This document shows, one piece after another, positions 1 through 64,000 of a DNA stretch of 64,000 bases (its first letter is position 1; the number at the start of each line of letters is the position of its first letter). Below the pieces are notes generated by a model. It saw only the letters and a program-made list of their open reading frames with translations. It was not told the origin of the DNA and searched no databases. Made by a program: the position numbers and the translations under genes. The DNA is from an uncultured Nitrospiraceae bacterium (GTDB taxonomy: Bacteria; Nitrospirota; Thermodesulfovibrionia; Thermodesulfovibrionales; Dissulfurispiraceae), in contig CAVSHF010000003.1 in assembly GCA_963727805.1 (NCBI GenBank), forward strand, positions 1,408,001 through 1,472,000, in the 5' to 3' direction.

Positions 1-2102
1 ACCGGCGCATCAGGCCGCAAAAGCGGGACCGCCTGTCTCTGCATGTTTGATCCCATAAGGGCTCTGTTAGCATCGTCATTTTCAAGGAACGGAATCAGTG
101 CTGCTGAAACGCCGACGATCTGCTTCGGCGAAACGTCCATGTACTGGACCTCTTCCGGTGTAAGTATCCTGAAATCATGGCCAACCCTCGCTGACACCGG
201 GCCAAGCAGATGCCCTTTCTTGTCAAGTGGCGACGTTGCTTCCGCGATAATGAATCCTTCACCTTCCGAAGCAGAAAGATAGACAATCTCGCTGGTGGCC
301 CTGCCGTTGACGACCTTACGATAAGGAGCCTCGATAAAGCCGAAATCATTGATCTTTGCGTAGCTTGCAAGAGATGTAATCAAGCCGATATTCGGACCTT
401 CAGGCGTCTCGATAGGGCATATCCTCGCGTAATGCGTCGGATGTACGTCTCTTACCTCGAACCCTGCCCGTTCCCTCGTAAGTCCACCCGGCCCGAGGGC
501 AGACAATCTTCTTTTATGTGTGATTTCCGAGAGCGGGTTGGTCTGGTCCATGAACTGGCTTAACTGGCTCGATCCGAAGAATTCTTTGACGGCAGCCAGG
601 ACCGGCTTAGCGTTGATCAGGTCATGGGGCATAGCCGTATCAAGTTCGGTAATGGTCATTTTTTCTTTAATGGCTCGTTCCATGCGGACGAGGCCGATCC
701 TGAACTGGTTTTCGAGGAGTTCACCAATCCCCCTGACGCGGCGGTTACCGAGGTGATCGATATCGTCCACCTCTCCTTTGCCGGTCCTAAGGTTGAGAAG
801 ATAGCGCACAATCTCGACAACATCCTTATCGGTTAACACCCTAACGTCGAGAGCGGTGTCAAGACGGAGCTTTTCGTTCACTTTCAAACGTCCTACGGAT
901 GAAAGATCATAACGCTTGGGATCGAAGAAGAGCCCACTGAAGAGCTCTTTTGCAGCATCTTCGGTCGCGGGCTCACCTGGTCTCAGTTTCTTGTATATTT
1001 CTTTCAATGCATCCTTCTGCGAACCTACCTTGTCTGTAAGTAGTGTCTCCCTGAAGGAGGGTAGATAACTAACATTATCAATAAAGAGAAGACGGAGAGA
1101 ACTGATCTTGAGAAACGTGATTTTCTGCAGTATGTCTTCCGTCAATTCCTTGTTGCTGTCAAGCACAATCTCGCCTGTTTTGGGATCGACAATATCGCTA
1201 AGGGTGACCCTGCCGACAATTTCGTTTCTCGGGATAGGAATTTCCTTAATTCCGACAGACTCGATCTTCTTGAGGGCAAGCTTAGTAATCTTGCTCCCTT
1301 CCTTTACGATAACTTCCTTGCTGTGAGGAGCTGTAATGCTATATTTAGACCTGATGCCGGAAAGCACGTGGCTTACGACCCTGGTGAAGTTCTCCCGGTC
1401 CTTGATTTTTATCTCTTCGACAGGATAGAAGGTCTTTAGCAAGTCTTCATTGGTATATCCAAGGGCTTTAAGGACAATAGTCGCGGGAAGCTTTCTCCGC
1501 CTGTCGATTCTCACATAGAGGATGTCCTTCGAGTCAAACTCGAAGTCGAGCCATGAGCCTCTCACGGGAATTACCCGCGCGGTATATAAAAGCCTTCCGC
1601 TTGCATGCGTCTTCCCTTTATCTGGAGCGAAATAGACGCCGGGAGAGCGATGCAGCTGGCTAACGATAACCCTTTCAATTCCGTTTATGATAAAGCTACC
1701 CGTATCGGTCATGATCGGCATCTCGCCGATGTAGACTTCCTGCCCTCTCGATTCCTTCAATATCTTATTGTCTTTTTCGTCCTTTTCCCAGATGTTAAGT
1801 TTGACTTTGATCTTGAGCGGGGCAGCATAGGTAACGCCCTTAAGTATGCATTCGCGGGGAGATACCTTCGGCTCCCCGAGCACGTAGGAAATGAACTCAA
1901 TTGAGGTCGTGTCGTTATAGTCATTGATCGGAAAGACGCTGTTAAATGCAGCCTGCAGCCCCTCATCCAGCCTCTTTTCGTATGGTTCATCCTTCTGGAG
2001 AAACCGGTCGAAGGACTTCTTCTGGAATTCTACGAGATAGGGCACCCCTAATACGGGAGGTACCTTTCCGAAATTCATTCGCTCTCTTAAAAGCTTTGCC
2101 AT
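1..2102 (-). CDS. rpoB: RNA polymerase beta subunit (runs off window, 3' end missing)
   Basis: Manual translation: starts [14 protein letters not shown]; includes [25 protein letters not shown] near position 1-100; lies downstream of rplL. Confidence 0.97.
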
Positions 2103-2207
2103 AGCTCTCCTTAAATATAGTTAATGGGTTGCAACGTTATCGAGTCGATGGATGAAAGAATCATTGCTGTCTTCTTCCACCCATCGCCCCATGTTCCCAT
2201 TGACGCT

Positions 2208-2585
2208 TTACTTGACCTCGACTTTTGCTCCTTCAGCTTCAAGTTTGGCCTTGACCGAATCAGCTTCTTCCTTGGAGACGCCGGCCTTGACAGCCTTGGG
2301 CGCCCCGTCGACGAGGTCTTTCGCCTCTTTAAGGCCAAGCCCAGTAAGCTCTCTGACGACCTTGATGACCTGAATCTTCTTGTCACCGGCAGCCATAAGG
2401 ACTACATCAAAACTCGTCTTCTCCTCGGCTGCAACGGGAGCGGCGGCGGCGGGAGCAGCCGCGACGGCAGCAGGAGCGGCTGCAGTAACACCATATCTCT
2501 CCTCGAATTCCTTGATAAACTGCGACATATCTAGGATGGTCATATTATCGATAAAACTAAAAACATCTTCCTTGGTAATAGCCAT
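2208..2585 (-). CDS. rplL: 50S ribosomal protein L7/L12
   Basis: [24 protein letters not shown] motif, Ala-rich hinge. Confidence 0.98.
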
Positions 2586-2614
2586 GTATCTGTTCCCTCC
2601 TTTAATTTGAAACG

Positions 2615-3136
2615 TTATTGGGTTTTTTGGTTTTTAACTGCTTGAAGCGCGTAAGCAAACTGAACCACGGTGGCGTTCAACGCTCGGGCCAGCTTCGCAG
2701 CAGGCGCCTGGAAGGCCCCGGCGAGAATGCTGAGAAGAACCGTCTTAGAAGGCAGCTTAGAAATCTCCCTGATCTCATCAGTCGAATAGAACTTGCCATC
2801 GATGACACCGCTCTTCACCTTAAACTTATCATTCTTGCCGGCAAATTCAAGGACCTTTTTGGCAGCCGCCACCGGGTCATCATAGCCGAAAGCAAGACCC
2901 GTTGGTCCCGTCAGAACGTCCTTGGCGGCCTCGTATGCCGTTCCCTTTGCTGCCATCAGAACAAGCGTATTCTTGAAGACCTTGTACTCGGCGCCTGCCT
3001 CTTTCAGGTTTTTGCGTAGATGAGCGATCTGCGCAACCGTTAGCCCCTTGTATTCAGTAAACACAACGGCCTTCGATTTGGATAATTTCTCCGTTAAGTC
3101 CGCAAGCTGTTTGGATTTTTTCTCTTTGGTAATCAG
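2615..3136 (-). CDS. rplJ: 50S ribosomal protein L10 (probable non-ATG start, CTG at 3136)
   Basis: EYKGLTV...LRK...KVFKNTL motifs; SD AAAGGAGG 6 nt before CTG; synteny. Confidence 0.93.
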
Positions 3137-3241
3137 AATGATCCTCCTTTCCCAGAGACTGCGTTGAGCAGGTAGCGATTGTCGTGCCACGGGTACAATG
3201 AAATCGAATCACTGCATGACATCCCGTGTTCTTCTTTACCA

Positions 3242-3354
3242 CCGTCTCGGCAGGTGGGGACTCCCCCATTAAACAAGTAACAGGACGATGCGAATCCTAG
3301 TTCCATCAAGTATTCACACGGCCGATTACTAATACTGTACCTACTGTCTCTGAC
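3242..3354 (-). promoter_or_regulatory. L10 leader (rplJL autoregulatory RNA)
   Basis: GTCAGAGACAGTAGG ... TTAAT ... CCTGCCGAGACGG arms typical of L10 leaders, between rplA and rplJ. Confidence 0.7.
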
Positions 3355-3440
3355 GCTGTAATTACAGGCAAAGCCTGTTATATCAAAGGAAACTCCGTCT
3401 GCACCGCTAGACACTATGTTCAACGCAGGCAGAGCACCCT

Positions 3441-4130
3441 TTATGCAATTCTTAATTTTGCCACATCCAGTTTCAGGCCCGGCCCCATCGTCGATGAGAC
3501 TGTGACCTTCTTTATATATTTGCCTTTCGATGCCGCCGGTTTCGCCTTTGAGATCGATTTCATCACCGCAACTGCATTATCGACAAGTTTTTCCTTTTCA
3601 AACGAGGCCTTTCCGATGGGCACATGAATGATGCCGGCCTTTTCAGTCCTGTACTCAACCTTACCGGCTTTAATCTCTTTGACGGCCTTGGCGATATCGA
3701 AAGTGACTGTGCCAAGCTTCGGGTTTGGCATGAGACCTCTGGGTCCGAGAACCTTCCCGAGCTTTCCCACAAGACCCATGACATCTGGGGTTGCCACAGC
3801 CTTGTCGAAGTCCAGCCATCCCTTTTGGATCTTCTCGACGAGGTCTTCGGCCCCGACAAAATCAGCCCCGGCATCCCTCGCCTCTTTTTCCTTCTCGCCT
3901 TTGGCAAAAACGAGAACCCTCACAGTCTTTCCCGTGCCGTGGGGTAGAACGACAGTGCCTCGTACCATCTGATCAGACTTTCTCGGGTCTACTCCGAGGT
4001 TAAAGGCCATATCCACCGTTTCGTCAAATTTGGCATAAACGCTTTCCTTCACAACCGCGAGGGCCTCTTCAAGGACATATTCGTTATTTACATCAATCTT
4101 CGCCATCATATTGTCATACTTCTTACCCAT
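3441..4130 (-). CDS. rplA: 50S ribosomal protein L1
   Basis: [25 protein letters not shown] motifs; ATG at 4130 after GGAG. Confidence 0.98.
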
Positions 4131-4140
4131 CGTCGTCTCC

Positions 4141-4569
4141 TTAATCCTTGATATCAACGCCCATGCTCCGCGCCGTGCCCTTGATGATCATCTCAGCGGC
4201 TTCGATGGACGTCGTGTTGAGGTCAGGAAGCTTTGTCTTTGCTATTTCCTTAACCTGAGCATTTGTGATCGCACCCACTTTCTCCTTATTCGGAACCCCA
4301 GAGCCCTTGACAACTCCTGCCGCCTTCTTGATAAGCTCGGAGGCTGGAGGCGTCTTGAGTATAAAGGTGAAGGACCTGTCGTTGTAGATGCTCAGCACCG
4401 CAGGCACAAGAGTGTCACCCATTTTCTGGGTCTGGGCATTGAACTGTTTACAGAACTCCATAATATTAATTCCGTGTGGGCCGAGGGCTGGTCCAACAGG
4501 CGGCGCAGGATTAGCCTTCCCCGCAGGGATAACAAGTTTAACTAGTGCTACTACCTCTTTCTTAGCCAT
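4141..4569 (-). CDS. rplK: 50S ribosomal protein L11
   Basis: [28 protein letters not shown]. Confidence 0.98.
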
Positions 4570-4672
4570 CTATTTCCTCCTCATCGAGTTCGGGAGTTAC
4601 AGAATTAAAGCATCATGGAGTTTCTAACTCCTCACCTCTTCAACCCTTTAACTCTTTATCTTAATTTTACAA

Positions 4673-5197
4673 TCATGCCTTTTCAGCTTGCGCGAATGAA
4701 AGTTCGACAGGCGTCTGCCTGCCGAAGATGCTCACCATCACCTTGAGTCTGCCGTGGTCCATATCGACGTCGTCGATATACCCGACAAAATTCGTAAAAG
4801 GACCATCGGTAATCCTAACGTTTTCTCCCTTTTCGAAGTGGGTCTTAACAACAGGAGCAGGGCCCTTTTCAAGCTGCTGAATGATGACATCGACTTCCTC
4901 CTCGGGTATCGCCACGGGCTTGGTGCCACCAACAAATCCGGTAACTCGAAGAGTATTCTTTATCAGATACCAAGTCTCGTCATCAAGTTCCATCTCGACG
5001 AGTATATAGCCGGGATAAAACTTCCTGTCGCTTTCCCTCTTCTTTTTACCGCGAATCTCGATAACCTTTTCGGACGGTATGAGTATCCGACCTATACTCT
5101 CTTCAATACCCTTCAGCCTAGCCTTTTCTTCAATTGCCAGTTTGACTTTCTCTTCGAATCCCGAATACGTATGAACTACATACCAGTTTTTCCCCAT
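4673..5197 (-). CDS. nusG: Transcription termination/antitermination factor NusG
   Basis: WYVVHTYSGFE, FYPGYILVEM, KOW GPFTNF, SIFGRQTPVEL. Confidence 0.98.
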   Translation of the reverse strand: MGKNWYVVHTYSGFEEKVKLAIEEKARLKGIEESIGRILIPSEKVIEIRGKKKRESDRKFYPGYILVEMELDDETWYLIKNTLRVTGFVGGTKPVAIPEEEVDVIIQQLEKGPAPVVKTHFEKGENVRITDGPFTNFVGYIDDVDMDHGRLKVMVSIFGRQTPVELSFAQAEKA

Positions 5198-5201
5198 CGC
5201 C

Positions 5202-5390
5202 CTACCTTAAGATCATATAGTTGACCAGCTTGCCGAGGCTGAAATCGATCATGCCGAGAAAGACCGATATAAAAAGCACCGTCACGATAACAACCCATGT
5301 CGAGCCGATGAGATCATCTTTCGAAGGATAGTTGACCTTCGCTGCTTCGACCTTCACTTCTCTAAAAAAATTCCTGATGCGCTGTATCAT
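5202..5390 (-). CDS. secE: Preprotein translocase SecE
   Basis: FFREVKVEAAKVNYPS plus one TM helix; between tRNA-Trp and nusG. Confidence 0.93.
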   Translation of the reverse strand: MIQRIRNFFREVKVEAAKVNYPSKDDLIGSTWVVIVTVLFISVFLGMIDFSLGKLVNYMILR

Positions 5391-5423
5391 TGCCGTCCCC
5401 TTCCGCAGGCACTCGCTCAAAAA

Positions 5424-5500
5424 TGGCAGGCCAGGAGGGATTTGAACCCCCAACCCTCGGATTTGGAGTCCGATGCTCTAGCCGTTAGAGCTACTGGCCT
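5424..5500 (-). tRNA. tRNA-Trp (CCA)
   Basis: Cloverleaf AGGCCAG...CTGGCCT-G-CCA, anticodon loop CT-CCA-AA, GTTCAAATC T-loop. Confidence 0.97.
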
Positions 5501-5651
5501 ATGCCTTAGTCTCCTTATGCGGTGTATGTTTTCTGCATTTCCTGCAGTACTTGCTGCGTTGCAGCTTATCCGGCGTATTCTTTTTGTTCTTCATAGTCGA
5601 GTAATTCTTGTTCTTGCACTCTGTGCACGAAAAAAGTATTATTTCTCTCAT
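5499..5651 (-). CDS. rpmG: 50S ribosomal protein L33 (Zn-binding, two CxxC), 50 aa, absent from ORF track
   Basis: [50 protein letters not shown]. Confidence 0.96.
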
Positions 5652-5654
5652 TGT

Positions 5655-6854
<1,200 letters not shown>

Positions 6855-6922
6855 TTCTCCTCCTTACGAACTCAAACTTCTCTAATTCGCTAAAAGTTTA
6901 TTACGTCAACAACCTTTTTCAA

Positions 6923-6995
6923 AGCCCATGACCGGAATCGAACCGGTGACCTCATCCTTACCAAGGATGTGCTCTGCCGACTGAGCTACATGGGC
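6923..6995 (-). tRNA. tRNA-Thr (GGT), CCA not encoded
   Basis: GCCCATG...CATGGGC-T, anticodon GGT, GTTCGATTC. Confidence 0.95.
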
Positions 6996-7059
6996 ACCAG
7001 TCCCGTGATGTGAATTCGACGATGCAATTTTGCACATCATCCATTATCCGTTACGTGTA

Positions 7060-7134
7060 TGGAGCGGGAAACGGGATTCGAACCCGCGACCCTCAGCTTG
7101 GAAGGCTGACGCTCTACCACTGAGCTACTCCCGC
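7060..7134 (-). tRNA. tRNA-Gly (TCC)
   Basis: GCGGGAG...TTCCCGC-T-CCA, anticodon TCC. Confidence 0.97.
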
Positions 7135-7182
7135 ATCTACTCACTTCCTTATCTTCTGCACTTCCGCACTATAAACTATTTA

Positions 7183-7267
7183 TGGTGGAGAGGGAAGGAT
7201 TCGAACCTTCGAAGGCAGAGCCAGCGGGTTTACAGCCCGTCCCCTTTGGCCACTTGGGTACCTCTCC
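7183..7267 (-). tRNA. tRNA-Tyr (GTA)
   Basis: GGAGAGG...CCTCTCC-A-CCA, anticodon GTA, long variable arm. Confidence 0.97.
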
Positions 7268-7360
7268 TCTTTCAAAGTAAGAAGTAGAAAAATGGGAGGA
7301 AATTCTCTTTCCCATACCTGTCTTTTTCACTTCTCCCTTCTCACACGCTACTTTCTCTGA

Positions 7361-7433
7361 AGCCACCGAAGGGATTCGAACCCCCGACCCACTGATTACA
7401 AATCAGTAGCTCTGCCAGCTGAGCTACGGTGGC
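7361..7433 (-). tRNA. tRNA-Thr (TGT), CCA not encoded
   Basis: GCCACCG...CGGTGGC-T, anticodon TGT; Thr-Tyr-Gly-Thr-tuf order as in tufB operons. Confidence 0.95.
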
Positions 7434-7444
7434 GTCAACTTATT

Positions 7445-7474
7445 AATATAAAGGCGATATTATATAATTGTCAA
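7445..7474 (-). promoter_or_regulatory. sigma70-type promoter of tRNA-tuf operon
   Basis: TTGACA-N18-TATATT just upstream of tRNA-Thr(TGT). Confidence 0.6.
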
Positions 7475-7558
7475 CCAAAATATTGCAACAACAACTGATA
7501 GAAAAGACAACTTTTTCTGCTTTATGCGCCTTGCGCTGCGCGATCTAGTCGATCAGCT

Positions 7559-8443
7559 TTACGATATGACCTTGTTTAACGGGTACTCAACGATACCCGA
7601 TGCCCCAGCGGCCTTGAGCTTGGGAATGAGATCACGGACCCGGCCTTCATTCGTAATAACCTCAAAGGCATGCCATCCCTTGTCGGAAAGTGGGGAGATA
7701 GTAGGGGAATGCATGGCCGCAAGGAGACTCAGCACTTTTTTGTATGCACTTTCAGGAACATTCATCTTGAGACCCACTTTTTCCTCAGCAGCGAGCGCAC
7801 CTTTGAGCAAAAGGGCAATGTTTTCCATTTTCTGGCGCTTCCACTTGTCCTTCCAAGCCATTTTATGGGCAACAAATCGCGTGGAGGACTCGATAATGGT
7901 CTCAACAATCCGCAGATTGTTGGCCTTGAGAGACGTACCGGTCTCGGTCAACTCAACGATGGCATCGGCCAGATACGGAGGTTTCACTTCCGTTGCGCCC
8001 CATGAGAAATCAACCTCGGCAGTGACACCTTTTGACTTGAGGTACCTCTTCGTATACCCGACAAGTTCTGTAGCGACCCTCTTACCCTGTAGGTCCTTGA
8101 TGCTCTTGATCTTGGAATCCATCGGGACCGCAACTACCCATCTCACCGGCCTGAATCCTTCTTTGCCGTATTGCAGTTCCGCTACCTCGACGACATCGGC
8201 ATTCTGTTCCCTGATCCAGTCGAATCCGGTTAGACCGCAGTCAAGATGCCCGTTTTCCACATACCTGGCCATTTCCTGGGCACGAATGAGCATGGATTGT
8301 ATTTCAGGATCATCAAAGACAGGATAGTAAGAACGGGAGGACACTGAAATGTGGTAGCCCGCCTTCCTAAAAAGTCGCAAAGTCGCCTCCTGAAGGCTGC
8401 CTTTGGGAAGGCCGAGTTTCAGTGAATTCTTTTTATTATTCAT
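7559..8443 (-). CDS. hisG: ATP phosphoribosyltransferase (long form)
   Basis: [31 protein letters not shown]-terminal regulatory domain. Confidence 0.96.
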
Positions 8444-8631
8444 AGGTCGATCCCCTCGTTGAGCTGTCGATATACCTAATGGTAAGACGTTTATAATAAA
8501 TAGTTTGGCCCATCAAAGTCAATTCGACGTTGATAGCAGCCGAGCTTTCACATTGTTCACTGCGATTGAAAAGACCTGCCCAATATACGAAATGGAATGC
8601 CGACTTGTTATAGTCCCGGTCACCTAATATG

Positions 8632-8663
8632 AAAAAAAGGGGACGGAAGTTCCGTCCCCTTTT
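8632..8663 (-). terminator. Rho-independent terminator of the acs/coo cluster
   Basis: AAAAGGGGACGGAA-C-TTCCGTCCCCTTTTTTT hairpin with U tract. Confidence 0.85.
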
Positions 8664-8689
8664 GAAGCAGTTGCCAGCAGCTGAAAGCT

Positions 8690-10690
8690 CTAGAATCCCA
8701 GATGCGGTTTGGCGCCCTTTTCAATGTCACGACGGGCGGCCATGTCCATCAGAACCTTTTCAGTCCCGAATTTGCCGTATTCGTATTTTCTGAGCTTCAA
8801 CTCCGCTCTTGCCTTGTCAATGAAACCGAGAGTCATCTCAAGAATCTTCTCGACCTTCGGCTCAAATACGAAACAACCCTTGAACCGCTCCATCCAGACG
8901 TTTGTCATAAGGTCGGTAACGCCCGGCGCCGCCGAGAAGATATTTTCGCCGCCAAAGATTACCGGCACACCGGATGCGGCGACGTAACATGCAATCGCAA
9001 TGGCCTTTTCCGACATCCACTCAGGAGCGATACCGACAGCGGGCATTCCGCCAATCTCGTCGGAGAGTCCGCCCTCAGCTGCCATGGCGCTTGCAATGGT
9101 GAGTATCCTCGAGTTATCGACGCAAGAACCCAAGGCGAGGATCGGCGGCATACCCGTGGTTTCGCAGACCTGTCGAAGACCGGGGCCAGCCAGTTCGTAA
9201 GCAGCTTCCGGGGTCATATACCCTGCCATGCCGCAGGCATGCGAGCCGCAACCCGTTGTGATAACGAGAACATCTTGCTTGATCAACTCGGTAATCAAGA
9301 ACTTGTGGTTGGCCGTTGCAGGAAACCTAGTATTGTCGCATCCCACAACTGCCGCGACACCACGAATTCTTCCCGACATGATGGCATCGTTCAAAGGCCT
9401 GAATGATGCCCTCCACTTTCCGCCAAGCATGTATTCGATATATTCATGGGAGAAGCCAGTGACCATCGTATGCTTGTCCGCCTTCCCGCGGTAGCCCTCT
9501 TTAGTCCTGTTCGGGAAATTATCAATTGCGACCTTGATGATCGAACGGGCCAGCTCTTTGGCTTTGGTTTCATCGACCATAGGCATATGAATAGCTCCCG
9601 GCATCTGCGCCTTGACCGAGGTGGTGATGATCTTGGTATGGAACTTTTTAGCCACGTCCGCAACAGCCGGCATGATGCACTGGACATCGACAGTCATTGC
9701 ATCAACCATGCCGGTCAGGATTGCCAACTCCTGATTAGTAAAGCCTCCCAGCGTCGATATTCCATGCCTGACCAGTATCTCATTGGCAGTGCAGCACATG
9801 CCGGTGAGGTTAACGCCCTTGGCGCCCTTCGACTTGGCATAGTTAACAATCTCGGGTTCGGTCGATACCTCGACAAATTTTTCTGCCAAGTTGGGTTCGT
9901 GCCCGTGCACGACGACATTGACCATGTCGTCTTCAAATACTCCAAAATCCGCACGTGCCCTTAGCGGTTTCGGGGTGCCATAAAGGATATCAGTGACATC
10001 CGTAGCGATCATGGAACCCGCCCAGCCATCACCCAGTGCAGTCTTAAGACCTGTATTCAGCAGACTATCGGCATCAAGGTCAACACCAGTATGGGTCCTA
10101 TGCATCGCCTCGATAACCTCACGCTGAACTCCTCTGGGAACGATGTTATACTTTCTCCATCTCTCAAGGGTTTTCGCCGGAGCACGCTTGGCATAATTAA
10201 TCTCACCGCTCTGGCGTGTAAAGTCTTCAATGAGTTTATGTGCCACATCTTTTGCGACATCGTTTACAGGTCTTCCCTCAAATTCTATTTCGAGGATGCC
10301 GGCCACTTTATAAAGCTTTCTCACATCCTTGATCTCGAAATCTTTGGTATGCCCTTCGGCGACGGCAAGCAGCAGCATGGCCATGTCGAGACCATGGTCA
10401 GAATGAGCCGACGTGCCGGCAGCTATCATCCTTACTAAGTTTCTGGCAGCGACAGTATCGGTGGTAGCGCCGCATATACCTTTAGCATCTTCCTTGCTCG
10501 TGAGCCTGCAGGGACCCATGCTGCAGTTCTTGCAACAGGCACCGGTATGCCCGATCGGACAGGGTTTCATTTTTTCGGACCGATCGAAACACGTTTCAAT
10601 TCCTCTCTCTTCAGCCCACTGCAATATCTTTTCTGCGTCGGGATTCGCAGGTCTTACTTTGGCTTTCTTTTTCTCTTCTTTTTTCTCCAT
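8690..10690 (-). CDS. cooS: Anaerobic Ni,Fe carbon monoxide dehydrogenase catalytic subunit (AcsA/CooS)
   Basis: CPIGHTGACCKNCSMGPCR (D/B clusters), HGH, GMCCTANE, DVQC, VGCDN, TGCG, GSCVDNSR, WMSEKA. Confidence 0.97.
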   Translation of the reverse strand: MEKKEEKKKAKVRPANPDAEKILQWAEERGIETCFDRSEKMKPCPIGHTGACCKNCSMGPCRLTSKEDAKGICGATTDTVAARNLVRMIAAGTSAHSDHGLDMAMLLLAVAEGHTKDFEIKDVRKLYKVAGILEIEFEGRPVNDVAKDVAHKLIEDFTRQSGEINYAKRAPAKTLERWRKYNIVPRGVQREVIEAMHRTHTGVDLDADSLLNTGLKTALGDGWAGSMIATDVTDILYGTPKPLRARADFGVFEDDMVNVVVHGHEPNLAEKFVEVSTEPEIVNYAKSKGAKGVNLTGMCCTANEILVRHGISTLGGFTNQELAILTGMVDAMTVDVQCIMPAVADVAKKFHTKIITTSVKAQMPGAIHMPMVDETKAKELARSIIKVAIDNFPNRTKEGYRGKADKHTMVTGFSHEYIEYMLGGKWRASFRPLNDAIMSGRIRGVAAVVGCDNTRFPATANHKFLITELIKQDVLVITTGCGSHACGMAGYMTPEAAYELAGPGLRQVCETTGMPPILALGSCVDNSRILTIASAMAAEGGLSDEIGGMPAVGIAPEWMSEKAIAIACYVAASGVPVIFGGENIFSAAPGVTDLMTNVWMERFKGCFVFEPKVEKILEMTLGFIDKARAELKLRKYEYGKFGTEKVLMDMAARRDIEKGAKPHLGF

Positions 10691-10749
10691 TTATTCCTCC
10701 ACTGAACAGGTTATTACGGTTTAAATCTTACATCCTACTCGTTCTACTA

Positions 10750-12948
10750 TTATAACATTGAAGGCAATTCCAATGCTGGATGCCCAACCTTGGTCAGATG
10801 CTCCAAGAGCTTTTCAGAATCCTCGCAGATCGTCTCATCCGCTATCTTGTCGAGAAGATCCGGAACGCCCTCTTCGGCAGCTCTCTTCTTGAATACTTCC
10901 TCTATCCTCTCTTTGAGAGACTTTGGCATCCAGACAATCCTCTTTATACCACCGTCACCTAACAGGAACTTCCTGCTCGCAACAAAGTTAACGCCGACAC
11001 CCATGAACCCAGGCGTCTGAGCGCCACCGCCGACCGAGCCAGCAAATGTCGAAAACTTCATGCCTACAGGTGTCATTCCCTGGTAACCACGATGCACGAG
11101 CATAACGCCATTCGCTTCAGGGATGATGCCGACGATGCATTCGAAGCAGCCGCACGAGGTCATGGGATTCTCCATGATCGTATACATATTCACTGTTTCA
11201 ACAGCGCCTGCAGTGGCCTTCTGAACGTATTTATCGACGCCGGAAAAACGTCCCATCTTGGCATCGAGGACTTCTTCTTTATTGATCGGCTGGTTGCCGC
11301 CGGTAGGGTCGATTTCCTTGGCAGCCTTACAGTCGAGCCAGTTGAAAGCTCCGCATAATCCAAGACGTTCGGGAGATACGACACAGATATGGCTCGGCGC
11401 AAAGGACTGGCAGAGGAGACATGAATAGAAATCCTCCACTGACTCGTCGGTAAGGTTCCCCAGTCTTGCGTCACGTTCGGCATAGGCGGCCCTCGCTTCT
11501 TTCAACTTTTCCTGGACATCTTTATCGTCCAAAAATAGAGTGACCTGGACCTTGTCAACAATGGATTTAAACCTGTGGTGCGCCATCGTGGTGTGAATGA
11601 TACCAAGGTGTTCAAGGGTGAAACCTGCCTCTTTAGCTTGTTTGCTTATCCTCACCCAGTTAACATCACGCTGGCCCATATGCCATATGCTTTGTGCCTC
11701 GTTGATGTCAGAGTGTATCTTCCTCTCGAGAACGGACTCGAAGTCTTTCTGCATCTTACGACCCGCCACCTCGATCATGATGCCCAGAGGCAGCCTGCCG
11801 CCCTTTTCATAGAGTTCCTTCCAGTTGTCGGGCTTGATGATGACCTTGTTGTCCTCTATGTCTTCCATCTCCCTCATCCGAACCCATTCGAAGGCCGCCG
11901 TCTTATTGCCTCCAAATTCGATGAAAGTATCTTCCTTCCTGATTCTCTCGCCTTCAAAAGCGGGACCGTAAGCGACCGGTATAGGCGGCTTCTCGATCGT
12001 AATCTTGAGCCCTCTAACCTCGATTGCCTTCTGGACAATCTTGGCATGGTCGAATTCCTTGTCAACATGCTCATAGGTACAGACACCGGTCGGTAATATA
12101 ACTGGAACATCAGTATCACAAACGGCAGGGAAGCCCATATTGATAGCGCCCGCTCCTGTCGCCCATTTGATATCGTCCATCGGGCCGAGGGCTATCGCGA
12201 ATGCAAACACCCTGTCCTTCTGGTAAAGAAGATGGCCTTTGAAGTCGCCGGGCTTCTTGCCTCCGAAGATGAGTGACGCCCTGATCGCCCAGTCTGCTGC
12301 ATAAAGGATGTGCTCCGTGTCGGGCCCGAGAGGCACTATCCTCGAATCCCATCCAAGTTCGACATTCTTTCTCAGCAATTGTTTGGTGAAGCTGTCTCCG
12401 TTGGATTGACCTGCGAGAAAGGTAAGGATGTTCTTTTCCTGCAACTCCCTCGCGATGTTCGCGGCGATGTCATCGGTCGGCGCTGCACCGAGGATACAAG
12501 CAAATCCCGGCATGGTGCCGTCGACGAGTTGAATTCCCAAGTTTCTCTGGATTGTGTCACCGATAAAGCCGTTGTACACATAGCCTGTCTCAGGATCTTT
12601 CACCGGCTCAAGACCGTTGACATACCTAAGAGCTAGCAGAATCTCTTCCGTAAACAAAGTAGCCATACCACAATCGAGGGTCTCGCCAAGATAGGGCACC
12701 CACATGTGATCTGTAGGCTCTTCATGGAGGAGGTCCTTCGCGAAACCAAGGGCGACCTCCATGTCTCCAAGCGTCTTCACCTTAAATGCCGTCATGGCAA
12801 GTATCATCGGGAGATAGAACGCCGTATCGGGGAATTCAAAGGCATAATCCTTTCCTTTTTCGGCGATCGTTTTTTTGAGCAATGCGTCCGTTCTGGTTAC
12901 AAGTTCCCGTGTACCTCTCATAACCGCTGTTGCTATAATCTTCGACAT
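10750..12948 (-). CDS. acsB: Acetyl-CoA synthase
   Basis: CLLCQSFAPSHICVVSPERLGLCGA and PMTSCGCFEC A-cluster ligands. Confidence 0.97.
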   Translation of the reverse strand: MSKIIATAVMRGTRELVTRTDALLKKTIAEKGKDYAFEFPDTAFYLPMILAMTAFKVKTLGDMEVALGFAKDLLHEEPTDHMWVPYLGETLDCGMATLFTEEILLALRYVNGLEPVKDPETGYVYNGFIGDTIQRNLGIQLVDGTMPGFACILGAAPTDDIAANIARELQEKNILTFLAGQSNGDSFTKQLLRKNVELGWDSRIVPLGPDTEHILYAADWAIRASLIFGGKKPGDFKGHLLYQKDRVFAFAIALGPMDDIKWATGAGAINMGFPAVCDTDVPVILPTGVCTYEHVDKEFDHAKIVQKAIEVRGLKITIEKPPIPVAYGPAFEGERIRKEDTFIEFGGNKTAAFEWVRMREMEDIEDNKVIIKPDNWKELYEKGGRLPLGIMIEVAGRKMQKDFESVLERKIHSDINEAQSIWHMGQRDVNWVRISKQAKEAGFTLEHLGIIHTTMAHHRFKSIVDKVQVTLFLDDKDVQEKLKEARAAYAERDARLGNLTDESVEDFYSCLLCQSFAPSHICVVSPERLGLCGAFNWLDCKAAKEIDPTGGNQPINKEEVLDAKMGRFSGVDKYVQKATAGAVETVNMYTIMENPMTSCGCFECIVGIIPEANGVMLVHRGYQGMTPVGMKFSTFAGSVGGGAQTPGFMGVGVNFVASRKFLLGDGGIKRIVWMPKSLKERIEEVFKKRAAEEGVPDLLDKIADETICEDSEKLLEHLTKVGHPALELPSML

Positions 12949-12982
12949 CCTTACCTCCTACAGTCGAATTTTTTAAAAAGAC

Positions 12983-14326
12983 TTAGTTTGTACGAGCCTT
13001 CAAAAATGCAGGCAAACCATTGGCCTCTCTGGGGCCTACGGTAATCTTCCAACCTGGTAGCTTATCCTCTATGGAACCACTCAGGATCGCGACATAGCCC
13101 GGGATGATGAGCTCCCTGTGACTTATTTCTTTTTCGATGCCGCTCTCCTGGATGAACTGTGCAATCTTCCCCGCCGTAAACTTCCCTGCTGCCCAACCAG
13201 TCAGAACCGAAAGGCCCTCTGTATCCAGAACTGCAAGCCTCACCGGAACCTTGCTGCCCTCGATTTCTCCGGAAACTATAAAATAGGTGAGAGAGAAATT
13301 TGAGGTTATCAGTAAAGGTGAATCGCCAGTAGGAGTGCCGATAGGATAGATATCCTGCTTAACCTGCAGAGGGACCTGCGGATTTGTATAAATGTTCTGT
13401 CTGAGGGTAAACAGGGCGAGGCTCTTCCATCTGTCGACGCTGCTCATGACCACGATAGACGCATACTTCATTACCCCCAGAGAGGCGATGAGGGTTTCTA
13501 GCATCACCTCGTCCCTTTGGGCAAAAGTGATTATAGGGTAACCTACAGACTTATTACCCTTCTTTAATGCTCCCCTTCTGATGTAGGTGTTGTCCCGCAA
13601 TATTTCTTTGGCGGAACGCGCACCAGAGTCAAGCACCATGTCCTCAACACCAAGCCCCTTGATCTTGTCGGTAAGTGCCGTCAACCCATCGAGGTCTTTG
13701 GCTACTACGCCCAGAGAAACCTTATGGGTCTTTGCAATATTTGCCATTGCATCCGCATTGGACTCGTTTGCCCCGTAAAGGAGTGGCTTATTGGCCGCCA
13801 CTATCTTCACAGCCGCTTCTGCCGCTGCAGGATCGGTGGTTGAGAGTATCAGCGGGACTGCGGGGGCCTTAGCTGCAATCGACTTTACAGCAGCTTCAAA
13901 TTTTCCTGCATCCCCAGATGCATTGCTCACAAATATAGCATCGATCCTGAGCTTCTGGCCGACCCTGTCGATCTCGGAACCGAGAACCTGAGCTACAACT
14001 GCATTTATTTCATCAGAGGACATCGTATCTTTAACTTCCACGGCAAAAGCACATTGGTTGACAAAAGTCTTATCATGCCTGAACAAAACGGTTTCTTCGC
14101 CCATTTTCACCGCGATGTCTCCGGCACCAAGAGTGACAGGTCTGATCGGAGGAGCGGATGCCTCACCGAGAACCTTTTTTGCCTCTTCGGAGACATCCGG
14201 GCACAAATCGAGAGAAACCTGCCTCTGGGCAAGTTTCATTGCAAAAGCAAGGCATGTCGGATGGCCGCACTTTTTGCAGTTGGTTTTTGGAAGCAGTTTA
14301 AATATCTGAACGCCAGATAAAGCCAT
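12983..14326 (-). CDS. acsC: Corrinoid Fe-S protein large subunit
   Basis: LPKTNCKKCGHPTCLAFA, NFSLTYF, GLSVLTGWAAGKF. Confidence 0.96.
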   Translation of the reverse strand: MALSGVQIFKLLPKTNCKKCGHPTCLAFAMKLAQRQVSLDLCPDVSEEAKKVLGEASAPPIRPVTLGAGDIAVKMGEETVLFRHDKTFVNQCAFAVEVKDTMSSDEINAVVAQVLGSEIDRVGQKLRIDAIFVSNASGDAGKFEAAVKSIAAKAPAVPLILSTTDPAAAEAAVKIVAANKPLLYGANESNADAMANIAKTHKVSLGVVAKDLDGLTALTDKIKGLGVEDMVLDSGARSAKEILRDNTYIRRGALKKGNKSVGYPIITFAQRDEVMLETLIASLGVMKYASIVVMSSVDRWKSLALFTLRQNIYTNPQVPLQVKQDIYPIGTPTGDSPLLITSNFSLTYFIVSGEIEGSKVPVRLAVLDTEGLSVLTGWAAGKFTAGKIAQFIQESGIEKEISHRELIIPGYVAILSGSIEDKLPGWKITVGPREANGLPAFLKARTN

Positions 14327-14339
14327 TTTTATTCCTCCC

Positions 14340-15278
14340 TTACATTAATTCGTCAATCAATTTTTCTACTGCGTTAATTGCTTCGGGATGCCTCATGATC
14401 AAAAGCTCCGAGCCGGCAATCATGAGTGCACTTGCCGTCACGGCCTCCCATGCAATTGCTCTCTGCTCAAGTACTCCGCCAATGGGAAGTTCCGCTTCGG
14501 TAGCTATAGCCTCTTTGGCCTTCCAGGCATTCATTCCGACATCGGCGAGCATAGGCATTTGCATCGTGGCGTCATTCTGGGTCAAGGCGGCCAGCCTAAT
14601 CCTCTCCATGACCGAATAGGTATAATCAAGTCCATACCCGAGCGCCGAGCACATAGGATCTGTAACCAGATTCTCTTTATCAAAGCCCATCTGTGTTATC
14701 AGAATATTCAGTTGCTTGGAAAGATTGATATCCAGCTGCGACATTGCTATAAGTTTGAGGTTGTTTGCCATGCACGCTGCAACTATTGTCTTGTAATTCT
14801 CTTCCTGCGCCTTTCCCAGAAAACAGTTCTTGTCCTTGGCCGCTTCTGCAGCCGCGATCAGTATGGCGGCGTCTTTTTCAACATGATTGCTGCCGAGGAT
14901 TATTAACGGGACGCTAATCGCGGCAAGTACGTCCTTTACTGTTTTGGCGGCATCTTCCGGGGAGCGATTCTCCCTGTCGGGATGTGTCCCTATCAGTCTG
15001 AGCGCAATTGCTTTTGCATTCAGTTTGTCCTGGCAATATTTCGCCCATGTGACAGGATCTCCGGAAACTCCTTCATATACTTTCTTAAGGGTTTCCGGCC
15101 AGTCAGCGGGGGGGACGTCCTGAATCTCATAAGCCACAACGGGTCTGTTCGGAACGTTTCCTTCAAACAAATGGAAAGGCAGGACATCCTCTCCACCAAT
15201 AACAATTTTCTTGTCCGTTCCCGCATCAATTTGAAAAACTTTACCAGCAGAAGTCTCATTTGGTGCTGTAAATGCCAT
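14340..15278 (-). CDS. acsD: Corrinoid Fe-S protein small subunit
   Basis: LPFHLFEG, DINLSKQLN, ALGYGLDYTYSVMERIRLAAL, MRHP. Confidence 0.95.
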   Translation of the reverse strand: MAFTAPNETSAGKVFQIDAGTDKKIVIGGEDVLPFHLFEGNVPNRPVVAYEIQDVPPADWPETLKKVYEGVSGDPVTWAKYCQDKLNAKAIALRLIGTHPDRENRSPEDAAKTVKDVLAAISVPLIILGSNHVEKDAAILIAAAEAAKDKNCFLGKAQEENYKTIVAACMANNLKLIAMSQLDINLSKQLNILITQMGFDKENLVTDPMCSALGYGLDYTYSVMERIRLAALTQNDATMQMPMLADVGMNAWKAKEAIATEAELPIGGVLEQRAIAWEAVTASALMIAGSELLIMRHPEAINAVEKLIDELM

Positions 15279-15348
15279 ATATACCTCCGTTTATTAGTCG
15301 TGCGTCGGTAGGATGTAAAATAAATAACTATCGACCATCGACACTATT

Positions 15349-16131
15349 TTACATTTCCAAATAGGAATGTGCATAAAGGGTCCTGCCCATTATCACATCT
15401 ATCGTTTTAGCAGTTTCTTTGACTTCTGCGGCATCTGCAATCGCAGCGGTCAGTCCCTCGTAAAGCAGTAATGTCAGCAGATGTTTATTCATTATGTGTC
15501 TGAGAGGCTTCGGCATGCCGTTTGATATATTGCTCAATCCCACTACTGTCTTCATCGGGGGATCGTTCAACTCCTGGAACATCTTCACGGCCTGTATTAC
15601 TTTTAATGCCTGGTCCTGGGTAGTGGCCATCTGGAGAACAAGCGGATCAAGATAGAGGTCTTCAACTGGCATACCGTATTCCATCGCCCTTCCCATTATC
15701 TCTGAAGCTATGGCCGCCCTTTCTTCAGCATCGGCAGGGAGACCGCCTTTGCCGACGGTGAGGCCTATCAATTGTGCCTTGTATTTTACGGCGACTTCCA
15801 TGATCGGGAACCTTTCAGGATCGTTGGAGGTGGAATTAATCAGCGGTCTGCCCCATTGACTATTATGGACCTTCAGTCCGGCCTCGATAGCTTTAACATT
15901 GGTAGTGTCAAGACAAACAGGTAGTTGAACCACTTCCTGAATGGTTGTCACCATCCACTCCATCATCTTCTCTCCGCCGTCTTCAGCAGGGCCGATATTG
16001 GCATCAATCATGCCCGACCCTTCTTTCCACTGCCGCACAGCAATTTCCTGAATAGGCCCTTTGTCGAATTTCATCATTGCTTCGCGTACACGTTTGGCGA
16101 TAATGCTCAACTTCTCCCCGATGATTAGCAT
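15349..16131 (-). CDS. acsE: Methyltetrahydrofolate:corrinoid Fe-S protein methyltransferase
   Basis: MLIIGEK, LINS, DPLVL, GLSNISNG pterin-binding fold; cluster context. Confidence 0.92.
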   Translation of the reverse strand: MLIIGEKLSIIAKRVREAMMKFDKGPIQEIAVRQWKEGSGMIDANIGPAEDGGEKMMEWMVTTIQEVVQLPVCLDTTNVKAIEAGLKVHNSQWGRPLINSTSNDPERFPIMEVAVKYKAQLIGLTVGKGGLPADAEERAAIASEIMGRAMEYGMPVEDLYLDPLVLQMATTQDQALKVIQAVKMFQELNDPPMKTVVGLSNISNGMPKPLRHIMNKHLLTLLLYEGLTAAIADAAEVKETAKTIDVIMGRTLYAHSYLEM

Positions 16132-16178
16132 GCATCCTCCTTTTCTTTATTGCTTAGTTGGCTTTTTACACTCTCACT

Positions 16179-16238
16179 ATTATAAGCATTTTAAAATTAA
16201 AGTAAAGAAGTATATTTTATAGTTATAAAGCTATAAAA
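16179..16238 (-). promoter_or_regulatory. Promoter and inverted repeat upstream of acsE
   Basis: TTTACT-N16-TATAAT; TTTTATAG-N8-CTATAAAA palindrome (16215-16238) just upstream of -35. Confidence 0.55.
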
Positions 16239-16351
16239 AATGCAAATGTTTCAGGTATTTCCACTGCTGAAATCCAGCCTTGCCTCATGGCAGTTTTGCG
16301 CTTCATGTTTGCGCTAAGCTCCTTCCGAACGAGTGCTGAAAACTAAATGAA

Positions 16352-17119
16352 TTATGGTATACGACAGGCGTCAAGTATACCGTACAGGGCCTTCACCGAG
16401 ACGGCATCTTCGGGAAGTTCAAAAACCGGTTTCCCCTGGAGGTCAAACCGCGAGATCATCTCATCCTGCGGAACGAGTCCCGCGACGGTAATCCCTGCCG
16501 TCTCAGCAATTTCCTTCAGGTCGGATGCTGCATCCCCGATCACCCTATTGATGACGAGGATGCTCTTATCGACTTCGAGTTTGAGTTCATCGACAAGGGC
16601 GTGGATTCTTTTTGCTGTGAGTATGCCCTTCATCGTGGGATCGCTTACTATGATAAGAAGATTGACCTTATGGGTTGTCCGTCTGCTCAGATGCTCCATG
16701 CCCGCTTCATTATCAATGACCACATAGGGATAAGTTTCCGACAGCTTGTCGCTGTACTTCCTAATAATATTATTGGCTGCGCAATAGCAGCCCGCTCCCT
16801 CTGGCCTGCCCATGACGATAAGGTCGAAGCCCGTCGCCTCGATCACAGATCGACTGACCTCATAATCGAAAATCTGCTCCATAGACATCCCGCCTGGCCT
16901 ATCCACCCCACTCCTTATGGTGTCAAGCGATTCCTCGCGCAGCCTGCCGACAGTGGTGTGAACCTCTACTCCTAGAGCCTCGTTCAAACATGAATTGCTG
17001 TCAGCATCAACACCCAGAACCGGCCCGCGCCTTTTGCTCACAAGGTATTTCATCGTCAGGCCAGCCAGGCTAGTCTTGCCCGTGCCGCCTTTTCCTGCAA
17101 AAGCAATTGCATACGCCAT
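16352..17119 (-). CDS. cooC: CODH/ACS nickel-insertion ATPase (CooC/AcsF)
   Basis: GKGGTGKT, GCYC, DNEAGMEHLSR. Confidence 0.93.
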   Translation of the reverse strand: MAYAIAFAGKGGTGKTSLAGLTMKYLVSKRRGPVLGVDADSNSCLNEALGVEVHTTVGRLREESLDTIRSGVDRPGGMSMEQIFDYEVSRSVIEATGFDLIVMGRPEGAGCYCAANNIIRKYSDKLSETYPYVVIDNEAGMEHLSRRTTHKVNLLIIVSDPTMKGILTAKRIHALVDELKLEVDKSILVINRVIGDAASDLKEIAETAGITVAGLVPQDEMISRFDLQGKPVFELPEDAVSVKALYGILDACRIP

Positions 17120-17132
17120 ATCCAAATCCTCC

Positions 17133-17774
17133 TTAACTCTTCAATATTTTTAATATTTCAGGCATTGTATTGACAACATAATCCGCTCCCCGAAGTGAGC
17201 TGAGTGGTCTGTAACCATAAGTTACTGCGATTGTTGTGACGCCCGCGGCCTTTCCTGCCTCAATATCAAAATTACTGTCACCGACGATAACGGCCTCTTC
17301 AGGTTTGGCTTCAAATCTCGAAAGAACATACTGGATGGGGACTGGGGAAGGCTTCCTTTCGGATGTCGTGTCACTGCCGACCACAACATCAAAATATTTC
17401 CGCATACCGAGAAGTTCAAGAATCCTAGATGAGAGATCTTCCCTCTTATTAGAAATGACCGCTTTGGGGTATTCTTTCAACGCTTCCATAGTTTCCTTGA
17501 CACCCGGATAGACCGGCGTATTATCTGTAAGGTGAGCGGAATAGTGATTGAGAAAACGTTGTATGAGTATGTCTTTATCCGCAGAGAGGTTGTACTTCGC
17601 GATAATCTTTTGGAAAAGCGTCGTAATGCCCTCTCCAATCATCGTTATAGTTTCCTGCACCGTTACAGGCGGAACATTCGTTCCCTCGAGTGCATAATTG
17701 ATAGCGTGGGATATATCGGTGCTCGAGTCGACAAGCGTTCCGTCGAGGTCGAAGATAATAAGCTTCATCGTCAT
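17133..17774 (-). CDS. HAD-family hydrolase, phosphoglycolate phosphatase-like
   Basis: FDLDGTLVDS, SNK, KPSP, VGDS..DI. Confidence 0.88.
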   Translation of the reverse strand: MTMKLIIFDLDGTLVDSSTDISHAINYALEGTNVPPVTVQETITMIGEGITTLFQKIIAKYNLSADKDILIQRFLNHYSAHLTDNTPVYPGVKETMEALKEYPKAVISNKREDLSSRILELLGMRKYFDVVVGSDTTSERKPSPVPIQYVLSRFEAKPEEAVIVGDSNFDIEAGKAAGVTTIAVTYGYRPLSSLRGADYVVNTMPEILKILKS

Positions 17775-17880
17775 GATATTAATGTAACCGATCATCGTAA
17801 AAAAGCTCAACAATCGGCGGTAATCGGCAACTCACCTCTTTCCGCCTCTTACTTCTCACTTTCTTCTGTTATAATTAACG

Positions 17881-18804
17881 ATGAACCTATATCTTATAGA
17901 CGGCCATTCCTACTTCTACCGAGCCTTTCACGCCATAAAAAATCTTAGTAATTCCAAGGGCTTTCCAACTAACGCGATCTTCGGTTTTACCAATATGCTT
18001 TTCAAGCTGATCAGGGAGAAGAAACCTGATGCCATTGCAATAGTACTTGATTCGCCGGAGCTTACAGAACGCCACAGAATATACAAAGATTACAAGGCCC
18101 AGCGCCCAGAGACGCCTTCCGATCTCGTGCGCCAGATTCCTCATATGAAAAAGGTGATCGAGGCATTTAAAATATTGTTCTTTGAGATTCCAGGATACGA
18201 GGCCGATGATATCCTCTGCACCTTGGCAAAAAAGGCAGTAGCGGAGGGTGTCGATGTCTACATACTGAGCGGGGATAAAGACATGATGCAGGTGGTCGAA
18301 AGAGGTATCAAAATCTATGATCCTATGAAGGAAATCATGATAGACGAAGTCTTTGTATATGAACGATTCGGCGTGCCCCCCAAAAGAGTCGCAGAGGTCA
18401 TGGCCCTCACCGGAGACGCAATAGATAACATTCCAGGAGTAAAGGGAATCGGCGATAAGACGGCAAAGGACCTCATCTCGAGTGTCGGGAGTCTCGACGA
18501 GCTTCTCGAACATCCCGAAAAAATAAAGAATGAACGAACCAGGAAGATGATCATAGAAAACCTCGACGTGATCAGGTTGAGTAAGACCCTCGCGACAATC
18601 GATGTCAATCTGCCGATAGACTTGGTCATGAAAGATCTCGTCGCGAAGGAACCCGACTGGCCGACACTCCAGAAGATATTTTCAGAGTTTGAACTGAAAA
18701 GCCTCATCAAAATGATCCCGGCCGAAGGGCATAAACAGAGAGCCAGTTATATCACTATTACTGATAAGAAAGGACTCGAGAATTTCTTGGGATTGAACGG
18801 ATGA
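17881..18804 (+). CDS. polA: DNA polymerase I, N-terminal 5'-3' exonuclease part
   Basis: LIDGHSYFYRAFHA, YKAQR, GYEADD, GDKD, GDAIDNIPGVKGIG. Confidence 0.9.
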   Translation: MNLYLIDGHSYFYRAFHAIKNLSNSKGFPTNAIFGFTNMLFKLIREKKPDAIAIVLDSPELTERHRIYKDYKAQRPETPSDLVRQIPHMKKVIEAFKILFFEIPGYEADDILCTLAKKAVAEGVDVYILSGDKDMMQVVERGIKIYDPMKEIMIDEVFVYERFGVPPKRVAEVMALTGDAIDNIPGVKGIGDKTAKDLISSVGSLDELLEHPEKIKNERTRKMIIENLDVIRLSKTLATIDVNLPIDLVMKDLVAKEPDWPTLQKIFSEFELKSLIKMIPAEGHKQRASYITITDKKGLENFLGLNG

Positions 18805-20600
18805 AACAGAGATCGTTATTCGACGAAACAGACGCAATTTCGACTGTAGCTCTAGCTCCAAGGGACGAAATCGAATGCTCCTCACCGTTCAAGGAACTTT
18901 CCTTTGATGTTGAGTCAACAGGCCGGCATCCGGTATCGGATACCACAGTTGGCATCTCATTCTGCAAAGAAGAAGGCACTGCCTGCTATGTTCCTGTGCG
19001 ACATGCAGAAGGCTGCAATGTACCCAATGCGTTTTCGATAATCAAACCGGTGCTGGAAGATAGGCGTATCGCGAAGATTGGCCACAATCTGAAATACGAC
19101 ATCCTTATCCTGAGAAAGGAAGGGATTCAAACAGCAGGAAAGCTTTACGATACTATGCTCGCCTCATACCTGCTCAACCCGAACAGGCCCGAGCACAGCC
19201 TCGAATCAGTGAGCCTCGAATACCTTAATCACAAGAAAAGGGCATTCACCGAAGTTCTCGGGAAAAGGACCTCCTTTGCCGAGGTACCGGTGATTGATGC
19301 CACGGCCTATGCTGCTGAAGATGCTGAACTAGCCTGGGAACTCAAAGAGATACTCTTTGACAAGCTTGATGCTGAGGACCTCGGTCCGCTCTATTTTGAT
19401 ATCGAGATGCCTCTAATTTATGTGCTCTCCGATATCGAAGAGGCGGGAATAAAGGCCGACGTAAAGAGACTCGAGGAACTCTCTAAGGAACTGGAACGGG
19501 AACTCGATCTGCTCGACTCCAAGATTTATAGTCTCGCCGGAGAGGAATTTAACATCAACTCGCCAAAGCAGCTTAGCAGAGTACTCTTCGATGTCCTGAA
19601 GCTAAAACCCAGTAAAAAGACAAAGACCGGTTTTTCCACAAATGTAGAAGTGCTCGTAGAGCTTGCCAAGAGCCATGATCTGCCAGCTGAAATCCTCAAT
19701 TACCGGACTTATTACAAATTGAAGACGACCTATGTCGATGCCCTCCCTAAGCTCATCAACGAAAAAACAGGAAGGATTCATACCTCTTTCAATCAGACCG
19801 TTACTGCTACAGGCAGGCTGAGTAGTAGCGACCCCAATATGCAGAACATACCGATCCGTGGATCATGGGGTGTAAAGATACGGGAAGTCTTCATTGCGGA
19901 AAAAGGTTCCGTCCTCATCTCCGCCGACTACTCGCAGATTGAACTCAGAATCCTTGCACACCTGAGCGATGATGAGGGATTAATCGAGGCTTTCAAGAAG
20001 AATATTGACATCCATACGAGAACGGCATCCGAGATTTTCGGTATTTCTCAGCATGAAGTAACTCCTGACCAGCGCCGCGTTGCCAAGACCGTTAATTTCG
20101 GCGTCATTTACGGCATAAGCCCTTTTGGCCTGTCTGAAGCTTTGGATATTTCACCTAAGGAAGCCGCTATCATGATTGACCATTATTTTGAGAGACATAG
20201 AGGAGTTAAAGACTTTATGGACCTGACACTTCAGGGAGTTCGTTCAAGAGGATATGTTAAAACGCTTTTAGGAAGAAAAAGGCCTCTTCCTGAAATACAC
20301 AGTTCAAATGCGAATGTGAGGATGCAGGCCGAGCGCATGGCGATCAATGCCCCCGTGCAGGGCACCGCTGCGGACCTTATAAAGATAGCCATGATTCATA
20401 TCTGGAAAAGATTAAAGGAAAGCACGTTCAAAACAAGGATGATCCTTCAGATACATGACGAACTGCTTTTCGAAGCGCCGGAGGAAGAAATTGAATCCGT
20501 ATCGGCGATGATCAGGGAAGAAATGGAAGGCGCCCTCAACCTTTCAGTGCCGCTTCATGTCGAAATTGGTCAAGGACGTAATTGGGCCGAGGCGCATTAA
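18801..20600 (+). CDS. polA: DNA polymerase I, 3'-5' exonuclease plus polymerase (Klenow-like) part, different frame
   Basis: FDVES, GHNLKYD, YAAEDA, TGRLSS, ADYSQIELR, AKTVNFGVIYG, QIHDEL. Confidence 0.92.
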   Translation: MKQRSLFDETDAISTVALAPRDEIECSSPFKELSFDVESTGRHPVSDTTVGISFCKEEGTACYVPVRHAEGCNVPNAFSIIKPVLEDRRIAKIGHNLKYDILILRKEGIQTAGKLYDTMLASYLLNPNRPEHSLESVSLEYLNHKKRAFTEVLGKRTSFAEVPVIDATAYAAEDAELAWELKEILFDKLDAEDLGPLYFDIEMPLIYVLSDIEEAGIKADVKRLEELSKELERELDLLDSKIYSLAGEEFNINSPKQLSRVLFDVLKLKPSKKTKTGFSTNVEVLVELAKSHDLPAEILNYRTYYKLKTTYVDALPKLINEKTGRIHTSFNQTVTATGRLSSSDPNMQNIPIRGSWGVKIREVFIAEKGSVLISADYSQIELRILAHLSDDEGLIEAFKKNIDIHTRTASEIFGISQHEVTPDQRRVAKTVNFGVIYGISPFGLSEALDISPKEAAIMIDHYFERHRGVKDFMDLTLQGVRSRGYVKTLLGRKRPLPEIHSSNANVRMQAERMAINAPVQGTAADLIKIAMIHIWKRLKESTFKTRMILQIHDELLFEAPEEEIESVSAMIREEMEGALNLSVPLHVEIGQGRNWAEAH

Positions 20601-20750
20601 TTCAAAGTACTCTGCCAGATAAGAGAGTCTATAGGATACGCAAGAACAGGAGTAAACACGAATATGCAGTGATTCATTGGCTTCATTAGTGAACAAAGAG
20701 AACCAATAGCACCCACCTGCAAATCACAGTGAGGTGTGGCGCTATGTTTT

Positions 20751-21233
20751 TTAACCCTTGTTGAATATCGGTAACAGCTTATCATAGGTATCGAGGATGT
20801 GCTCAGGGATCATTCTCACCTCTGCGGTAACAGCCATGAAGTTCGAATCCCCTCCCCACCGTGGCACCACATGCATATGGAGATGCTCTTCAATGCCCGC
20901 CCCCGCAGCCTTGCCGATATTTATCCCTATGTTGAATCCCTCGGGATGAAAGGCTGCAGTGAGGCAATCGACGCAGTATTTGGTTAGCTTCATGAGTTCA
21001 CACATCGCATCGGCGTTGAGCCCCTCGAACGACGATGTGTGGAAGTATGGGATGACCATCAGATGGCCATTGCTGTATGGGTATTTGTTCATCATGACAA
21101 AGACATTCTTGTCACGGTAAAGGATGAGATTTCCCCTGTCGTGTGTTTCCTGCGGCTTCATGCAAAAGATACAGTATCTCTCTTTCTCCCCGAGAATATA
21201 CTCCATACGCCAGGGTGCCCAGAGGACTTTCAT
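20751..21233 (-). CDS. HIT-family protein (Ap4A phosphorylase/hydrolase-like)
   Basis: LWAPWR, CIFC, NKYPY, HLHMHVVPRW; ATGA overlap with upstream gene. Confidence 0.9.
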   Translation of the reverse strand: MKVLWAPWRMEYILGEKERYCIFCMKPQETHDRGNLILYRDKNVFVMMNKYPYSNGHLMVIPYFHTSSFEGLNADAMCELMKLTKYCVDCLTAAFHPEGFNIGINIGKAAGAGIEEHLHMHVVPRWGGDSNFMAVTAEVRMIPEHILDTYDKLLPIFNKG

Positions 21234-21997
21234 TTCTCTTCCTCCAACCTTTTGAGGACCGCCAGTGCGTCCTCCCACGTCAGCCATTTATCCTTTGGGT
21301 TTCTAAGCAGATAGGCGGGATGAAAGGTCGGCATGACAGGTATTGACCTTTTACCGACCCTGTAGTCGAAGAATTTACCGCGCTCCCTGGTAATTGAAAA
21401 AGACGTAAGCGGGCCAGTCCTGCCTGAAAGGGAGAAGGCCGATATCCTGCCTAATGAGACGATAACCTCAGGTGCTATGATCTCAATCTGCCTGACGAGA
21501 AACAGGGAGCAGGTGCGCATCTCATCGTCGTGAGGATCACGGTTCATAGGAGGCCTACACTTTACGATATTGGCTATGTATACATCTTTGCGTTTAAAGC
21601 CGGTCTGTTCGCCCATCTTTTCTATGAGCTTCGTGAGAAGCTTGCCGGCATCACCAACGAAGGGCCTTGCCTGAATATCCTCTTCCCTGCCGGGGGCTTC
21701 GCCGATAAACATTATGCGTGCATCGGGACTGCCTTCGCCGAAAACGATGTTCATCCTCTCTTGCGACAGAGAACATCTTTTGCAGTCGCCGATCTCATCC
21801 CGTAGCGAACGAAGTGCGTCCTTCTTATCAAATGCCGGCTCGTGGGAAACATTAGTAGAATAATCCGTCGCATCCTTGGCTGTCTGAATTGCAGCAGCAG
21901 GAGTAAAGAACGCTGACGTAACCGGTACACGCTCGAATCCCATGGCCTTGAAATATTCAAGCATGTCGCTAATACTTTTCTTGAGTTCGGCGTTCAT
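21230..21997 (-). CDS. Uracil-DNA glycosylase family 4
   Basis: CKRC, GEAPG, PFVG, KCRPP, HPAYLLR. Confidence 0.93.
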   Translation of the reverse strand: MNAELKKSISDMLEYFKAMGFERVPVTSAFFTPAAAIQTAKDATDYSTNVSHEPAFDKKDALRSLRDEIGDCKRCSLSQERMNIVFGEGSPDARIMFIGEAPGREEDIQARPFVGDAGKLLTKLIEKMGEQTGFKRKDVYIANIVKCRPPMNRDPHDDEMRTCSLFLVRQIEIIAPEVIVSLGRISAFSLSGRTGPLTSFSITRERGKFFDYRVGKRSIPVMPTFHPAYLLRNPKDKWLTWEDALAVLKRLEEEK

Positions 21998-22004
21998 TTA
22001 TAGT

Positions 22005-22856
22005 TTACCGTTCTCCCCATTTGAGCTTTGTCCTCAGGAGATTAAAATAGTCGTGACCGCAGGGGGCAAACATTTTCGCGGTAGAGGTAGATCTTCTCAC
22101 TTCGATGACATCCCCCTGTTGCAATTTAAGACCGACCTGGCCGTCAACAGTAAGATAGACACTTTCGCTGGCTGATTTCAGGGCAACTCTGACAACAGAA
22201 TCGTCGGGCAATACAATAGGCCTGTTTGACAGCATATGGGGGCAGATAGGAGTCATGACCATGCTCCTGAGCGTGGGGTAGAGAATGGGGCCACCTGCCG
22301 CCAATGAATAGGCCGTAGAGCCTGTCGGCGTCGAGATGATCAAGCCGTCGGCCCTGTAGGTCGTAAGATAGGAATCATTCACAAAGGTCTCCATTTCAAT
22401 GATCCTCGCCAGTGCACCTTTGTTGATGACCGCATCATTTAAGGCTGTGAAACATCCCGCTTCCCCAGACTCCCGAATCACCAACGCATCGAGCATCATT
22501 CGTTCCTCAACAGGACATGTCCCCTGGAGTGCCTGTTCAAGCGCACTGAATATCTCGTGTTTGTTTATCTCGGTGATGAATCCGAGTCCGCCCAGATTGA
22601 CTCCAAGAATAGGAACGTCCCTTCCAGCAATGAGACGGGAGACGCTAAGCATCGTTCCGTCTCCACCGAGAACGATCATGATATCAACCAATCCCGGCAT
22701 CTTTTCCCTCTCTACGCCCTTTATCCCGAGGACTGAGGCCACCTCCGGTTCGAGAACAACCCCGCATTCCCGCTCTGCCAACCAAGGCAGCAGTAGCCTT
22801 ACAAGCTCGAGCGGCTCTGGCCTGCCTGACTTGCATATGATCCCTATCGTCTTCAT
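22005..22856 (-). CDS. nadK: NAD kinase
   Basis: GGDGTML, ALND, DGLIISTPTGSTAYSLAAGGP. Confidence 0.96.
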   Translation of the reverse strand: MKTIGIICKSGRPEPLELVRLLLPWLAERECGVVLEPEVASVLGIKGVEREKMPGLVDIMIVLGGDGTMLSVSRLIAGRDVPILGVNLGGLGFITEINKHEIFSALEQALQGTCPVEERMMLDALVIRESGEAGCFTALNDAVINKGALARIIEMETFVNDSYLTTYRADGLIISTPTGSTAYSLAAGGPILYPTLRSMVMTPICPHMLSNRPIVLPDDSVVRVALKSASESVYLTVDGQVGLKLQQGDVIEVRRSTSTAKMFAPCGHDYFNLLRTKLKWGER

Positions 22857-23332
22857 TGTTTCTCCGCGTCCGTTAAAGAAGCTTTCCACTCATCGCTCTC
22901 AATGCCTGCGATTGCGATCTCACGCCTGTCTTCTCCGCGATATTGAAAAGTGACCGATACCGCTCCGTCAGGCACTTCTCCGAGTTTCTCGGCCCACTCT
23001 ATCACAACGATGCCGTCAGACTCGATATATTCCCACAAACCGATGTCCTCGATGCAGGGCTCGTCGCCTAGTCTGTATAGATCAATGTGGTAAAACGGGG
23101 GAGTTGTTTCATACTCTGCAACAATAACGAAACTCGCGCTACCTATCTCCCTTCCCGGAATGCCGAAGGCCGAGGCGAATCCTTTAACAAAGGTCGTCTT
23201 GCCCGCACCGAGGTCTCCGTAAAGACACACAATAACAGTCCCGCCCTGCTTCTTTAAGAATGAACCGAGCCTGAACCCGATGACTTCTGTCTCTTCAGCT
23301 GCTTGAGTGACGATCCCTCTGTTCATTATCAT
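22853..23332 (-). CDS. tsaE: t6A biosynthesis ATPase TsaE
   Basis: GDLGAGKTT, YHIDLYRL, IEWAE. Confidence 0.94.
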   Translation of the reverse strand: MIMNRGIVTQAAEETEVIGFRLGSFLKKQGGTVIVCLYGDLGAGKTTFVKGFASAFGIPGREIGSASFVIVAEYETTPPFYHIDLYRLGDEPCIEDIGLWEYIESDGIVVIEWAEKLGEVPDGAVSVTFQYRGEDRREIAIAGIESDEWKASLTDAEKQ

Positions 23333-23378
23333 CCAGATGGGTCCTCCAAAAAGGTGAAAGGAGCCGTGAGGGCAGAGG

Positions 23379-23837
23379 TTAAAGATTCCCGAGGCTCAGG
23401 CCTTTGATTATATCGATCTTGCCGATGATCCCCTTGAGTTTTCTTCCTTCGACAACTGGAACAAGGTGGATATTCCGCTCGGACATGATGGTGGCAATTT
23501 CGTCCACCGGGGTATCCTCGCTTACGGTTAGAACCTCTTTTCTGTATATATCCTCCACCGTGACGGCAGCCATCTCCTTGATCTCTTGCTCGATACTGCT
23601 CTTGCTTTCGAGCATAATGAAGGCATCGAAAAGCCTGACGATGGTCGGAATGTGAAACTTCTTGTTTTTCCGTATTAGATCGTTTTCCGTCACGATGCCG
23701 ATAAGATCCTCCTGCTCGTTGAGGACCGGCGTGCCGCTTATCTTGTGTTCGACCAGCACACGCGCAAGGTCTTCGACTGTTGTGGAGGTGCCGACCGTTC
23801 TTACGTTTTTCGTCATTATGTCCTTTGCCTTTAACAT
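23379..23837 (-). CDS. CBS-domain pair protein
   Basis: AKDIMTK, ISGTPV, GIVTE, LVPVV..GII; SD AAAGGAG before ATG 23837. Confidence 0.88.
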   Translation of the reverse strand: MLKAKDIMTKNVRTVGTSTTVEDLARVLVEHKISGTPVLNEQEDLIGIVTENDLIRKNKKFHIPTIVRLFDAFIMLESKSSIEQEIKEMAAVTVEDIYRKEVLTVSEDTPVDEIATIMSERNIHLVPVVEGRKLKGIIGKIDIIKGLSLGNL

Positions 23838-24047
23838 CACATCTCCTTTCGACAAGACTGCACAGTAAGTCTTATCGATTACTCTTCGATATTACACTAT
23901 AATACGGCACAACCACACCAAAATCAATCAAACATCGAAGCAGCCGATCGAGGCAGATGAGCCTCCTTATGGCGGAAGACAAGTATTTGTTATAATCAAC
24001 ATAGATAGTTCGTTTAATACAATAGGTCCTTCCAAAATTGAGGTCCC

Positions 24048-25640
24048 ATGAGTGATGAAGAAAAGACACCAAATGAAGTTTCCTATGAGATAGCGTACCT
24101 GCGCGTCCTTCTTGCCGATGTCGAACACAAGAACCGGCAAGCCGAGGAGCTCCTGCGCGTCGTGACAGACCAGTATCGTCGCATCACCGAAGTAGTTTCG
24201 GACTATATCTTCAGCGTCCATGTCGTTGACGGCAATCCCGTCGAGACTGTTCATGGACGGGGTTGCCTCTCAATAACGGGCTATGCGCCCGACGAATTCT
24301 CGTCAAATAATTTCCTTTGGATTAACATGGTCTTTGAAGATGACCGGGCACCAGTCCTCAGACATGTTGCGGGGATCCTCTCGGGAAAAGGTACTGCGCC
24401 CTTCGAACACAGGATCGTGCGGAAGGACGGCGCGATGCGATGGGTCCGCAATACGCCGGTCTGTCAGTATGATACGGAGGGGAAACTACTTGCCTATGAT
24501 GGTCTCATCCAGGACATTACTGAGCACAAGCATACGGAGGCGTCTCTTAAAGAAAGCGAGGAAAAGTATCGCATCGTCGCGGATTTTACATACGACTGGG
24601 AGGAATGGGTCGACCCAGACGGCCAATACTTGTATGTGTCGCCATCGTGTGAGAGGATCACAGGATACCGGCCAGATGAATTCCTCGCCAACCCCGATCT
24701 CGTCGTCATGATCGCCCATCCTGCAGACCAGGCGATGGTTGCTGCACATTACAACGATTCCGCCAAAGGACGCATGGAGGCTGAGCATATCGATTTTCGC
24801 ATTACCACCAAGAGCGGGGAAAAACGCTGGATCAGCCACAGTTGCCAGTCTGTCTTCAGCGAGGACGGCAGATGGCTGGGCCGGCGGGCGAGCAATCAAG
24901 ATAGCAGCGGGCGCCGGAAACTCATGGAGGAGTTGATGAAATCACGGGAACTTGAGGCCGTCGGCATCCTGGCAGGCGGTATCTCCCATGATTTCAATGA
25001 TCTCATCACTGCCATCCTCGGCAATGTCTCGATCGCGAAAACGCACGTGGAACCGGACACTAAAGTTTATCATCTTCTGACGAATGCCGAGGAAGTTGCA
25101 GTACGTTCGCACGACCTGACCCAACAGCTGATAGCTTTTTCGCAGCGCGGCAAGTTATTGAAAAAGCGAATCCCTATCTCTGAAACAATCAAGAGCGTAG
25201 TCTGCGCAGCCATCGATAATGACGGTATTAAATGCGATTTGTCGATCCCCGAAAATCTTTGGCCCGTTGAGGCCGACGAAGGTCAGATATCCCAGGCAAT
25301 CGGCAACCTAGTCCGGAACGCGAAAGAGGCTCTGGATGACAACGGCCTGCTGACAGTTAGCGCGACAAATACGACTGTCCGTGATAAAGATAATTACCTG
25401 ATCGAACCGGGCGATTACGTCAGGATATCCATAGGAGACACTAACACCAACATTTCTACAGAAAGTAGCGCAAAGACACTCGATCCATACTTTACAACGA
25501 AATATCTCGGGATACCAATTGGCGCGGGACTGGGGCTCGCAATCGCCTATTCAATCGTCGCCAACCACGATGGCATGATCACTTTGGATCCCGGGGAGGG
25601 GCAGGGAACGACTTTTCACATTTATTTGCCTGCAGAATAA
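24048..25640 (+). CDS. PAS-PAS sensor histidine kinase (degenerate G1 box)
   Basis: Two PAS/PAC domains, H-box GGISHDFND, N-box NAKEA, YFTTK, GAGLGL. Confidence 0.88.
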   Translation: MSDEEKTPNEVSYEIAYLRVLLADVEHKNRQAEELLRVVTDQYRRITEVVSDYIFSVHVVDGNPVETVHGRGCLSITGYAPDEFSSNNFLWINMVFEDDRAPVLRHVAGILSGKGTAPFEHRIVRKDGAMRWVRNTPVCQYDTEGKLLAYDGLIQDITEHKHTEASLKESEEKYRIVADFTYDWEEWVDPDGQYLYVSPSCERITGYRPDEFLANPDLVVMIAHPADQAMVAAHYNDSAKGRMEAEHIDFRITTKSGEKRWISHSCQSVFSEDGRWLGRRASNQDSSGRRKLMEELMKSRELEAVGILAGGISHDFNDLITAILGNVSIAKTHVEPDTKVYHLLTNAEEVAVRSHDLTQQLIAFSQRGKLLKKRIPISETIKSVVCAAIDNDGIKCDLSIPENLWPVEADEGQISQAIGNLVRNAKEALDDNGLLTVSATNTTVRDKDNYLIEPGDYVRISIGDTNTNISTESSAKTLDPYFTTKYLGIPIGAGLGLAIAYSIVANHDGMITLDPGEGQGTTFHIYLPAE

Positions 25641-25789
25641 GCATAAGTTCGTATTTTCATGATTTTCTGTTATATCCGAAACGGGCCTCGAAGATCGGCG
25701 CATATTCTCACTTCTCTCTTTAATGTGAGTATCGATGAAAGATAAGCCATCAAGAAATCTCAGTGGCAAGTGTACATAATCGGCAACGC

Positions 25790-26104
25790 CTATTTTATAA
25801 ACGAACAGCAGTAGTCGGTGAGTGTTTTCACTTTAAGTTTAAAGGTCGCATTGGCGGCAACGTTGAAGGCTTCATCTCCGGCTACTTTTTCCCATACACT
25901 CTTGCCGGGAAGAAGGACTTCAAGTTCTCCTGAAAGGATCTCCATAACTTCCGCATCCTTCGTGCTGAACTCATACTCTCCGGGCTGCATGATGCCGAGC
26001 GTTTTCTTTGTTCCGTCCTCAAAGAGGACCGTCCTGCTCGTCACGCCGCCGCCAAAAAACACGTTCGCCTTCTTAACAACAGTAACGCCCTGAAATTCAG
26101 ACAT
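25790..26104 (-). CDS. ppnP: Pyrimidine/purine nucleoside phosphorylase (DUF1255)
   Basis: KKANVFFGGGVTSR, KTLGIMQPGEYEF, DYCCSF. Confidence 0.88.
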   Translation of the reverse strand: MSEFQGVTVVKKANVFFGGGVTSRTVLFEDGTKKTLGIMQPGEYEFSTKDAEVMEILSGELEVLLPGKSVWEKVAGDEAFNVAANATFKLKVKTLTDYCCSFIK

Positions 26105-26284
26105 TGAGTAAGCCTCCTTGGGTTAGAATGAATGGAAAAACTCTATCAGAACGGCACGCCTCTTTTCAAGCGGCAGCGGCATCCACAATGCAGTTTTATG
26201 GGGAAGAAACCAACTCTTTTCCCTTCAGAGGAGGGGAGTCCATAGATTTAGAGGATAGGGTGTATTTTTTTATTTCTCCTGAAT

Positions 26285-26686
26285 TCATCCTTTAAACCAT
26301 GCCGACATTAGCCTTAATTCTTCCGACAGTCTCAAGAGCTCTTCCGAGGCCTTCTTCACATTGACAATAGATTCCTCGGCCTTCTTAGTTATGGTTGCGA
26401 TACGTTCCATGCTTCGCGAAACTTCTTCCGAAACAGCAGATTGCTCTTCAGTTGCCGTAGCAATCGCCTGTGCCATATCGACACCGCGCTGAGAGGCATC
26501 CAAGATCAACTCCAGTGACTTACTCGCTTTATTAGAAAGTCTCACACCCTCCTCGACCCTGGTTTTACCTTTATTCATTGCAGACACGCACCTCTCGGTA
26601 TCCGCGTGTATTTCATTAATTATCCCTGATATCTCCTGGGTTGACTCGCCAGTACGTTCGGCAAGCTTTCTCACCTCATCGGCCAA
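26285..26686 (-). pseudogene. C-terminal half of a methyl-accepting chemotaxis signalling domain (5'-truncated)
   Basis: Begins at ADEVRKLAERT; in-frame stop a few codons upstream; no N-terminal hairpin arm, sensor or TM. Confidence 0.7.
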
Positions 26687-26961
26687 GGAATAAACATATC
26701 GTCACTAACATCGTCATGAAGACAACATAAACCATCTTTACAACGCTTTTCAGGGATCCTCCTCTGATTATTTTCTTTTATACCAATAAGATTTTAATTT
26801 ATATCATGGATAATTGTAGCATTAGTCTCCCGAATATATATTATTGGAAGCACTGAAATGCTGGCCTCATACAGGTCATGGGTTCTTCCTTTGCCGGTAT
26901 CCCGGCGCTGTTCTTCACAAAGGCAGTCCCAAATCCCTTACAAATAGTGTAAAATTGCTTG

Positions 26962-27819
26962 ATGGCTAATCAGGTTATAAAGGCTTCAGGTCAGGTGGAA
27001 GAGTTCAACTCCTTCAAACTCGCCAACTCCCTGGTCCGCGCTGGAGCGCCTGAAGACGTTGCCCGTGAAATTGCAGACAAGGTAGCGCTGCAGGTCACCC
27101 CTTCATTCCATACTCGCCACATTTTCAGGATGGCAAAGAAGCTGCTCAGACAATACAATCGTGCTACCGGCATGCGCTATTCCATCAAGCGGGCGATTTA
27201 CGCCCTCGGCCCTACGGGATATCCCTTCGAGAAATATGTCGCCCGTATTCTGAAAGCCTATGGCTACAATGTCGAAGTGAATAGGATTATTAAAGGGTAC
27301 TGTGTAACCCACGAGGTCGATGTGCTGGCGAGCAGGGACGACCGCAGGTGCGTAATCGAGTGCAAACATCATGCGAACGGCGTAAAGCCGGCGGATGTCA
27401 AAATTGCTCTGTATGTCCATTCGCGGTTCAACGATATTAGGAAAGCATTTGAGATTTCGGAGCATCAAAATTCTCATGTCCACGAGGGATGGCTGGTGAC
27501 CAACACGCGGTGCAGCGCCGATGCCATCAAGTATGCCGAATGCGTGGGGCTCAAGATTGTAAGCTGGAGATATCCCGAAAAAAATAGCCTCGAAATGATG
27601 ATCGAGGCAAAACGTCTCTATCCTGTAACCATCCTCCCGGCGGCGACAAAGAGCTCGATTCAGTCACTTACCAGCCGCGATATCATCCTTGTTGATGAGA
27701 TTGCCGACATGGATCAGCAGACGTTTCTCGGAAAGAGCGGTCTTGACCGAGCAAGCGCACTCTCCATCAAAAGAGAAGCTGACGAACTGTGCTGCGCATC
27801 TCCAAATAAGCCTCTGTAA
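26962..27819 (+). CDS. ATP-cone domain fused to Mrr-like PD-(D/E)xK endonuclease
   Basis: N-term VIKASGQVEEFNSFKLANSL; GPTGYPFEKYV...HEVDV...VIECK...WLVTN. Confidence 0.8.
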   Translation: MANQVIKASGQVEEFNSFKLANSLVRAGAPEDVAREIADKVALQVTPSFHTRHIFRMAKKLLRQYNRATGMRYSIKRAIYALGPTGYPFEKYVARILKAYGYNVEVNRIIKGYCVTHEVDVLASRDDRRCVIECKHHANGVKPADVKIALYVHSRFNDIRKAFEISEHQNSHVHEGWLVTNTRCSADAIKYAECVGLKIVSWRYPEKNSLEMMIEAKRLYPVTILPAATKSSIQSLTSRDIILVDEIADMDQQTFLGKSGLDRASALSIKREADELCCASPNKPL

Positions 27820-27950
27820 ACGCCTTTTAAAAATCCCACCACGCTATAATGTGGTCAAATTACTCCTCATTTCAGAAAAAGCATCCCCATTTTTGCATAT
27901 TTGCACGAGCAGTACCAACAGATTTGCTGGAAATTCAATGCCACTTATAA

Positions 27951-27966
27951 TGGCACGATATATGCT
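27951..27966 (+). promoter_or_regulatory. sigma54 (-24/-12) promoter
   Basis: TGGCAC-GATAT-ATGCT. Confidence 0.65.
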
Positions 27967-27993
27967 AATTTAAGATAAAGGGAGTGAAGAGTT

Positions 27994-28125
27994 ATGAATA
28001 GAAACATGGATAAAATGAAAGAAATTGTCTCAATCCTTATGGAGAGCACACTCTATTTTGATGTTCCCCTCGATGAGCGGAGGGAAATAGTCGTCAGGCT
28101 CATCGAGCGCATAAACTGGGCTTAA
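27994..28125 (+). CDS. 43-aa hypothetical protein (absent from ORF track)
   Basis: SD AAGGGAG; MNRNMDKMKEIVSILMESTLYFDVPLDERREIVVRLIERINWA*. Confidence 0.65.
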   Translation: MNRNMDKMKEIVSILMESTLYFDVPLDERREIVVRLIERINWA

Positions 28126-28218
28126 ATCTGCGTTGTCGAAGTCAGTGTGTTTACTCCTCGAAAGCAGCGCCTCCGCCATATTTTGCGTTCACAGGCTGAA
28201 AAACGCTATAGTTAATCA

Positions 28219-28533
28219 ATGATCTATGTATTGAATGCTCCGGTCATTACAAGTTACGGGGTTTATCGTTTTACCAAAATAGAGCCTGAAGCAGCAAAGA
28301 AACTGCTCTTGGAAGGTTTCGTTTCGGCGATAGGCCATGACAGTACGGCCCGTCTCATGGGCGACATAATAGGGATCGAGATTCCCTTCAACCGCATAAC
28401 AATTCACATGGAAGCGGGAGATAAAGCAGTCGCCCTCTGGCTCCTGAACCGTCCTGGTGAGGCCCAGATCTATTCCCGGGAAGACCTATCGGCTATCCCG
28501 TGCGAACTCGGCCTGCTTGAGAGGGTTAGCTGA
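28219..28533 (+). CDS. DUF1874 / AcrIII-1 (Crn2)-like cyclic oligoadenylate ring nuclease
   Basis: MIYVLN...FVSAIGHDSTA...IPFNR...GD...RPGE pattern of the STIV B116/YddF family. Confidence 0.8.
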   Translation: MIYVLNAPVITSYGVYRFTKIEPEAAKKLLLEGFVSAIGHDSTARLMGDIIGIEIPFNRITIHMEAGDKAVALWLLNRPGEAQIYSREDLSAIPCELGLLERVS

Positions 28534-28621
28534 TCTGGACGAAGAAAGCCCTGCATCCTTAATGGATTAATGCAAATTCATTATGTTTCTGTGTTTCTTG
28601 TTATAGGTTTGATATATTTAA

Positions 28622-30547
28622 ATGATGACAACGCCTTCAGACAATATGGATGACCCCTTCAGATCCCAAGGTCGGGATATGGACAATCACCGTCACGTAC
28701 CTGTCGGGCATTTCCTAGTGGACATCGAGGGGACAGTACGTGAAGTAGATCAACTAGGCCTCCATTTACTGGGGGAAAACATGCCTTCTTTTCTCGAAAC
28801 GCCCTTTTTAGATCATGTTTACCTGGATGATGCAGATCTTTTTACCAGCCATCTGCAGCAGGTCTTCGGGTCGCTCCAAAATAAAAGCTGCGAAGTCCGT
28901 TTGATCAGGAAAGATGGCAACGTATTTGATTCTTTGCTCGAAAGTGCAGTCGGAAGTGGTCCGGATGGATGCCACGATATATGCAGGATTACGGTACACG
29001 ATATCACATTAATCAAGTTTATTAAGAAATTGCTGTCACATGAAAAGAAGTTTTCAGAAAGCATTATCAGCAGCACATTCGACGGCATCATCGCCTTCGA
29101 CTCTATCTATCAATGCATGGAATGGAATCCTGCCATGGAACAGATGACCGGTATTTCACGAAACGAGTGCCTCGGTAAAAACATATTTGAAACCCTCCCT
29201 TTTCTCAAAAGAATTGGCGAAGACAGGTATTACCTTGCAGCACTTCAGGGTCGAAAGGTCACTTCAAGAAACAGGTACTATAGCGTAAAACGGACAGGCC
29301 GGGAAGGTTTTTTCGATGCACGCTATTCTCCTTTGAAAGACAACAGCAACGCATTAAGCGGTGGGATAGCAATTGTTCGGGATATTACAGTACAGAAGAT
29401 GCAGGAAGAGGAACTCCTCAAAACTAATAAATACGAATCACTGAGTTTGCTTGCGTCAGGGATTGCCCATGATTTCAACAATCTTCTGGCTGGCATTCTG
29501 GGGAACATATCTCTTGCCAAGCTCCATATGAAACAGGGTGATAAAACTTATGGACTCATCGACAAAGCCATTAAAATAGTTCTTCGTGCAAGTGATCTGA
29601 CCAGACAGCTCACATTATTCTCTTCCGAAGTCGAGCCTATCAAAAGACCGGCATTCATCGCCCCCCTGTTGAAAGATGCAGCAGACTTTGCCTTGAGCGG
29701 CTCCTCTATCGGCTGTGAATTGGCTATTGATGATAGTCTATGGCCGGTGGAAATCGATGAAGGACAGATGAGGCAGGCCGTCCATACTATTATCACGTAT
29801 TTAAATAAATCCTTGCGGGAAGGAGCCAAGATTGCCATCGCAACAAAAAATGCCGTCATCGCTCGGGATTCGGCGCTTCCGCTGCTCCACGGGAAATATG
29901 TACTGATATCTATAGCTGACTATAGCAGCAACATTTCATCTGATAACATTCTTACAACAAGCGATCCTTTCGGTATCACTAATGTCGAGGGCGATAAAAT
30001 CAGGAAAAGCCCTGAACTTTCAATGGCTTATTCAATCATAAGCAATCACGAGGGGTTAATCACCGTCGAATCGGCGATTGGAGTCGGTACTGCTGTCGTC
30101 ATTTTCCTTCCCGCCACTGAAAAGGCTGTTGAAGAAAAGGAGATGAAGACGCTCCCTATTCTTGCCGGGAAAGGCAGGATTCTCATCATGGATGATGAGG
30201 ATTATGTCAGAGACATCGCCGGCAAGATATTGAGATATATCGGATATGAGGTAGCATTGGCACAAGACGGTGAGGATGCCGTGAGGGCATATATGGATGC
30301 AATTAACTCCACAAGGCCCTTTGATGCCGTCATACTTGACCTCACCGTTCAGGGTGGCATGGGTGGCAAAGATGCGCTCATGAGACTGCTCGATATCGAT
30401 CCCAAAGTGAAGGCAATTGTATCGAGTGGGTACTCGCGCGATCCGGTCATGTCAGAATTCGGCAATTTCGGCTTTAAAGGTGCCATTGCGAAACCGTTCA
30501 AAATCGGCGAGCTAAATGAGATACTGTCGAAGGCGTTGAATAAATAA
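28622..30547 (+). CDS. Hybrid PAS-PAS-HisKA-(degenerate HATPase)-REC protein
   Basis: H-box GIAHDFNNLL; REC ILIMDD...ILDL...SSG...KPF. Confidence 0.87.
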   Translation: MMTTPSDNMDDPFRSQGRDMDNHRHVPVGHFLVDIEGTVREVDQLGLHLLGENMPSFLETPFLDHVYLDDADLFTSHLQQVFGSLQNKSCEVRLIRKDGNVFDSLLESAVGSGPDGCHDICRITVHDITLIKFIKKLLSHEKKFSESIISSTFDGIIAFDSIYQCMEWNPAMEQMTGISRNECLGKNIFETLPFLKRIGEDRYYLAALQGRKVTSRNRYYSVKRTGREGFFDARYSPLKDNSNALSGGIAIVRDITVQKMQEEELLKTNKYESLSLLASGIAHDFNNLLAGILGNISLAKLHMKQGDKTYGLIDKAIKIVLRASDLTRQLTLFSSEVEPIKRPAFIAPLLKDAADFALSGSSIGCELAIDDSLWPVEIDEGQMRQAVHTIITYLNKSLREGAKIAIATKNAVIARDSALPLLHGKYVLISIADYSSNISSDNILTTSDPFGITNVEGDKIRKSPELSMAYSIISNHEGLITVESAIGVGTAVVIFLPATEKAVEEKEMKTLPILAGKGRILIMDDEDYVRDIAGKILRYIGYEVALAQDGEDAVRAYMDAINSTRPFDAVILDLTVQGGMGGKDALMRLLDIDPKVKAIVSSGYSRDPVMSEFGNFGFKGAIAKPFKIGELNEILSKALNK

Positions 30548-30633
30548 CTTAGGTGAAAGCAGGACAAAGTCGTTAGCCGCATACAGGAAATCGCCCAGGT
30601 TGCATCGCGTCATTCTGAACAATAAGCCCCATA

Positions 30634-31311
30634 TCATTGTATCACGATGAATCCGTACTGTCTGCCTACAGCACCTTTCGCATATCTGTATGAATAGTAT
30701 TTCTCAGGAAGGCAGTGCGTGCAGTCTTCTGATATCCAGACATTCTCCGGCAAAATGCCAGATGAAAGAGCCTGGTGTCTGTTCGCAGCTCCAAGATCCA
30801 CAAATCGGGTTTCTCCGCGTGCTAGGACATAGTCTCCGTTCCCTGTCTCTCTAGTTACTGCATCGACTACTTCCGGCCCGACTCCATAGCAGCATCCTTT
30901 TATGCTTGGCCCGATAGCGATGATAATATCCACTGGAGATGCATGAAAATAGTCTTTTAAGACAGCGATCGTTTTTTTTACTATACCAGCTGCCGTCCCA
31001 CGCCATCCTGCATGGACCGCGCCTGCTATATGTTTCTTTTTGTCGAACAGCAGTACCGGAACGCAATCAGCCACCTTAATACCGATGACAAGGCCTCTCC
31101 TGTTCGTCACCACTGCGTCGGCAACTTTCGGCTCCAGATCGTATTCTATAATGTTAATCTTATCGGTATGCCTCTGAAGAGGGAGATATGTAGTTTCAGC
31201 ATGTAATTCAGTACTAAGTCTGTCGACTTCGCCATGAAATCTCTTCGTAGTGAAGAAAGCGTGAACCGGAAGCCCTTTGAAGATATCGGGAGTAATGATC
31301 CCCGGGGTCAT
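30634..31311 (-). CDS. pgeF: Peptidoglycan editing factor/laccase-domain protein (YfiH)
   Basis: QRH, ADCVPV, HAGWRG, GPSI..CCY, CT, YSYR. Confidence 0.9.
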   Translation of the reverse strand: MTPGIITPDIFKGLPVHAFFTTKRFHGEVDRLSTELHAETTYLPLQRHTDKINIIEYDLEPKVADAVVTNRRGLVIGIKVADCVPVLLFDKKKHIAGAVHAGWRGTAAGIVKKTIAVLKDYFHASPVDIIIAIGPSIKGCCYGVGPEVVDAVTRETGNGDYVLARGETRFVDLGAANRHQALSSGILPENVWISEDCTHCLPEKYYSYRYAKGAVGRQYGFIVIQ

Positions 31312-31330
31312 ACACGTGCTCTGATACCGA

Positions 31331-32884
31331 TCATGCCATGCAGCGGATCGTGTCAGATAAATACTCGATAATATCCGAGGCAATTAGCGAGTGCTCTCCT
31401 CTGACCTTTGCCGCCTCGTCACCCGCACGTCCATGCAGGTACACGCCCAATACGGCTGCATCAAATGGATTGAGCCCTTGTCCTGCCAGAGACGAAATAA
31501 TGCCGGTCAGGACATCTCCGGACCCGGCAGTAGCCATGCCTGGATTGCCGGTCGTATTGATGTAAACGTCACCTTCGGGTGCGGCGACGATTGTCGGAAC
31601 TCCTTTCAGTACAACATAAACTCCCGTCTCCTGCGAAAAAGATACGGCGGTATTTATCCTCTCTTTTTCAATTTTCGTTCTGACTTCTGCTTTATTACTT
31701 CCCGCTGAAGACTTAGGATTCAAAAGTCTTGCCATCTCTCCCGGGTGTGGTGTAATGATAACCGGCGATTTCGCATTACTCAGGATCTTAATGCTGTTTT
31801 TTAGTGCATTCAACCCGTCGGCATCAATCACCAAAGGGACTGGAGATTTCTGAATAAGGCAAGACGTGATCCTTGCGGTATCAGGAGTAACGCCGATGCC
31901 CGGACCGATGGAGATAATATCGGCCTTTTGAGAGGCGAAGCCGAGGATTATTTCAAGCGCTTTTTCATCGAGTGTCCCATTTCCCTTATCCGGCAAAGGC
32001 AACGTCATCTCCTCTGTTACCCTACCCTGAAAGATATCTACCAGCGATTCGGGCACACCAAGGGTCAACAGTCCCGAACCGGTCCTCAAACATGCCTTTG
32101 CCGTCATCAGCGCCGCGCCAGTCCTCCCCCGTGAGCCCGCCAGAACAAAAACATGGCCATATTCTCCCTTATAAGAATTGCGAGGCCTCTCCGGTAGAAG
32201 GTGCACCGCTCTTTCTGGTCCCATCAACTCGGTTTTAATAGCATCCGACTGAATCAATTTCATTGGAAAGCCTATGCCTTCGACGCAGAGACTTCCGGTA
32301 TATTCTGCGCCTGGATAGAGAAAGTGCCCTCTCTTCGGCAGTCCGAAGGTCACAGTATGATCAGCCTTTATTGCCTCGCCAAGGATTTCACCAGTGTCGG
32401 CAGAAATACCCGAAGGGATGTCGACACCCAGAACTGGGACTTCTGCCTTATTAATAGACCTGAACAGAGCGGCTAAATCTCCTATAACTGGTCTGCTTAG
32501 GCCCGTCCCAAAGATTGCATCAACAATAAAGGCACCGTGCAGATCGCTGCTTCCCATGCTTTTTCGAACTTCGATGGTAATTCCTGTTTTTTTTGCTGCC
32601 CAGTATTGGGTCTTGCAGTCAGCGCTTAAGGAATCAGCCTTGCCGAGCATTATGACCTTGACGCGATACCCTCCGTTATAGAGACTGCGCGCTGCTACAA
32701 GGCCGTCACCGCCGTTATTGCCGCTGCCACAGAGAACAAGCACTTTCCCCCCGGCACATACGTCTTTCACTTTCGCTGCCACAGCAAGTCCGGCTCTCTC
32801 CATAAGAACGAGCGAGGGGATTCCATATTCTGCAATCGTGGTTCTATCGATCTCTCTCATCTCAGCGGCGGTAACGACTTTCAT
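31331..32884 (-). CDS. nnr: Bifunctional NAD(P)HX epimerase/dehydratase
   Basis: LMERAG, GNNGGDG, DAIFGTG, DIPSG, TPHPGEM, ATAGSGDVL. Confidence 0.94.
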   Translation of the reverse strand: MKVVTAAEMREIDRTTIAEYGIPSLVLMERAGLAVAAKVKDVCAGGKVLVLCGSGNNGGDGLVAARSLYNGGYRVKVIMLGKADSLSADCKTQYWAAKKTGITIEVRKSMGSSDLHGAFIVDAIFGTGLSRPVIGDLAALFRSINKAEVPVLGVDIPSGISADTGEILGEAIKADHTVTFGLPKRGHFLYPGAEYTGSLCVEGIGFPMKLIQSDAIKTELMGPERAVHLLPERPRNSYKGEYGHVFVLAGSRGRTGAALMTAKACLRTGSGLLTLGVPESLVDIFQGRVTEEMTLPLPDKGNGTLDEKALEIILGFASQKADIISIGPGIGVTPDTARITSCLIQKSPVPLVIDADGLNALKNSIKILSNAKSPVIITPHPGEMARLLNPKSSAGSNKAEVRTKIEKERINTAVSFSQETGVYVVLKGVPTIVAAPEGDVYINTTGNPGMATAGSGDVLTGIISSLAGQGLNPFDAAVLGVYLHGRAGDEAAKVRGEHSLIASDIIEYLSDTIRCMA

Positions 32885-32953
32885 AATGCACCTCAAAACT
32901 CAGTTGAAGAGTTAAAGGGGGAAAAGTCGGTATACTTTCTTACAACCTGAAAG

Positions 32954-34609
32954 TTACCGACTGTCTCTTTCCCGAATTTCGACCCTCCGGATTTTACCGC
33001 TGATCGTCTTAGGGAGTTCGGTAACAAACTCTATGATCCTCGGATATTTATACGGGGCAGTCACTTTTTTAACATGCTCCTGCAGCTCTTTGATTAGCTC
33101 GTTGCATGAAATGTAGCCTTTTGCCAAAACTACTGAGGCCTTGACGATCTGTCCCCGCACCGGATCAGGGACCGACGTGACAGCGCATTCGAGCACCGCA
33201 GGATGCTCGACAAGGGCGCTCTCGACCTCGAAGGGGCCAATTCGGTACCCTGAACTTTTGATAAGGTCGTCCGCCCTTCCCACGAACCAGTAGTAGCCAT
33301 CCTCATCACGCCAAGCCATATCTCCGGTGTAGTATATGCCATCATGCCACAGCCTTTCAGTGAGGTCCGGCTCACGATAATAGCCCTGGAACATTCCAAC
33401 CGGAGTCCTCCTGTCGGTGCGGATAACAATCTGTCCTTCCTTTCCGAAATCGCATGAGTTGCCATTTTCGTCAAGAAGGTCGATGTCATACCACGGAGAC
33501 GGCTTTCCCATTGACCCCGGTTTCGGCTCTAACCACGGGAAAGTGCCGATCGCGACCGTCGTTTCGGTCTGCCCGTAACCTTCCATGAGTCTGATCCCCG
33601 TTGCATTGAGAAACTGGGAATAGACTTCAGCGCTTAAAGGTTCTCCGGCCACGGTGCAATATTTAAGCTTCTCGAAGTGGTATTTTGAAAGGTCTTCCTT
33701 GATGAGAAACCGGTAAACGGTAGGAGGAGCGCAGAAAGAAGTGACACCATACTTCACCAGTACATCGAGGAGTTTGCCGGGGGCGAATTTATCAAAGTCA
33801 TACACGAATACCGCACATCCCGCAATCCACTGGCCGTAGATCTTTCCCCAAACAGCCTTGGCCCAGCCGGTGTCGGCCACGGTAAGATGCAATCCATTAT
33901 CCTGCACATTCTGCCAATATTTAGCAGTGAGTATGTGGCCCAGCGGATAGGTAAAGTCATGCCGCACCATCTTTGGCATGCCAGTTGTTCCTGATGTGAA
34001 GTAGAGGAGTAATATGTCATCATTAGAGGACGCTTCATCATTCACCGGACGGGTAAAAGACAACGGTGACCGCTCCATCTCTGCGTTAAAGTCAAGCCAA
34101 CCGGCCCGACTGGCGCCGACGAGGGCCTTCAAACAGAGTGAGGGGGATTGTGCCTCGGCGGCTTCGACATGAGTGATGACTTCGGCATCCGCCACGCTGA
34201 CGATCATCTTGATGTCCGCTGAGTTATTCCGGTATACAATATCCTTGGCAGTGAGCAGATGCGTGGCAGGAATGGAGATTGCGCCAATCTTATGAAGAGC
34301 TAGGATGCAGAACCAGAACTCGTAGTGCCTCTTGAGGATGAGCATCACAGGATCGCCCCGCTGTATGCCGTGAGACACGAAGAAATTTGCCGCCTTGTCA
34401 CTATATCGTCTAAGTTGACCGAAGGTGAATATTTCTTCCCGACCCCTGCCATCACACCACACCAGAGCAATCTTATGAGGATGTAGCGCTGCTATTTCAT
34501 CAACAACATCATAGGCAAAATTGAAATTCTCCGGGACCACGATGCGGAAATCCTTTATAAAGTCTTCGTATGAAGTGAAATCCACTTTTGAAACAAACCG
34601 CTTAAGCAT
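32954..34609 (-). CDS. AMP-forming short/medium-chain acyl-CoA synthetase
   Basis: [31 protein letters not shown]. Confidence 0.92.
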
Positions 34610-35037
34610 TAGAGTCCTTTCATAAAATAACCACAAAAGACGTGGCTGGCATTTGAGCCGACACTTCGGCGATCCACCTCAATTCGTGTATCCTTTCATC
34701 GGGTTGACGAAACTGTTTGGACATCGGGGAAATTATCATTAATTTGACAAAAAAAGCAATATGGCCAAATGCTTCTTACCAAATCTTTGCCCGGCATCCT
34801 TGCTAATCAAGGGATGATTACTTCATGAGAAAAGCTTTAAGCGATAGATAAACAGTTATCAGTCTGCATCGGCTTTGTATGGTTAGCGTGAAAACATCTC
34901 TCTAACTATTGTGAGGAGGCGATTCGGCGATACCGGTTTAATTTCGTGATTCTGGTGCAGACTAATAGGCTAATCAATTTCTTTGTATAATTAATCGAGG
35001 TTGGCCAATAGCATCCCCCTCAGGAAAGGAGAGTGTC

Positions 35038-36144
35038 ATGATCATTGGTATTCCCAAGGAGATAAAGACCCACGAGTATCGGGTGGGGATGACGCCATCG
35101 GGTGTCGCGGAACTGAAGAATGATGCTCATACGATACTCGTTGAAGCTGGTGCCGGAGAAGGCAGCGGGTTTACCGACAATGAATACCTGGATGCAGATG
35201 CCGATATTGTCGATAAAGAAACCATTTTTGAAAAGTCCGAACTCATAGTGAAGGTCAAAGAGCCTTTGCCTTCTGAGTACCATCTCATGAAAGAAGGCTT
35301 AGCAATCTTCACCTATCTGCACCTTGCGCCAAACCGCGAACTTACGCAATTGCTACTCAGAAAAAAAATAACCGGCCTCGGATACGAAACCCTGCAAAAG
35401 AATGGTATGCTGCCGTTACTGGTTCCCATGAGCGCCATAGCCGGAAGAATGGCTCCTCTTGTGGGATCCTATTATCTCCAGAGGCCGCATGGGGGCACCG
35501 GGGTTCTTCCTACAGGGATTGCAGGTAGTCGGCCGGCAAAGGCAGTGATTCTAGGGGCCGGTGTTGTCGGCTTCAATGCTGCACGTGTGTGTGCAGGCCT
35601 CGAAATGGAAACCATAGTGATCAACAGGAGCACCGAGAGACTCGAACGGCTTGACGAGCTTTTCATGGGCAAGATAAGAACCCTGCCACTCACGCCACAA
35701 CATGTCAAAGAAGAGATACGAGACGCGGATATCGTTGTCGGCGCAATACTCGTTCCCGGGGCAAGAACACCCATATTGATCACCAGAGGTATGGTTGGGA
35801 CAATGAAAAAAGGTGCCGTCATAGTCGACGTATCGATCGATCAGGGCGGTTGCGCCGAGACATCGCGACCTACGACCCATACCGATCCTATTTATGAAGT
35901 GGCTGGTATCGTTCACTATATGGTCGCCAACATGCCCGGTGCATATCCGCGCACAGCGACCCTGGCATTGACGGATGCAACACTCCCCTATATCAAGGCC
36001 CTCGCAGCGAGGGGTATCGAAGGGGCGCTCAAGGAAGATGCAGCGATAAGGAGCGCACTTAACACATGGGGCGGAGAGATTGTCCATGAGGGCCTCGCGC
36101 AGGTCTATAAAGCTCAGAACAATACAGCCATATTTAATAGCTAG
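35038..36144 (+). CDS. ald: Alanine dehydrogenase
   Basis: IGIPKEIK..EYRV, KVKEP, FTYLHLA, DQGGC, VANMPGA. Confidence 0.96.
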   Translation: MIIGIPKEIKTHEYRVGMTPSGVAELKNDAHTILVEAGAGEGSGFTDNEYLDADADIVDKETIFEKSELIVKVKEPLPSEYHLMKEGLAIFTYLHLAPNRELTQLLLRKKITGLGYETLQKNGMLPLLVPMSAIAGRMAPLVGSYYLQRPHGGTGVLPTGIAGSRPAKAVILGAGVVGFNAARVCAGLEMETIVINRSTERLERLDELFMGKIRTLPLTPQHVKEEIRDADIVVGAILVPGARTPILITRGMVGTMKKGAVIVDVSIDQGGCAETSRPTTHTDPIYEVAGIVHYMVANMPGAYPRTATLALTDATLPYIKALAARGIEGALKEDAAIRSALNTWGGEIVHEGLAQVYKAQNNTAIFNS

Positions 36145-36443
36145 TTATAGGTAATCAGGCAGCAGATCAGTGGCTAAAATACCATGGCTTCTTCTTATAA
36201 TCTGGATCGTCGGAACATAAGTAGCGAGATATATTATGTCTGGGAATCCTTCTTTCGAGATTGCTTATAAATTATGCGGATCTTTATCGGAAATGATTAC
36301 CGCTTGGCTGACCAATTAACCCAAACAGATGCCAAAATAGCCTGTTTAAAATAATGATTCAACCTTGGAAGGAAGCTAACGAATAATCTTGCCTGTGCTA
36401 ACCGACAGATCCCACTTATGAGTATTGCCGTTATAGTGTATCA

Positions 36444-36920
36444 TCAGTTTTTTGGCTCTTGACTCTCATTTTCTAAATGGTGCAGAATTTTGAGCATGAG
36501 ATCAGTCTGTCGCTCCAGATGCAGTAGAATCGTTTCAATTTCTGTTTCGGCTTTTATATTGACTTCGAAATCTGATTCTGCTCTTGCCTCTGAGTGACGT
36601 CCCTGGAGATTTTGACCTATCATAATCAGCGGCATTAAAAATATCTGCAGTACATTGGACAGAAAGAGCCATAAGACAAACGCAGGGTATGGATCGAATC
36701 TCGTTTCTTTAGGACCAAGTGTATTCCATCCTAACCAGAAAAATGTCCATGCAAAAACAACAATGAAAAAACCCATTGAGCCGACCTTGTCTGTAATCCA
36801 GACAGCAAACAACTCTAAATGACTCAGGCTTTTTCTATGATCTGCATTGACGTTTCTGATCGGTTTGTGCACCTTCTGCTTTTTCAATTCTTCATGAGTT
36901 AATAATTGAGTCTCGCTCAT
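36444..36920 (-). CDS. DUF1003 membrane protein
   Basis: VGSMGF, FDPYPAF, PLIMIGQN, EVNIKAE. Confidence 0.85.
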   Translation of the reverse strand: MSETQLLTHEELKKQKVHKPIRNVNADHRKSLSHLELFAVWITDKVGSMGFFIVVFAWTFFWLGWNTLGPKETRFDPYPAFVLWLFLSNVLQIFLMPLIMIGQNLQGRHSEARAESDFEVNIKAETEIETILLHLERQTDLMLKILHHLENESQEPKN

Positions 36921-37283
36921 TTTGCTCCCTCCATGTCTGATTGTTATCAAGCCACCACAATAAAAAGACCATCAATGTTTTTTATCGCCCAATATCGATT
37001 TAACTTCAAATCTGCACAATTATACCACGGGTTCAATCATAAGGACTTTAGGAAGCGGATGAGACTATTCGGGTGCAAGATCTTTTCATTGGCAAGAGAT
37101 ATAATAAGCTAATTGCAGCCGGTAAACGTTGACAGCCATGGCTATTTAACGAGTACTTTGACACTATCGGCATATGAGATCATGCTTAATGACTACTCAT
37201 AGCTGAATGTCGTCAGGTGAATTTATACTCTAAATCATAAAATATCTCTTCAATCTTTCTCTCTTTCGGTACCATAATATAAT

Positions 37284-37799
37284 ATGGTTACTTGCAGGAA
37301 GAATATTTTTCTCACCGGAGCTCCTTCGTCAGGCAAGACCACTGTCATCAAGAAGATCATTCAGAAACTAGTCCTTCCGTCCTGCGGTTTTTATACGGAA
37401 GAAGAACGGCTGGGTGGCAAAAGGGTGGGTTTTGTTATGAAGACCATCGATGGCAAAACATCATACCTTGCCCATCAGGATATTAAGTCGGAATTCCATA
37501 TCAGACGGTTCAGTGTCAGCCTTGAAAATATCGAAGCTCTTGCCGTGCCATCGCTATCTCCGACAACCGGCAATAGTATTGTAATCCTCGACGAAATCGG
37601 TAAGATGGAATGTTTTTCCGAGGTCTTTAGAAATGCAGTGATCAGAGTCCTGGATTCACCCAACATTATCATAGGAACGATTACACTGGGAGATGATGAT
37701 TTCATTGCAACTATTAAGAATAGGGGGGACATCGAGATCCTTGAGGTAAATCACGACAACAGAAATGTCCTGCCAGACATAATCCTAAAAAGATATTAG
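37284..37799 (+). CDS. NTPase_1 / THEP1-like nucleoside triphosphatase
   Basis: TGAPSSGKTT, GFYTEE, DEIGKME. Confidence 0.88.
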   Translation: MVTCRKNIFLTGAPSSGKTTVIKKIIQKLVLPSCGFYTEEERLGGKRVGFVMKTIDGKTSYLAHQDIKSEFHIRRFSVSLENIEALAVPSLSPTTGNSIVILDEIGKMECFSEVFRNAVIRVLDSPNIIIGTITLGDDDFIATIKNRGDIEILEVNHDNRNVLPDIILKRY

Positions 37800-38196
37800 A
37801 CCTGAAAGAGGTGGGATCGCGACAAATACTGCGATAATTATACGGATTGGCGCAGAGACAGAGGTCAACAACATTAGCGACAAGAAAGACATTGGGAGAT
37901 GCAAGGGCCATTTAAAAGCCGCTAGTTGACACGGGACTCACGTCTCCGAGCCATCCGGTAATGATGCGGGACTGTTTTTTTTACAGCGTACGAGTGATTA
38001 TTTTCTTTTCAGCGGGGAGTGTCGAATTGCCTGACTGCAAGTGGCAGACACATTCTTTTGCAAGCTTGGCGCATGAAGCTTACGATGACTAATCGAGGAC
38101 GGACCAATTCGGACTAGCCCCGGCAGTTAAGCATTGACAAGGGCACATGCGACTAGGGATATTTTCCATCCCCTCACGTTAAGCTGTCCATCTGAC

Positions 38197-39084
38197 TCAC
38201 CGGTTCTTCTTAATAGTGACTCTGCCCTCCAGATCGTCTGCAAACTGGCGCGCTGTCCTTCCCGAATAGCTTCCATGTTCGAGAGACCACTGCATCGCCT
38301 CCTTTTCAAGTCTGTTAGGCTCAATCACGATCTTTCTTAGAGAGGCATAATTATGGACGATCCGGAGATAGTTGTCTTTATCGAAATTAAAAAAACCGAG
38401 CCGAAGTCCAAAGCGGTCGCTCAGGGAAAGCTTTTCCTCCAGTGTTTCGGCAGGATGCAACTCTCCACCTTTGTAAACTAGCACATTGTCTTCGATCTGT
38501 TCAGGCATGAGGTGGCGCCGGTTTGAAGTCGCATAGATGATCATATTGCTCGGCTTGGTCTCGAGCCCTCCTTCAAGAACGGCCTTGAGCTGACGGTATG
38601 AGCTCTCCTCCTCTTCAAAGGCAAGGTCATCACAGAAAAGAATGAATTTTTCAGGCCGCGTCCTTATGAGATTGGCAACATCAAAGAGGTGAATAAGTGC
38701 ATCACGTTCCATCTCGATCATGCGGAGGCCTCTTTTGGCATATTCGTTCAAAAGCGCCTTTACTGCTGAGGACTTGCCTGTTCCTCTTGGGCCGTATAGG
38801 AGAACATTATTGCAAGGCAACCCACCGAGAAGCTGCCCCGTATTCTCCTTCAGCTTAACGATGATATCGTCGATGCCTTTGAGTTCCCTCATGCTAACGG
38901 GATCAGGGTGTAAAATTCCCTTTATGCAAGGGACTCCGTTTATGGAATGGACCTTGAAGGCATTGAACCGATCAAATACCTGCGGATCGACCTCCGGCGC
39001 AACAGCGTCTGCGAGCCTCTTAATATTTTCATTCAGGCTTTTCAACTGGGATATCAATACATTTGCGTCATCCTCGTTTAGCAT
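38197..39084 (-). CDS. AAA+ ATPase, DUF815 family
   Basis: NNVLLYGPRGTGKSS, FCDDL, YATSNRRHL, SLSDRFG, SGRTARQF. Confidence 0.9.
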   Translation of the reverse strand: MLNEDDANVLISQLKSLNENIKRLADAVAPEVDPQVFDRFNAFKVHSINGVPCIKGILHPDPVSMRELKGIDDIIVKLKENTGQLLGGLPCNNVLLYGPRGTGKSSAVKALLNEYAKRGLRMIEMERDALIHLFDVANLIRTRPEKFILFCDDLAFEEEESSYRQLKAVLEGGLETKPSNMIIYATSNRRHLMPEQIEDNVLVYKGGELHPAETLEEKLSLSDRFGLRLGFFNFDKDNYLRIVHNYASLRKIVIEPNRLEKEAMQWSLEHGSYSGRTARQFADDLEGRVTIKKNR

Positions 39085-39122
39085 GTCGGAATCCTCCTGT
39101 GCAAATGCTATGTATTATCAGT

Positions 39123-40226
39123 CTAGGACCCGCCGTCATCCTCGCTCATCTCAAGGCACGGTGACGAAAATCCAACAAGCCTCAATTCGGGTCTGAGAGA
39201 GACGCCGAAATGATCTTTCACCTTTTGTTGCACCTCGCCGGCAAAACTGACGATATCCCGCGCAGTCGCTCCCCCATAGTTCATGATAATAAGCGTATGC
39301 TTCGGCGATATACCAACATTGTCCTTCCGGAATCCTCGTGTATAACCCACGCATTGAATAAGACAGGCAGCCGACATTTTCACCTTGCCTGAATCGAGAG
39401 GCCAGGCCCAGTCGGCACACCCTCCCACCCTTTGAACTCGTTCTGCAATCGCTCTGAATTTTTCCGGGGCAACAACCGGGTTTTTGAAAAAAGAACCAGC
39501 ACTCATGAAGGACTCATAGCCTTCGCGAACGAGTAACCCTTTGACGTCCCTTATGGATATCACAGCATCCCTCACTTGTCGGAGCGTTATATCTTGATTT
39601 CCCTCGAAATATTTTAAGAGTTCCCTGTATTTCATCGCGGGGGCTCCGTCTTGCTTTAGCCTGAATGTCACCCCAGTGATAAGGTACTTGCCAGCGGAGT
39701 CACCATTGAAAATACTTTTTCGATATCCGAAGCCACATTCTGCATTGCTGAAAAAAATGGACTTGCCTGTATCACTCTCGATTGCCCTAACACCGGCTAC
39801 TGTTTGCGACACATCCTGACCATAGGCACCGATGTTCTGGACCGGCGATGCCCCAACTGTGCCAGGGATGCCTGCCAGACATTCGATGCCTTGCCAGCCG
39901 CTACTGATACATCTGTCTGCAAAGTGCTGCCAGTCCTCTCCCGCGCCTGCGTAAACAACTGCGTCTTTGTCTTCTATGCGGCTTTTGAACCCCTTTATCC
40001 TATCGAGAATCACTAGACCATCAAATCCGACATCACTTATCAGGACATTACTCCCTCCGCCTAGTGTAAAAATGGGGATATTTCTTTCCTTTGCGAAGTC
40101 GAGAGCTTCGACAACCTCATCCTCACTCTTTACAACAGTAAAATAGCGCGCAGGGCCTCCTATGCCGAAGGTTGTGTGTTCACCGAGGGGATAATTTTCC
40201 CTTATCTCAATCCCTTTAGTCTTCAT
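39123..40226 (-). CDS. murB: UDP-N-acetylmuramate dehydrogenase
   Basis: GGGSNVL, GIPGTVG, QNIGAYG, YRKS, SAGSFFKNP. Confidence 0.95.
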   Translation of the reverse strand: MKTKGIEIRENYPLGEHTTFGIGGPARYFTVVKSEDEVVEALDFAKERNIPIFTLGGGSNVLISDVGFDGLVILDRIKGFKSRIEDKDAVVYAGAGEDWQHFADRCISSGWQGIECLAGIPGTVGASPVQNIGAYGQDVSQTVAGVRAIESDTGKSIFFSNAECGFGYRKSIFNGDSAGKYLITGVTFRLKQDGAPAMKYRELLKYFEGNQDITLRQVRDAVISIRDVKGLLVREGYESFMSAGSFFKNPVVAPEKFRAIAERVQRVGGCADWAWPLDSGKVKMSAACLIQCVGYTRGFRKDNVGISPKHTLIIMNYGGATARDIVSFAGEVQQKVKDHFGVSLRPELRLVGFSSPCLEMSEDDGGS

Positions 40227-40253
40227 TCGAATGGTTTATTATAACATCCATCT

Positions 40254-40865
40254 TCACTCCTCACCGATATCAATATCCGGGCGCAGTTTTCTCACCGCAA
40301 GACGCCAGATCAGTAAAGCAAGCACCATGAGCATGATTAAAACGAGGAGTGCATATAGCGCTTCTTCGACATCTTTCTTGATCAATTCAAGCGTGTTACC
40401 GCCCCAGTAACCGGCTCCAACCATAAGCGAGATTGTCACGACCGACGAAACCGCGTCGGCGAGAACAAACTTCAGCCGTGGCATCTTAAGAATGCCGGCG
40501 ACCAAAAATATCTGTGAGCGAAGGCCGACAAGATGACGGCCGAGAAAGATAACGAGAACCCCCCATTTGCGGAATGTTTTTTCGAGGCGAGTAATACGCT
40601 TTGCGGAGATAATCTTGCGAAAGCGTCTGTGGGTCACGACTTTCCTTCCGTATTTTCTCCCGACATGATAGAGGAAATAATCAGTCATGAGCATACCAAA
40701 TGATACGACAAGAAGAGCAGGTACCGGCTTCACGACATTGTTTGCGATCAGCAGGCCGCAGAGAATAAGGATCGCGTCCTCTGGAAAGGGGAACCCGATC
40801 ACTCCAAGCACGAGGAGCACAAAAAGACCAAAATACGGAAAGTGGTGAATGATTGATATATCCAT
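40254..40865 (-). CDS. DedA-family membrane protein
   Basis: FPFPED, YHVGRKYG, FLGRHLVGLR; start uncertain. Confidence 0.88.
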   Translation of the reverse strand: MDISIIHHFPYFGLFVLLVLGVIGFPFPEDAILILCGLLIANNVVKPVPALLVVSFGMLMTDYFLYHVGRKYGRKVVTHRRFRKIISAKRITRLEKTFRKWGVLVIFLGRHLVGLRSQIFLVAGILKMPRLKFVLADAVSSVVTISLMVGAGYWGGNTLELIKKDVEEALYALLVLIMLMVLALLIWRLAVRKLRPDIDIGEE

Positions 40866-40990
40866 TTCGTTTTCTATTTTGCCGACTTTAACGGACCGAG
40901 TCAATCCTGTGATGCAACTGCATAAGCTCATTGTCATGAGAGCCCGATTTTGATATAGTTGAAAATAGTATTAAACATGGGAGGACTATT

Positions 40991-41527
40991 ATGATCGAAT
41001 TGTTGCGCAAGCGACGAAGCATTCGCAAGTATACCGGAGAAGCTATCGACAAGATATCGCGTGAGCTGCTCATAGAAGCATTGCTCCGCGCGCCATCCTC
41101 ACGTGACATTAAACCATGGGAATTCATTGTTGTTGATGACCCCAAGTTGTTGTCAAAGTTATCAGAAGCGAAAGAGCATGGCTCACAATTTCTTCGGGCA
41201 GCGCAATTGGGAATTGTTGTATGCGCAGACAGTACAAAATCAGACGTATGGATTGAGGACTGCTCTATCGCGGCGATACTCGTTCAAATGGTCGCAGTGT
41301 CGCTTGGCCTGGGCAGCTGCTGGATACAGATAAGAAATCGAAAATATAAGGAAAAGAAAACATCGGAGAAATATATTCGGGACATACTCGGCTTGCCCAG
41401 TCAGATCAAGGTTGAATCGATAATAAGCATCGGTTATCCCGGTGAAACTAGGAAGCCGGTTGCGAAAAGTGAATTGCAGTATACCAAGATCAAACACAAT
41501 CATTACTCTGAATCGTACTTTTCATAG
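40991..41527 (+). CDS. Nitroreductase family protein
   Basis: RRSIRKY, APS, PWEF, GLGSCW. Confidence 0.92.
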   Translation: MIELLRKRRSIRKYTGEAIDKISRELLIEALLRAPSSRDIKPWEFIVVDDPKLLSKLSEAKEHGSQFLRAAQLGIVVCADSTKSDVWIEDCSIAAILVQMVAVSLGLGSCWIQIRNRKYKEKKTSEKYIRDILGLPSQIKVESIISIGYPGETRKPVAKSELQYTKIKHNHYSESYFS

Positions 41528-41598
41528 GAAATAGGTTAAACTATCGAAACAGCTTATTCTTGCATTAAGCGTGATTATACCATTCAAAGGAGATTAGA

Positions 41599-42081
41599 AT
41601 GTCAGAGACTCGTGCAATAATTGAAACGAAATTAGGAAATATCGAACTCAAGTTCTTTCCTGATGTTGCCCCCGACCATGTCAATAATTTCGTAACCCTT
41701 GCGACGGCGGGCTTTTATGACGGTACCACCTTTCACCGCGTCATCCCCGACTTCATGATACAGGGAGGCGACCCCAATTCCAAGGACCACGAAAAGTCGC
41801 AGCACGGCATGGGTGGCCCAGGGCATACCGTTAAGGCTGAATTCAACAAGAAACCGCACAAGCGCGGCACCCTCTCCATGGCACGTTCAGCCCATCCCGA
41901 CAGTGCGGGATCGCAGTTTTTCATCTGCGTTGCTGACGCTGCTTTTCTCGACGGACAATACACCGTATTCGGCGAAGTAGTGTCGGGGATAGATACGGTA
42001 GATGCCATTGTTAATCAGCCTAGAGATCTGAGGGATAACCCAAACGAACGGGTTGAGATGATGGTCAAAATAGTGGAGTAA
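41599..42081 (+). CDS. Cyclophilin-type peptidyl-prolyl isomerase
   Basis: FHRVIPDFMIQGGDP, LSMAR, GSQFFI, YTVFG. Confidence 0.95.
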   Translation: MSETRAIIETKLGNIELKFFPDVAPDHVNNFVTLATAGFYDGTTFHRVIPDFMIQGGDPNSKDHEKSQHGMGGPGHTVKAEFNKKPHKRGTLSMARSAHPDSAGSQFFICVADAAFLDGQYTVFGEVVSGIDTVDAIVNQPRDLRDNPNERVEMMVKIVE

Positions 42082-42253
42082 TGAGAGCTGTTTAACCTTA
42101 AATCGGATTGCCTGTGACTGTTAACTTTCCGTCCAAAGTGGGGTTGCCAAATATCAGGCAGATTAGTAGTCTGATCTCTTTTTAATCTTGATATTGCAAG
42201 AAGGTGATCTTTTATCTGCGACGAAATGAAGGCTGATTCGACGTTCGCGAGAG

Positions 42254-43048
42254 CTAGAAAGAATGTTCTCGGTCCGGGAAATTTCCCTGCGTGACCTCGT
42301 CCTTGTATTCATTGATAGCCTTTAGTGCATCTTCTTTTAGGTTTCCATACTTTTTTACAAATTTCGGCGTAAACCGCTCAAAGAGACCGAGCACATCATG
42401 GATGACAAGGACCTGGCCGTCGCAGTAGGGACCGGCTCCTATGCCGATAGTCGGGATAGATATCTCTTCAGTTATACGATGTGCAAGTTCTGCAGGGACT
42501 GCCTCAATTAGCAGAGAGAATGCACCCGCATCTTCGAGCATCTTTGCGTCTTCAATCAGCCTTTGGGCTGCCTCCTCGGTCTTTCCCTGGACCTTATAGC
42601 CACCCATTCGGTGTAACGCCTGGGGAGTCAGGCCGATGTGAGACATGACCGGGATTTCTGCAGTTGAAAAGGCCTTAACTTTGTCAGCAACCTCTCTTCC
42701 CCCTTCAAGCTTTACCGCCTGAGCGCCGGCCTCCTTCAGAAAGCGGCCCGCGTTTCTCACTGCTTCCTCGATGCTGATCTGATAAGAAAGATAGGGCATG
42801 TCACCAATAACCATAGCGTTCCTTGCGGCCCTTGAAACCATCTTGGCATGGTAAATCATTTCATCCATTGTTACCGGAATGGTGTTTTCAAGTCCCTGGA
42901 CGACCATCGCGAGGGAATCACCGACAAGTATGGCATCGATGCCTGCTTCATCGACAATCTGAGCGAAAGGAAAATCGTAGGCAGTAAGCATAACGATTTT
43001 CTTATGCTCCTTTTTCTTTTTCAGAAAATCCTGAACAGTAACTTTCAT
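42254..43048 (-). CDS. panB: 3-methyl-2-oxobutanoate hydroxymethyltransferase
   Basis: MLTAYD, LVGDS, KLEGG, HIGLTPQ, GIGAG. Confidence 0.96.
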
Positions 43049-43074
43049 ATAGCTCCTCACGGACATTTAATATC

Positions 43075-43136
43075 TGTCATTGCGGCTTGTCCGCAATCTT
43101 ATCAAAAAAAAGGATCCCCGACAAGCGGAAATAGCA
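43075..43136. repeat. Degenerate palindromic element (REP/RPE-like)
   Basis: TGTCATTGCGGCTTGTC...GACAAGCGGAAATAGCA imperfect inverted repeat with perfect GCTTGTC/GACAAGC core; single copy in window. Confidence 0.45.
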
Positions 43137-43156
43137 AACGAGCGTACTTAGATAGA

Positions 43157-44929
43157 TTATATACTATCTATCGACTCACGTAACGCCTTCAGGTTCAATT
43201 GCAAATACTTACCGCCATCCCATTCATTAAGCACGGGAAGAAATGCAGCGTCGACAAGATCGCCGTTGCGAGCTTTATCGAGCATGCCTCCAAGATCAAA
43301 GCCGATGGTGTCCATTCCCTTTCCATTCTGTCTGAGATACATCTTGAGATGATTATTCCCCACAATCCTCGGCCGCGTCACTTCAAGCATGCGAGCCCCG
43401 AAAACAGGCTCTTCATTTCCGAACCCAAAGGGCTCGAGTTGCGCGATTTGCTGTACAAAGTGCATCGTCACCTCCGCGAGCCTAAGCGGTGCATCGATCC
43501 TGAGCACAGGCACAAGGTCGTTCTCCGGAACCGTGTCATGCACAATGCCGGAGATCATTTTTCTGAATAAATCGATATCAGGCACAGAGAGGGTGAGACC
43601 TGCGGCCTGTTTGTGCCCTCCGAAGCTTTTGAGCAGTTCCTTGCAGCGGCAAAGACCGTCATGAACATCAAAGGGTGGGATGCTCCTTGCAGATCCTTTA
43701 GCGAGCCCATTGTCAATCGACAAGACAAAAGCAGGCCGATAGAAGGCCTCAGTTATCCTGGCGGCTACGATACCAAGAACACCTCGATGCCACCCTTTTC
43801 CAGCGACGACGATGGCTCCGGCCCCATTTTCAAGAGCTCCAGAAGACCGCAATGCTTCCATTGCTTCGCTATGCACGGCTTCTCCGATCTGCTGCCTTTG
43901 CAAATTCAGCCCATTAAGCCATTCGGCGAGATGAGAGGCCTCCCTATGCGAGTCGGTGAGCATGAGCTTTACCACATCAGATGCATCAGCGACACGACCT
44001 GCGGCATTGATTCTTGGGATAAGCATATAGTGAATCGCTGCAGCCCTCAGAGCGCCGGATTTGATACCTGCAACCTCCTTTAATGCTCTGATGCCAACCC
44101 GCTCTCCAGCCTGAATGAGCTTTAGTCCCTCTTTCAATATGATACGGTTGTCGCCAACAACAGGGACGACATCGGCCGCCGTTCCCAATGCTGCAAGATC
44201 AAGCAGATCTCTGACATTGTCGACGTTGTTCCCGAGCAAAGCCTGGGCGAGCTTAAACGCCACACCTGCACCGGAAAGTTCAGCTAATGGCGCTTCCTCC
44301 AGCACAGGCTTTGGAGGTATAAGTTTCGGATTGATGATGGCAACTGCATCGGGAAGCAAATATAACTGCGTTTTGGGGGAAGACGAAGTTTCTGTGAAGG
44401 GTTCATGATGATCTGTGATGATAATGTCGATGCCTAGGGAATTTGCAGTTGAGACCGCTTCAAAGGAGTTTATGCCGCAGTCGACAGTTACGATCAGTGA
44501 GGCCCCAGTCTCCCTCGCCCTCCTGATGCCTTCTGCACCAAGTCCGTAGCCAGTTGCCCTGTCGGGAATGTAATACCGCGCCTCTATGCCAAACTTCTTC
44601 AAGGCTTCCATCATGATCACCGTTGCTGTTATACCATCAGCATCGTAATCGCCATGGATGAGCACCTTTTCTCGCTGTCGCGCAGCTGTGGCGATTCTCT
44701 TGACTGCGTTCCCCATACCGGGGAGTTCAAAGGGATCGGCCAACCTTGTTAAATCTGGATTGAGAAAAGAGTCGAGCTGCCTGGACGTCTTGATTCCTCT
44801 ATTAATGAGCACCTGGGCAAGAGGAGAGGAAAAACCCGTTATCCTCGAAATATAGTCGATATATTCAAGGTTTGTCTTGCTGAGCAGCCATTTGCAGCCC
44901 GCAGTCCCAAAAGACATCGCACGCTCCAC
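43157..44929 (-). CDS. recJ: ssDNA exonuclease RecJ
   Basis: GDYDADG, TVDCG, TDHH, GSARS, GGHKQAAG. Confidence 0.96.
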   Translation of the reverse strand: MERAMSFGTAGCKWLLSKTNLEYIDYISRITGFSSPLAQVLINRGIKTSRQLDSFLNPDLTRLADPFELPGMGNAVKRIATAARQREKVLIHGDYDADGITATVIMMEALKKFGIEARYYIPDRATGYGLGAEGIRRARETGASLIVTVDCGINSFEAVSTANSLGIDIIITDHHEPFTETSSSPKTQLYLLPDAVAIINPKLIPPKPVLEEAPLAELSGAGVAFKLAQALLGNNVDNVRDLLDLAALGTAADVVPVVGDNRIILKEGLKLIQAGERVGIRALKEVAGIKSGALRAAAIHYMLIPRINAAGRVADASDVVKLMLTDSHREASHLAEWLNGLNLQRQQIGEAVHSEAMEALRSSGALENGAGAIVVAGKGWHRGVLGIVAARITEAFYRPAFVLSIDNGLAKGSARSIPPFDVHDGLCRCKELLKSFGGHKQAAGLTLSVPDIDLFRKMISGIVHDTVPENDLVPVLRIDAPLRLAEVTMHFVQQIAQLEPFGFGNEEPVFGARMLEVTRPRIVGNNHLKMYLRQNGKGMDTIGFDLGGMLDKARNGDLVDAAFLPVLNEWDGGKYLQLNLKALRESIDSI

Positions 44930-44966
44930 TTAATGAAAACCGATTATCTAAAGCTAACTGATAAGG

Positions 44967-45887
44967 TCAACTCTTTTTAGAGGAGAGGGGGTGCTTGCGC
45001 TTACCTAGGAGTATGACGACGGGACTCGCCACAAAAACCGATGAATAAGTACCCACGGCCACGCCGAGCAGCATTGCGAGCGCAAAATCATGGATGACTT
45101 CTCCCCCGAAGAGAAACAGGGCAAGGGCGCTAAAAAAAACGGTCAGAGAGGTTATGATAGTCCTCGAAAGCACCTCATTAATGCTCCTGTTAACTACATC
45201 GTTGATCGGCTCTTTGAGAAATTTCTTGATATTCTCGCGCACCCTGTCGAAAACAACAACGGTATCTGTAAGAGAATAGCCGGCGATGGTCAGGAGTGCT
45301 GTGACGACTATCAGATTAATTTCCCTGTTGAGGAGATAAAATATTCCGAGTACTGCAAGAACGTCATGGGCGGTCGCGATAGTAGCCCCAATACCGAAGC
45401 GGATCTGGAACCGCACGGCAATATACAGAAGAATGCACCCGGCGGCTATCAGGGATGCCCAAAGGGCGTCCTGCCTCAGACGGGAGCCGACCTTGGGACC
45501 GATCTCGGTTGTTGAATCGATGATCGGTTTTTTATCCGCAAACTTCTGAGTAAGTATTTGTGTAATAATCGCGCTGACACCTCCAAGCTTCTCTTCCTGT
45601 TTCTTGACCCTGATGAGGATCTTGTTTTCGGTCGGAAGGTCCTGAAGATCGAAGTCCTTGACTCCGCCTTCCTCAAGCGCCAGTCTCACATCGTGGAGCT
45701 GCACGGATTGGCTGAATTTGATCTGGACTGAGGTCCCACCGGCGAAATCAACGCCTAGATTCGCATTGCCGAGCCCTATCTGAACAAGGGCGAAAATTCC
45801 AAGACAGGAAAGAACCCCCGAAAGAATAAAAGCGTAAACCTTCTTCCCCATGAAATCTATTTGTGTATTTTTTACCAGTTCGATCAT
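44967..45887 (-). CDS. secF: Protein translocase subunit SecF
   Basis: [28 protein letters not shown]. Confidence 0.96.
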
Positions 45888-47509
45888 ATGCTCAACCTCT
45901 TAACCTCGCCTCTCGATTGGATAATGTCAAAGACCGTCTTGGTGCCTATCAGTGCGGTGAAGAGATTTATCGACACGCCGAGGCTCAGGGACACGGCAAA
46001 TCCCTTGATAGGCCCGGTACCGAACTGGAAGAGAACCATGGCAGTGATAAGCGTCGTCACATGCGAGTCGAATATCGTCCAAAAAGCCTTTTTATATCCG
46101 CCTTCGACAGCGGCACGGGGCGTCTTGCCCGTTCTGATTTCCTCTCTCATCCGCTCGAACATCAGGACGTTCGAATCGACTGCCATACCGATGGCAAGGA
46201 TGATTCCGGCGATGCCGGGCAAAGTAAGAGTGGCATTAAGAGATGCCATTGCGCCTAGCAACAGAATGATGTTCAGCATGAGCGCAAAGTCTGCAATGAG
46301 GCCAGACAGCCGGTAATAAAAGATCATAAAAACAACTACCATGATAGTCGCAATGATACCGGCCATTTTGCCAGCATCGATCGAGTCCCGTCCGAGGGAG
46401 GGGCCGACAGTCAGGTTCTGCAGAGTTTTTAAAGGCGCGGGGAGTGCCCCCGCTCTTAATACAATGGCGAGGTCTTTCGCCTCATCCAGTGCGAAGCTGC
46501 CGCTTATCATGGCATCGCCACCACTGATTTTGTCTTTGATATTAGGCGCAGAATAAACATTTCCATCCAAGATAATAGCGAGCCGTTTGCCGACGTTCCG
46601 TCCCGTGATATCCTCGAAGATCTTTGAGCCGGCTGCATTGAATCTCATAGAGACATAGGGCTCATTGAAGCGCTGATCAAGATTGACCTTCGCCTCGGTG
46701 AGAGTATCGCCGGAAAGGAGCACCTCTTTTTTGAGAAGGAAAGGGGTTTTTTCGACAACGAGATGAGTCTCTTTGTCTACAACATTGTGGAAGAGAACCT
46801 CATCATTCTCTGGGATTCTACCTCTGAACTTCTCGAGGACCTGTGCCTCTTCACCTGGCAGTATTTTTGATGGCAATTCCGCTGCGACAGGCGATTCAGT
46901 ATCGACAAGCTTGAATTCAAGCTGCGCCATCTTTCCAATAATGTCAACAGCCCTTTTGGGATCTTTCACCCCCGGGAGCTGAACGACAATCTCGTTTGTT
47001 CCCTGCCGGAGGATAGTAGGCTCTGCTACGCCGAATTGGTCGATGCGATTCCTGATGATTTCGAGGACCTGATCGGTCGCAGTATCCTTGATCTTCTGTA
47101 CTTCGGCAGCAGAGAATTTGTATTTAAGGACGCCGGTACTATCAGCAAGCGAGAGCGAAGGATACATGTCCTCAACGATCTTTCTTACCGTGGCATCAGT
47201 GGGAGAGACCACGACAAAGGGACCCTCCCTTTTAACGGTTCCCTGTAAGTTTTTCCTCTGAAGAGCTCCAGTAATCGATGTTGCCGCACGATCGGTAGCG
47301 ATCTCTACAGCTTTATCCCCTTCTACTTCGAAAACGAGATGGATGCCGCCTTGTAAATCCAGTCCGAGGACGAGCCCCTTCCCAGGCATATTTGTTGTCC
47401 ACCACGCCGGCATATATTGAAACAGCGGGGTATTGGGCAAAAAGAATATGACGGCGGCAATAACCGTAACACCGATAAGTATCGTTCTCCACAATATGCC
47501 CTTCTTCAT
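45884..47509 (-). CDS. secD: Protein translocase subunit SecD
   Basis: [27 protein letters not shown]. Confidence 0.97.
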
Positions 47510-47564
47510 CTATTCACAGTCCTCCGGCTCGATATAATGGGTCCTTGTTTTTATACAACTCCTG

Positions 47565-47912
47565 TTAGTCCTGGTCTGAGCCGCTTCTCACAGTCGCAAT
47601 GGCAGACTTAGTGAATTTGATCTTCGTGTTTTCGGCCACCTTCAGCACGACAGTGTTCGTATCCACATTTTCAACTACACCGTACATACCGCCGGCGGTC
47701 ACCACCTTGTCGCCCTTCTTGATATTGTCGAGCATGTTCTTAAGCTCTTTGGCCTTTTTCTGCTGGGGCCTGATTAAAAGGAAATAGAAAATAACGAATA
47801 TCAGAATGAGTGGAGCCAGATTCATAATCATTGACTGAATTCCGCCTCCCTGTCCTGCACCTTGTGGAGCGGCACCCATCGCATATGCATCGGTGATCAG
47901 ATCGAATAGCAT
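47565..47912 (-). CDS. yajC: Preprotein translocase subunit YajC
   Basis: FYFLLIRPQQKK, GDKVVTAGG. Confidence 0.95.
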   Translation of the reverse strand: MLFDLITDAYAMGAAPQGAGQGGGIQSMIMNLAPLILIFVIFYFLLIRPQQKKAKELKNMLDNIKKGDKVVTAGGMYGVVENVDTNTVVLKVAENTKIKFTKSAIATVRSGSDQD

Positions 47913-48024
47913 TGAAGCCTCCTTTATTGCACACCCAAAGATTAGTCGGCAAATTTTTGAACTCTATAGTAACAATCTTGCTGCAAAAATCGCAAGGGCG
48001 CAATGCCTCGCACACCCCGGAGAT

Positions 48025-48843
48025 TTAGAACAGATATTCCCTAAATAGATGGAGGCCTCTCTTGTGCTCGTCGGACAACTCATAGTCAAGCATGTTCCAG
48101 TAATCAATGATTGTCTCTTCCCTCATAAAAGCCTTCATGGGCGAATGACTCACGATCTCACGCAGGTTTTTCAGTGATTCTTCTTTTGCCTTCAACAGAT
48201 CGTCGGTAAATTTCATAAAGAGATCGTGCCTCACATCGTCGGGATTATACAGCTCTTTCCGTACAATCCAAAGAGCAAAGACAAAGGGGAGTCCTGTCTT
48301 TTCATGCCATATTTCGCCAAGATCATAAACAAACGCAGAAGCGCCGATGTCCTTAAGTGTCGCATGTTGAATTTTGATCCTTGAATTGTACTTCAGGGCT
48401 TCATCCCCTATGAGTAGAAACGCTTCCGCATCTATCGATTCGGGATTTGTTGAAACCGTCAAGTGGCAAGAAACGCCATAAAATCTTTTAAGAATGATAT
48501 GGAGAAGGGCAATGGAGGTCTCTGACTGAGATGTGACGTATATGGTGCATCCAGCAAGAGTCCCGATTGGTCTCTTGCTGAAAAGAAAAATGCTTCCCAC
48601 AGGGCCCTTCGAACTGACCGAGATGCCGTCTACATACCCGTAGAGTAAAGGGTTGTGCAGATATTCGATCGATGATGAAGGACTGAGGTCAATTGAGCCC
48701 GCCCTGAGCATCCCGTTCAGGCTTGAGGGAACGCCTTCGACAAAATCATAGCATGAACAGTCGAACTCTTTTTCGAGAGTATAGAAAATCGGGAAAAGAT
48801 TGGCAAAAGGTATTCTTCCGACCTTCAGTCTCCGGTCCGCCAT
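48025..48843 (-). CDS. mqnA: Chorismate dehydratase (futalosine menaquinone pathway)
   Basis: GRIPFAN, PSSLN, LLIGDEAL, DLGEIW..TGLPFVFALW. Confidence 0.88.
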   Translation of the reverse strand: MADRRLKVGRIPFANLFPIFYTLEKEFDCSCYDFVEGVPSSLNGMLRAGSIDLSPSSSIEYLHNPLLYGYVDGISVSSKGPVGSIFLFSKRPIGTLAGCTIYVTSQSETSIALLHIILKRFYGVSCHLTVSTNPESIDAEAFLLIGDEALKYNSRIKIQHATLKDIGASAFVYDLGEIWHEKTGLPFVFALWIVRKELYNPDDVRHDLFMKFTDDLLKAKEESLKNLREIVSHSPMKAFMREETIIDYWNMLDYELSDEHKRGLHLFREYLF

Positions 48844-50288
48844 TATCCCTTTATCACTCCCATCGGCCTCAGCCGAGCAATCTTTCGGGCAATCCCAGCA
48901 TTGTGGACCACGTCCACTACGTTTGATATATTCTTATAGGCTTCAGGCATTTCTTCGGCAAGGATCTCTCTTCCAGCAGACCTGACAATTATGCCCTTAT
49001 CTTCCAGTTCCTTCCTTATCGTCCGCCCCTTTGCCTGCCTTATGGCCTGGTGTCGCGACATGATCCTACCCGCTCCATGACAGGCTGAACCGTAGGTCTC
49101 ATACATGGCCTTCTCCGTTCCAATGAGCACAAAAGACGCCCTCCCCATGTCACCGGGGATGAGAACCGGCTGACCGAGTTGCCGATAAATACCAGGGAGT
49201 TCGGGATGGCCCGGCGGGAAGGCCCTGGTGGCCCCTTTGCGATGGACGATCACTTTTTTCTTTTTACCGCCGATCACGTGCTCCTCGACTTTCGCGATAT
49301 TATGCGCCACGTCGTAAACCAGATTCATCCCAAGATTGGCCGGCGATGACTTAAAGAGACCCATAAATGTCTCGCGCGTCCAGTGCATGAGACACTGCCT
49401 GTTGGCCCAAGCATAATTCGCCGCAGCCCGCATAGCACCCAGATAAGCTTGCGCCTCGCGGCTTCTGAATGGCGCGCACGCCAGCTCCCTGTCAGGTAGT
49501 TCGATTTTATATTTCTTAACCGCCTCCTCCATGACTTCGAGGAAATCAGTGCATACCTGATGACCGAAACCGCGCGATCCCGTGTGGATCATCACTGTCA
49601 CATCGTTTTTGAAAAGTCCAAGCGCATTTGCGGTATTTTCATCATATATCTCGTCGATATACTGCACTTCGAGAAAATGGTTGCCCGAACCTAGCGTACC
49701 CTGTTGCGCTCGTCCCCGTTCATAGGCCTTAGCGCTTATTTGATCGGGATCGGCGCCGTCGATGCATCCCCCCGATTCGATCCTGTCGAGGTCAGTCATA
49801 GAACCATATCCTTCCTCGACAGCCCATCGTGCCCCTTTGAGGAGAAGCTTCCTCTCAGAATCGGGGCCGAGCCGTATCCGGCCTTTCGAACCGACTCCAG
49901 CCGGTATCTCGTTATAGAGGGCCTCGACGAGGTCTCTGATCCTCGGAGCTACCTGTTCCCGTGTGAGGTTGCTCCTGAGGAGTCTGACCCCTCAATTGAT
50001 ATCGTATCCAACACCCCCAGGCGATAATATCCCCTCGTCAAGATCAAAGGCCGCCACCCCTCCGATGGGAAAACCATAGCCGGTATGGATGTCCGGCATG
50101 GCGAGTGACGAGCCAAGAATCCCCGGGAGTGTGGCGACATTTGCTACCTGGTCGATGCATCCCGGTTCAAGCCCCTTTTCGAGAATGGCGTCCGCAAAGA
50201 TGATCCCGTTTGTTCTCATGCCTGATTTGTAGTCCTTTGGGACCTCGATCCTATTGTCGTCTATCCTTTTCAGCTTGTCCAGAGACAT
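48843..50288 (-). CDS. rtcB: RtcB RNA ligase, 481 aa when read through an in-frame TGA at codon 99 (catalytic Cys position; candidate selenocysteine)
   Basis: The two track ORFs are one frame: [15 protein letters not shown]...[13 protein letters not shown]...GSGNHF...HTGSRG...HN...HRKGAT...CHGAGR. Confidence 0.9.
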
Positions 50289-50315
50289 ACGGACCTCCTC
50301 ATTTACCTCGAATTC

Positions 50316-50729
50316 TCAGATATCAAAGATAACCTCTACTTCACACCGACCGCCGCTCTTATCGACCCTGATATTGTGATATGTCGCCGCCTTTAAAAGC
50401 AACCTCTGCTCATGTTTCCGCGGGTCGAACTCTTCACCATAAACCTTTGCCCTGATAAATGCTGCCGAGAATTCTGTGACCTCGATCCGCTTGCCTATGA
50501 AGTTGTACGTATCAAAATGGAAGATTAGTTCGTTGAGATACTTCACCAGAAGACTCTCGAGCGAATCTGATGAAATGTCTATTTCGAGCGTTTTTCTTTC
50601 TCCTATCTGCTCTAGATCGGTGATCAGACTGTACATCCCGATGCCGACGTTGCCCCAGGCCTCTGCACAATCACTTCCATACGCCTTAATGCCTGCGTCA
50701 CCGAATATATCGATAACTTCATAATTCAT
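50316..50729 (-). CDS. Archease (RtcB activator)
   Basis: YEVID..GDAGI.AYG, LNELIF, KAATYH, terminal FDI; directly upstream of rtcB. Confidence 0.92.
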   Translation of the reverse strand: MNYEVIDIFGDAGIKAYGSDCAEAWGNVGIGMYSLITDLEQIGERKTLEIDISSDSLESLLVKYLNELIFHFDTYNFIGKRIEVTEFSAAFIRAKVYGEEFDPRKHEQRLLLKAATYHNIRVDKSGGRCEVEVIFDI

Positions 50730-51753
50730 ACTTACATGATATCATAAGCCTCGGTTGACCACGGGCTATCGAAACCTGCTGATAAAGATTTCAACAAACA
50801 TACCTCTCATTTAAAAATACAGTTGTGAGAGTTGGTGCCAACACTGGAATTTCAACATTCGTCCTGCTGTCGCACAGGTTATGGGAGTTCGAACGCGGCG
50901 AGACCGCTGAGTAGTGCATTAAGGACAATGGCAATATTGACACTGATACAAAGAGCCTCTGCCCATCCCTAATCAAATGCAGCGCATTAAATCAACACCT
51001 TGCAGAATTGTCTAAGGTATTTGCTGTGGGTAAAATGCATTCCTTTGAAGTGAAAACCATCGCTGCTGTTCACTTGTTCGCCATCGAAGCATAGGTTATT
51101 AACCTAGCCGTTGTGCGCACACTGGCATATCGCCAGAGCAAAGGTTCGCGTTCCCTCTATGGTAACCAAGTCCATCTAGGATGCACTGATACGCACATAC
51201 TGCCATGATCGTCTGCTCCAGTCGTATCTGTGCACCAAGGAGTGAAACTGAACTACGGCAATGAAAAAGCAGTGCTAGGTGTCAATTAAGCTCAGGTGCG
51301 AACAACAAAAGCAGTCACAGTAGCCCTGGCACCCATGGTGGCCAATTATGCGTTCCTATTTATTACCGTAGCTTATTCAAGAAATGGAACATCGCTCTGC
51401 CCTTACTAAGGTGGCCGGCGGCGACCCCTCAGACGAGAGTTTCTACTGCCGAGTGCTCGGAGTTTGTGCTCTCAGTTGATAATCATATAGAGGACACCTC
51501 CCGAGCATACCATTTGGCGAACTGCTGAGCAAGGAGGCGATTGATTCACTCACGAGACAGATAAAGGCAAAATAGGTGGTAGTGGAAAAGAAGATAGATC
51601 TGAGGAACCCCTATGATCTTCTTCTAAGTAACCAGGAGTGGGGGAAGGTAATCGGCGTGCCTTTACCCAATTTCGCCGATTGCAACACGCAGATGAAAAG
51701 ACGGTTATATTCCACAAAGATTGCAATTTGATTTCTTAATGCGTTTAGATCGC

Positions 51754-51788
51754 AAAAAAAAGAGGCAAGGTCTAATGACCTTGCCTCC
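51754..51788 (-). terminator. Rho-independent terminator
   Basis: GAGGCAAGGTC-ATTA-GACCTTGCCTC followed by U8. Confidence 0.85.
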
Positions 51789-51809
51789 GTTCGACTTAAA
51801 TTGATCAGC

Positions 51810-52967
51810 TTATTTTATAATTGGCTTGTCACCTGCCATTCCATAAGTCATCACAGAATCAATCCCCGGGTCCCAAGCACCATTTCCATTGGTATCGACG
51901 TACCAAGTACCGTTTCTGAAGACGCCAATCTTGGTCTTTCCATCACCATTCCAGTCAGCGACAACCGGAATATCGCCGGCAATCCCAAAAGGTATGCAAG
52001 CATCTTTAGTCGGATCCGCAGGCGCTCCGCAGCCAACCCACTGGCCCGTAGTAGAGTACGTCCCAGGGTAATCAAGATACCACATCCCATTTCTGAAGAC
52101 TCCGATCTTGGACGTGCCATTCCCATTCCAGTCACCCACAACAGGGATATCACCAGCCGTACCGAAAGCTATGCAGGCATCTTTAGTCGGATCATTAGGC
52201 GCTCCGCAGCCAACCCATGTGCCTGTGCCAGGGTAGTCAAGATACCACATTCCGTTTCTAAAGACTCCAATCTTGGACTTGCCATTTCCGTTCCAGTCAC
52301 CCACAACGGGTATATCGCCAGCAACACCCCAAGAGATGCAGGCGTCTTTAGTCGGATCATTAGCTGCTCCGCAGCCAACCCATGTGCCTGTGTCAGGGTT
52401 GTCAAGATACCATGTCCCGTTTCTGAAGACACCGATCTTTTTCGTGCCAGTACCGGTCCAATCACCAATAACCGGTACGTCTCCGGCTAGGCCGAAGGAT
52501 ATAGTAGTGTCAACGCCAGGAACCCACACGCCGGTTTGACTCATATCGATGTACCACATACCGTTTCTAAAAACACCTGCATATGATTGTCCCACGATTA
52601 CAGAACCCATTTGTGTTTTTGAGACCTCATTCGAAGTGACACTCTCCAGTCCTGCGGAATTATATGCGGTTGCAACAAAATAATAAGTGCCGGACGCCAA
52701 GTTGTTAAAAGTATAGGTTGTTACCTTGCCGAGAGTAATTGAATTAGTGTAATTACCAGAAGAACTGCCATAATAAACATTATATCCAGCAAGGTCTGTC
52801 AGCGGCGTCCCATCGGTGTTAGTGGTCGGAGCAGTCCAGTTAAGAGTTATTGCTGAAAAGGCATTTTCAACAGCTATCGGTAATATAAGCATTAATACGG
52901 TGAATAAAGTCAGCGTAGCAATCCAAACACGATGAGCGGGCCGGTAAAGCCTCTCGTTCTTTAACAT
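51810..52967 (-). CDS. Secreted protein: signal peptide, FN3 domain, about five FG-GAP/VCBS-like repeats
   Basis: Hydrophobic N-terminus ending AFSA; LNWTAP...AGYNVYYG...YYFVATAYN; GVFRNGxWYLD...GDIPVVGDWNG repeats. Confidence 0.85.
   Translation of the reverse strand: MLKNERLYRPAHRVWIATLTLFTVLMLILPIAVENAFSAITLNWTAPTTNTDGTPLTDLAGYNVYYGSSSGNYTNSITLGKVTTYTFNNLASGTYYFVATAYNSAGLESVTSNEVSKTQMGSVIVGQSYAGVFRNGMWYIDMSQTGVWVPGVDTTISFGLAGDVPVIGDWTGTGTKKIGVFRNGTWYLDNPDTGTWVGCGAANDPTKDACISWGVAGDIPVVGDWNGNGKSKIGVFRNGMWYLDYPGTGTWVGCGAPNDPTKDACIAFGTAGDIPVVGDWNGNGTSKIGVFRNGMWYLDYPGTYSTTGQWVGCGAPADPTKDACIPFGIAGDIPVVADWNGDGKTKIGVFRNGTWYVDTNGNGAWDPGIDSVMTYGMAGDKPIIK
51870..52578 (-). repeat. Intragenic tandem repeats (about 165 bp / 55 aa unit)
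   Basis: Near-identical copies of tcttt agtcggatc, gctccgcagccaaccca and ccgtttct blocks. Confidence 0.85.
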
Positions 52968-52976
52968 AAGCACCCC

Positions 52977-53060
52977 CCAGCAGCCCGTCCGCCCTATCCC
53001 CGAAGGATTCAGGCCCGTAGCGTTGCTTCCCACTCGTTCGAGTGGTTTGCCCCTTACGGC
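52977..53060 (-). ncRNA. Cyclic di-GMP-I (GEMM-I) riboswitch, variant
   Basis: GGGCAAACCACTC-GAAC-GAGTGGGAAGCAACGCTACGGGCCTGAA...TAGGGCGGACGGGCTGC just 5' of the RBS. Confidence 0.8.
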
Positions 53061-53580
53061 ATCAGCAGATCAAATCTGCCTTCTACGATTCAAACGTATC
53101 ATGTACGGCTTTGGCGTTTCAGTGATCGACATCACACATATTGTTATTTTGCGCATTATTGTATTACGTGAAAATGAAGTTTAAATTAAGAAATTATGAA
53201 TTTTTCTTAATTATTGAACACATATTCCAAAATCCCTAATGCTTTGATGCGTCAGCCATTAGTGGAACTAGCTCTGTGAAAGATTCCGTACACACTTGGC
53301 CAAGATTCAAAATATACTCGGCATCATAGGCCCCATTTTGACTTGTTATCCCTGCAACGCATGCCTTCTTAAATATGCCCTCATATCCTTAATTGGTCCG
53401 CGATTTTTAGTACTAAGCGGTATTCTATCATATATATATATTTTTTTTTGATTTTTGAAAGTTTTTTCCACTCCTGCAAGTCCTTCCGGAACGTGAGCGT
53501 GACAACGTGATCCATCGCTATTAGACGATACCCTTTTTCAGGGTCGCTTCACGCCATGCCAAGTCCTGTATAATTAATGC

Positions 53581-54198
53581 ATGATATCGGTAAAATTGAC
53601 GAATACGAATGCAGATGAAATAATTCGACAGGCAATCTCGAAGATGATGAATGGAGGGATCATCAGCTATCCCACCGAGACTATCTATGGCCTTGGTGCA
53701 ACATATGACAATGAGAACGCGTTAAAAAGACTGTATGGGCTCAAACAAAGGCCGTATGAAAAAACGGTTCCCATAATAATAGGAAGCATCGAACAATTGT
53801 CCCTTCTGGCCGAAGTCGTCAACGACACCGCTGCCGACCTGATTTCAAGATTCTGGCCGGGGCCTCTTACCCTTATTTTTCGAGCCAGGAGTGGCCTTAA
53901 CGGATATGTGACTTCGAACCGGAAAGTCGCCGTCCGCATTCCCGGCGCATCGTTCGCTCTTGACCTCGTGCGAGCGGCCGGTTTTCCGATTATCGCAACA
54001 AGCGCCAATATTTCAGGGTTGCCCCCCGCCCGTAATGCCGCGATGGTCGCCGATTACTTCGCTGACAACCTCGACCTGATCGTAGATGGCGGCGAATCGC
54101 CGACGGCGGTCCCTTCAACGCTTGTCGATGTTACAGATAATACCCCGATCATTGTCAGAGAAGGAGCAATCAAAAACTCGCTCCTCTTCGTCAGCTAG
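53581..54198 (+). CDS. tsaC: L-threonylcarbamoyladenylate synthase (TsaC/Sua5 YrdC domain)
   Basis: YPTETIYGL, KQR, FWPGPLT, VAVRIP, TSANISG. Confidence 0.94.
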   Translation: MISVKLTNTNADEIIRQAISKMMNGGIISYPTETIYGLGATYDNENALKRLYGLKQRPYEKTVPIIIGSIEQLSLLAEVVNDTAADLISRFWPGPLTLIFRARSGLNGYVTSNRKVAVRIPGASFALDLVRAAGFPIIATSANISGLPPARNAAMVADYFADNLDLIVDGGESPTAVPSTLVDVTDNTPIIVREGAIKNSLLFVS

Positions 54199-54534
54199 CT
54201 CTCACGTTCAGACCTATTGATCTTGTTGCGAAAGGACCTGCCGCTAGTGCTTCCTAAAACAGTAATCGCGCTTAGTCGGGACCGTAGCGACGCACAGGAC
54301 GCTTACCCATCTGTCACATTCATGTCAAAGCATATTTTGCTCAACGATCGTTCCCATATTTAATTTCATCGCGGAGCACGACACACGGCATATTCCTGAA
54401 GTCATGGTCCATAGATACCCGAGATAGCCTGGTACCAAGGTTCTTCAAATAGAGTTCATGTTTAGTCAACAATCGTTCTTAAAAATAGAATGTTCATTTA
54501 AAAACAACTTATGTTTATTTTTTTAACTTTTCTG

Positions 54535-54563
54535 TTGACAAATTGCATTTTATCATTTATACT
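54535..54563 (+). promoter_or_regulatory. sigma70-type promoter
   Basis: TTGACA-N17-TATACT. Confidence 0.8.
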
Positions 54564-54586
54564 CTTTTAAAGAGGTGAACTGCTAG

Positions 54587-55132
54587 ATGCTGAAAAGCCT
54601 TTTCTCATCATCGATTCGGGCCGAGGTGCTGTCGCTCTTACTGAACAGCCCTGATGAAAGGTTTTATGTGAGAGAGATCGCGAAGCTCCTCAGGAAGAAC
54701 CCATCAGGCGTGAAGCGTGAAATTGACAAGCTCGAAGAGATGGGAATTGTAATCAGCGAAAAAGTTGCCAACCTCAAATATTGCCAGGCGGACAAAAATT
54801 CTCCGCTCTATTCGGAACTCAAAGGGCTTATTGCCAAATCGCTGGGATTGCCCGGAGCACTGAAAAGCCTTCTGCGTGCCAACGAAGTCAAGCTCGCCTT
54901 TATTTATGGTCCTTACGCGGTGGGAGAAGAGACCGTGACCGTCGATCTCGTCGTAATCGGTCCTTCCACCCCCGCGCTCTTAATCGGCTTACAGGACATC
55001 GAAAAGAAATTTGGGAAACGGATCAACTGTACCGTGATCGATGAGGATGAGTATAAACAGAAGAAAAGGAAAGATGCGGGACTGAAGCGCATACTCGCTG
55101 AAAAGAGAATAACTCTTATAGGAAGGGCTTAG
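54587..55132 (+). CDS. Winged-HTH regulator fused to a degenerate nucleotidyltransferase-like domain
   Basis: LFSSSIR..VL...FYVREIA...VKREIDKLE; AFIYGPYAVG...VDLVVIG. Confidence 0.8.
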   Translation: MLKSLFSSSIRAEVLSLLLNSPDERFYVREIAKLLRKNPSGVKREIDKLEEMGIVISEKVANLKYCQADKNSPLYSELKGLIAKSLGLPGALKSLLRANEVKLAFIYGPYAVGEETVTVDLVVIGPSTPALLIGLQDIEKKFGKRINCTVIDEDEYKQKKRKDAGLKRILAEKRITLIGRA

Positions 55133-55190
55133 GTGCTTAAAAGCTCCACAAAAGCGCATGTTTTTGTGGTGACGAAAGGGGGTGAATAGA

Positions 55191-55274
55191 ATGGCTACAG
55201 CAAAAAAGGCTCCTGCAAAAAAGGCTGCTCCGGCGAAGAAAGCCGCAGCAAAGAAACCTGCAAAGAAGAAATAA
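55191..55274 (+). CDS. 27-aa Lys/Ala/Pro-rich histone-like peptide (absent from ORF track)
   Basis: SD AAAGGGGGTGA; MATAKKAPAKKAAPAKKAAAKKPAKKK*. Confidence 0.7.
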   Translation: MATAKKAPAKKAAPAKKAAAKKPAKKK

Positions 55275-55301
55275 GGAAAGAAACGGTCTCAAAAGGGATT
55301 C

Positions 55302-55364
55302 AGGGAATACCCGAAGTACAGTTTGGTTAAAACCTCGCGAGGGTTCAAACTGTGGGTATTCCCT
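55302..55364. terminator. Long hairpin between convergent genes (probable terminator)
   Basis: AGGGAATACCC...ACAGTTTG...CAAACTGT-GGGTATTCCCT. Confidence 0.55.
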
Positions 55365-55372
55365 CTTCTTTT

Positions 55373-56257
55373 CTAGGTGTAGTTTAATACTTGGCGGCTA
55401 AATTGGTCAACTTCAGAAACAATTCGGTAGCATTCCGGTGAGGTAATCAGCCTTTTCAGAAAATGCACATTGGCACTGTGGCCGGATTTTTCCATAACAA
55501 CATGCCCCTCTATAGGCATCCCTATCAATGAAAAATCCCCTACGGCATCGAGTATCTTATGACGGACAAACTCGTCCTTGAACCTCAACCCTGATGCATT
55601 AAGTATCCCTTCGTCATCAACAATTACCGCGTTATCCAGAGAACCTCCCTTTGCAAGACCGTTTGCCCTGAGTCTTTCAACGTCCTTCAAAAATCCGAAT
55701 GTCCGCGCGGGTGCAATCTCTGTTGCAAAATTCGCTTCGTTGATATCGACCGTAAAATCCTGATTTCCCAGTACCTTATGATTAAAGCTCATAAAGTAGG
55801 AAAGACGCCTACCTTCATAGGGAAGCGCAACAACACGGCAATGGGTGTCTTCGTAAGAAACCGGGGACATTATCTTGAGATACGATATCTTTTTGGCCTG
55901 TTTGGCGATACCGGCCTCAAGCAAAATACCCACAAGTTCAGTGGAACTGCCATCGAGGACTGGTATTTCGGGACCATCGATATCAATAAAAAGATTATCG
56001 ATGCCCAGGCCAGCGGTCGCGGCAAGCAGATGTTCCACAGTTTTAATCTTAATCCCGTCATATCCGAGAGTAGTAGCAAAAGCGGTATCGCTCACGGAAT
56101 TCAGGTTGGCCCTGATGATCGCATCCTTGTCAGACCGAAAAAAAACAACCCCCGTATCACGCGGAGCAGGTTTGAGCTTCACAGCAGCGTATTTCCCGGT
56201 GTGCAGCCCTATCCCGCGGAAATAAACTTCTCTCTTTATGGTACGCTGTAATCTCAT
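55373..56257 (-). CDS. lpxC: UDP-3-O-acyl-GlcNAc deacetylase
   Basis: GIGLHTG, TVEHLLA, APARTFGF, RHKILD, GHSAN. Confidence 0.97.
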   Translation of the reverse strand: MRLQRTIKREVYFRGIGLHTGKYAAVKLKPAPRDTGVVFFRSDKDAIIRANLNSVSDTAFATTLGYDGIKIKTVEHLLAATAGLGIDNLFIDIDGPEIPVLDGSSTELVGILLEAGIAKQAKKISYLKIMSPVSYEDTHCRVVALPYEGRRLSYFMSFNHKVLGNQDFTVDINEANFATEIAPARTFGFLKDVERLRANGLAKGGSLDNAVIVDDEGILNASGLRFKDEFVRHKILDAVGDFSLIGMPIEGHVVMEKSGHSANVHFLKRLITSPECYRIVSEVDQFSRQVLNYT

Positions 56258-56274
56258 AACAAGTACGGATTTAA

Positions 56275-56290
56275 AGCAAAAACCATACCA
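56275..56290 (-). promoter_or_regulatory. sigma54 (-24/-12) promoter of lpxC
   Basis: TGGTAT-GGTTT-TTGCT. Confidence 0.7.
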
Positions 56291-56382
56291 GTTAAGGAAT
56301 ACAATGGAATCAGAGCGTTACAATCAGCAAGTGTTGATTTAATGCTATAATGTGTGTTTTTTACTACACTCTACTACATATC

Positions 56383-57786
56383 TTATGATTGGACCTCTCC
56401 ACCCACAACGATCTCCTTTATCCTCAACGTCGGCATTGCATCGGCAACAGGAACTCCCTGTGCATCCTTGCCGCACGTGCCAATAGAAAAGCCGAGATCC
56501 GATCCCACCATGTCGATGGAGTTCAAAACCTGGGGCCCATTTCCAACCAGCGTTGCCCCTCTCACCAAATCACCAACCTGCCCTTTCTCGATCAGATAGC
56601 CTTCTTGGACGTCAAAAACAAAATCTCCAGTCACGGTGTTCACCTGACCGCCCCCCATCTTTTTTATAAGCAAACCCTGAGCGATGGACTGAATCACTTC
56701 ATCGGGACTTACCTGACCGGGTGCGATAAAGGTATTAGTCATCCTCGGTATTGGTTTATTCTCATAAGACTCTCTCCGTCCGTTACCTGTTGATTCGACT
56801 CCGTCTATCATGGCAGTGTATTTGTCATACATATAACTGGCGAGAATCCCTCCCTTGACCAGCACATTCCTTCTCGAAGGCGTACCTTCGTCATCGCAGG
56901 AAAAGGAGCCTCTTTTATTGGGTAACGTTGCATCATCGATCACGGTAATCGATGGGGAAGCGATCTGTTGACCTAATTTCCCTGAATAAATCGAAAGCCC
57001 ACGCTGAGCGAGATCGGCTTCAAGCCCGTGTCCGATTGCTTCATGAATCATTGTGCCTCCCGCTTCGGAAGAAATAACTACTGACATCCTCCCGCCGGGT
57101 GCCCGTCTCGCATCGAGCATACGTACCGCCCTTTCGGCAGCTTTATAGGCGATATCGCTAAAAGGCCTCTTTTCAAATAGCTCGAATCCGATACAACCAC
57201 CTTCAGTTTCGTAGCCGGTCTGAATGCAGTCTCCTTTGCTTGCTATAACGTGAGCTAAGGCGGTTGTATGAACCCTTTCGTCTTCGCACATGAATCCAGC
57301 GGATGAAAAAATTTTCACTCTCTGGACTGAGTCCCTGTAAACGATATTGACCTGTTTAATGGCATCGCTAAACTTGCGGGCCGCCTTGTTGCCTTCCCGC
57401 ACGAGGGCTATTTTTGCCAGCATCGGCACTGTCTCTGGGAAGAGCTTGATGACTGAAGGCACTTCATGGTACCTTCTCTTCAGGTCGATCAACACGTCAG
57501 GGCATGCGCTGGATGATGAGGCCGGACTCATCGCAATGCGGACAGTATCGGCAATCTCGTCGAGCGTCGTTTCGGAAAAATCATTGCTATATGCATACGC
57601 AGTCTTCAGATCTCGGATGAGCCTGATACCAACGCCCGCAATCGATCCGGAGACAGCCTTCTCGATCCGACCGTCTTCAAACTGGATAACGGTGCCTTTC
57701 CGCTGCTCAATATATATATCGGCATAATCCCCGCCGTCGGACAGAGCGCTCTTCAGAAGGCGTTCTATAAGGGCATCTGCTATCAC
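56383..57786 (-). CDS. tldD: TldD/PmbA-family metalloprotease TldD
   Basis: HEAIGHGLEAD, DDEG, TGNGRRESY, PRMTNT, GTCGK; GTG start after GGAGG. Confidence 0.93.
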   Translation of the reverse strand: MIADALIERLLKSALSDGGDYADIYIEQRKGTVIQFEDGRIEKAVSGSIAGVGIRLIRDLKTAYAYSNDFSETTLDEIADTVRIAMSPASSSSACPDVLIDLKRRYHEVPSVIKLFPETVPMLAKIALVREGNKAARKFSDAIKQVNIVYRDSVQRVKIFSSAGFMCEDERVHTTALAHVIASKGDCIQTGYETEGGCIGFELFEKRPFSDIAYKAAERAVRMLDARRAPGGRMSVVISSEAGGTMIHEAIGHGLEADLAQRGLSIYSGKLGQQIASPSITVIDDATLPNKRGSFSCDDEGTPSRRNVLVKGGILASYMYDKYTAMIDGVESTGNGRRESYENKPIPRMTNTFIAPGQVSPDEVIQSIAQGLLIKKMGGGQVNTVTGDFVFDVQEGYLIEKGQVGDLVRGATLVGNGPQVLNSIDMVGSDLGFSIGTCGKDAQGVPVADAMPTLRIKEIVVGGEVQS

Positions 57787-57927
57787 AAACCCTCCAAAAA
57801 TATTCTTACATGATACCACAATGTCCGATCTTACGCGAATCTCTTTTGCCTGTGGGAACGCCTTGCTCGCCTCTCCACAAAAGCAAATTCCCTTGAATCG
57901 GTCTAAACAAATGAATACAATAAAAAC

Positions 57928-58710
57928 ATGGCGATCGGACTTATCGGAGGAAGCGGACTTTATGAAATCGAGGGACTCTCTATATCTAGAGAGGTTTCAC
58001 TCTCCACGCCCTATGGACCTTCCTCCTCTACATACAAGATAGGTACCTTCGAGGGAGTCGAGGTGATCTTTTTGCCGAGACACGGGATTCCCCACTCCAT
58101 TGCCCCACATCAAGTCAATTACCGTGCGAATATCTGGGGCTTCAAATCGCTTGGGATCGACAAGATTATAGCGGTAAATGCCACGGGAGGGATTAATCGG
58201 GACATGTCGCCTGGAACCTTAGTTCTTCAGGACCAGATCATTGACATGACTTCTGAACGCCTTCACACTTTTTACGATGCTGAAAAAGCGGTTCATATTG
58301 ATTTTACCCATCCGTACTGTCAGGAAATGAGGGAACTCTGCATCTTCGCAGCCAACACTATCAGACTTCCCATAAAAACATCCGCAACTTATGTTTGTGT
58401 TAATGGACCACGTCTTGAAACCGCGATGGAAATACGCTTTTTTTCCCAGATCGGGGCTGACATCGTCGGGATGACCGCTATGCCTGAGGCGGCTTTGGCC
58501 CGGGAACTTGAAATCTGTCTCCTCGGAATCTCCGCAGTCACTAATTATGCCGCAGGCATAGTGGATAAAAAACTGACCGCTACTGAGGTCGTCGATAGCA
58601 TGAGAAATTCTAATGGACTCATTAAAAGACTGCTACAAGCCTTCATCCCGCTTGTCCCCAAAACACGCTCCTGCCCCTGCAAAGAGGCATTGAAAGACGC
58701 AGCATTGTAA
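57928..58710 (+). CDS. mtnP: Methylthioadenosine/methylthioinosine phosphorylase
   Basis: IGGSG, PRHG, NYRANI, GPRLET, VGMT, VTNYAAG. Confidence 0.9.
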   Translation: MAIGLIGGSGLYEIEGLSISREVSLSTPYGPSSSTYKIGTFEGVEVIFLPRHGIPHSIAPHQVNYRANIWGFKSLGIDKIIAVNATGGINRDMSPGTLVLQDQIIDMTSERLHTFYDAEKAVHIDFTHPYCQEMRELCIFAANTIRLPIKTSATYVCVNGPRLETAMEIRFFSQIGADIVGMTAMPEAALARELEICLLGISAVTNYAAGIVDKKLTATEVVDSMRNSNGLIKRLLQAFIPLVPKTRSCPCKEALKDAAL

Positions 58711-58857
58711 TCATTGCCTTGCCCAATTCTTCGTATGCCTCATTGACAGATTTAATATAATCTTATTAATATAACAATTACGTTTTTTGCTTACTTAGCT
58801 TCATTTTTGTCGGACTGATAAGTACTTCAGTTGCAATTATCCATATCGGAGGTCTTC

Positions 58858-59604
58858 ATGTCAGGACATTCCAAATGGTCTCAGATAAAACATAAAAAAG
58901 CCAACACCGACGCCAAGAAGGGTAAGTCTTTTACCAAGATCGTCAAGGAGATTACCGTAGCAGCGCGGTCTGGCGGTGGGGATCCTGAAGGCAATCCCCG
59001 GCTGCGATTGGCCATCGACAAAGCAAAAGAAGTAAACATGCCCTCCGACAATATCAAAAAGGCAATCATGAAAGGCACCGGTGAGCTGCCTGGCACGACT
59101 TATGAAGAAAGTATATATGAAGGATACGGTCCCGGCGGAGCTGCGATCATGATGGAAGTCATGACTGATAACAAGAATCGGACCGTTTCCGAAATTCGGT
59201 ATATCCTTTCAAAAAACGGCGGAAACCTCGGCGAAGCAGGCTGTGTTTCATGGATATTCGATAAGAAAGGATATATCCTTGTCGAAAAGACGAAAGTCGA
59301 TGAAGATGCGCTGATGTCTATCGTGCTCGATGCGGGTGCCGAAGACATGAAGAATGACCCGAAAGAAGAGAATTATGAAATTATCACCACCCCCGAAACT
59401 CTTGAGGTCGTCAAAGATGCGATCAAGCGTAATAAAATAGACATCTCCCTAGCGGAAGTCACGATGCTGCCGAAGAATTACGTTCCTCTCGAAGGCCTTG
59501 CTGCTGAGCAGATGCTGCGGCTAATCGATGGCCTCGAAGACCACGATGATATACAGAACGTCTATGCGAACTTCGATGTGACAGATGACAGCCTGAAGTC
59601 GTGA
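58858..59604 (+). CDS. yebC: YebC/PmpR family protein
   Basis: [31 protein letters not shown]. Confidence 0.96.
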
Positions 59605-59665
59605 GAAGATGCTGCTAAGCGCGCTTGACAGTTTCAATCGGCACGGTAGACAATAAATAATAGCT

Positions 59666-60283
59666 ATGTTTGACCCAATTCGCATTACATTCAAACGTAA
59701 ATTTCTTGCAGGACTCGTCATTACCGTCCCCGTGACACTCACTATCGTTGTCGTCGCCAGCCTTTTCAAATTCATCGACGGAATACTCGGTCAGTTCTTC
59801 GACCTTTTTCTGGGCAGGCATATAGCCGGACTGGGGTTTATCACCGCCGTAGGTATCATCTTCCTTGTGGGGATTATCTCAACGAATGTTTTCGGCAAAA
59901 GAGTATTAGGCCTAGTTGAGAAGCTTTTTCTCAATATCCCGGTATTCAATAGTATTTACACGGCTCTCAAGCAGCTTGTTGATGCTTTTTCGCCCGAAAG
60001 CAAGGGGTCGTTTAAGAAATTCGTCATTATCGAATATCCTCGTTCCGGCTGCTACGCCTTCGGCTTTCTGACCAAGGAGTGTACCGTCCGATCGGACAAA
60101 CGAGAGACTCGCTTGAAGACCATCTATATACCGACAAACAACCTCTACCTGGGAGAGATAGTACTTCTGGATGATAACAGCATTATCTACACAAACATCC
60201 CTATTGAAGAAGGCATCAGGATTGTCCTCTCCGGTGGGACAGCCACGCCCACGCTTATTTTTGAAGCAAAGGAGGGAGCATAG
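59666..60283 (+). CDS. DUF502 membrane protein
   Basis: FLAGL...P..LT, IPVFNSIY, IEYPR, IPT. Confidence 0.87.
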   Translation: MFDPIRITFKRKFLAGLVITVPVTLTIVVVASLFKFIDGILGQFFDLFLGRHIAGLGFITAVGIIFLVGIISTNVFGKRVLGLVEKLFLNIPVFNSIYTALKQLVDAFSPESKGSFKKFVIIEYPRSGCYAFGFLTKECTVRSDKRETRLKTIYIPTNNLYLGEIVLLDDNSIIYTNIPIEEGIRIVLSGGTATPTLIFEAKEGA

Positions 60284-61674
60284 TGGGTCTTTTCACGGTC
60301 ATTCTAGCAGCCGGACTCGGGACAAGGATGAAGTCCGCTACACCAAAGGTACTCCATACGATTAATGGCAAAGCGATAATCCGTCACGTCGTCGATGCGG
60401 TCACAGCACTGAATCCCGAAAAAATCGTTGTCGTAGTCAGCCCTGGCAGCAGCATGATACAGGATGCTCTCAAGGATAAGCGGATTACCTTTGCAATCCA
60501 GAGAGAACCAAAAGGCACGGCAGATGCACTCAGGGCAGCGGCCCAAAAGCTCGCGGGCAAAAAAGGGACAGTGTTAGTCCTGAGCGGAGATACTCCTCTC
60601 GTAAACACTTCGACACTGCAGCGGCTTATCACAACTCATAAGCGTAAAAAAGAAGTCCTATCCATCCTCTCCTTCACAGTGGAAGGTGATCACACTTACG
60701 GCCGAATATGTCGGGACGGCCAGAGTGTAGCAGCCATCATTGAAGCGGGGGATGCCGATCAGGAACAGCAACAAATAAAAGAAGTGAACAGCGGCATTTA
60801 TGTAATGGAATCTTCCGCGCTAAAGCTGTTGAGAGAAATCGAAATAAATCCCCTCAAGGGAGAATATTACTTGACCGATATCGTCAGCATCGCGGTCCGC
60901 AATGGATTTCGAGTCGGCTCGCACGTCCTCGGTGACGAGACTGAGTTGACCGGAATCAATACACGAAGAGATCTTTGCATGGCCGGGCTCTACCTCAGGG
61001 ACAGGATCGTTTCGAAATGGCTCGAAAAAGGAGTTTCCTTCGTCGACATGAAAACTGTCTATATCGATCCCGATGTCAAGATCGATATAGATACGATTAT
61101 ATACCCCAATGTGATTATCGAAGGGAGAAGTACTATCGGCAAAGGTTGTGTAATATACCCCAACACACGAATTGTAGACAGCACGCTCGGCAACTGGGTC
61201 ACCATCAAAGACTCCACCATTATTGAATCATCAGTCATCAAAGACGCTGCATCGGTGGGACCTTTTGCCCATCTAAGGCCTGATTCGGTAATCGGAGTTT
61301 CTGCAAAAATCGGGAATTTCGTAGAAATAAAAAAGTCGGTCATCGGCAACGGTGCCAAGGCCTCACATCTAAGCTATTTAGGGGATGCCGATATCGGCGG
61401 CAATGTGAACATAGGAGCGGGCACCATAACCTGCAACTATGATGGTGTGAACAAGTCTAAAACGATCATAGAGGAAGGCTGCTTTATCGGCAGTGATACA
61501 CAATTAGTCGCGCCGGTCAAGGTCGGCAAGGGCGCTTATGTTGGTGCTGGGTCGACTATCACCAAAGATGTTCCCCCGCTTGCACTCGCCGTTTCCCGAG
61601 CACCCCAACGAAATTTTGATGGATGGGCAGCGGGGAGAGCCTGTAAAAAGAATATCAAATCTTCTAAAGGATAG
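60283..61674 (+). CDS. glmU: Bifunctional UDP-GlcNAc pyrophosphorylase/acetyltransferase
   Basis: LAAGLGTRMKS, EYYLTD, GPFAHLRP, GNFVEIK, TCNYDG. Confidence 0.97.
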   Translation: MGLFTVILAAGLGTRMKSATPKVLHTINGKAIIRHVVDAVTALNPEKIVVVVSPGSSMIQDALKDKRITFAIQREPKGTADALRAAAQKLAGKKGTVLVLSGDTPLVNTSTLQRLITTHKRKKEVLSILSFTVEGDHTYGRICRDGQSVAAIIEAGDADQEQQQIKEVNSGIYVMESSALKLLREIEINPLKGEYYLTDIVSIAVRNGFRVGSHVLGDETELTGINTRRDLCMAGLYLRDRIVSKWLEKGVSFVDMKTVYIDPDVKIDIDTIIYPNVIIEGRSTIGKGCVIYPNTRIVDSTLGNWVTIKDSTIIESSVIKDAASVGPFAHLRPDSVIGVSAKIGNFVEIKKSVIGNGAKASHLSYLGDADIGGNVNIGAGTITCNYDGVNKSKTIIEEGCFIGSDTQLVAPVKVGKGAYVGAGSTITKDVPPLALAVSRAPQRNFDGWAAGRACKKNIKSSKG

Positions 61675-61701
61675 ACGGACTATCGTTCTAAGGAGGTAGA
61701 C

Positions 61702-63528
61702 ATGTGCGGCATCATCGGCTATATCGGCAACAGGAACGCCATTCCTGTCGTGATGGAGGGCCTCAAACGCCTCGAATACAGGGGATATGACTCTGCGGGC
61801 ATCGCTTATTTTGAAGGCGACGAAATCAAGGTAAAACGCTGCAAAGGCAAGATCAATCAACTCGAAGCGATCATTGATGCACAGAAAATTGATAGCACCG
61901 CTGCCATCGGTCACACCCGATGGGCCACTCACGGGAAGCCTTCGGATGAGAACGCTCATCCTCACCGGTCCGACGGGATAGTGCTTGTCCATAATGGGAT
62001 TATTGAGAATTATGTCGAACTAAGGCACAAACTCGAATCTGAAGGGTATATTTTTAAATCGGAAACCGATACCGAAGTGCTTTGCCATCTTATCAATAAA
62101 CATGCCGCCGGAGTTCCCCTGGAGGAGGCGGTAAGATCTGCATTGAAAGAAGTCCGGGGTTCTTATGCCTTTGGAGTCATCAATGAAAAAGAGCCTGACA
62201 AAATTGTAGCTGTCAGGAAAGAGAGTCCTCTGGTGCTGGGCCTTGGAGATAATGAATTCTTTCTCGCATCTGATGTGCCTGCCTTTCTCAGCTATTCACG
62301 GGAGGTCATTTTCCTCGATAACAATGAGATGGCCATTATGCACCGGAGCGGGGTTATCATTACCGACTTCGAAGGAAAGCCGTTGAACAAGGCTGTCATG
62401 ACGATATCATGGAGTCCTTCCATGGCCGAAAAAGGTGGCTACCGCCATTTCATGCTCAAAGAAATCTACGAGCAACCGCGCTCAATAGCGGACACTATAA
62501 GGGGAAGAGTGTTCCCGGAAAAAGGAGAAGTCGCAATTGAAGAATTCGGGCTGAGTCCTGAGGTCATCGGGCAGATAGATAAGATATTCATAGTTGCCTG
62601 CGGTACCTCTTACCATTCCGCCATCATTGGTAAGTACATGATCGAGGAGCTCGCAAGGGTCCCGGTAGAGGTCGATATCGCCTCTGAATTCAGGTACAGA
62701 ACTCCTATTCTCGGCAGCAGGACGCTTTTTATTATCATCACGCAGTCAGGCGAGACCGCCGATACGCTCGCTGCCATGCGCGAGGCGAAAAGGCTTGGGG
62801 CCTCGACCCTGAGCATCTGCAATGTTATCGGTAGTACGGCATCGCGCGAGGCGGATTATGTGTTTTTCACTCATTCAGGACCAGAGATCGGCGTGGCGTC
62901 GACAAAAGCCTTCACCGCTCAGATCGTCGCCCTTTACCTTCTTGCCATTGCCCTGGGGAAAAATAGGGGAACCATCGATGAGCCGGCTGCATCCGGTCTC
63001 ATTGACGACCTCCTTCGTCTGCCGGGCTACATTGAAGGTGTACTCGAACTCGACAACGAGATACTTGCAATCTCGAAGGATTTGTTCAAGGTTACAGACT
63101 TTCTCTACCTCGGGAGGGGCATACAATATCCGATAGCCCTCGAGGGTGCTCTGAAATTGAAGGAGGTCTCATACATTCATGCAGAGGGATATCCTGCAGG
63201 CGAAATGAAACATGGTCCTATAGCTCTCATCGACGAAGAACTCCCCGTCGTTATCCTTGCGCCCTCCGGGCACCTTTTTGAGAAGGTACTCTCCAATATG
63301 GAAGAGGTCAACAGCAGAGGCGGCATCCTCATTACCATGGCCACGAAAGGTAATGAGGCTATTAGGAGACTCTCCCGCTACTCAATTCTCATCACGGGAA
63401 GCAACAGCTATCTCAATACCGTTCTTTTCACGATTCCCCTTCAACTCCTCGCCTATCATATCGCAGTGCTGAGGGGTTGCGACGTCGATCAACCGAGAAA
63501 TCTCGCCAAGAGCGTTACTGTAGAGTAA
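61702..63528 (+). CDS. glmS: Glutamine--fructose-6-phosphate aminotransferase
   Basis: MCGIIG, LEYRGYDSAG, HTRWATHG, QSGETADT, PRNLAKSVTVE. Confidence 0.98.
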   Translation: MCGIIGYIGNRNAIPVVMEGLKRLEYRGYDSAGIAYFEGDEIKVKRCKGKINQLEAIIDAQKIDSTAAIGHTRWATHGKPSDENAHPHRSDGIVLVHNGIIENYVELRHKLESEGYIFKSETDTEVLCHLINKHAAGVPLEEAVRSALKEVRGSYAFGVINEKEPDKIVAVRKESPLVLGLGDNEFFLASDVPAFLSYSREVIFLDNNEMAIMHRSGVIITDFEGKPLNKAVMTISWSPSMAEKGGYRHFMLKEIYEQPRSIADTIRGRVFPEKGEVAIEEFGLSPEVIGQIDKIFIVACGTSYHSAIIGKYMIEELARVPVEVDIASEFRYRTPILGSRTLFIIITQSGETADTLAAMREAKRLGASTLSICNVIGSTASREADYVFFTHSGPEIGVASTKAFTAQIVALYLLAIALGKNRGTIDEPAASGLIDDLLRLPGYIEGVLELDNEILAISKDLFKVTDFLYLGRGIQYPIALEGALKLKEVSYIHAEGYPAGEMKHGPIALIDEELPVVILAPSGHLFEKVLSNMEEVNSRGGILITMATKGNEAIRRLSRYSILITGSNSYLNTVLFTIPLQLLAYHIAVLRGCDVDQPRNLAKSVTVE

Positions 63529-63610
63529 CCCCAGCGTTTTTTTTCGCCTTTTTTGACAGTCGGCCCTGTCTTTTTATGGGGTTGTATATGGTATAATTAA
63601 GGAGACGAAA

Positions 63611-64000
63611 ATGGCTAAAGATGTCTTATTAGAGGATCTGACTCCCCAACAAAAAGAAGCCGTTCTTCATTCCAATGGTCCCTTGCTCGTTCTGGCTGGC
63701 GCGGGAAGCGGCAAGACGCGTATTGTGACCTGCAGATTCTCCTACCTCGTTAAGAAAAAGAAACTCTCACCAACATCCATTTTTGCCGTAACTTTGACCA
63801 ACAAGGCCGCTGATGAGATGAAGGACCACATTATGACTTGCCTGGCCTGTGATCACAAACACAACTGGATCGGGACCTTTCACTCTCAGTGCAACAAGAT
63901 CCTGAGGAAAGAGATAAAGGCTATAGGCTTCAAACCGGATTTTGCTATCTATGATGAAGACGATCAGAGTTCGCTGATCCGGCATATCCTCAAAGAGTTC
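63611..64000 (+). CDS. UvrD/PcrA-family helicase (runs off window)
   Basis: Manual translation MAKDVLLEDLTPQQKEAV...LVLAGAGSGKTR...TNKAA...GTFHS; SD GGAG. Confidence 0.92.
   Translation, partial: MAKDVLLEDLTPQQKEAVLHSNGPLLVLAGAGSGKTRIVTCRFSYLVKKKKLSPTSIFAVTLTNKAADEMKDHIMTCLACDHKHNWIGTFHSQCNKILRKEIKAIGFKPDFAIYDEDDQSSLIRHILKEF

Follow-up and report, generated by a model that had tools for sequence, protein, structure and literature searches.

The archease-rtcB locus and its in-frame TGA codon

On the minus strand of the window, that is, the whole stretch of 64,000 nucleotides analysed here, a gene for archease, the RtcB activator (50316..50729; PF01951, E 6.6e-35), is located directly upstream of rtcB (48843..50288), which codes for a full-length archaeal/eukaryote-like RtcB RNA ligase of 481 codons if one in-frame TGA codon (49992..49994, minus strand) is read through. 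The Shine-Dalgarno-like sequence GAGGAGG (50294..50300, minus strand) lies 5 nt ahead of the rtcB ATG, and the rtcB stop codon overlaps the ATG of the next gene (TAATG), a PF02621 menaquinone-biosynthesis gene (48025..48843, minus strand) that we take to be MqnA-like. Promoter and terminator scans gave scores close to shuffle levels, and an Rfam search of positions 48000-52000 returned zero matches.

Translation of 48843-50288 on the minus strand yields 481 residues and the terminal stop, with the TGA as the single internal stop. The databases store this gene as two pieces, of 98 and 318 aa, and the 90% protein cluster to which the N-terminal piece belongs has 13 members, each of exactly 98 aa. 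The read-through product matches Pfam PF01139 over 426 of 426 positions (1-426; 598.6 bits, E 1e-179) and aligns over residues 5-481 with the RtcB of P. horikoshii (1uc2; E 3.5e-191), which places the TGA, codon 99, opposite Cys98. According to the active-site passages of PMC9745838, the RtcB metal ligands are Asp95, His203, His234 and His329, the nucleophile is His404, and Cys98 of the P. horikoshii enzyme bridges two Mn ions, its mutation to Ala abolishing all steps of the reaction. The corresponding ligands (D96, H204, H235, H329) and nucleophile (H404) are present in the window gene and identical in all 113 RtcB proteins compared. These residues, as well as the adjacency to archease, are shared with Cys-type RtcB (P. 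horikoshii PH1602, PDB 1uc2/4dwq; T. thermophilus TTHA1785, 2epg; human RTCB), but the codon for the bridging cysteine that characterizes RtcB ligases is TGA in the window gene, and position 99 (U99) is predicted to be selenocysteine (Sec). Apart from position 99, 15 catalytic and substrate residues are invariant across the 79 TGA and 34 Cys proteins. The gene is present in a single copy in a genome rated 100% complete. Judging by what its nearest homologues are called, the bacterium belongs to Nitrospirota, class Thermodesulfovibrionia. Our first-pass annotation of this DNA had joined the 98-aa and 318-aa ORFs into one frame broken solely by the TGA, described the 64 codons between them as open and RtcB-like and the remaining catalytic motifs as intact, placed archease directly upstream, and assigned the UGA to the metal-bridging catalytic Cys; the translation, the end-to-end PF01139 match, the invariant residues, the PF01951 match and the alignment to Cys98, respectively, bear out each of these points.

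The TGA is retained in sequencing data. A contig of DNA run X1, which is possibly the source sample, covers 49830-50256 with 0 differences, and a contig of run X2, from a separate study, includes the TGA site; its 14 differences are all of kinds that leave the TGA intact. Given these two contigs spanning the site, we reject an assembly error. In runs X3 and X4, the codon is too thinly covered for reading. Contigs of the RNA runs X15, X16 and X18 cross the TGA codon as well; contigs of this kind cannot demonstrate transcription.

Distribution of the TGA codon and selection on the downstream sequence

Among 41 genomes, those of the window bacterium and 40 relatives, 14 carry TGA at the Cys codon. 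All 14 encode selA and tRNA-Sec, but of the 27 genomes lacking the TGA, 23 likewise have selA above the cut-off (37/41 overall), so that co-occurrence with selA within the order discriminates little. A pattern scan of species-representative genomes detected at least 120 TGA-containing rtcB loci in several phyla; Nitrospirae, Deltaproteobacteria/Thermodesulfobacteriota, Acidobacteriota, Binatia, Eisenbacteria, Gemmatimonadales and Polyangiaceae are represented among the 80 loci listed, and 48 of the 50 genomes holding the first 50 loci detected have selA. Within a 201-genome sample of the phylum, 13 of the matches listed contain the TGA, all inside the class Thermodesulfovibrionia, compared with none of the 100 listed matches of other classes; 28 further matches fall outside those listed. 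The flanking sequence retrieved for relatives contains archease in 9 of 10 TGA and 17 of 20 Cys cases.

The sequence past the TGA evolves as a protein-coding one. Where the end of the frame is in view, 71 of 74 TGA loci extend 378-383 codons beyond the TGA, and 3 end early. Downstream of the TGA, dN/dS between the window gene and its nearest TGA relative is 0.018, a rough value because pS, at 0.75, is near saturation; the estimate is 0.092 in a second TGA pair and 0.038-0.051 in Cys comparisons, with two further pairs saturated at synonymous sites. Around the active site, no substitution specific to Sec was detected; where TGA and Cys proteins differ most, the change is conservative or falls in the hairpin codons. 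In database collections, the selenoprotein form is not apparent: the best 120 full-length homologues include 119 with Cys and 1 unparsed, none of the 270 fetched database proteins contains a U residue (the collection may drop such records), and there was no match to any selenoprotein-type RtcB model in NCBIfam.

Two hairpins downstream of the TGA codon

The 133 distinct TGA sequences fall into 90 of an ordinary type and 43, including the window gene, of a Thermodesulfovibrionia type. The ordinary type comes mainly from Deltaproteobacteria and Acidobacteriota, among others; in 89 of its 90 genes, a short stem closes a G-led loop 20-21 nt past the UGA (typically GCUC-AGGUCU-GAGC), which makes an ordinary SECIS. 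Such a proximal G-loop hairpin was found in 1 of the 43 Thermodesulfovibrionia-type genes and in 0 of 43 Cys genes. Before counting, we dropped duplicate sequences, one off-target motif match (L047:1229) and loci too short for 90 nt; membership in the two-hairpin group was defined by the absence of the proximal hairpin or the presence of hairpin 1, and one locus (L106) was reassigned to the ordinary-SECIS group by eye.

The window gene instead harbors two consecutive hairpins. Hairpin 1 (49941..49980, minus strand), 11-50 nt past the UGA, consists of a 15-bp stem, interrupted by one bulge, and a loop of 9 nt (folding z -3.4) and is the predicted spacer. Hairpin 2 (49916..49937, minus strand), the predicted SelB-binding SECIS, presents the loop GUC (49928-49926), closed by a C-G pair, 63 nt past the UGA; its stem in the window gene contains an A-C mismatch. 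RNAalifold recovers both hairpins unprompted. In hairpin 1, 8 of 15 pairs show two-sided changes among the 43 TGA genes, and 85.7% of the cells are paired in these genes compared with 59.2% in 43 Cys genes, but the loop sequence is unconserved, with one gene lacking any G in the loop. In hairpin 2, two-sided changes occur at only 2 of 11 pairs, so that the case for this hairpin leans more on conservation than on covariation. For the joint 26-pair structure, 87.0% of the cells are paired in the 43 TGA genes, with two-sided changes at 10 pairs and equalled by 0 of 500 shuffles, against 59.1% and 72 of 500 shuffles in the 43 Cys genes; in reading these values, it should be kept in mind that the 43 sequences are kin, that the structure was partly derived from them and that both hairpins lie within coding sequence.

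Conservation at synonymous sites points to the same region. A gene-wide scan of 29 TGA genes has its peak at codons 109-123 (z 4.8, rising to 5.3 once 34 Cys genes are subtracted), which take in hairpin 2 as well as the 3' arm of hairpin 1; the peak is confined to the TGA genes. These codons, which encode the hairpin GACCUC-GUN-GRGGUC, are constrained by RNA, with residue D119 present in 29 of 29 TGA genes compared with 12 of 34 Cys genes. The strict distal motif was detected in 41 of the 43 two-hairpin TGA genes (the other 2 have a 5-nt distal loop with G second) and in 13 of 14 TGA genes outside the discovery set, compared with 3 of 43 Cys genes, 2 of 90 ordinary-SECIS genes and, as the background, 1 of 559 genuine TGA stops. 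All 3 Cys genes that retain the motif use TGT, as recent reversions from TGA would. Comparison of the TGA and Cys genes shows, at the level of sequence, that the hairpin pair accompanies the UGA and decays upon reversion to Cys.

According to the part of PMC13188914 that sets out the bacterial SECIS model, the loop has the form N1-G-[G|U]-N-N2 and is located 16-37 nt from the UGA. The hairpin 2 loop fits this pattern exactly, whereas the hairpin 1 loop does not. Hairpin 2 resembles the SECIS of the E. coli fdhF type in its small, base-pair-closed loop with G first and then U, within the coding region 3' of the UGA, but differs in that the loop lies 63 nt away, outside the 16-37 nt range, behind a conserved 40-nt hairpin. 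At an earlier stage, hairpin 1 was favoured as the SECIS on the basis of a 66-nt segment; this assignment was dropped because the loop is unconserved and the segment had clipped hairpin 2.

Folding calculations suggest an additional feature of the window gene. In free mRNA, the sequence GGGGUC directly 3' of the UGA (49986..49991, minus strand) is predicted to base-pair with 49934-49929, and the computed probability of hairpin 2 is 0.03; it rises to 0.87-0.89 when the first 8-11 nt are forced to be unpaired. Across the 43 genes, hairpin 2 folds in 32 unblocked and in 40 blocked. Thus, in the window gene, although not in general, GGGGUC is predicted to mask hairpin 2 in free mRNA until the ribosome covers GGGGUC. 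Taken together, the model and the alignments make hairpin 2 a likely SelB site, and probably one of a new SECIS architecture.

In the phylogenetic tree of 72 related genes, in which the basal support of the clade is low, Sec and Cys replace each other 12-13 times, so that Sec in RtcB is dispensable. Cys-type Nitrospirota separate the ordinary-SECIS clade from the two-hairpin clade. This topology suggests two origins of Sec-rtcB, in a tree where the Cys relatives of the ordinary-SECIS clade are barely sampled, given that the scan by which the loci were collected required a TGA.

Selenocysteine machinery and other TGA-containing genes

The genome encodes selA, selB, one tRNA-Sec(UCA) and two selD genes, each with a TGA of its own. 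Other TGA-containing genes encode 3 molybdopterin oxidoreductases, 2 mvhD and 1 hydrogenase large subunit. In nearly all other Sec genes of the genome, a hairpin with a G-led loop is present 17-23 nt past the UGA, and the loop of selD2, C-GUC-G, is like that of rtcB hairpin 2. TGA is a frequent genuine stop (549 of 1599 long ORFs), and therefore, the genetic code is not reassigned. A scan for anticodon arms identified a single tRNA with the UCA anticodon, namely tRNA-Sec, and the genome has a single selB, with no second copy found. There are also two tRNA-Sec-like (selC*-type) genes, with the GCA anticodon and U73. A genome-wide coding-potential scan for read-through TGAs produced 74 candidates, mainly noise.

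A distal loop is not restricted to rtcB. In the mvhD gene at C3:2180590 and six close orthologues, the first hairpin lacks G in its loop and is followed by a second one, whose A-GUU loop lies 49 nt downstream. The five codons of the distal hairpin are identical in 7 of 7 genes, compared with 12 of 78 comparable codons elsewhere. The A-GUU hairpin is absent from four Cys mvhD homologues that share the RRKFA peptide and from two TGA mvhD homologues with an ordinary SECIS. Judging from these seven close kin, mvhD appears to use a two-hairpin design like that of rtcB.

Alternative explanations

The alternative that survives best accepts Sec insertion but has SelB bind hairpin 1, or else an element that escaped detection, and gives hairpin 2 another role, for example in delaying the ribosome or in mRNA protection. 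Like the upper stem of E. coli fdhF (PMC8659212), hairpin 1 begins 11 nt past the UGA; it carries a 5' bulge, has its loop 27 nt from the UGA, inside the 16-37 nt range, and shows the stronger covariation. However, its loop lacks any conserved base, one gene being devoid of G there, whereas a bacterial SECIS is marked by a G at loop position one or two; furthermore, synonymous constraint is highest over hairpin 2 together with the 3' arm of hairpin 1, and the seven mvhD orthologues combine a G-less first hairpin with an invariant distal one. We consider this alternative unlikely, albeit a serious competitor for the mechanism of Sec insertion, and retain hairpin 2 as the predicted SelB site.

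If a selC*-type tRNA-Cys, or near-cognate read-through stimulated by the hairpins, placed Cys at the UGA, the product would be an ordinary Cys enzyme at a level set by the recoding. The two selC*-type genes of the genome are compatible with this possibility: such tRNA-Cys are known in Nitrospirae, and their UCA form suppresses opal codons with Cys (Mukai et al., the relevant parts of PMC5389517). Moreover, the P. horikoshii RtcB that was engineered to carry Sec at position 98, through a UAG-based and SECIS-free route, is reported to self-cleave near the Sec (Haruna et al. 2014, the RtcB passages of PMC4150793), and therefore, Sec is not automatically tolerated at this position. Against recoding to Cys, both selC*-type genes have the GCA anticodon rather than UCA, and the opal suppression by the UCA form is described, in those parts of PMC5389517, for genomes that also possess a second selB; neither the UCA form nor a second selB was found in this genome, where the sole UCA tRNA is tRNA-Sec. 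In addition, the distal loop has the SelB-type consensus, and outside this lineage, a normal SECIS accompanies the TGA in 89 of 90 genes. The UGA-recoded Cys that the first-pass annotation kept as an option is accordingly weak, and we regard it as improbable.

Slightly less probable still is a role of the codon as a selenium sensor or processing site, whereby Sec would promote cleavage near position 99, or termination under low selenium would tune rtcB and the downstream gene coupled to it in translation. The reported self-cleavage of the engineered U98 protein and the TAATG overlap with the PF02621 gene fit this scheme, as does the fact that the RtcB intein has this residue at its +1 position, with TGT there in one relative. 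However, all catalytic residues are invariant and rtcB is a single-copy gene, and the PF02621 gene adjoins rtcB in 9 of 10 TGA relatives and equally in Cys relatives (18 of 20), compared with 0 of 59 ordinary-SECIS loci; being common to TGA and Cys relatives, this adjacency is not Sec-specific. Finally, the two-piece database records and the 3 of 74 TGA loci that end early might hint at a nonsense mutation or a sequencing error, but the chance of either is negligible, both being excluded by the same TGA codon across phyla, the low dN/dS and the invariant catalytic residues, to which the dedicated hairpins and the independent contigs can be added.

Discussion

With high confidence, we interpret rtcB of the window as a gene in which Sec is inserted at the UGA, so that a full-length selenocysteine RNA ligase would be made. 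The Sec-containing RNA-repair ligase proposed in the first-pass annotation is thus supported, by the TGA in relatives, the Sec genes and purifying selection, and those of its proposed checks that the analysis covered came out in favour of this reading: the TGA persists in the X1 contig (0 differences) and in the X2 contig; relatives either keep TGA (14 of 41 genomes) or have TGC or TGT; selection past the TGA is purifying (dN/dS 0.018 and 0.092); and the genome possesses selA, selB, tRNA-Sec(UCA) and two selD. To that annotation, which named no SECIS, the analysis adds hairpin 2 as a candidate of non-canonical position.

A possible course of decoding can be outlined. With the UGA in the A site, the ribosome would cover the next 8-11 nt; hairpin 1 (nt 11-50) would stay folded at the mRNA entrance and loop out 40 nt, so that the effective path from the UGA to the distal loop would be about 23 nt, comparable to the 17-23 nt in the other Sec genes of the genome. 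SelB would then bind the C-GUN-G loop of hairpin 2 and deliver tRNA-Sec. In the resulting enzyme, by analogy with P. horikoshii RtcB, the selenolate would bridge two metals, probably Mn, and His404 would be guanylylated with the help of archease; by the same analogy, the ligase would seal 2',3'-cyclic or 3'-phosphate ends to 5'-OH ends in RNA repair.

Sec withstands irreversible oxidation. As a guess, and a tentative one, the benefit of selenium could be that an oxidation-prone ligand is spared irreversible damage. The bridging Cys of RtcB is described, in the passages concerned with oxidation, as oxidising with loss of the metals, and as guarded in animals by PYROXD1 and thioredoxin (PMC13247085, PMC9745838). 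The alternation of Sec and Cys, 12-13 times among 72 related genes, speaks against a large benefit.

Placed among known selenoproteins, Sec-RtcB is partly familiar. The first-pass annotation had considered a non-redox, metal-binding use of Sec to lie outside the classic selenoprotein families. Metal binding by Sec is in fact classic: in formate dehydrogenase and NiFeSe hydrogenases, Sec replaces a metal-binding Cys and is bridging in some cases. Those enzymes are redox enzymes, whereas RtcB is a nucleotidyl-transfer ligase with an Mn2 centre, and what remains unusual is the non-redox nucleic-acid ligase. In the window gene, Sec is predicted at the same residue as in the engineered U98 RtcB, which is artificial; the genome shares selC*-like genes with the selC* tRNA-Cys/SelB* recoding systems (Mukai et al., in the parts of PMC5389517 concerned), but in the GCA form and with no second selB found.

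RtcB is absent from Table 1 of a 2026 review of 119 selenoprotein families, the text of which contains neither 'RtcB' nor 'ligase', and word searches likewise did not find it in the main texts of BSepDB, deep-Sep and SelCysML or in four deep-Sep supplements. The RtcB-bearing passages of PMC4150793 make no mention of a natural Sec-RtcB. A literature search of titles, abstracts and selected passages retrieved the engineered protein but no natural Sec-RtcB and, within the same limits, no remote bacterial SECIS behind a spacer hairpin. It seems highly likely that the window rtcB is a real, and probably unpublished, selenoprotein form of a known enzyme.

Going further, we lean, with moderate confidence, towards a broader conclusion in three conjoined parts: that RtcB is an unlisted, widespread selenoprotein family with a selenium-bridged two-metal centre; that Thermodesulfovibrionia use a spacer-hairpin SECIS class, with the loop 63 nt from the UGA and, in the window gene, unmasked at the arrival of the ribosome; and that mvhD does likewise, so that the range of 16-37 nt would be no real limit and selenoproteins would have been missed.

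The bridging Cys of RtcB has been treated as invariant and called the oxidation-sensitive weak point of the enzyme, in the passages of PMC13247085 and PMC9745838 that deal with it. A natural Sec form, together with Cys sisters from the same genus that are >80% identical, offers a clean comparison of sulfur and selenium in a non-redox two-metal enzyme, which bears on why Sec is kept. Because gene callers fragment Sec-rtcB, surveys of RtcB and of selenoproteomes miscount. A remote SECIS, if true, would provide a route to Sec where the residues encoded beside the UGA leave no room for a SECIS. It would also broaden the search for selenoproteins and could ease the coding constraint on making recombinant selenoproteins in bacteria. 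If the distal design holds in both rtcB and mvhD, SECIS-based searches would have missed a layer of selenoproteins.

Variation at the RtcB catalytic site

Within a single order, the catalytic site of RtcB is occupied by Sec, Cys, or an intein followed by Cys. In the last case (L220, G033:C1:359000-362700), the intein of a relative's RtcB lies directly before the same catalytic residue, which is encoded by TGT. Three other rtcB genes with a Cys codon (TGT; L034, L215, and L217) retain the distal hairpin, the predicted SECIS, and two of the three also retain hairpin 1, the predicted spacer stem; these genes are likely to be recent Sec-to-Cys reversions. Among the TGA-type genes, L214 (genome G040), L236 (G029), L090, L117, and L119 show a downstream break or an early stop, for which frameshift, gap, and decay are the candidate causes.

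Other candidate selenoprotein genes

The genome that holds the window (G000) encodes an uptake-type (Group 1-like) [NiFe] hydrogenase large subunit with a TGA in the N-terminal motif (L186/L282; G000:C3:1352725-1354278, minus strand). Across the 20 fetched loci (this one and L283-L301), the N-terminal motif is UxxU in 11, CxxU in 6, and CxxC in 2, with one unparsed, and the C-terminal motif has Cys throughout; a G-loop hairpin lies 23 nt 3' of the TGA. UxxU in [NiFe] hydrogenases has been described as new, for Group 4 only, and N-terminal CxxU in Group 1 as rare (PMC13582414).

In the mvhD selenoprotein gene (L180; G000:C3:2180590, plus strand), as in L240-L245, the first hairpin is G-less; the A-GUU hairpin that lies distally, 49 nt 3' of the UGA, is invariant and makes a second candidate for a remote SECIS. 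Six further candidate Sec codons with a downstream hairpin are located at C3:1552120, C3:1945855, and C5:354238 (plus strand), and at C5:1156991, C5:16890, and C5:476694 (minus strand) of G000; presumably, they comprise UxxC thioredoxin-like, UGC, and OsmC-like types, alongside unnamed ones.

selC*-type tRNA genes

Two selC*-type tRNA-Sec-like genes with a GCA anticodon and U73 (L002, G000:C3:994192-994317; L004, G000:C3:960046-960162; both minus strand), neither detected in the ARAGORN run, have a stretch of about 120 nt upstream in common. About 100 nt past one of them comes the operon of a Cys-type [NiFe] hydrogenase, the paralogue of which has Sec; the other lies about 120 nt ahead of a transporter gene that we take to be YeeE/YedE-like. 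These tRNA genes may act as a leader that senses selenium/sulfur, or may provide a Cys back-up.

Neighbors of rtcB

Elsewhere in the window, the 407-aa protein encoded at 51810-53033 (minus strand) looks secreted and carries a fibronectin III domain along with several near-identical GDxPVxGDWxGxG repeats. At 48843-48845, the start of a PF02621 menaquinone gene overlaps the rtcB stop (TAATG). Under low selenium, failed read-through of rtcB could exert a polar effect on the PF02621 gene and yajC-secD-secF.
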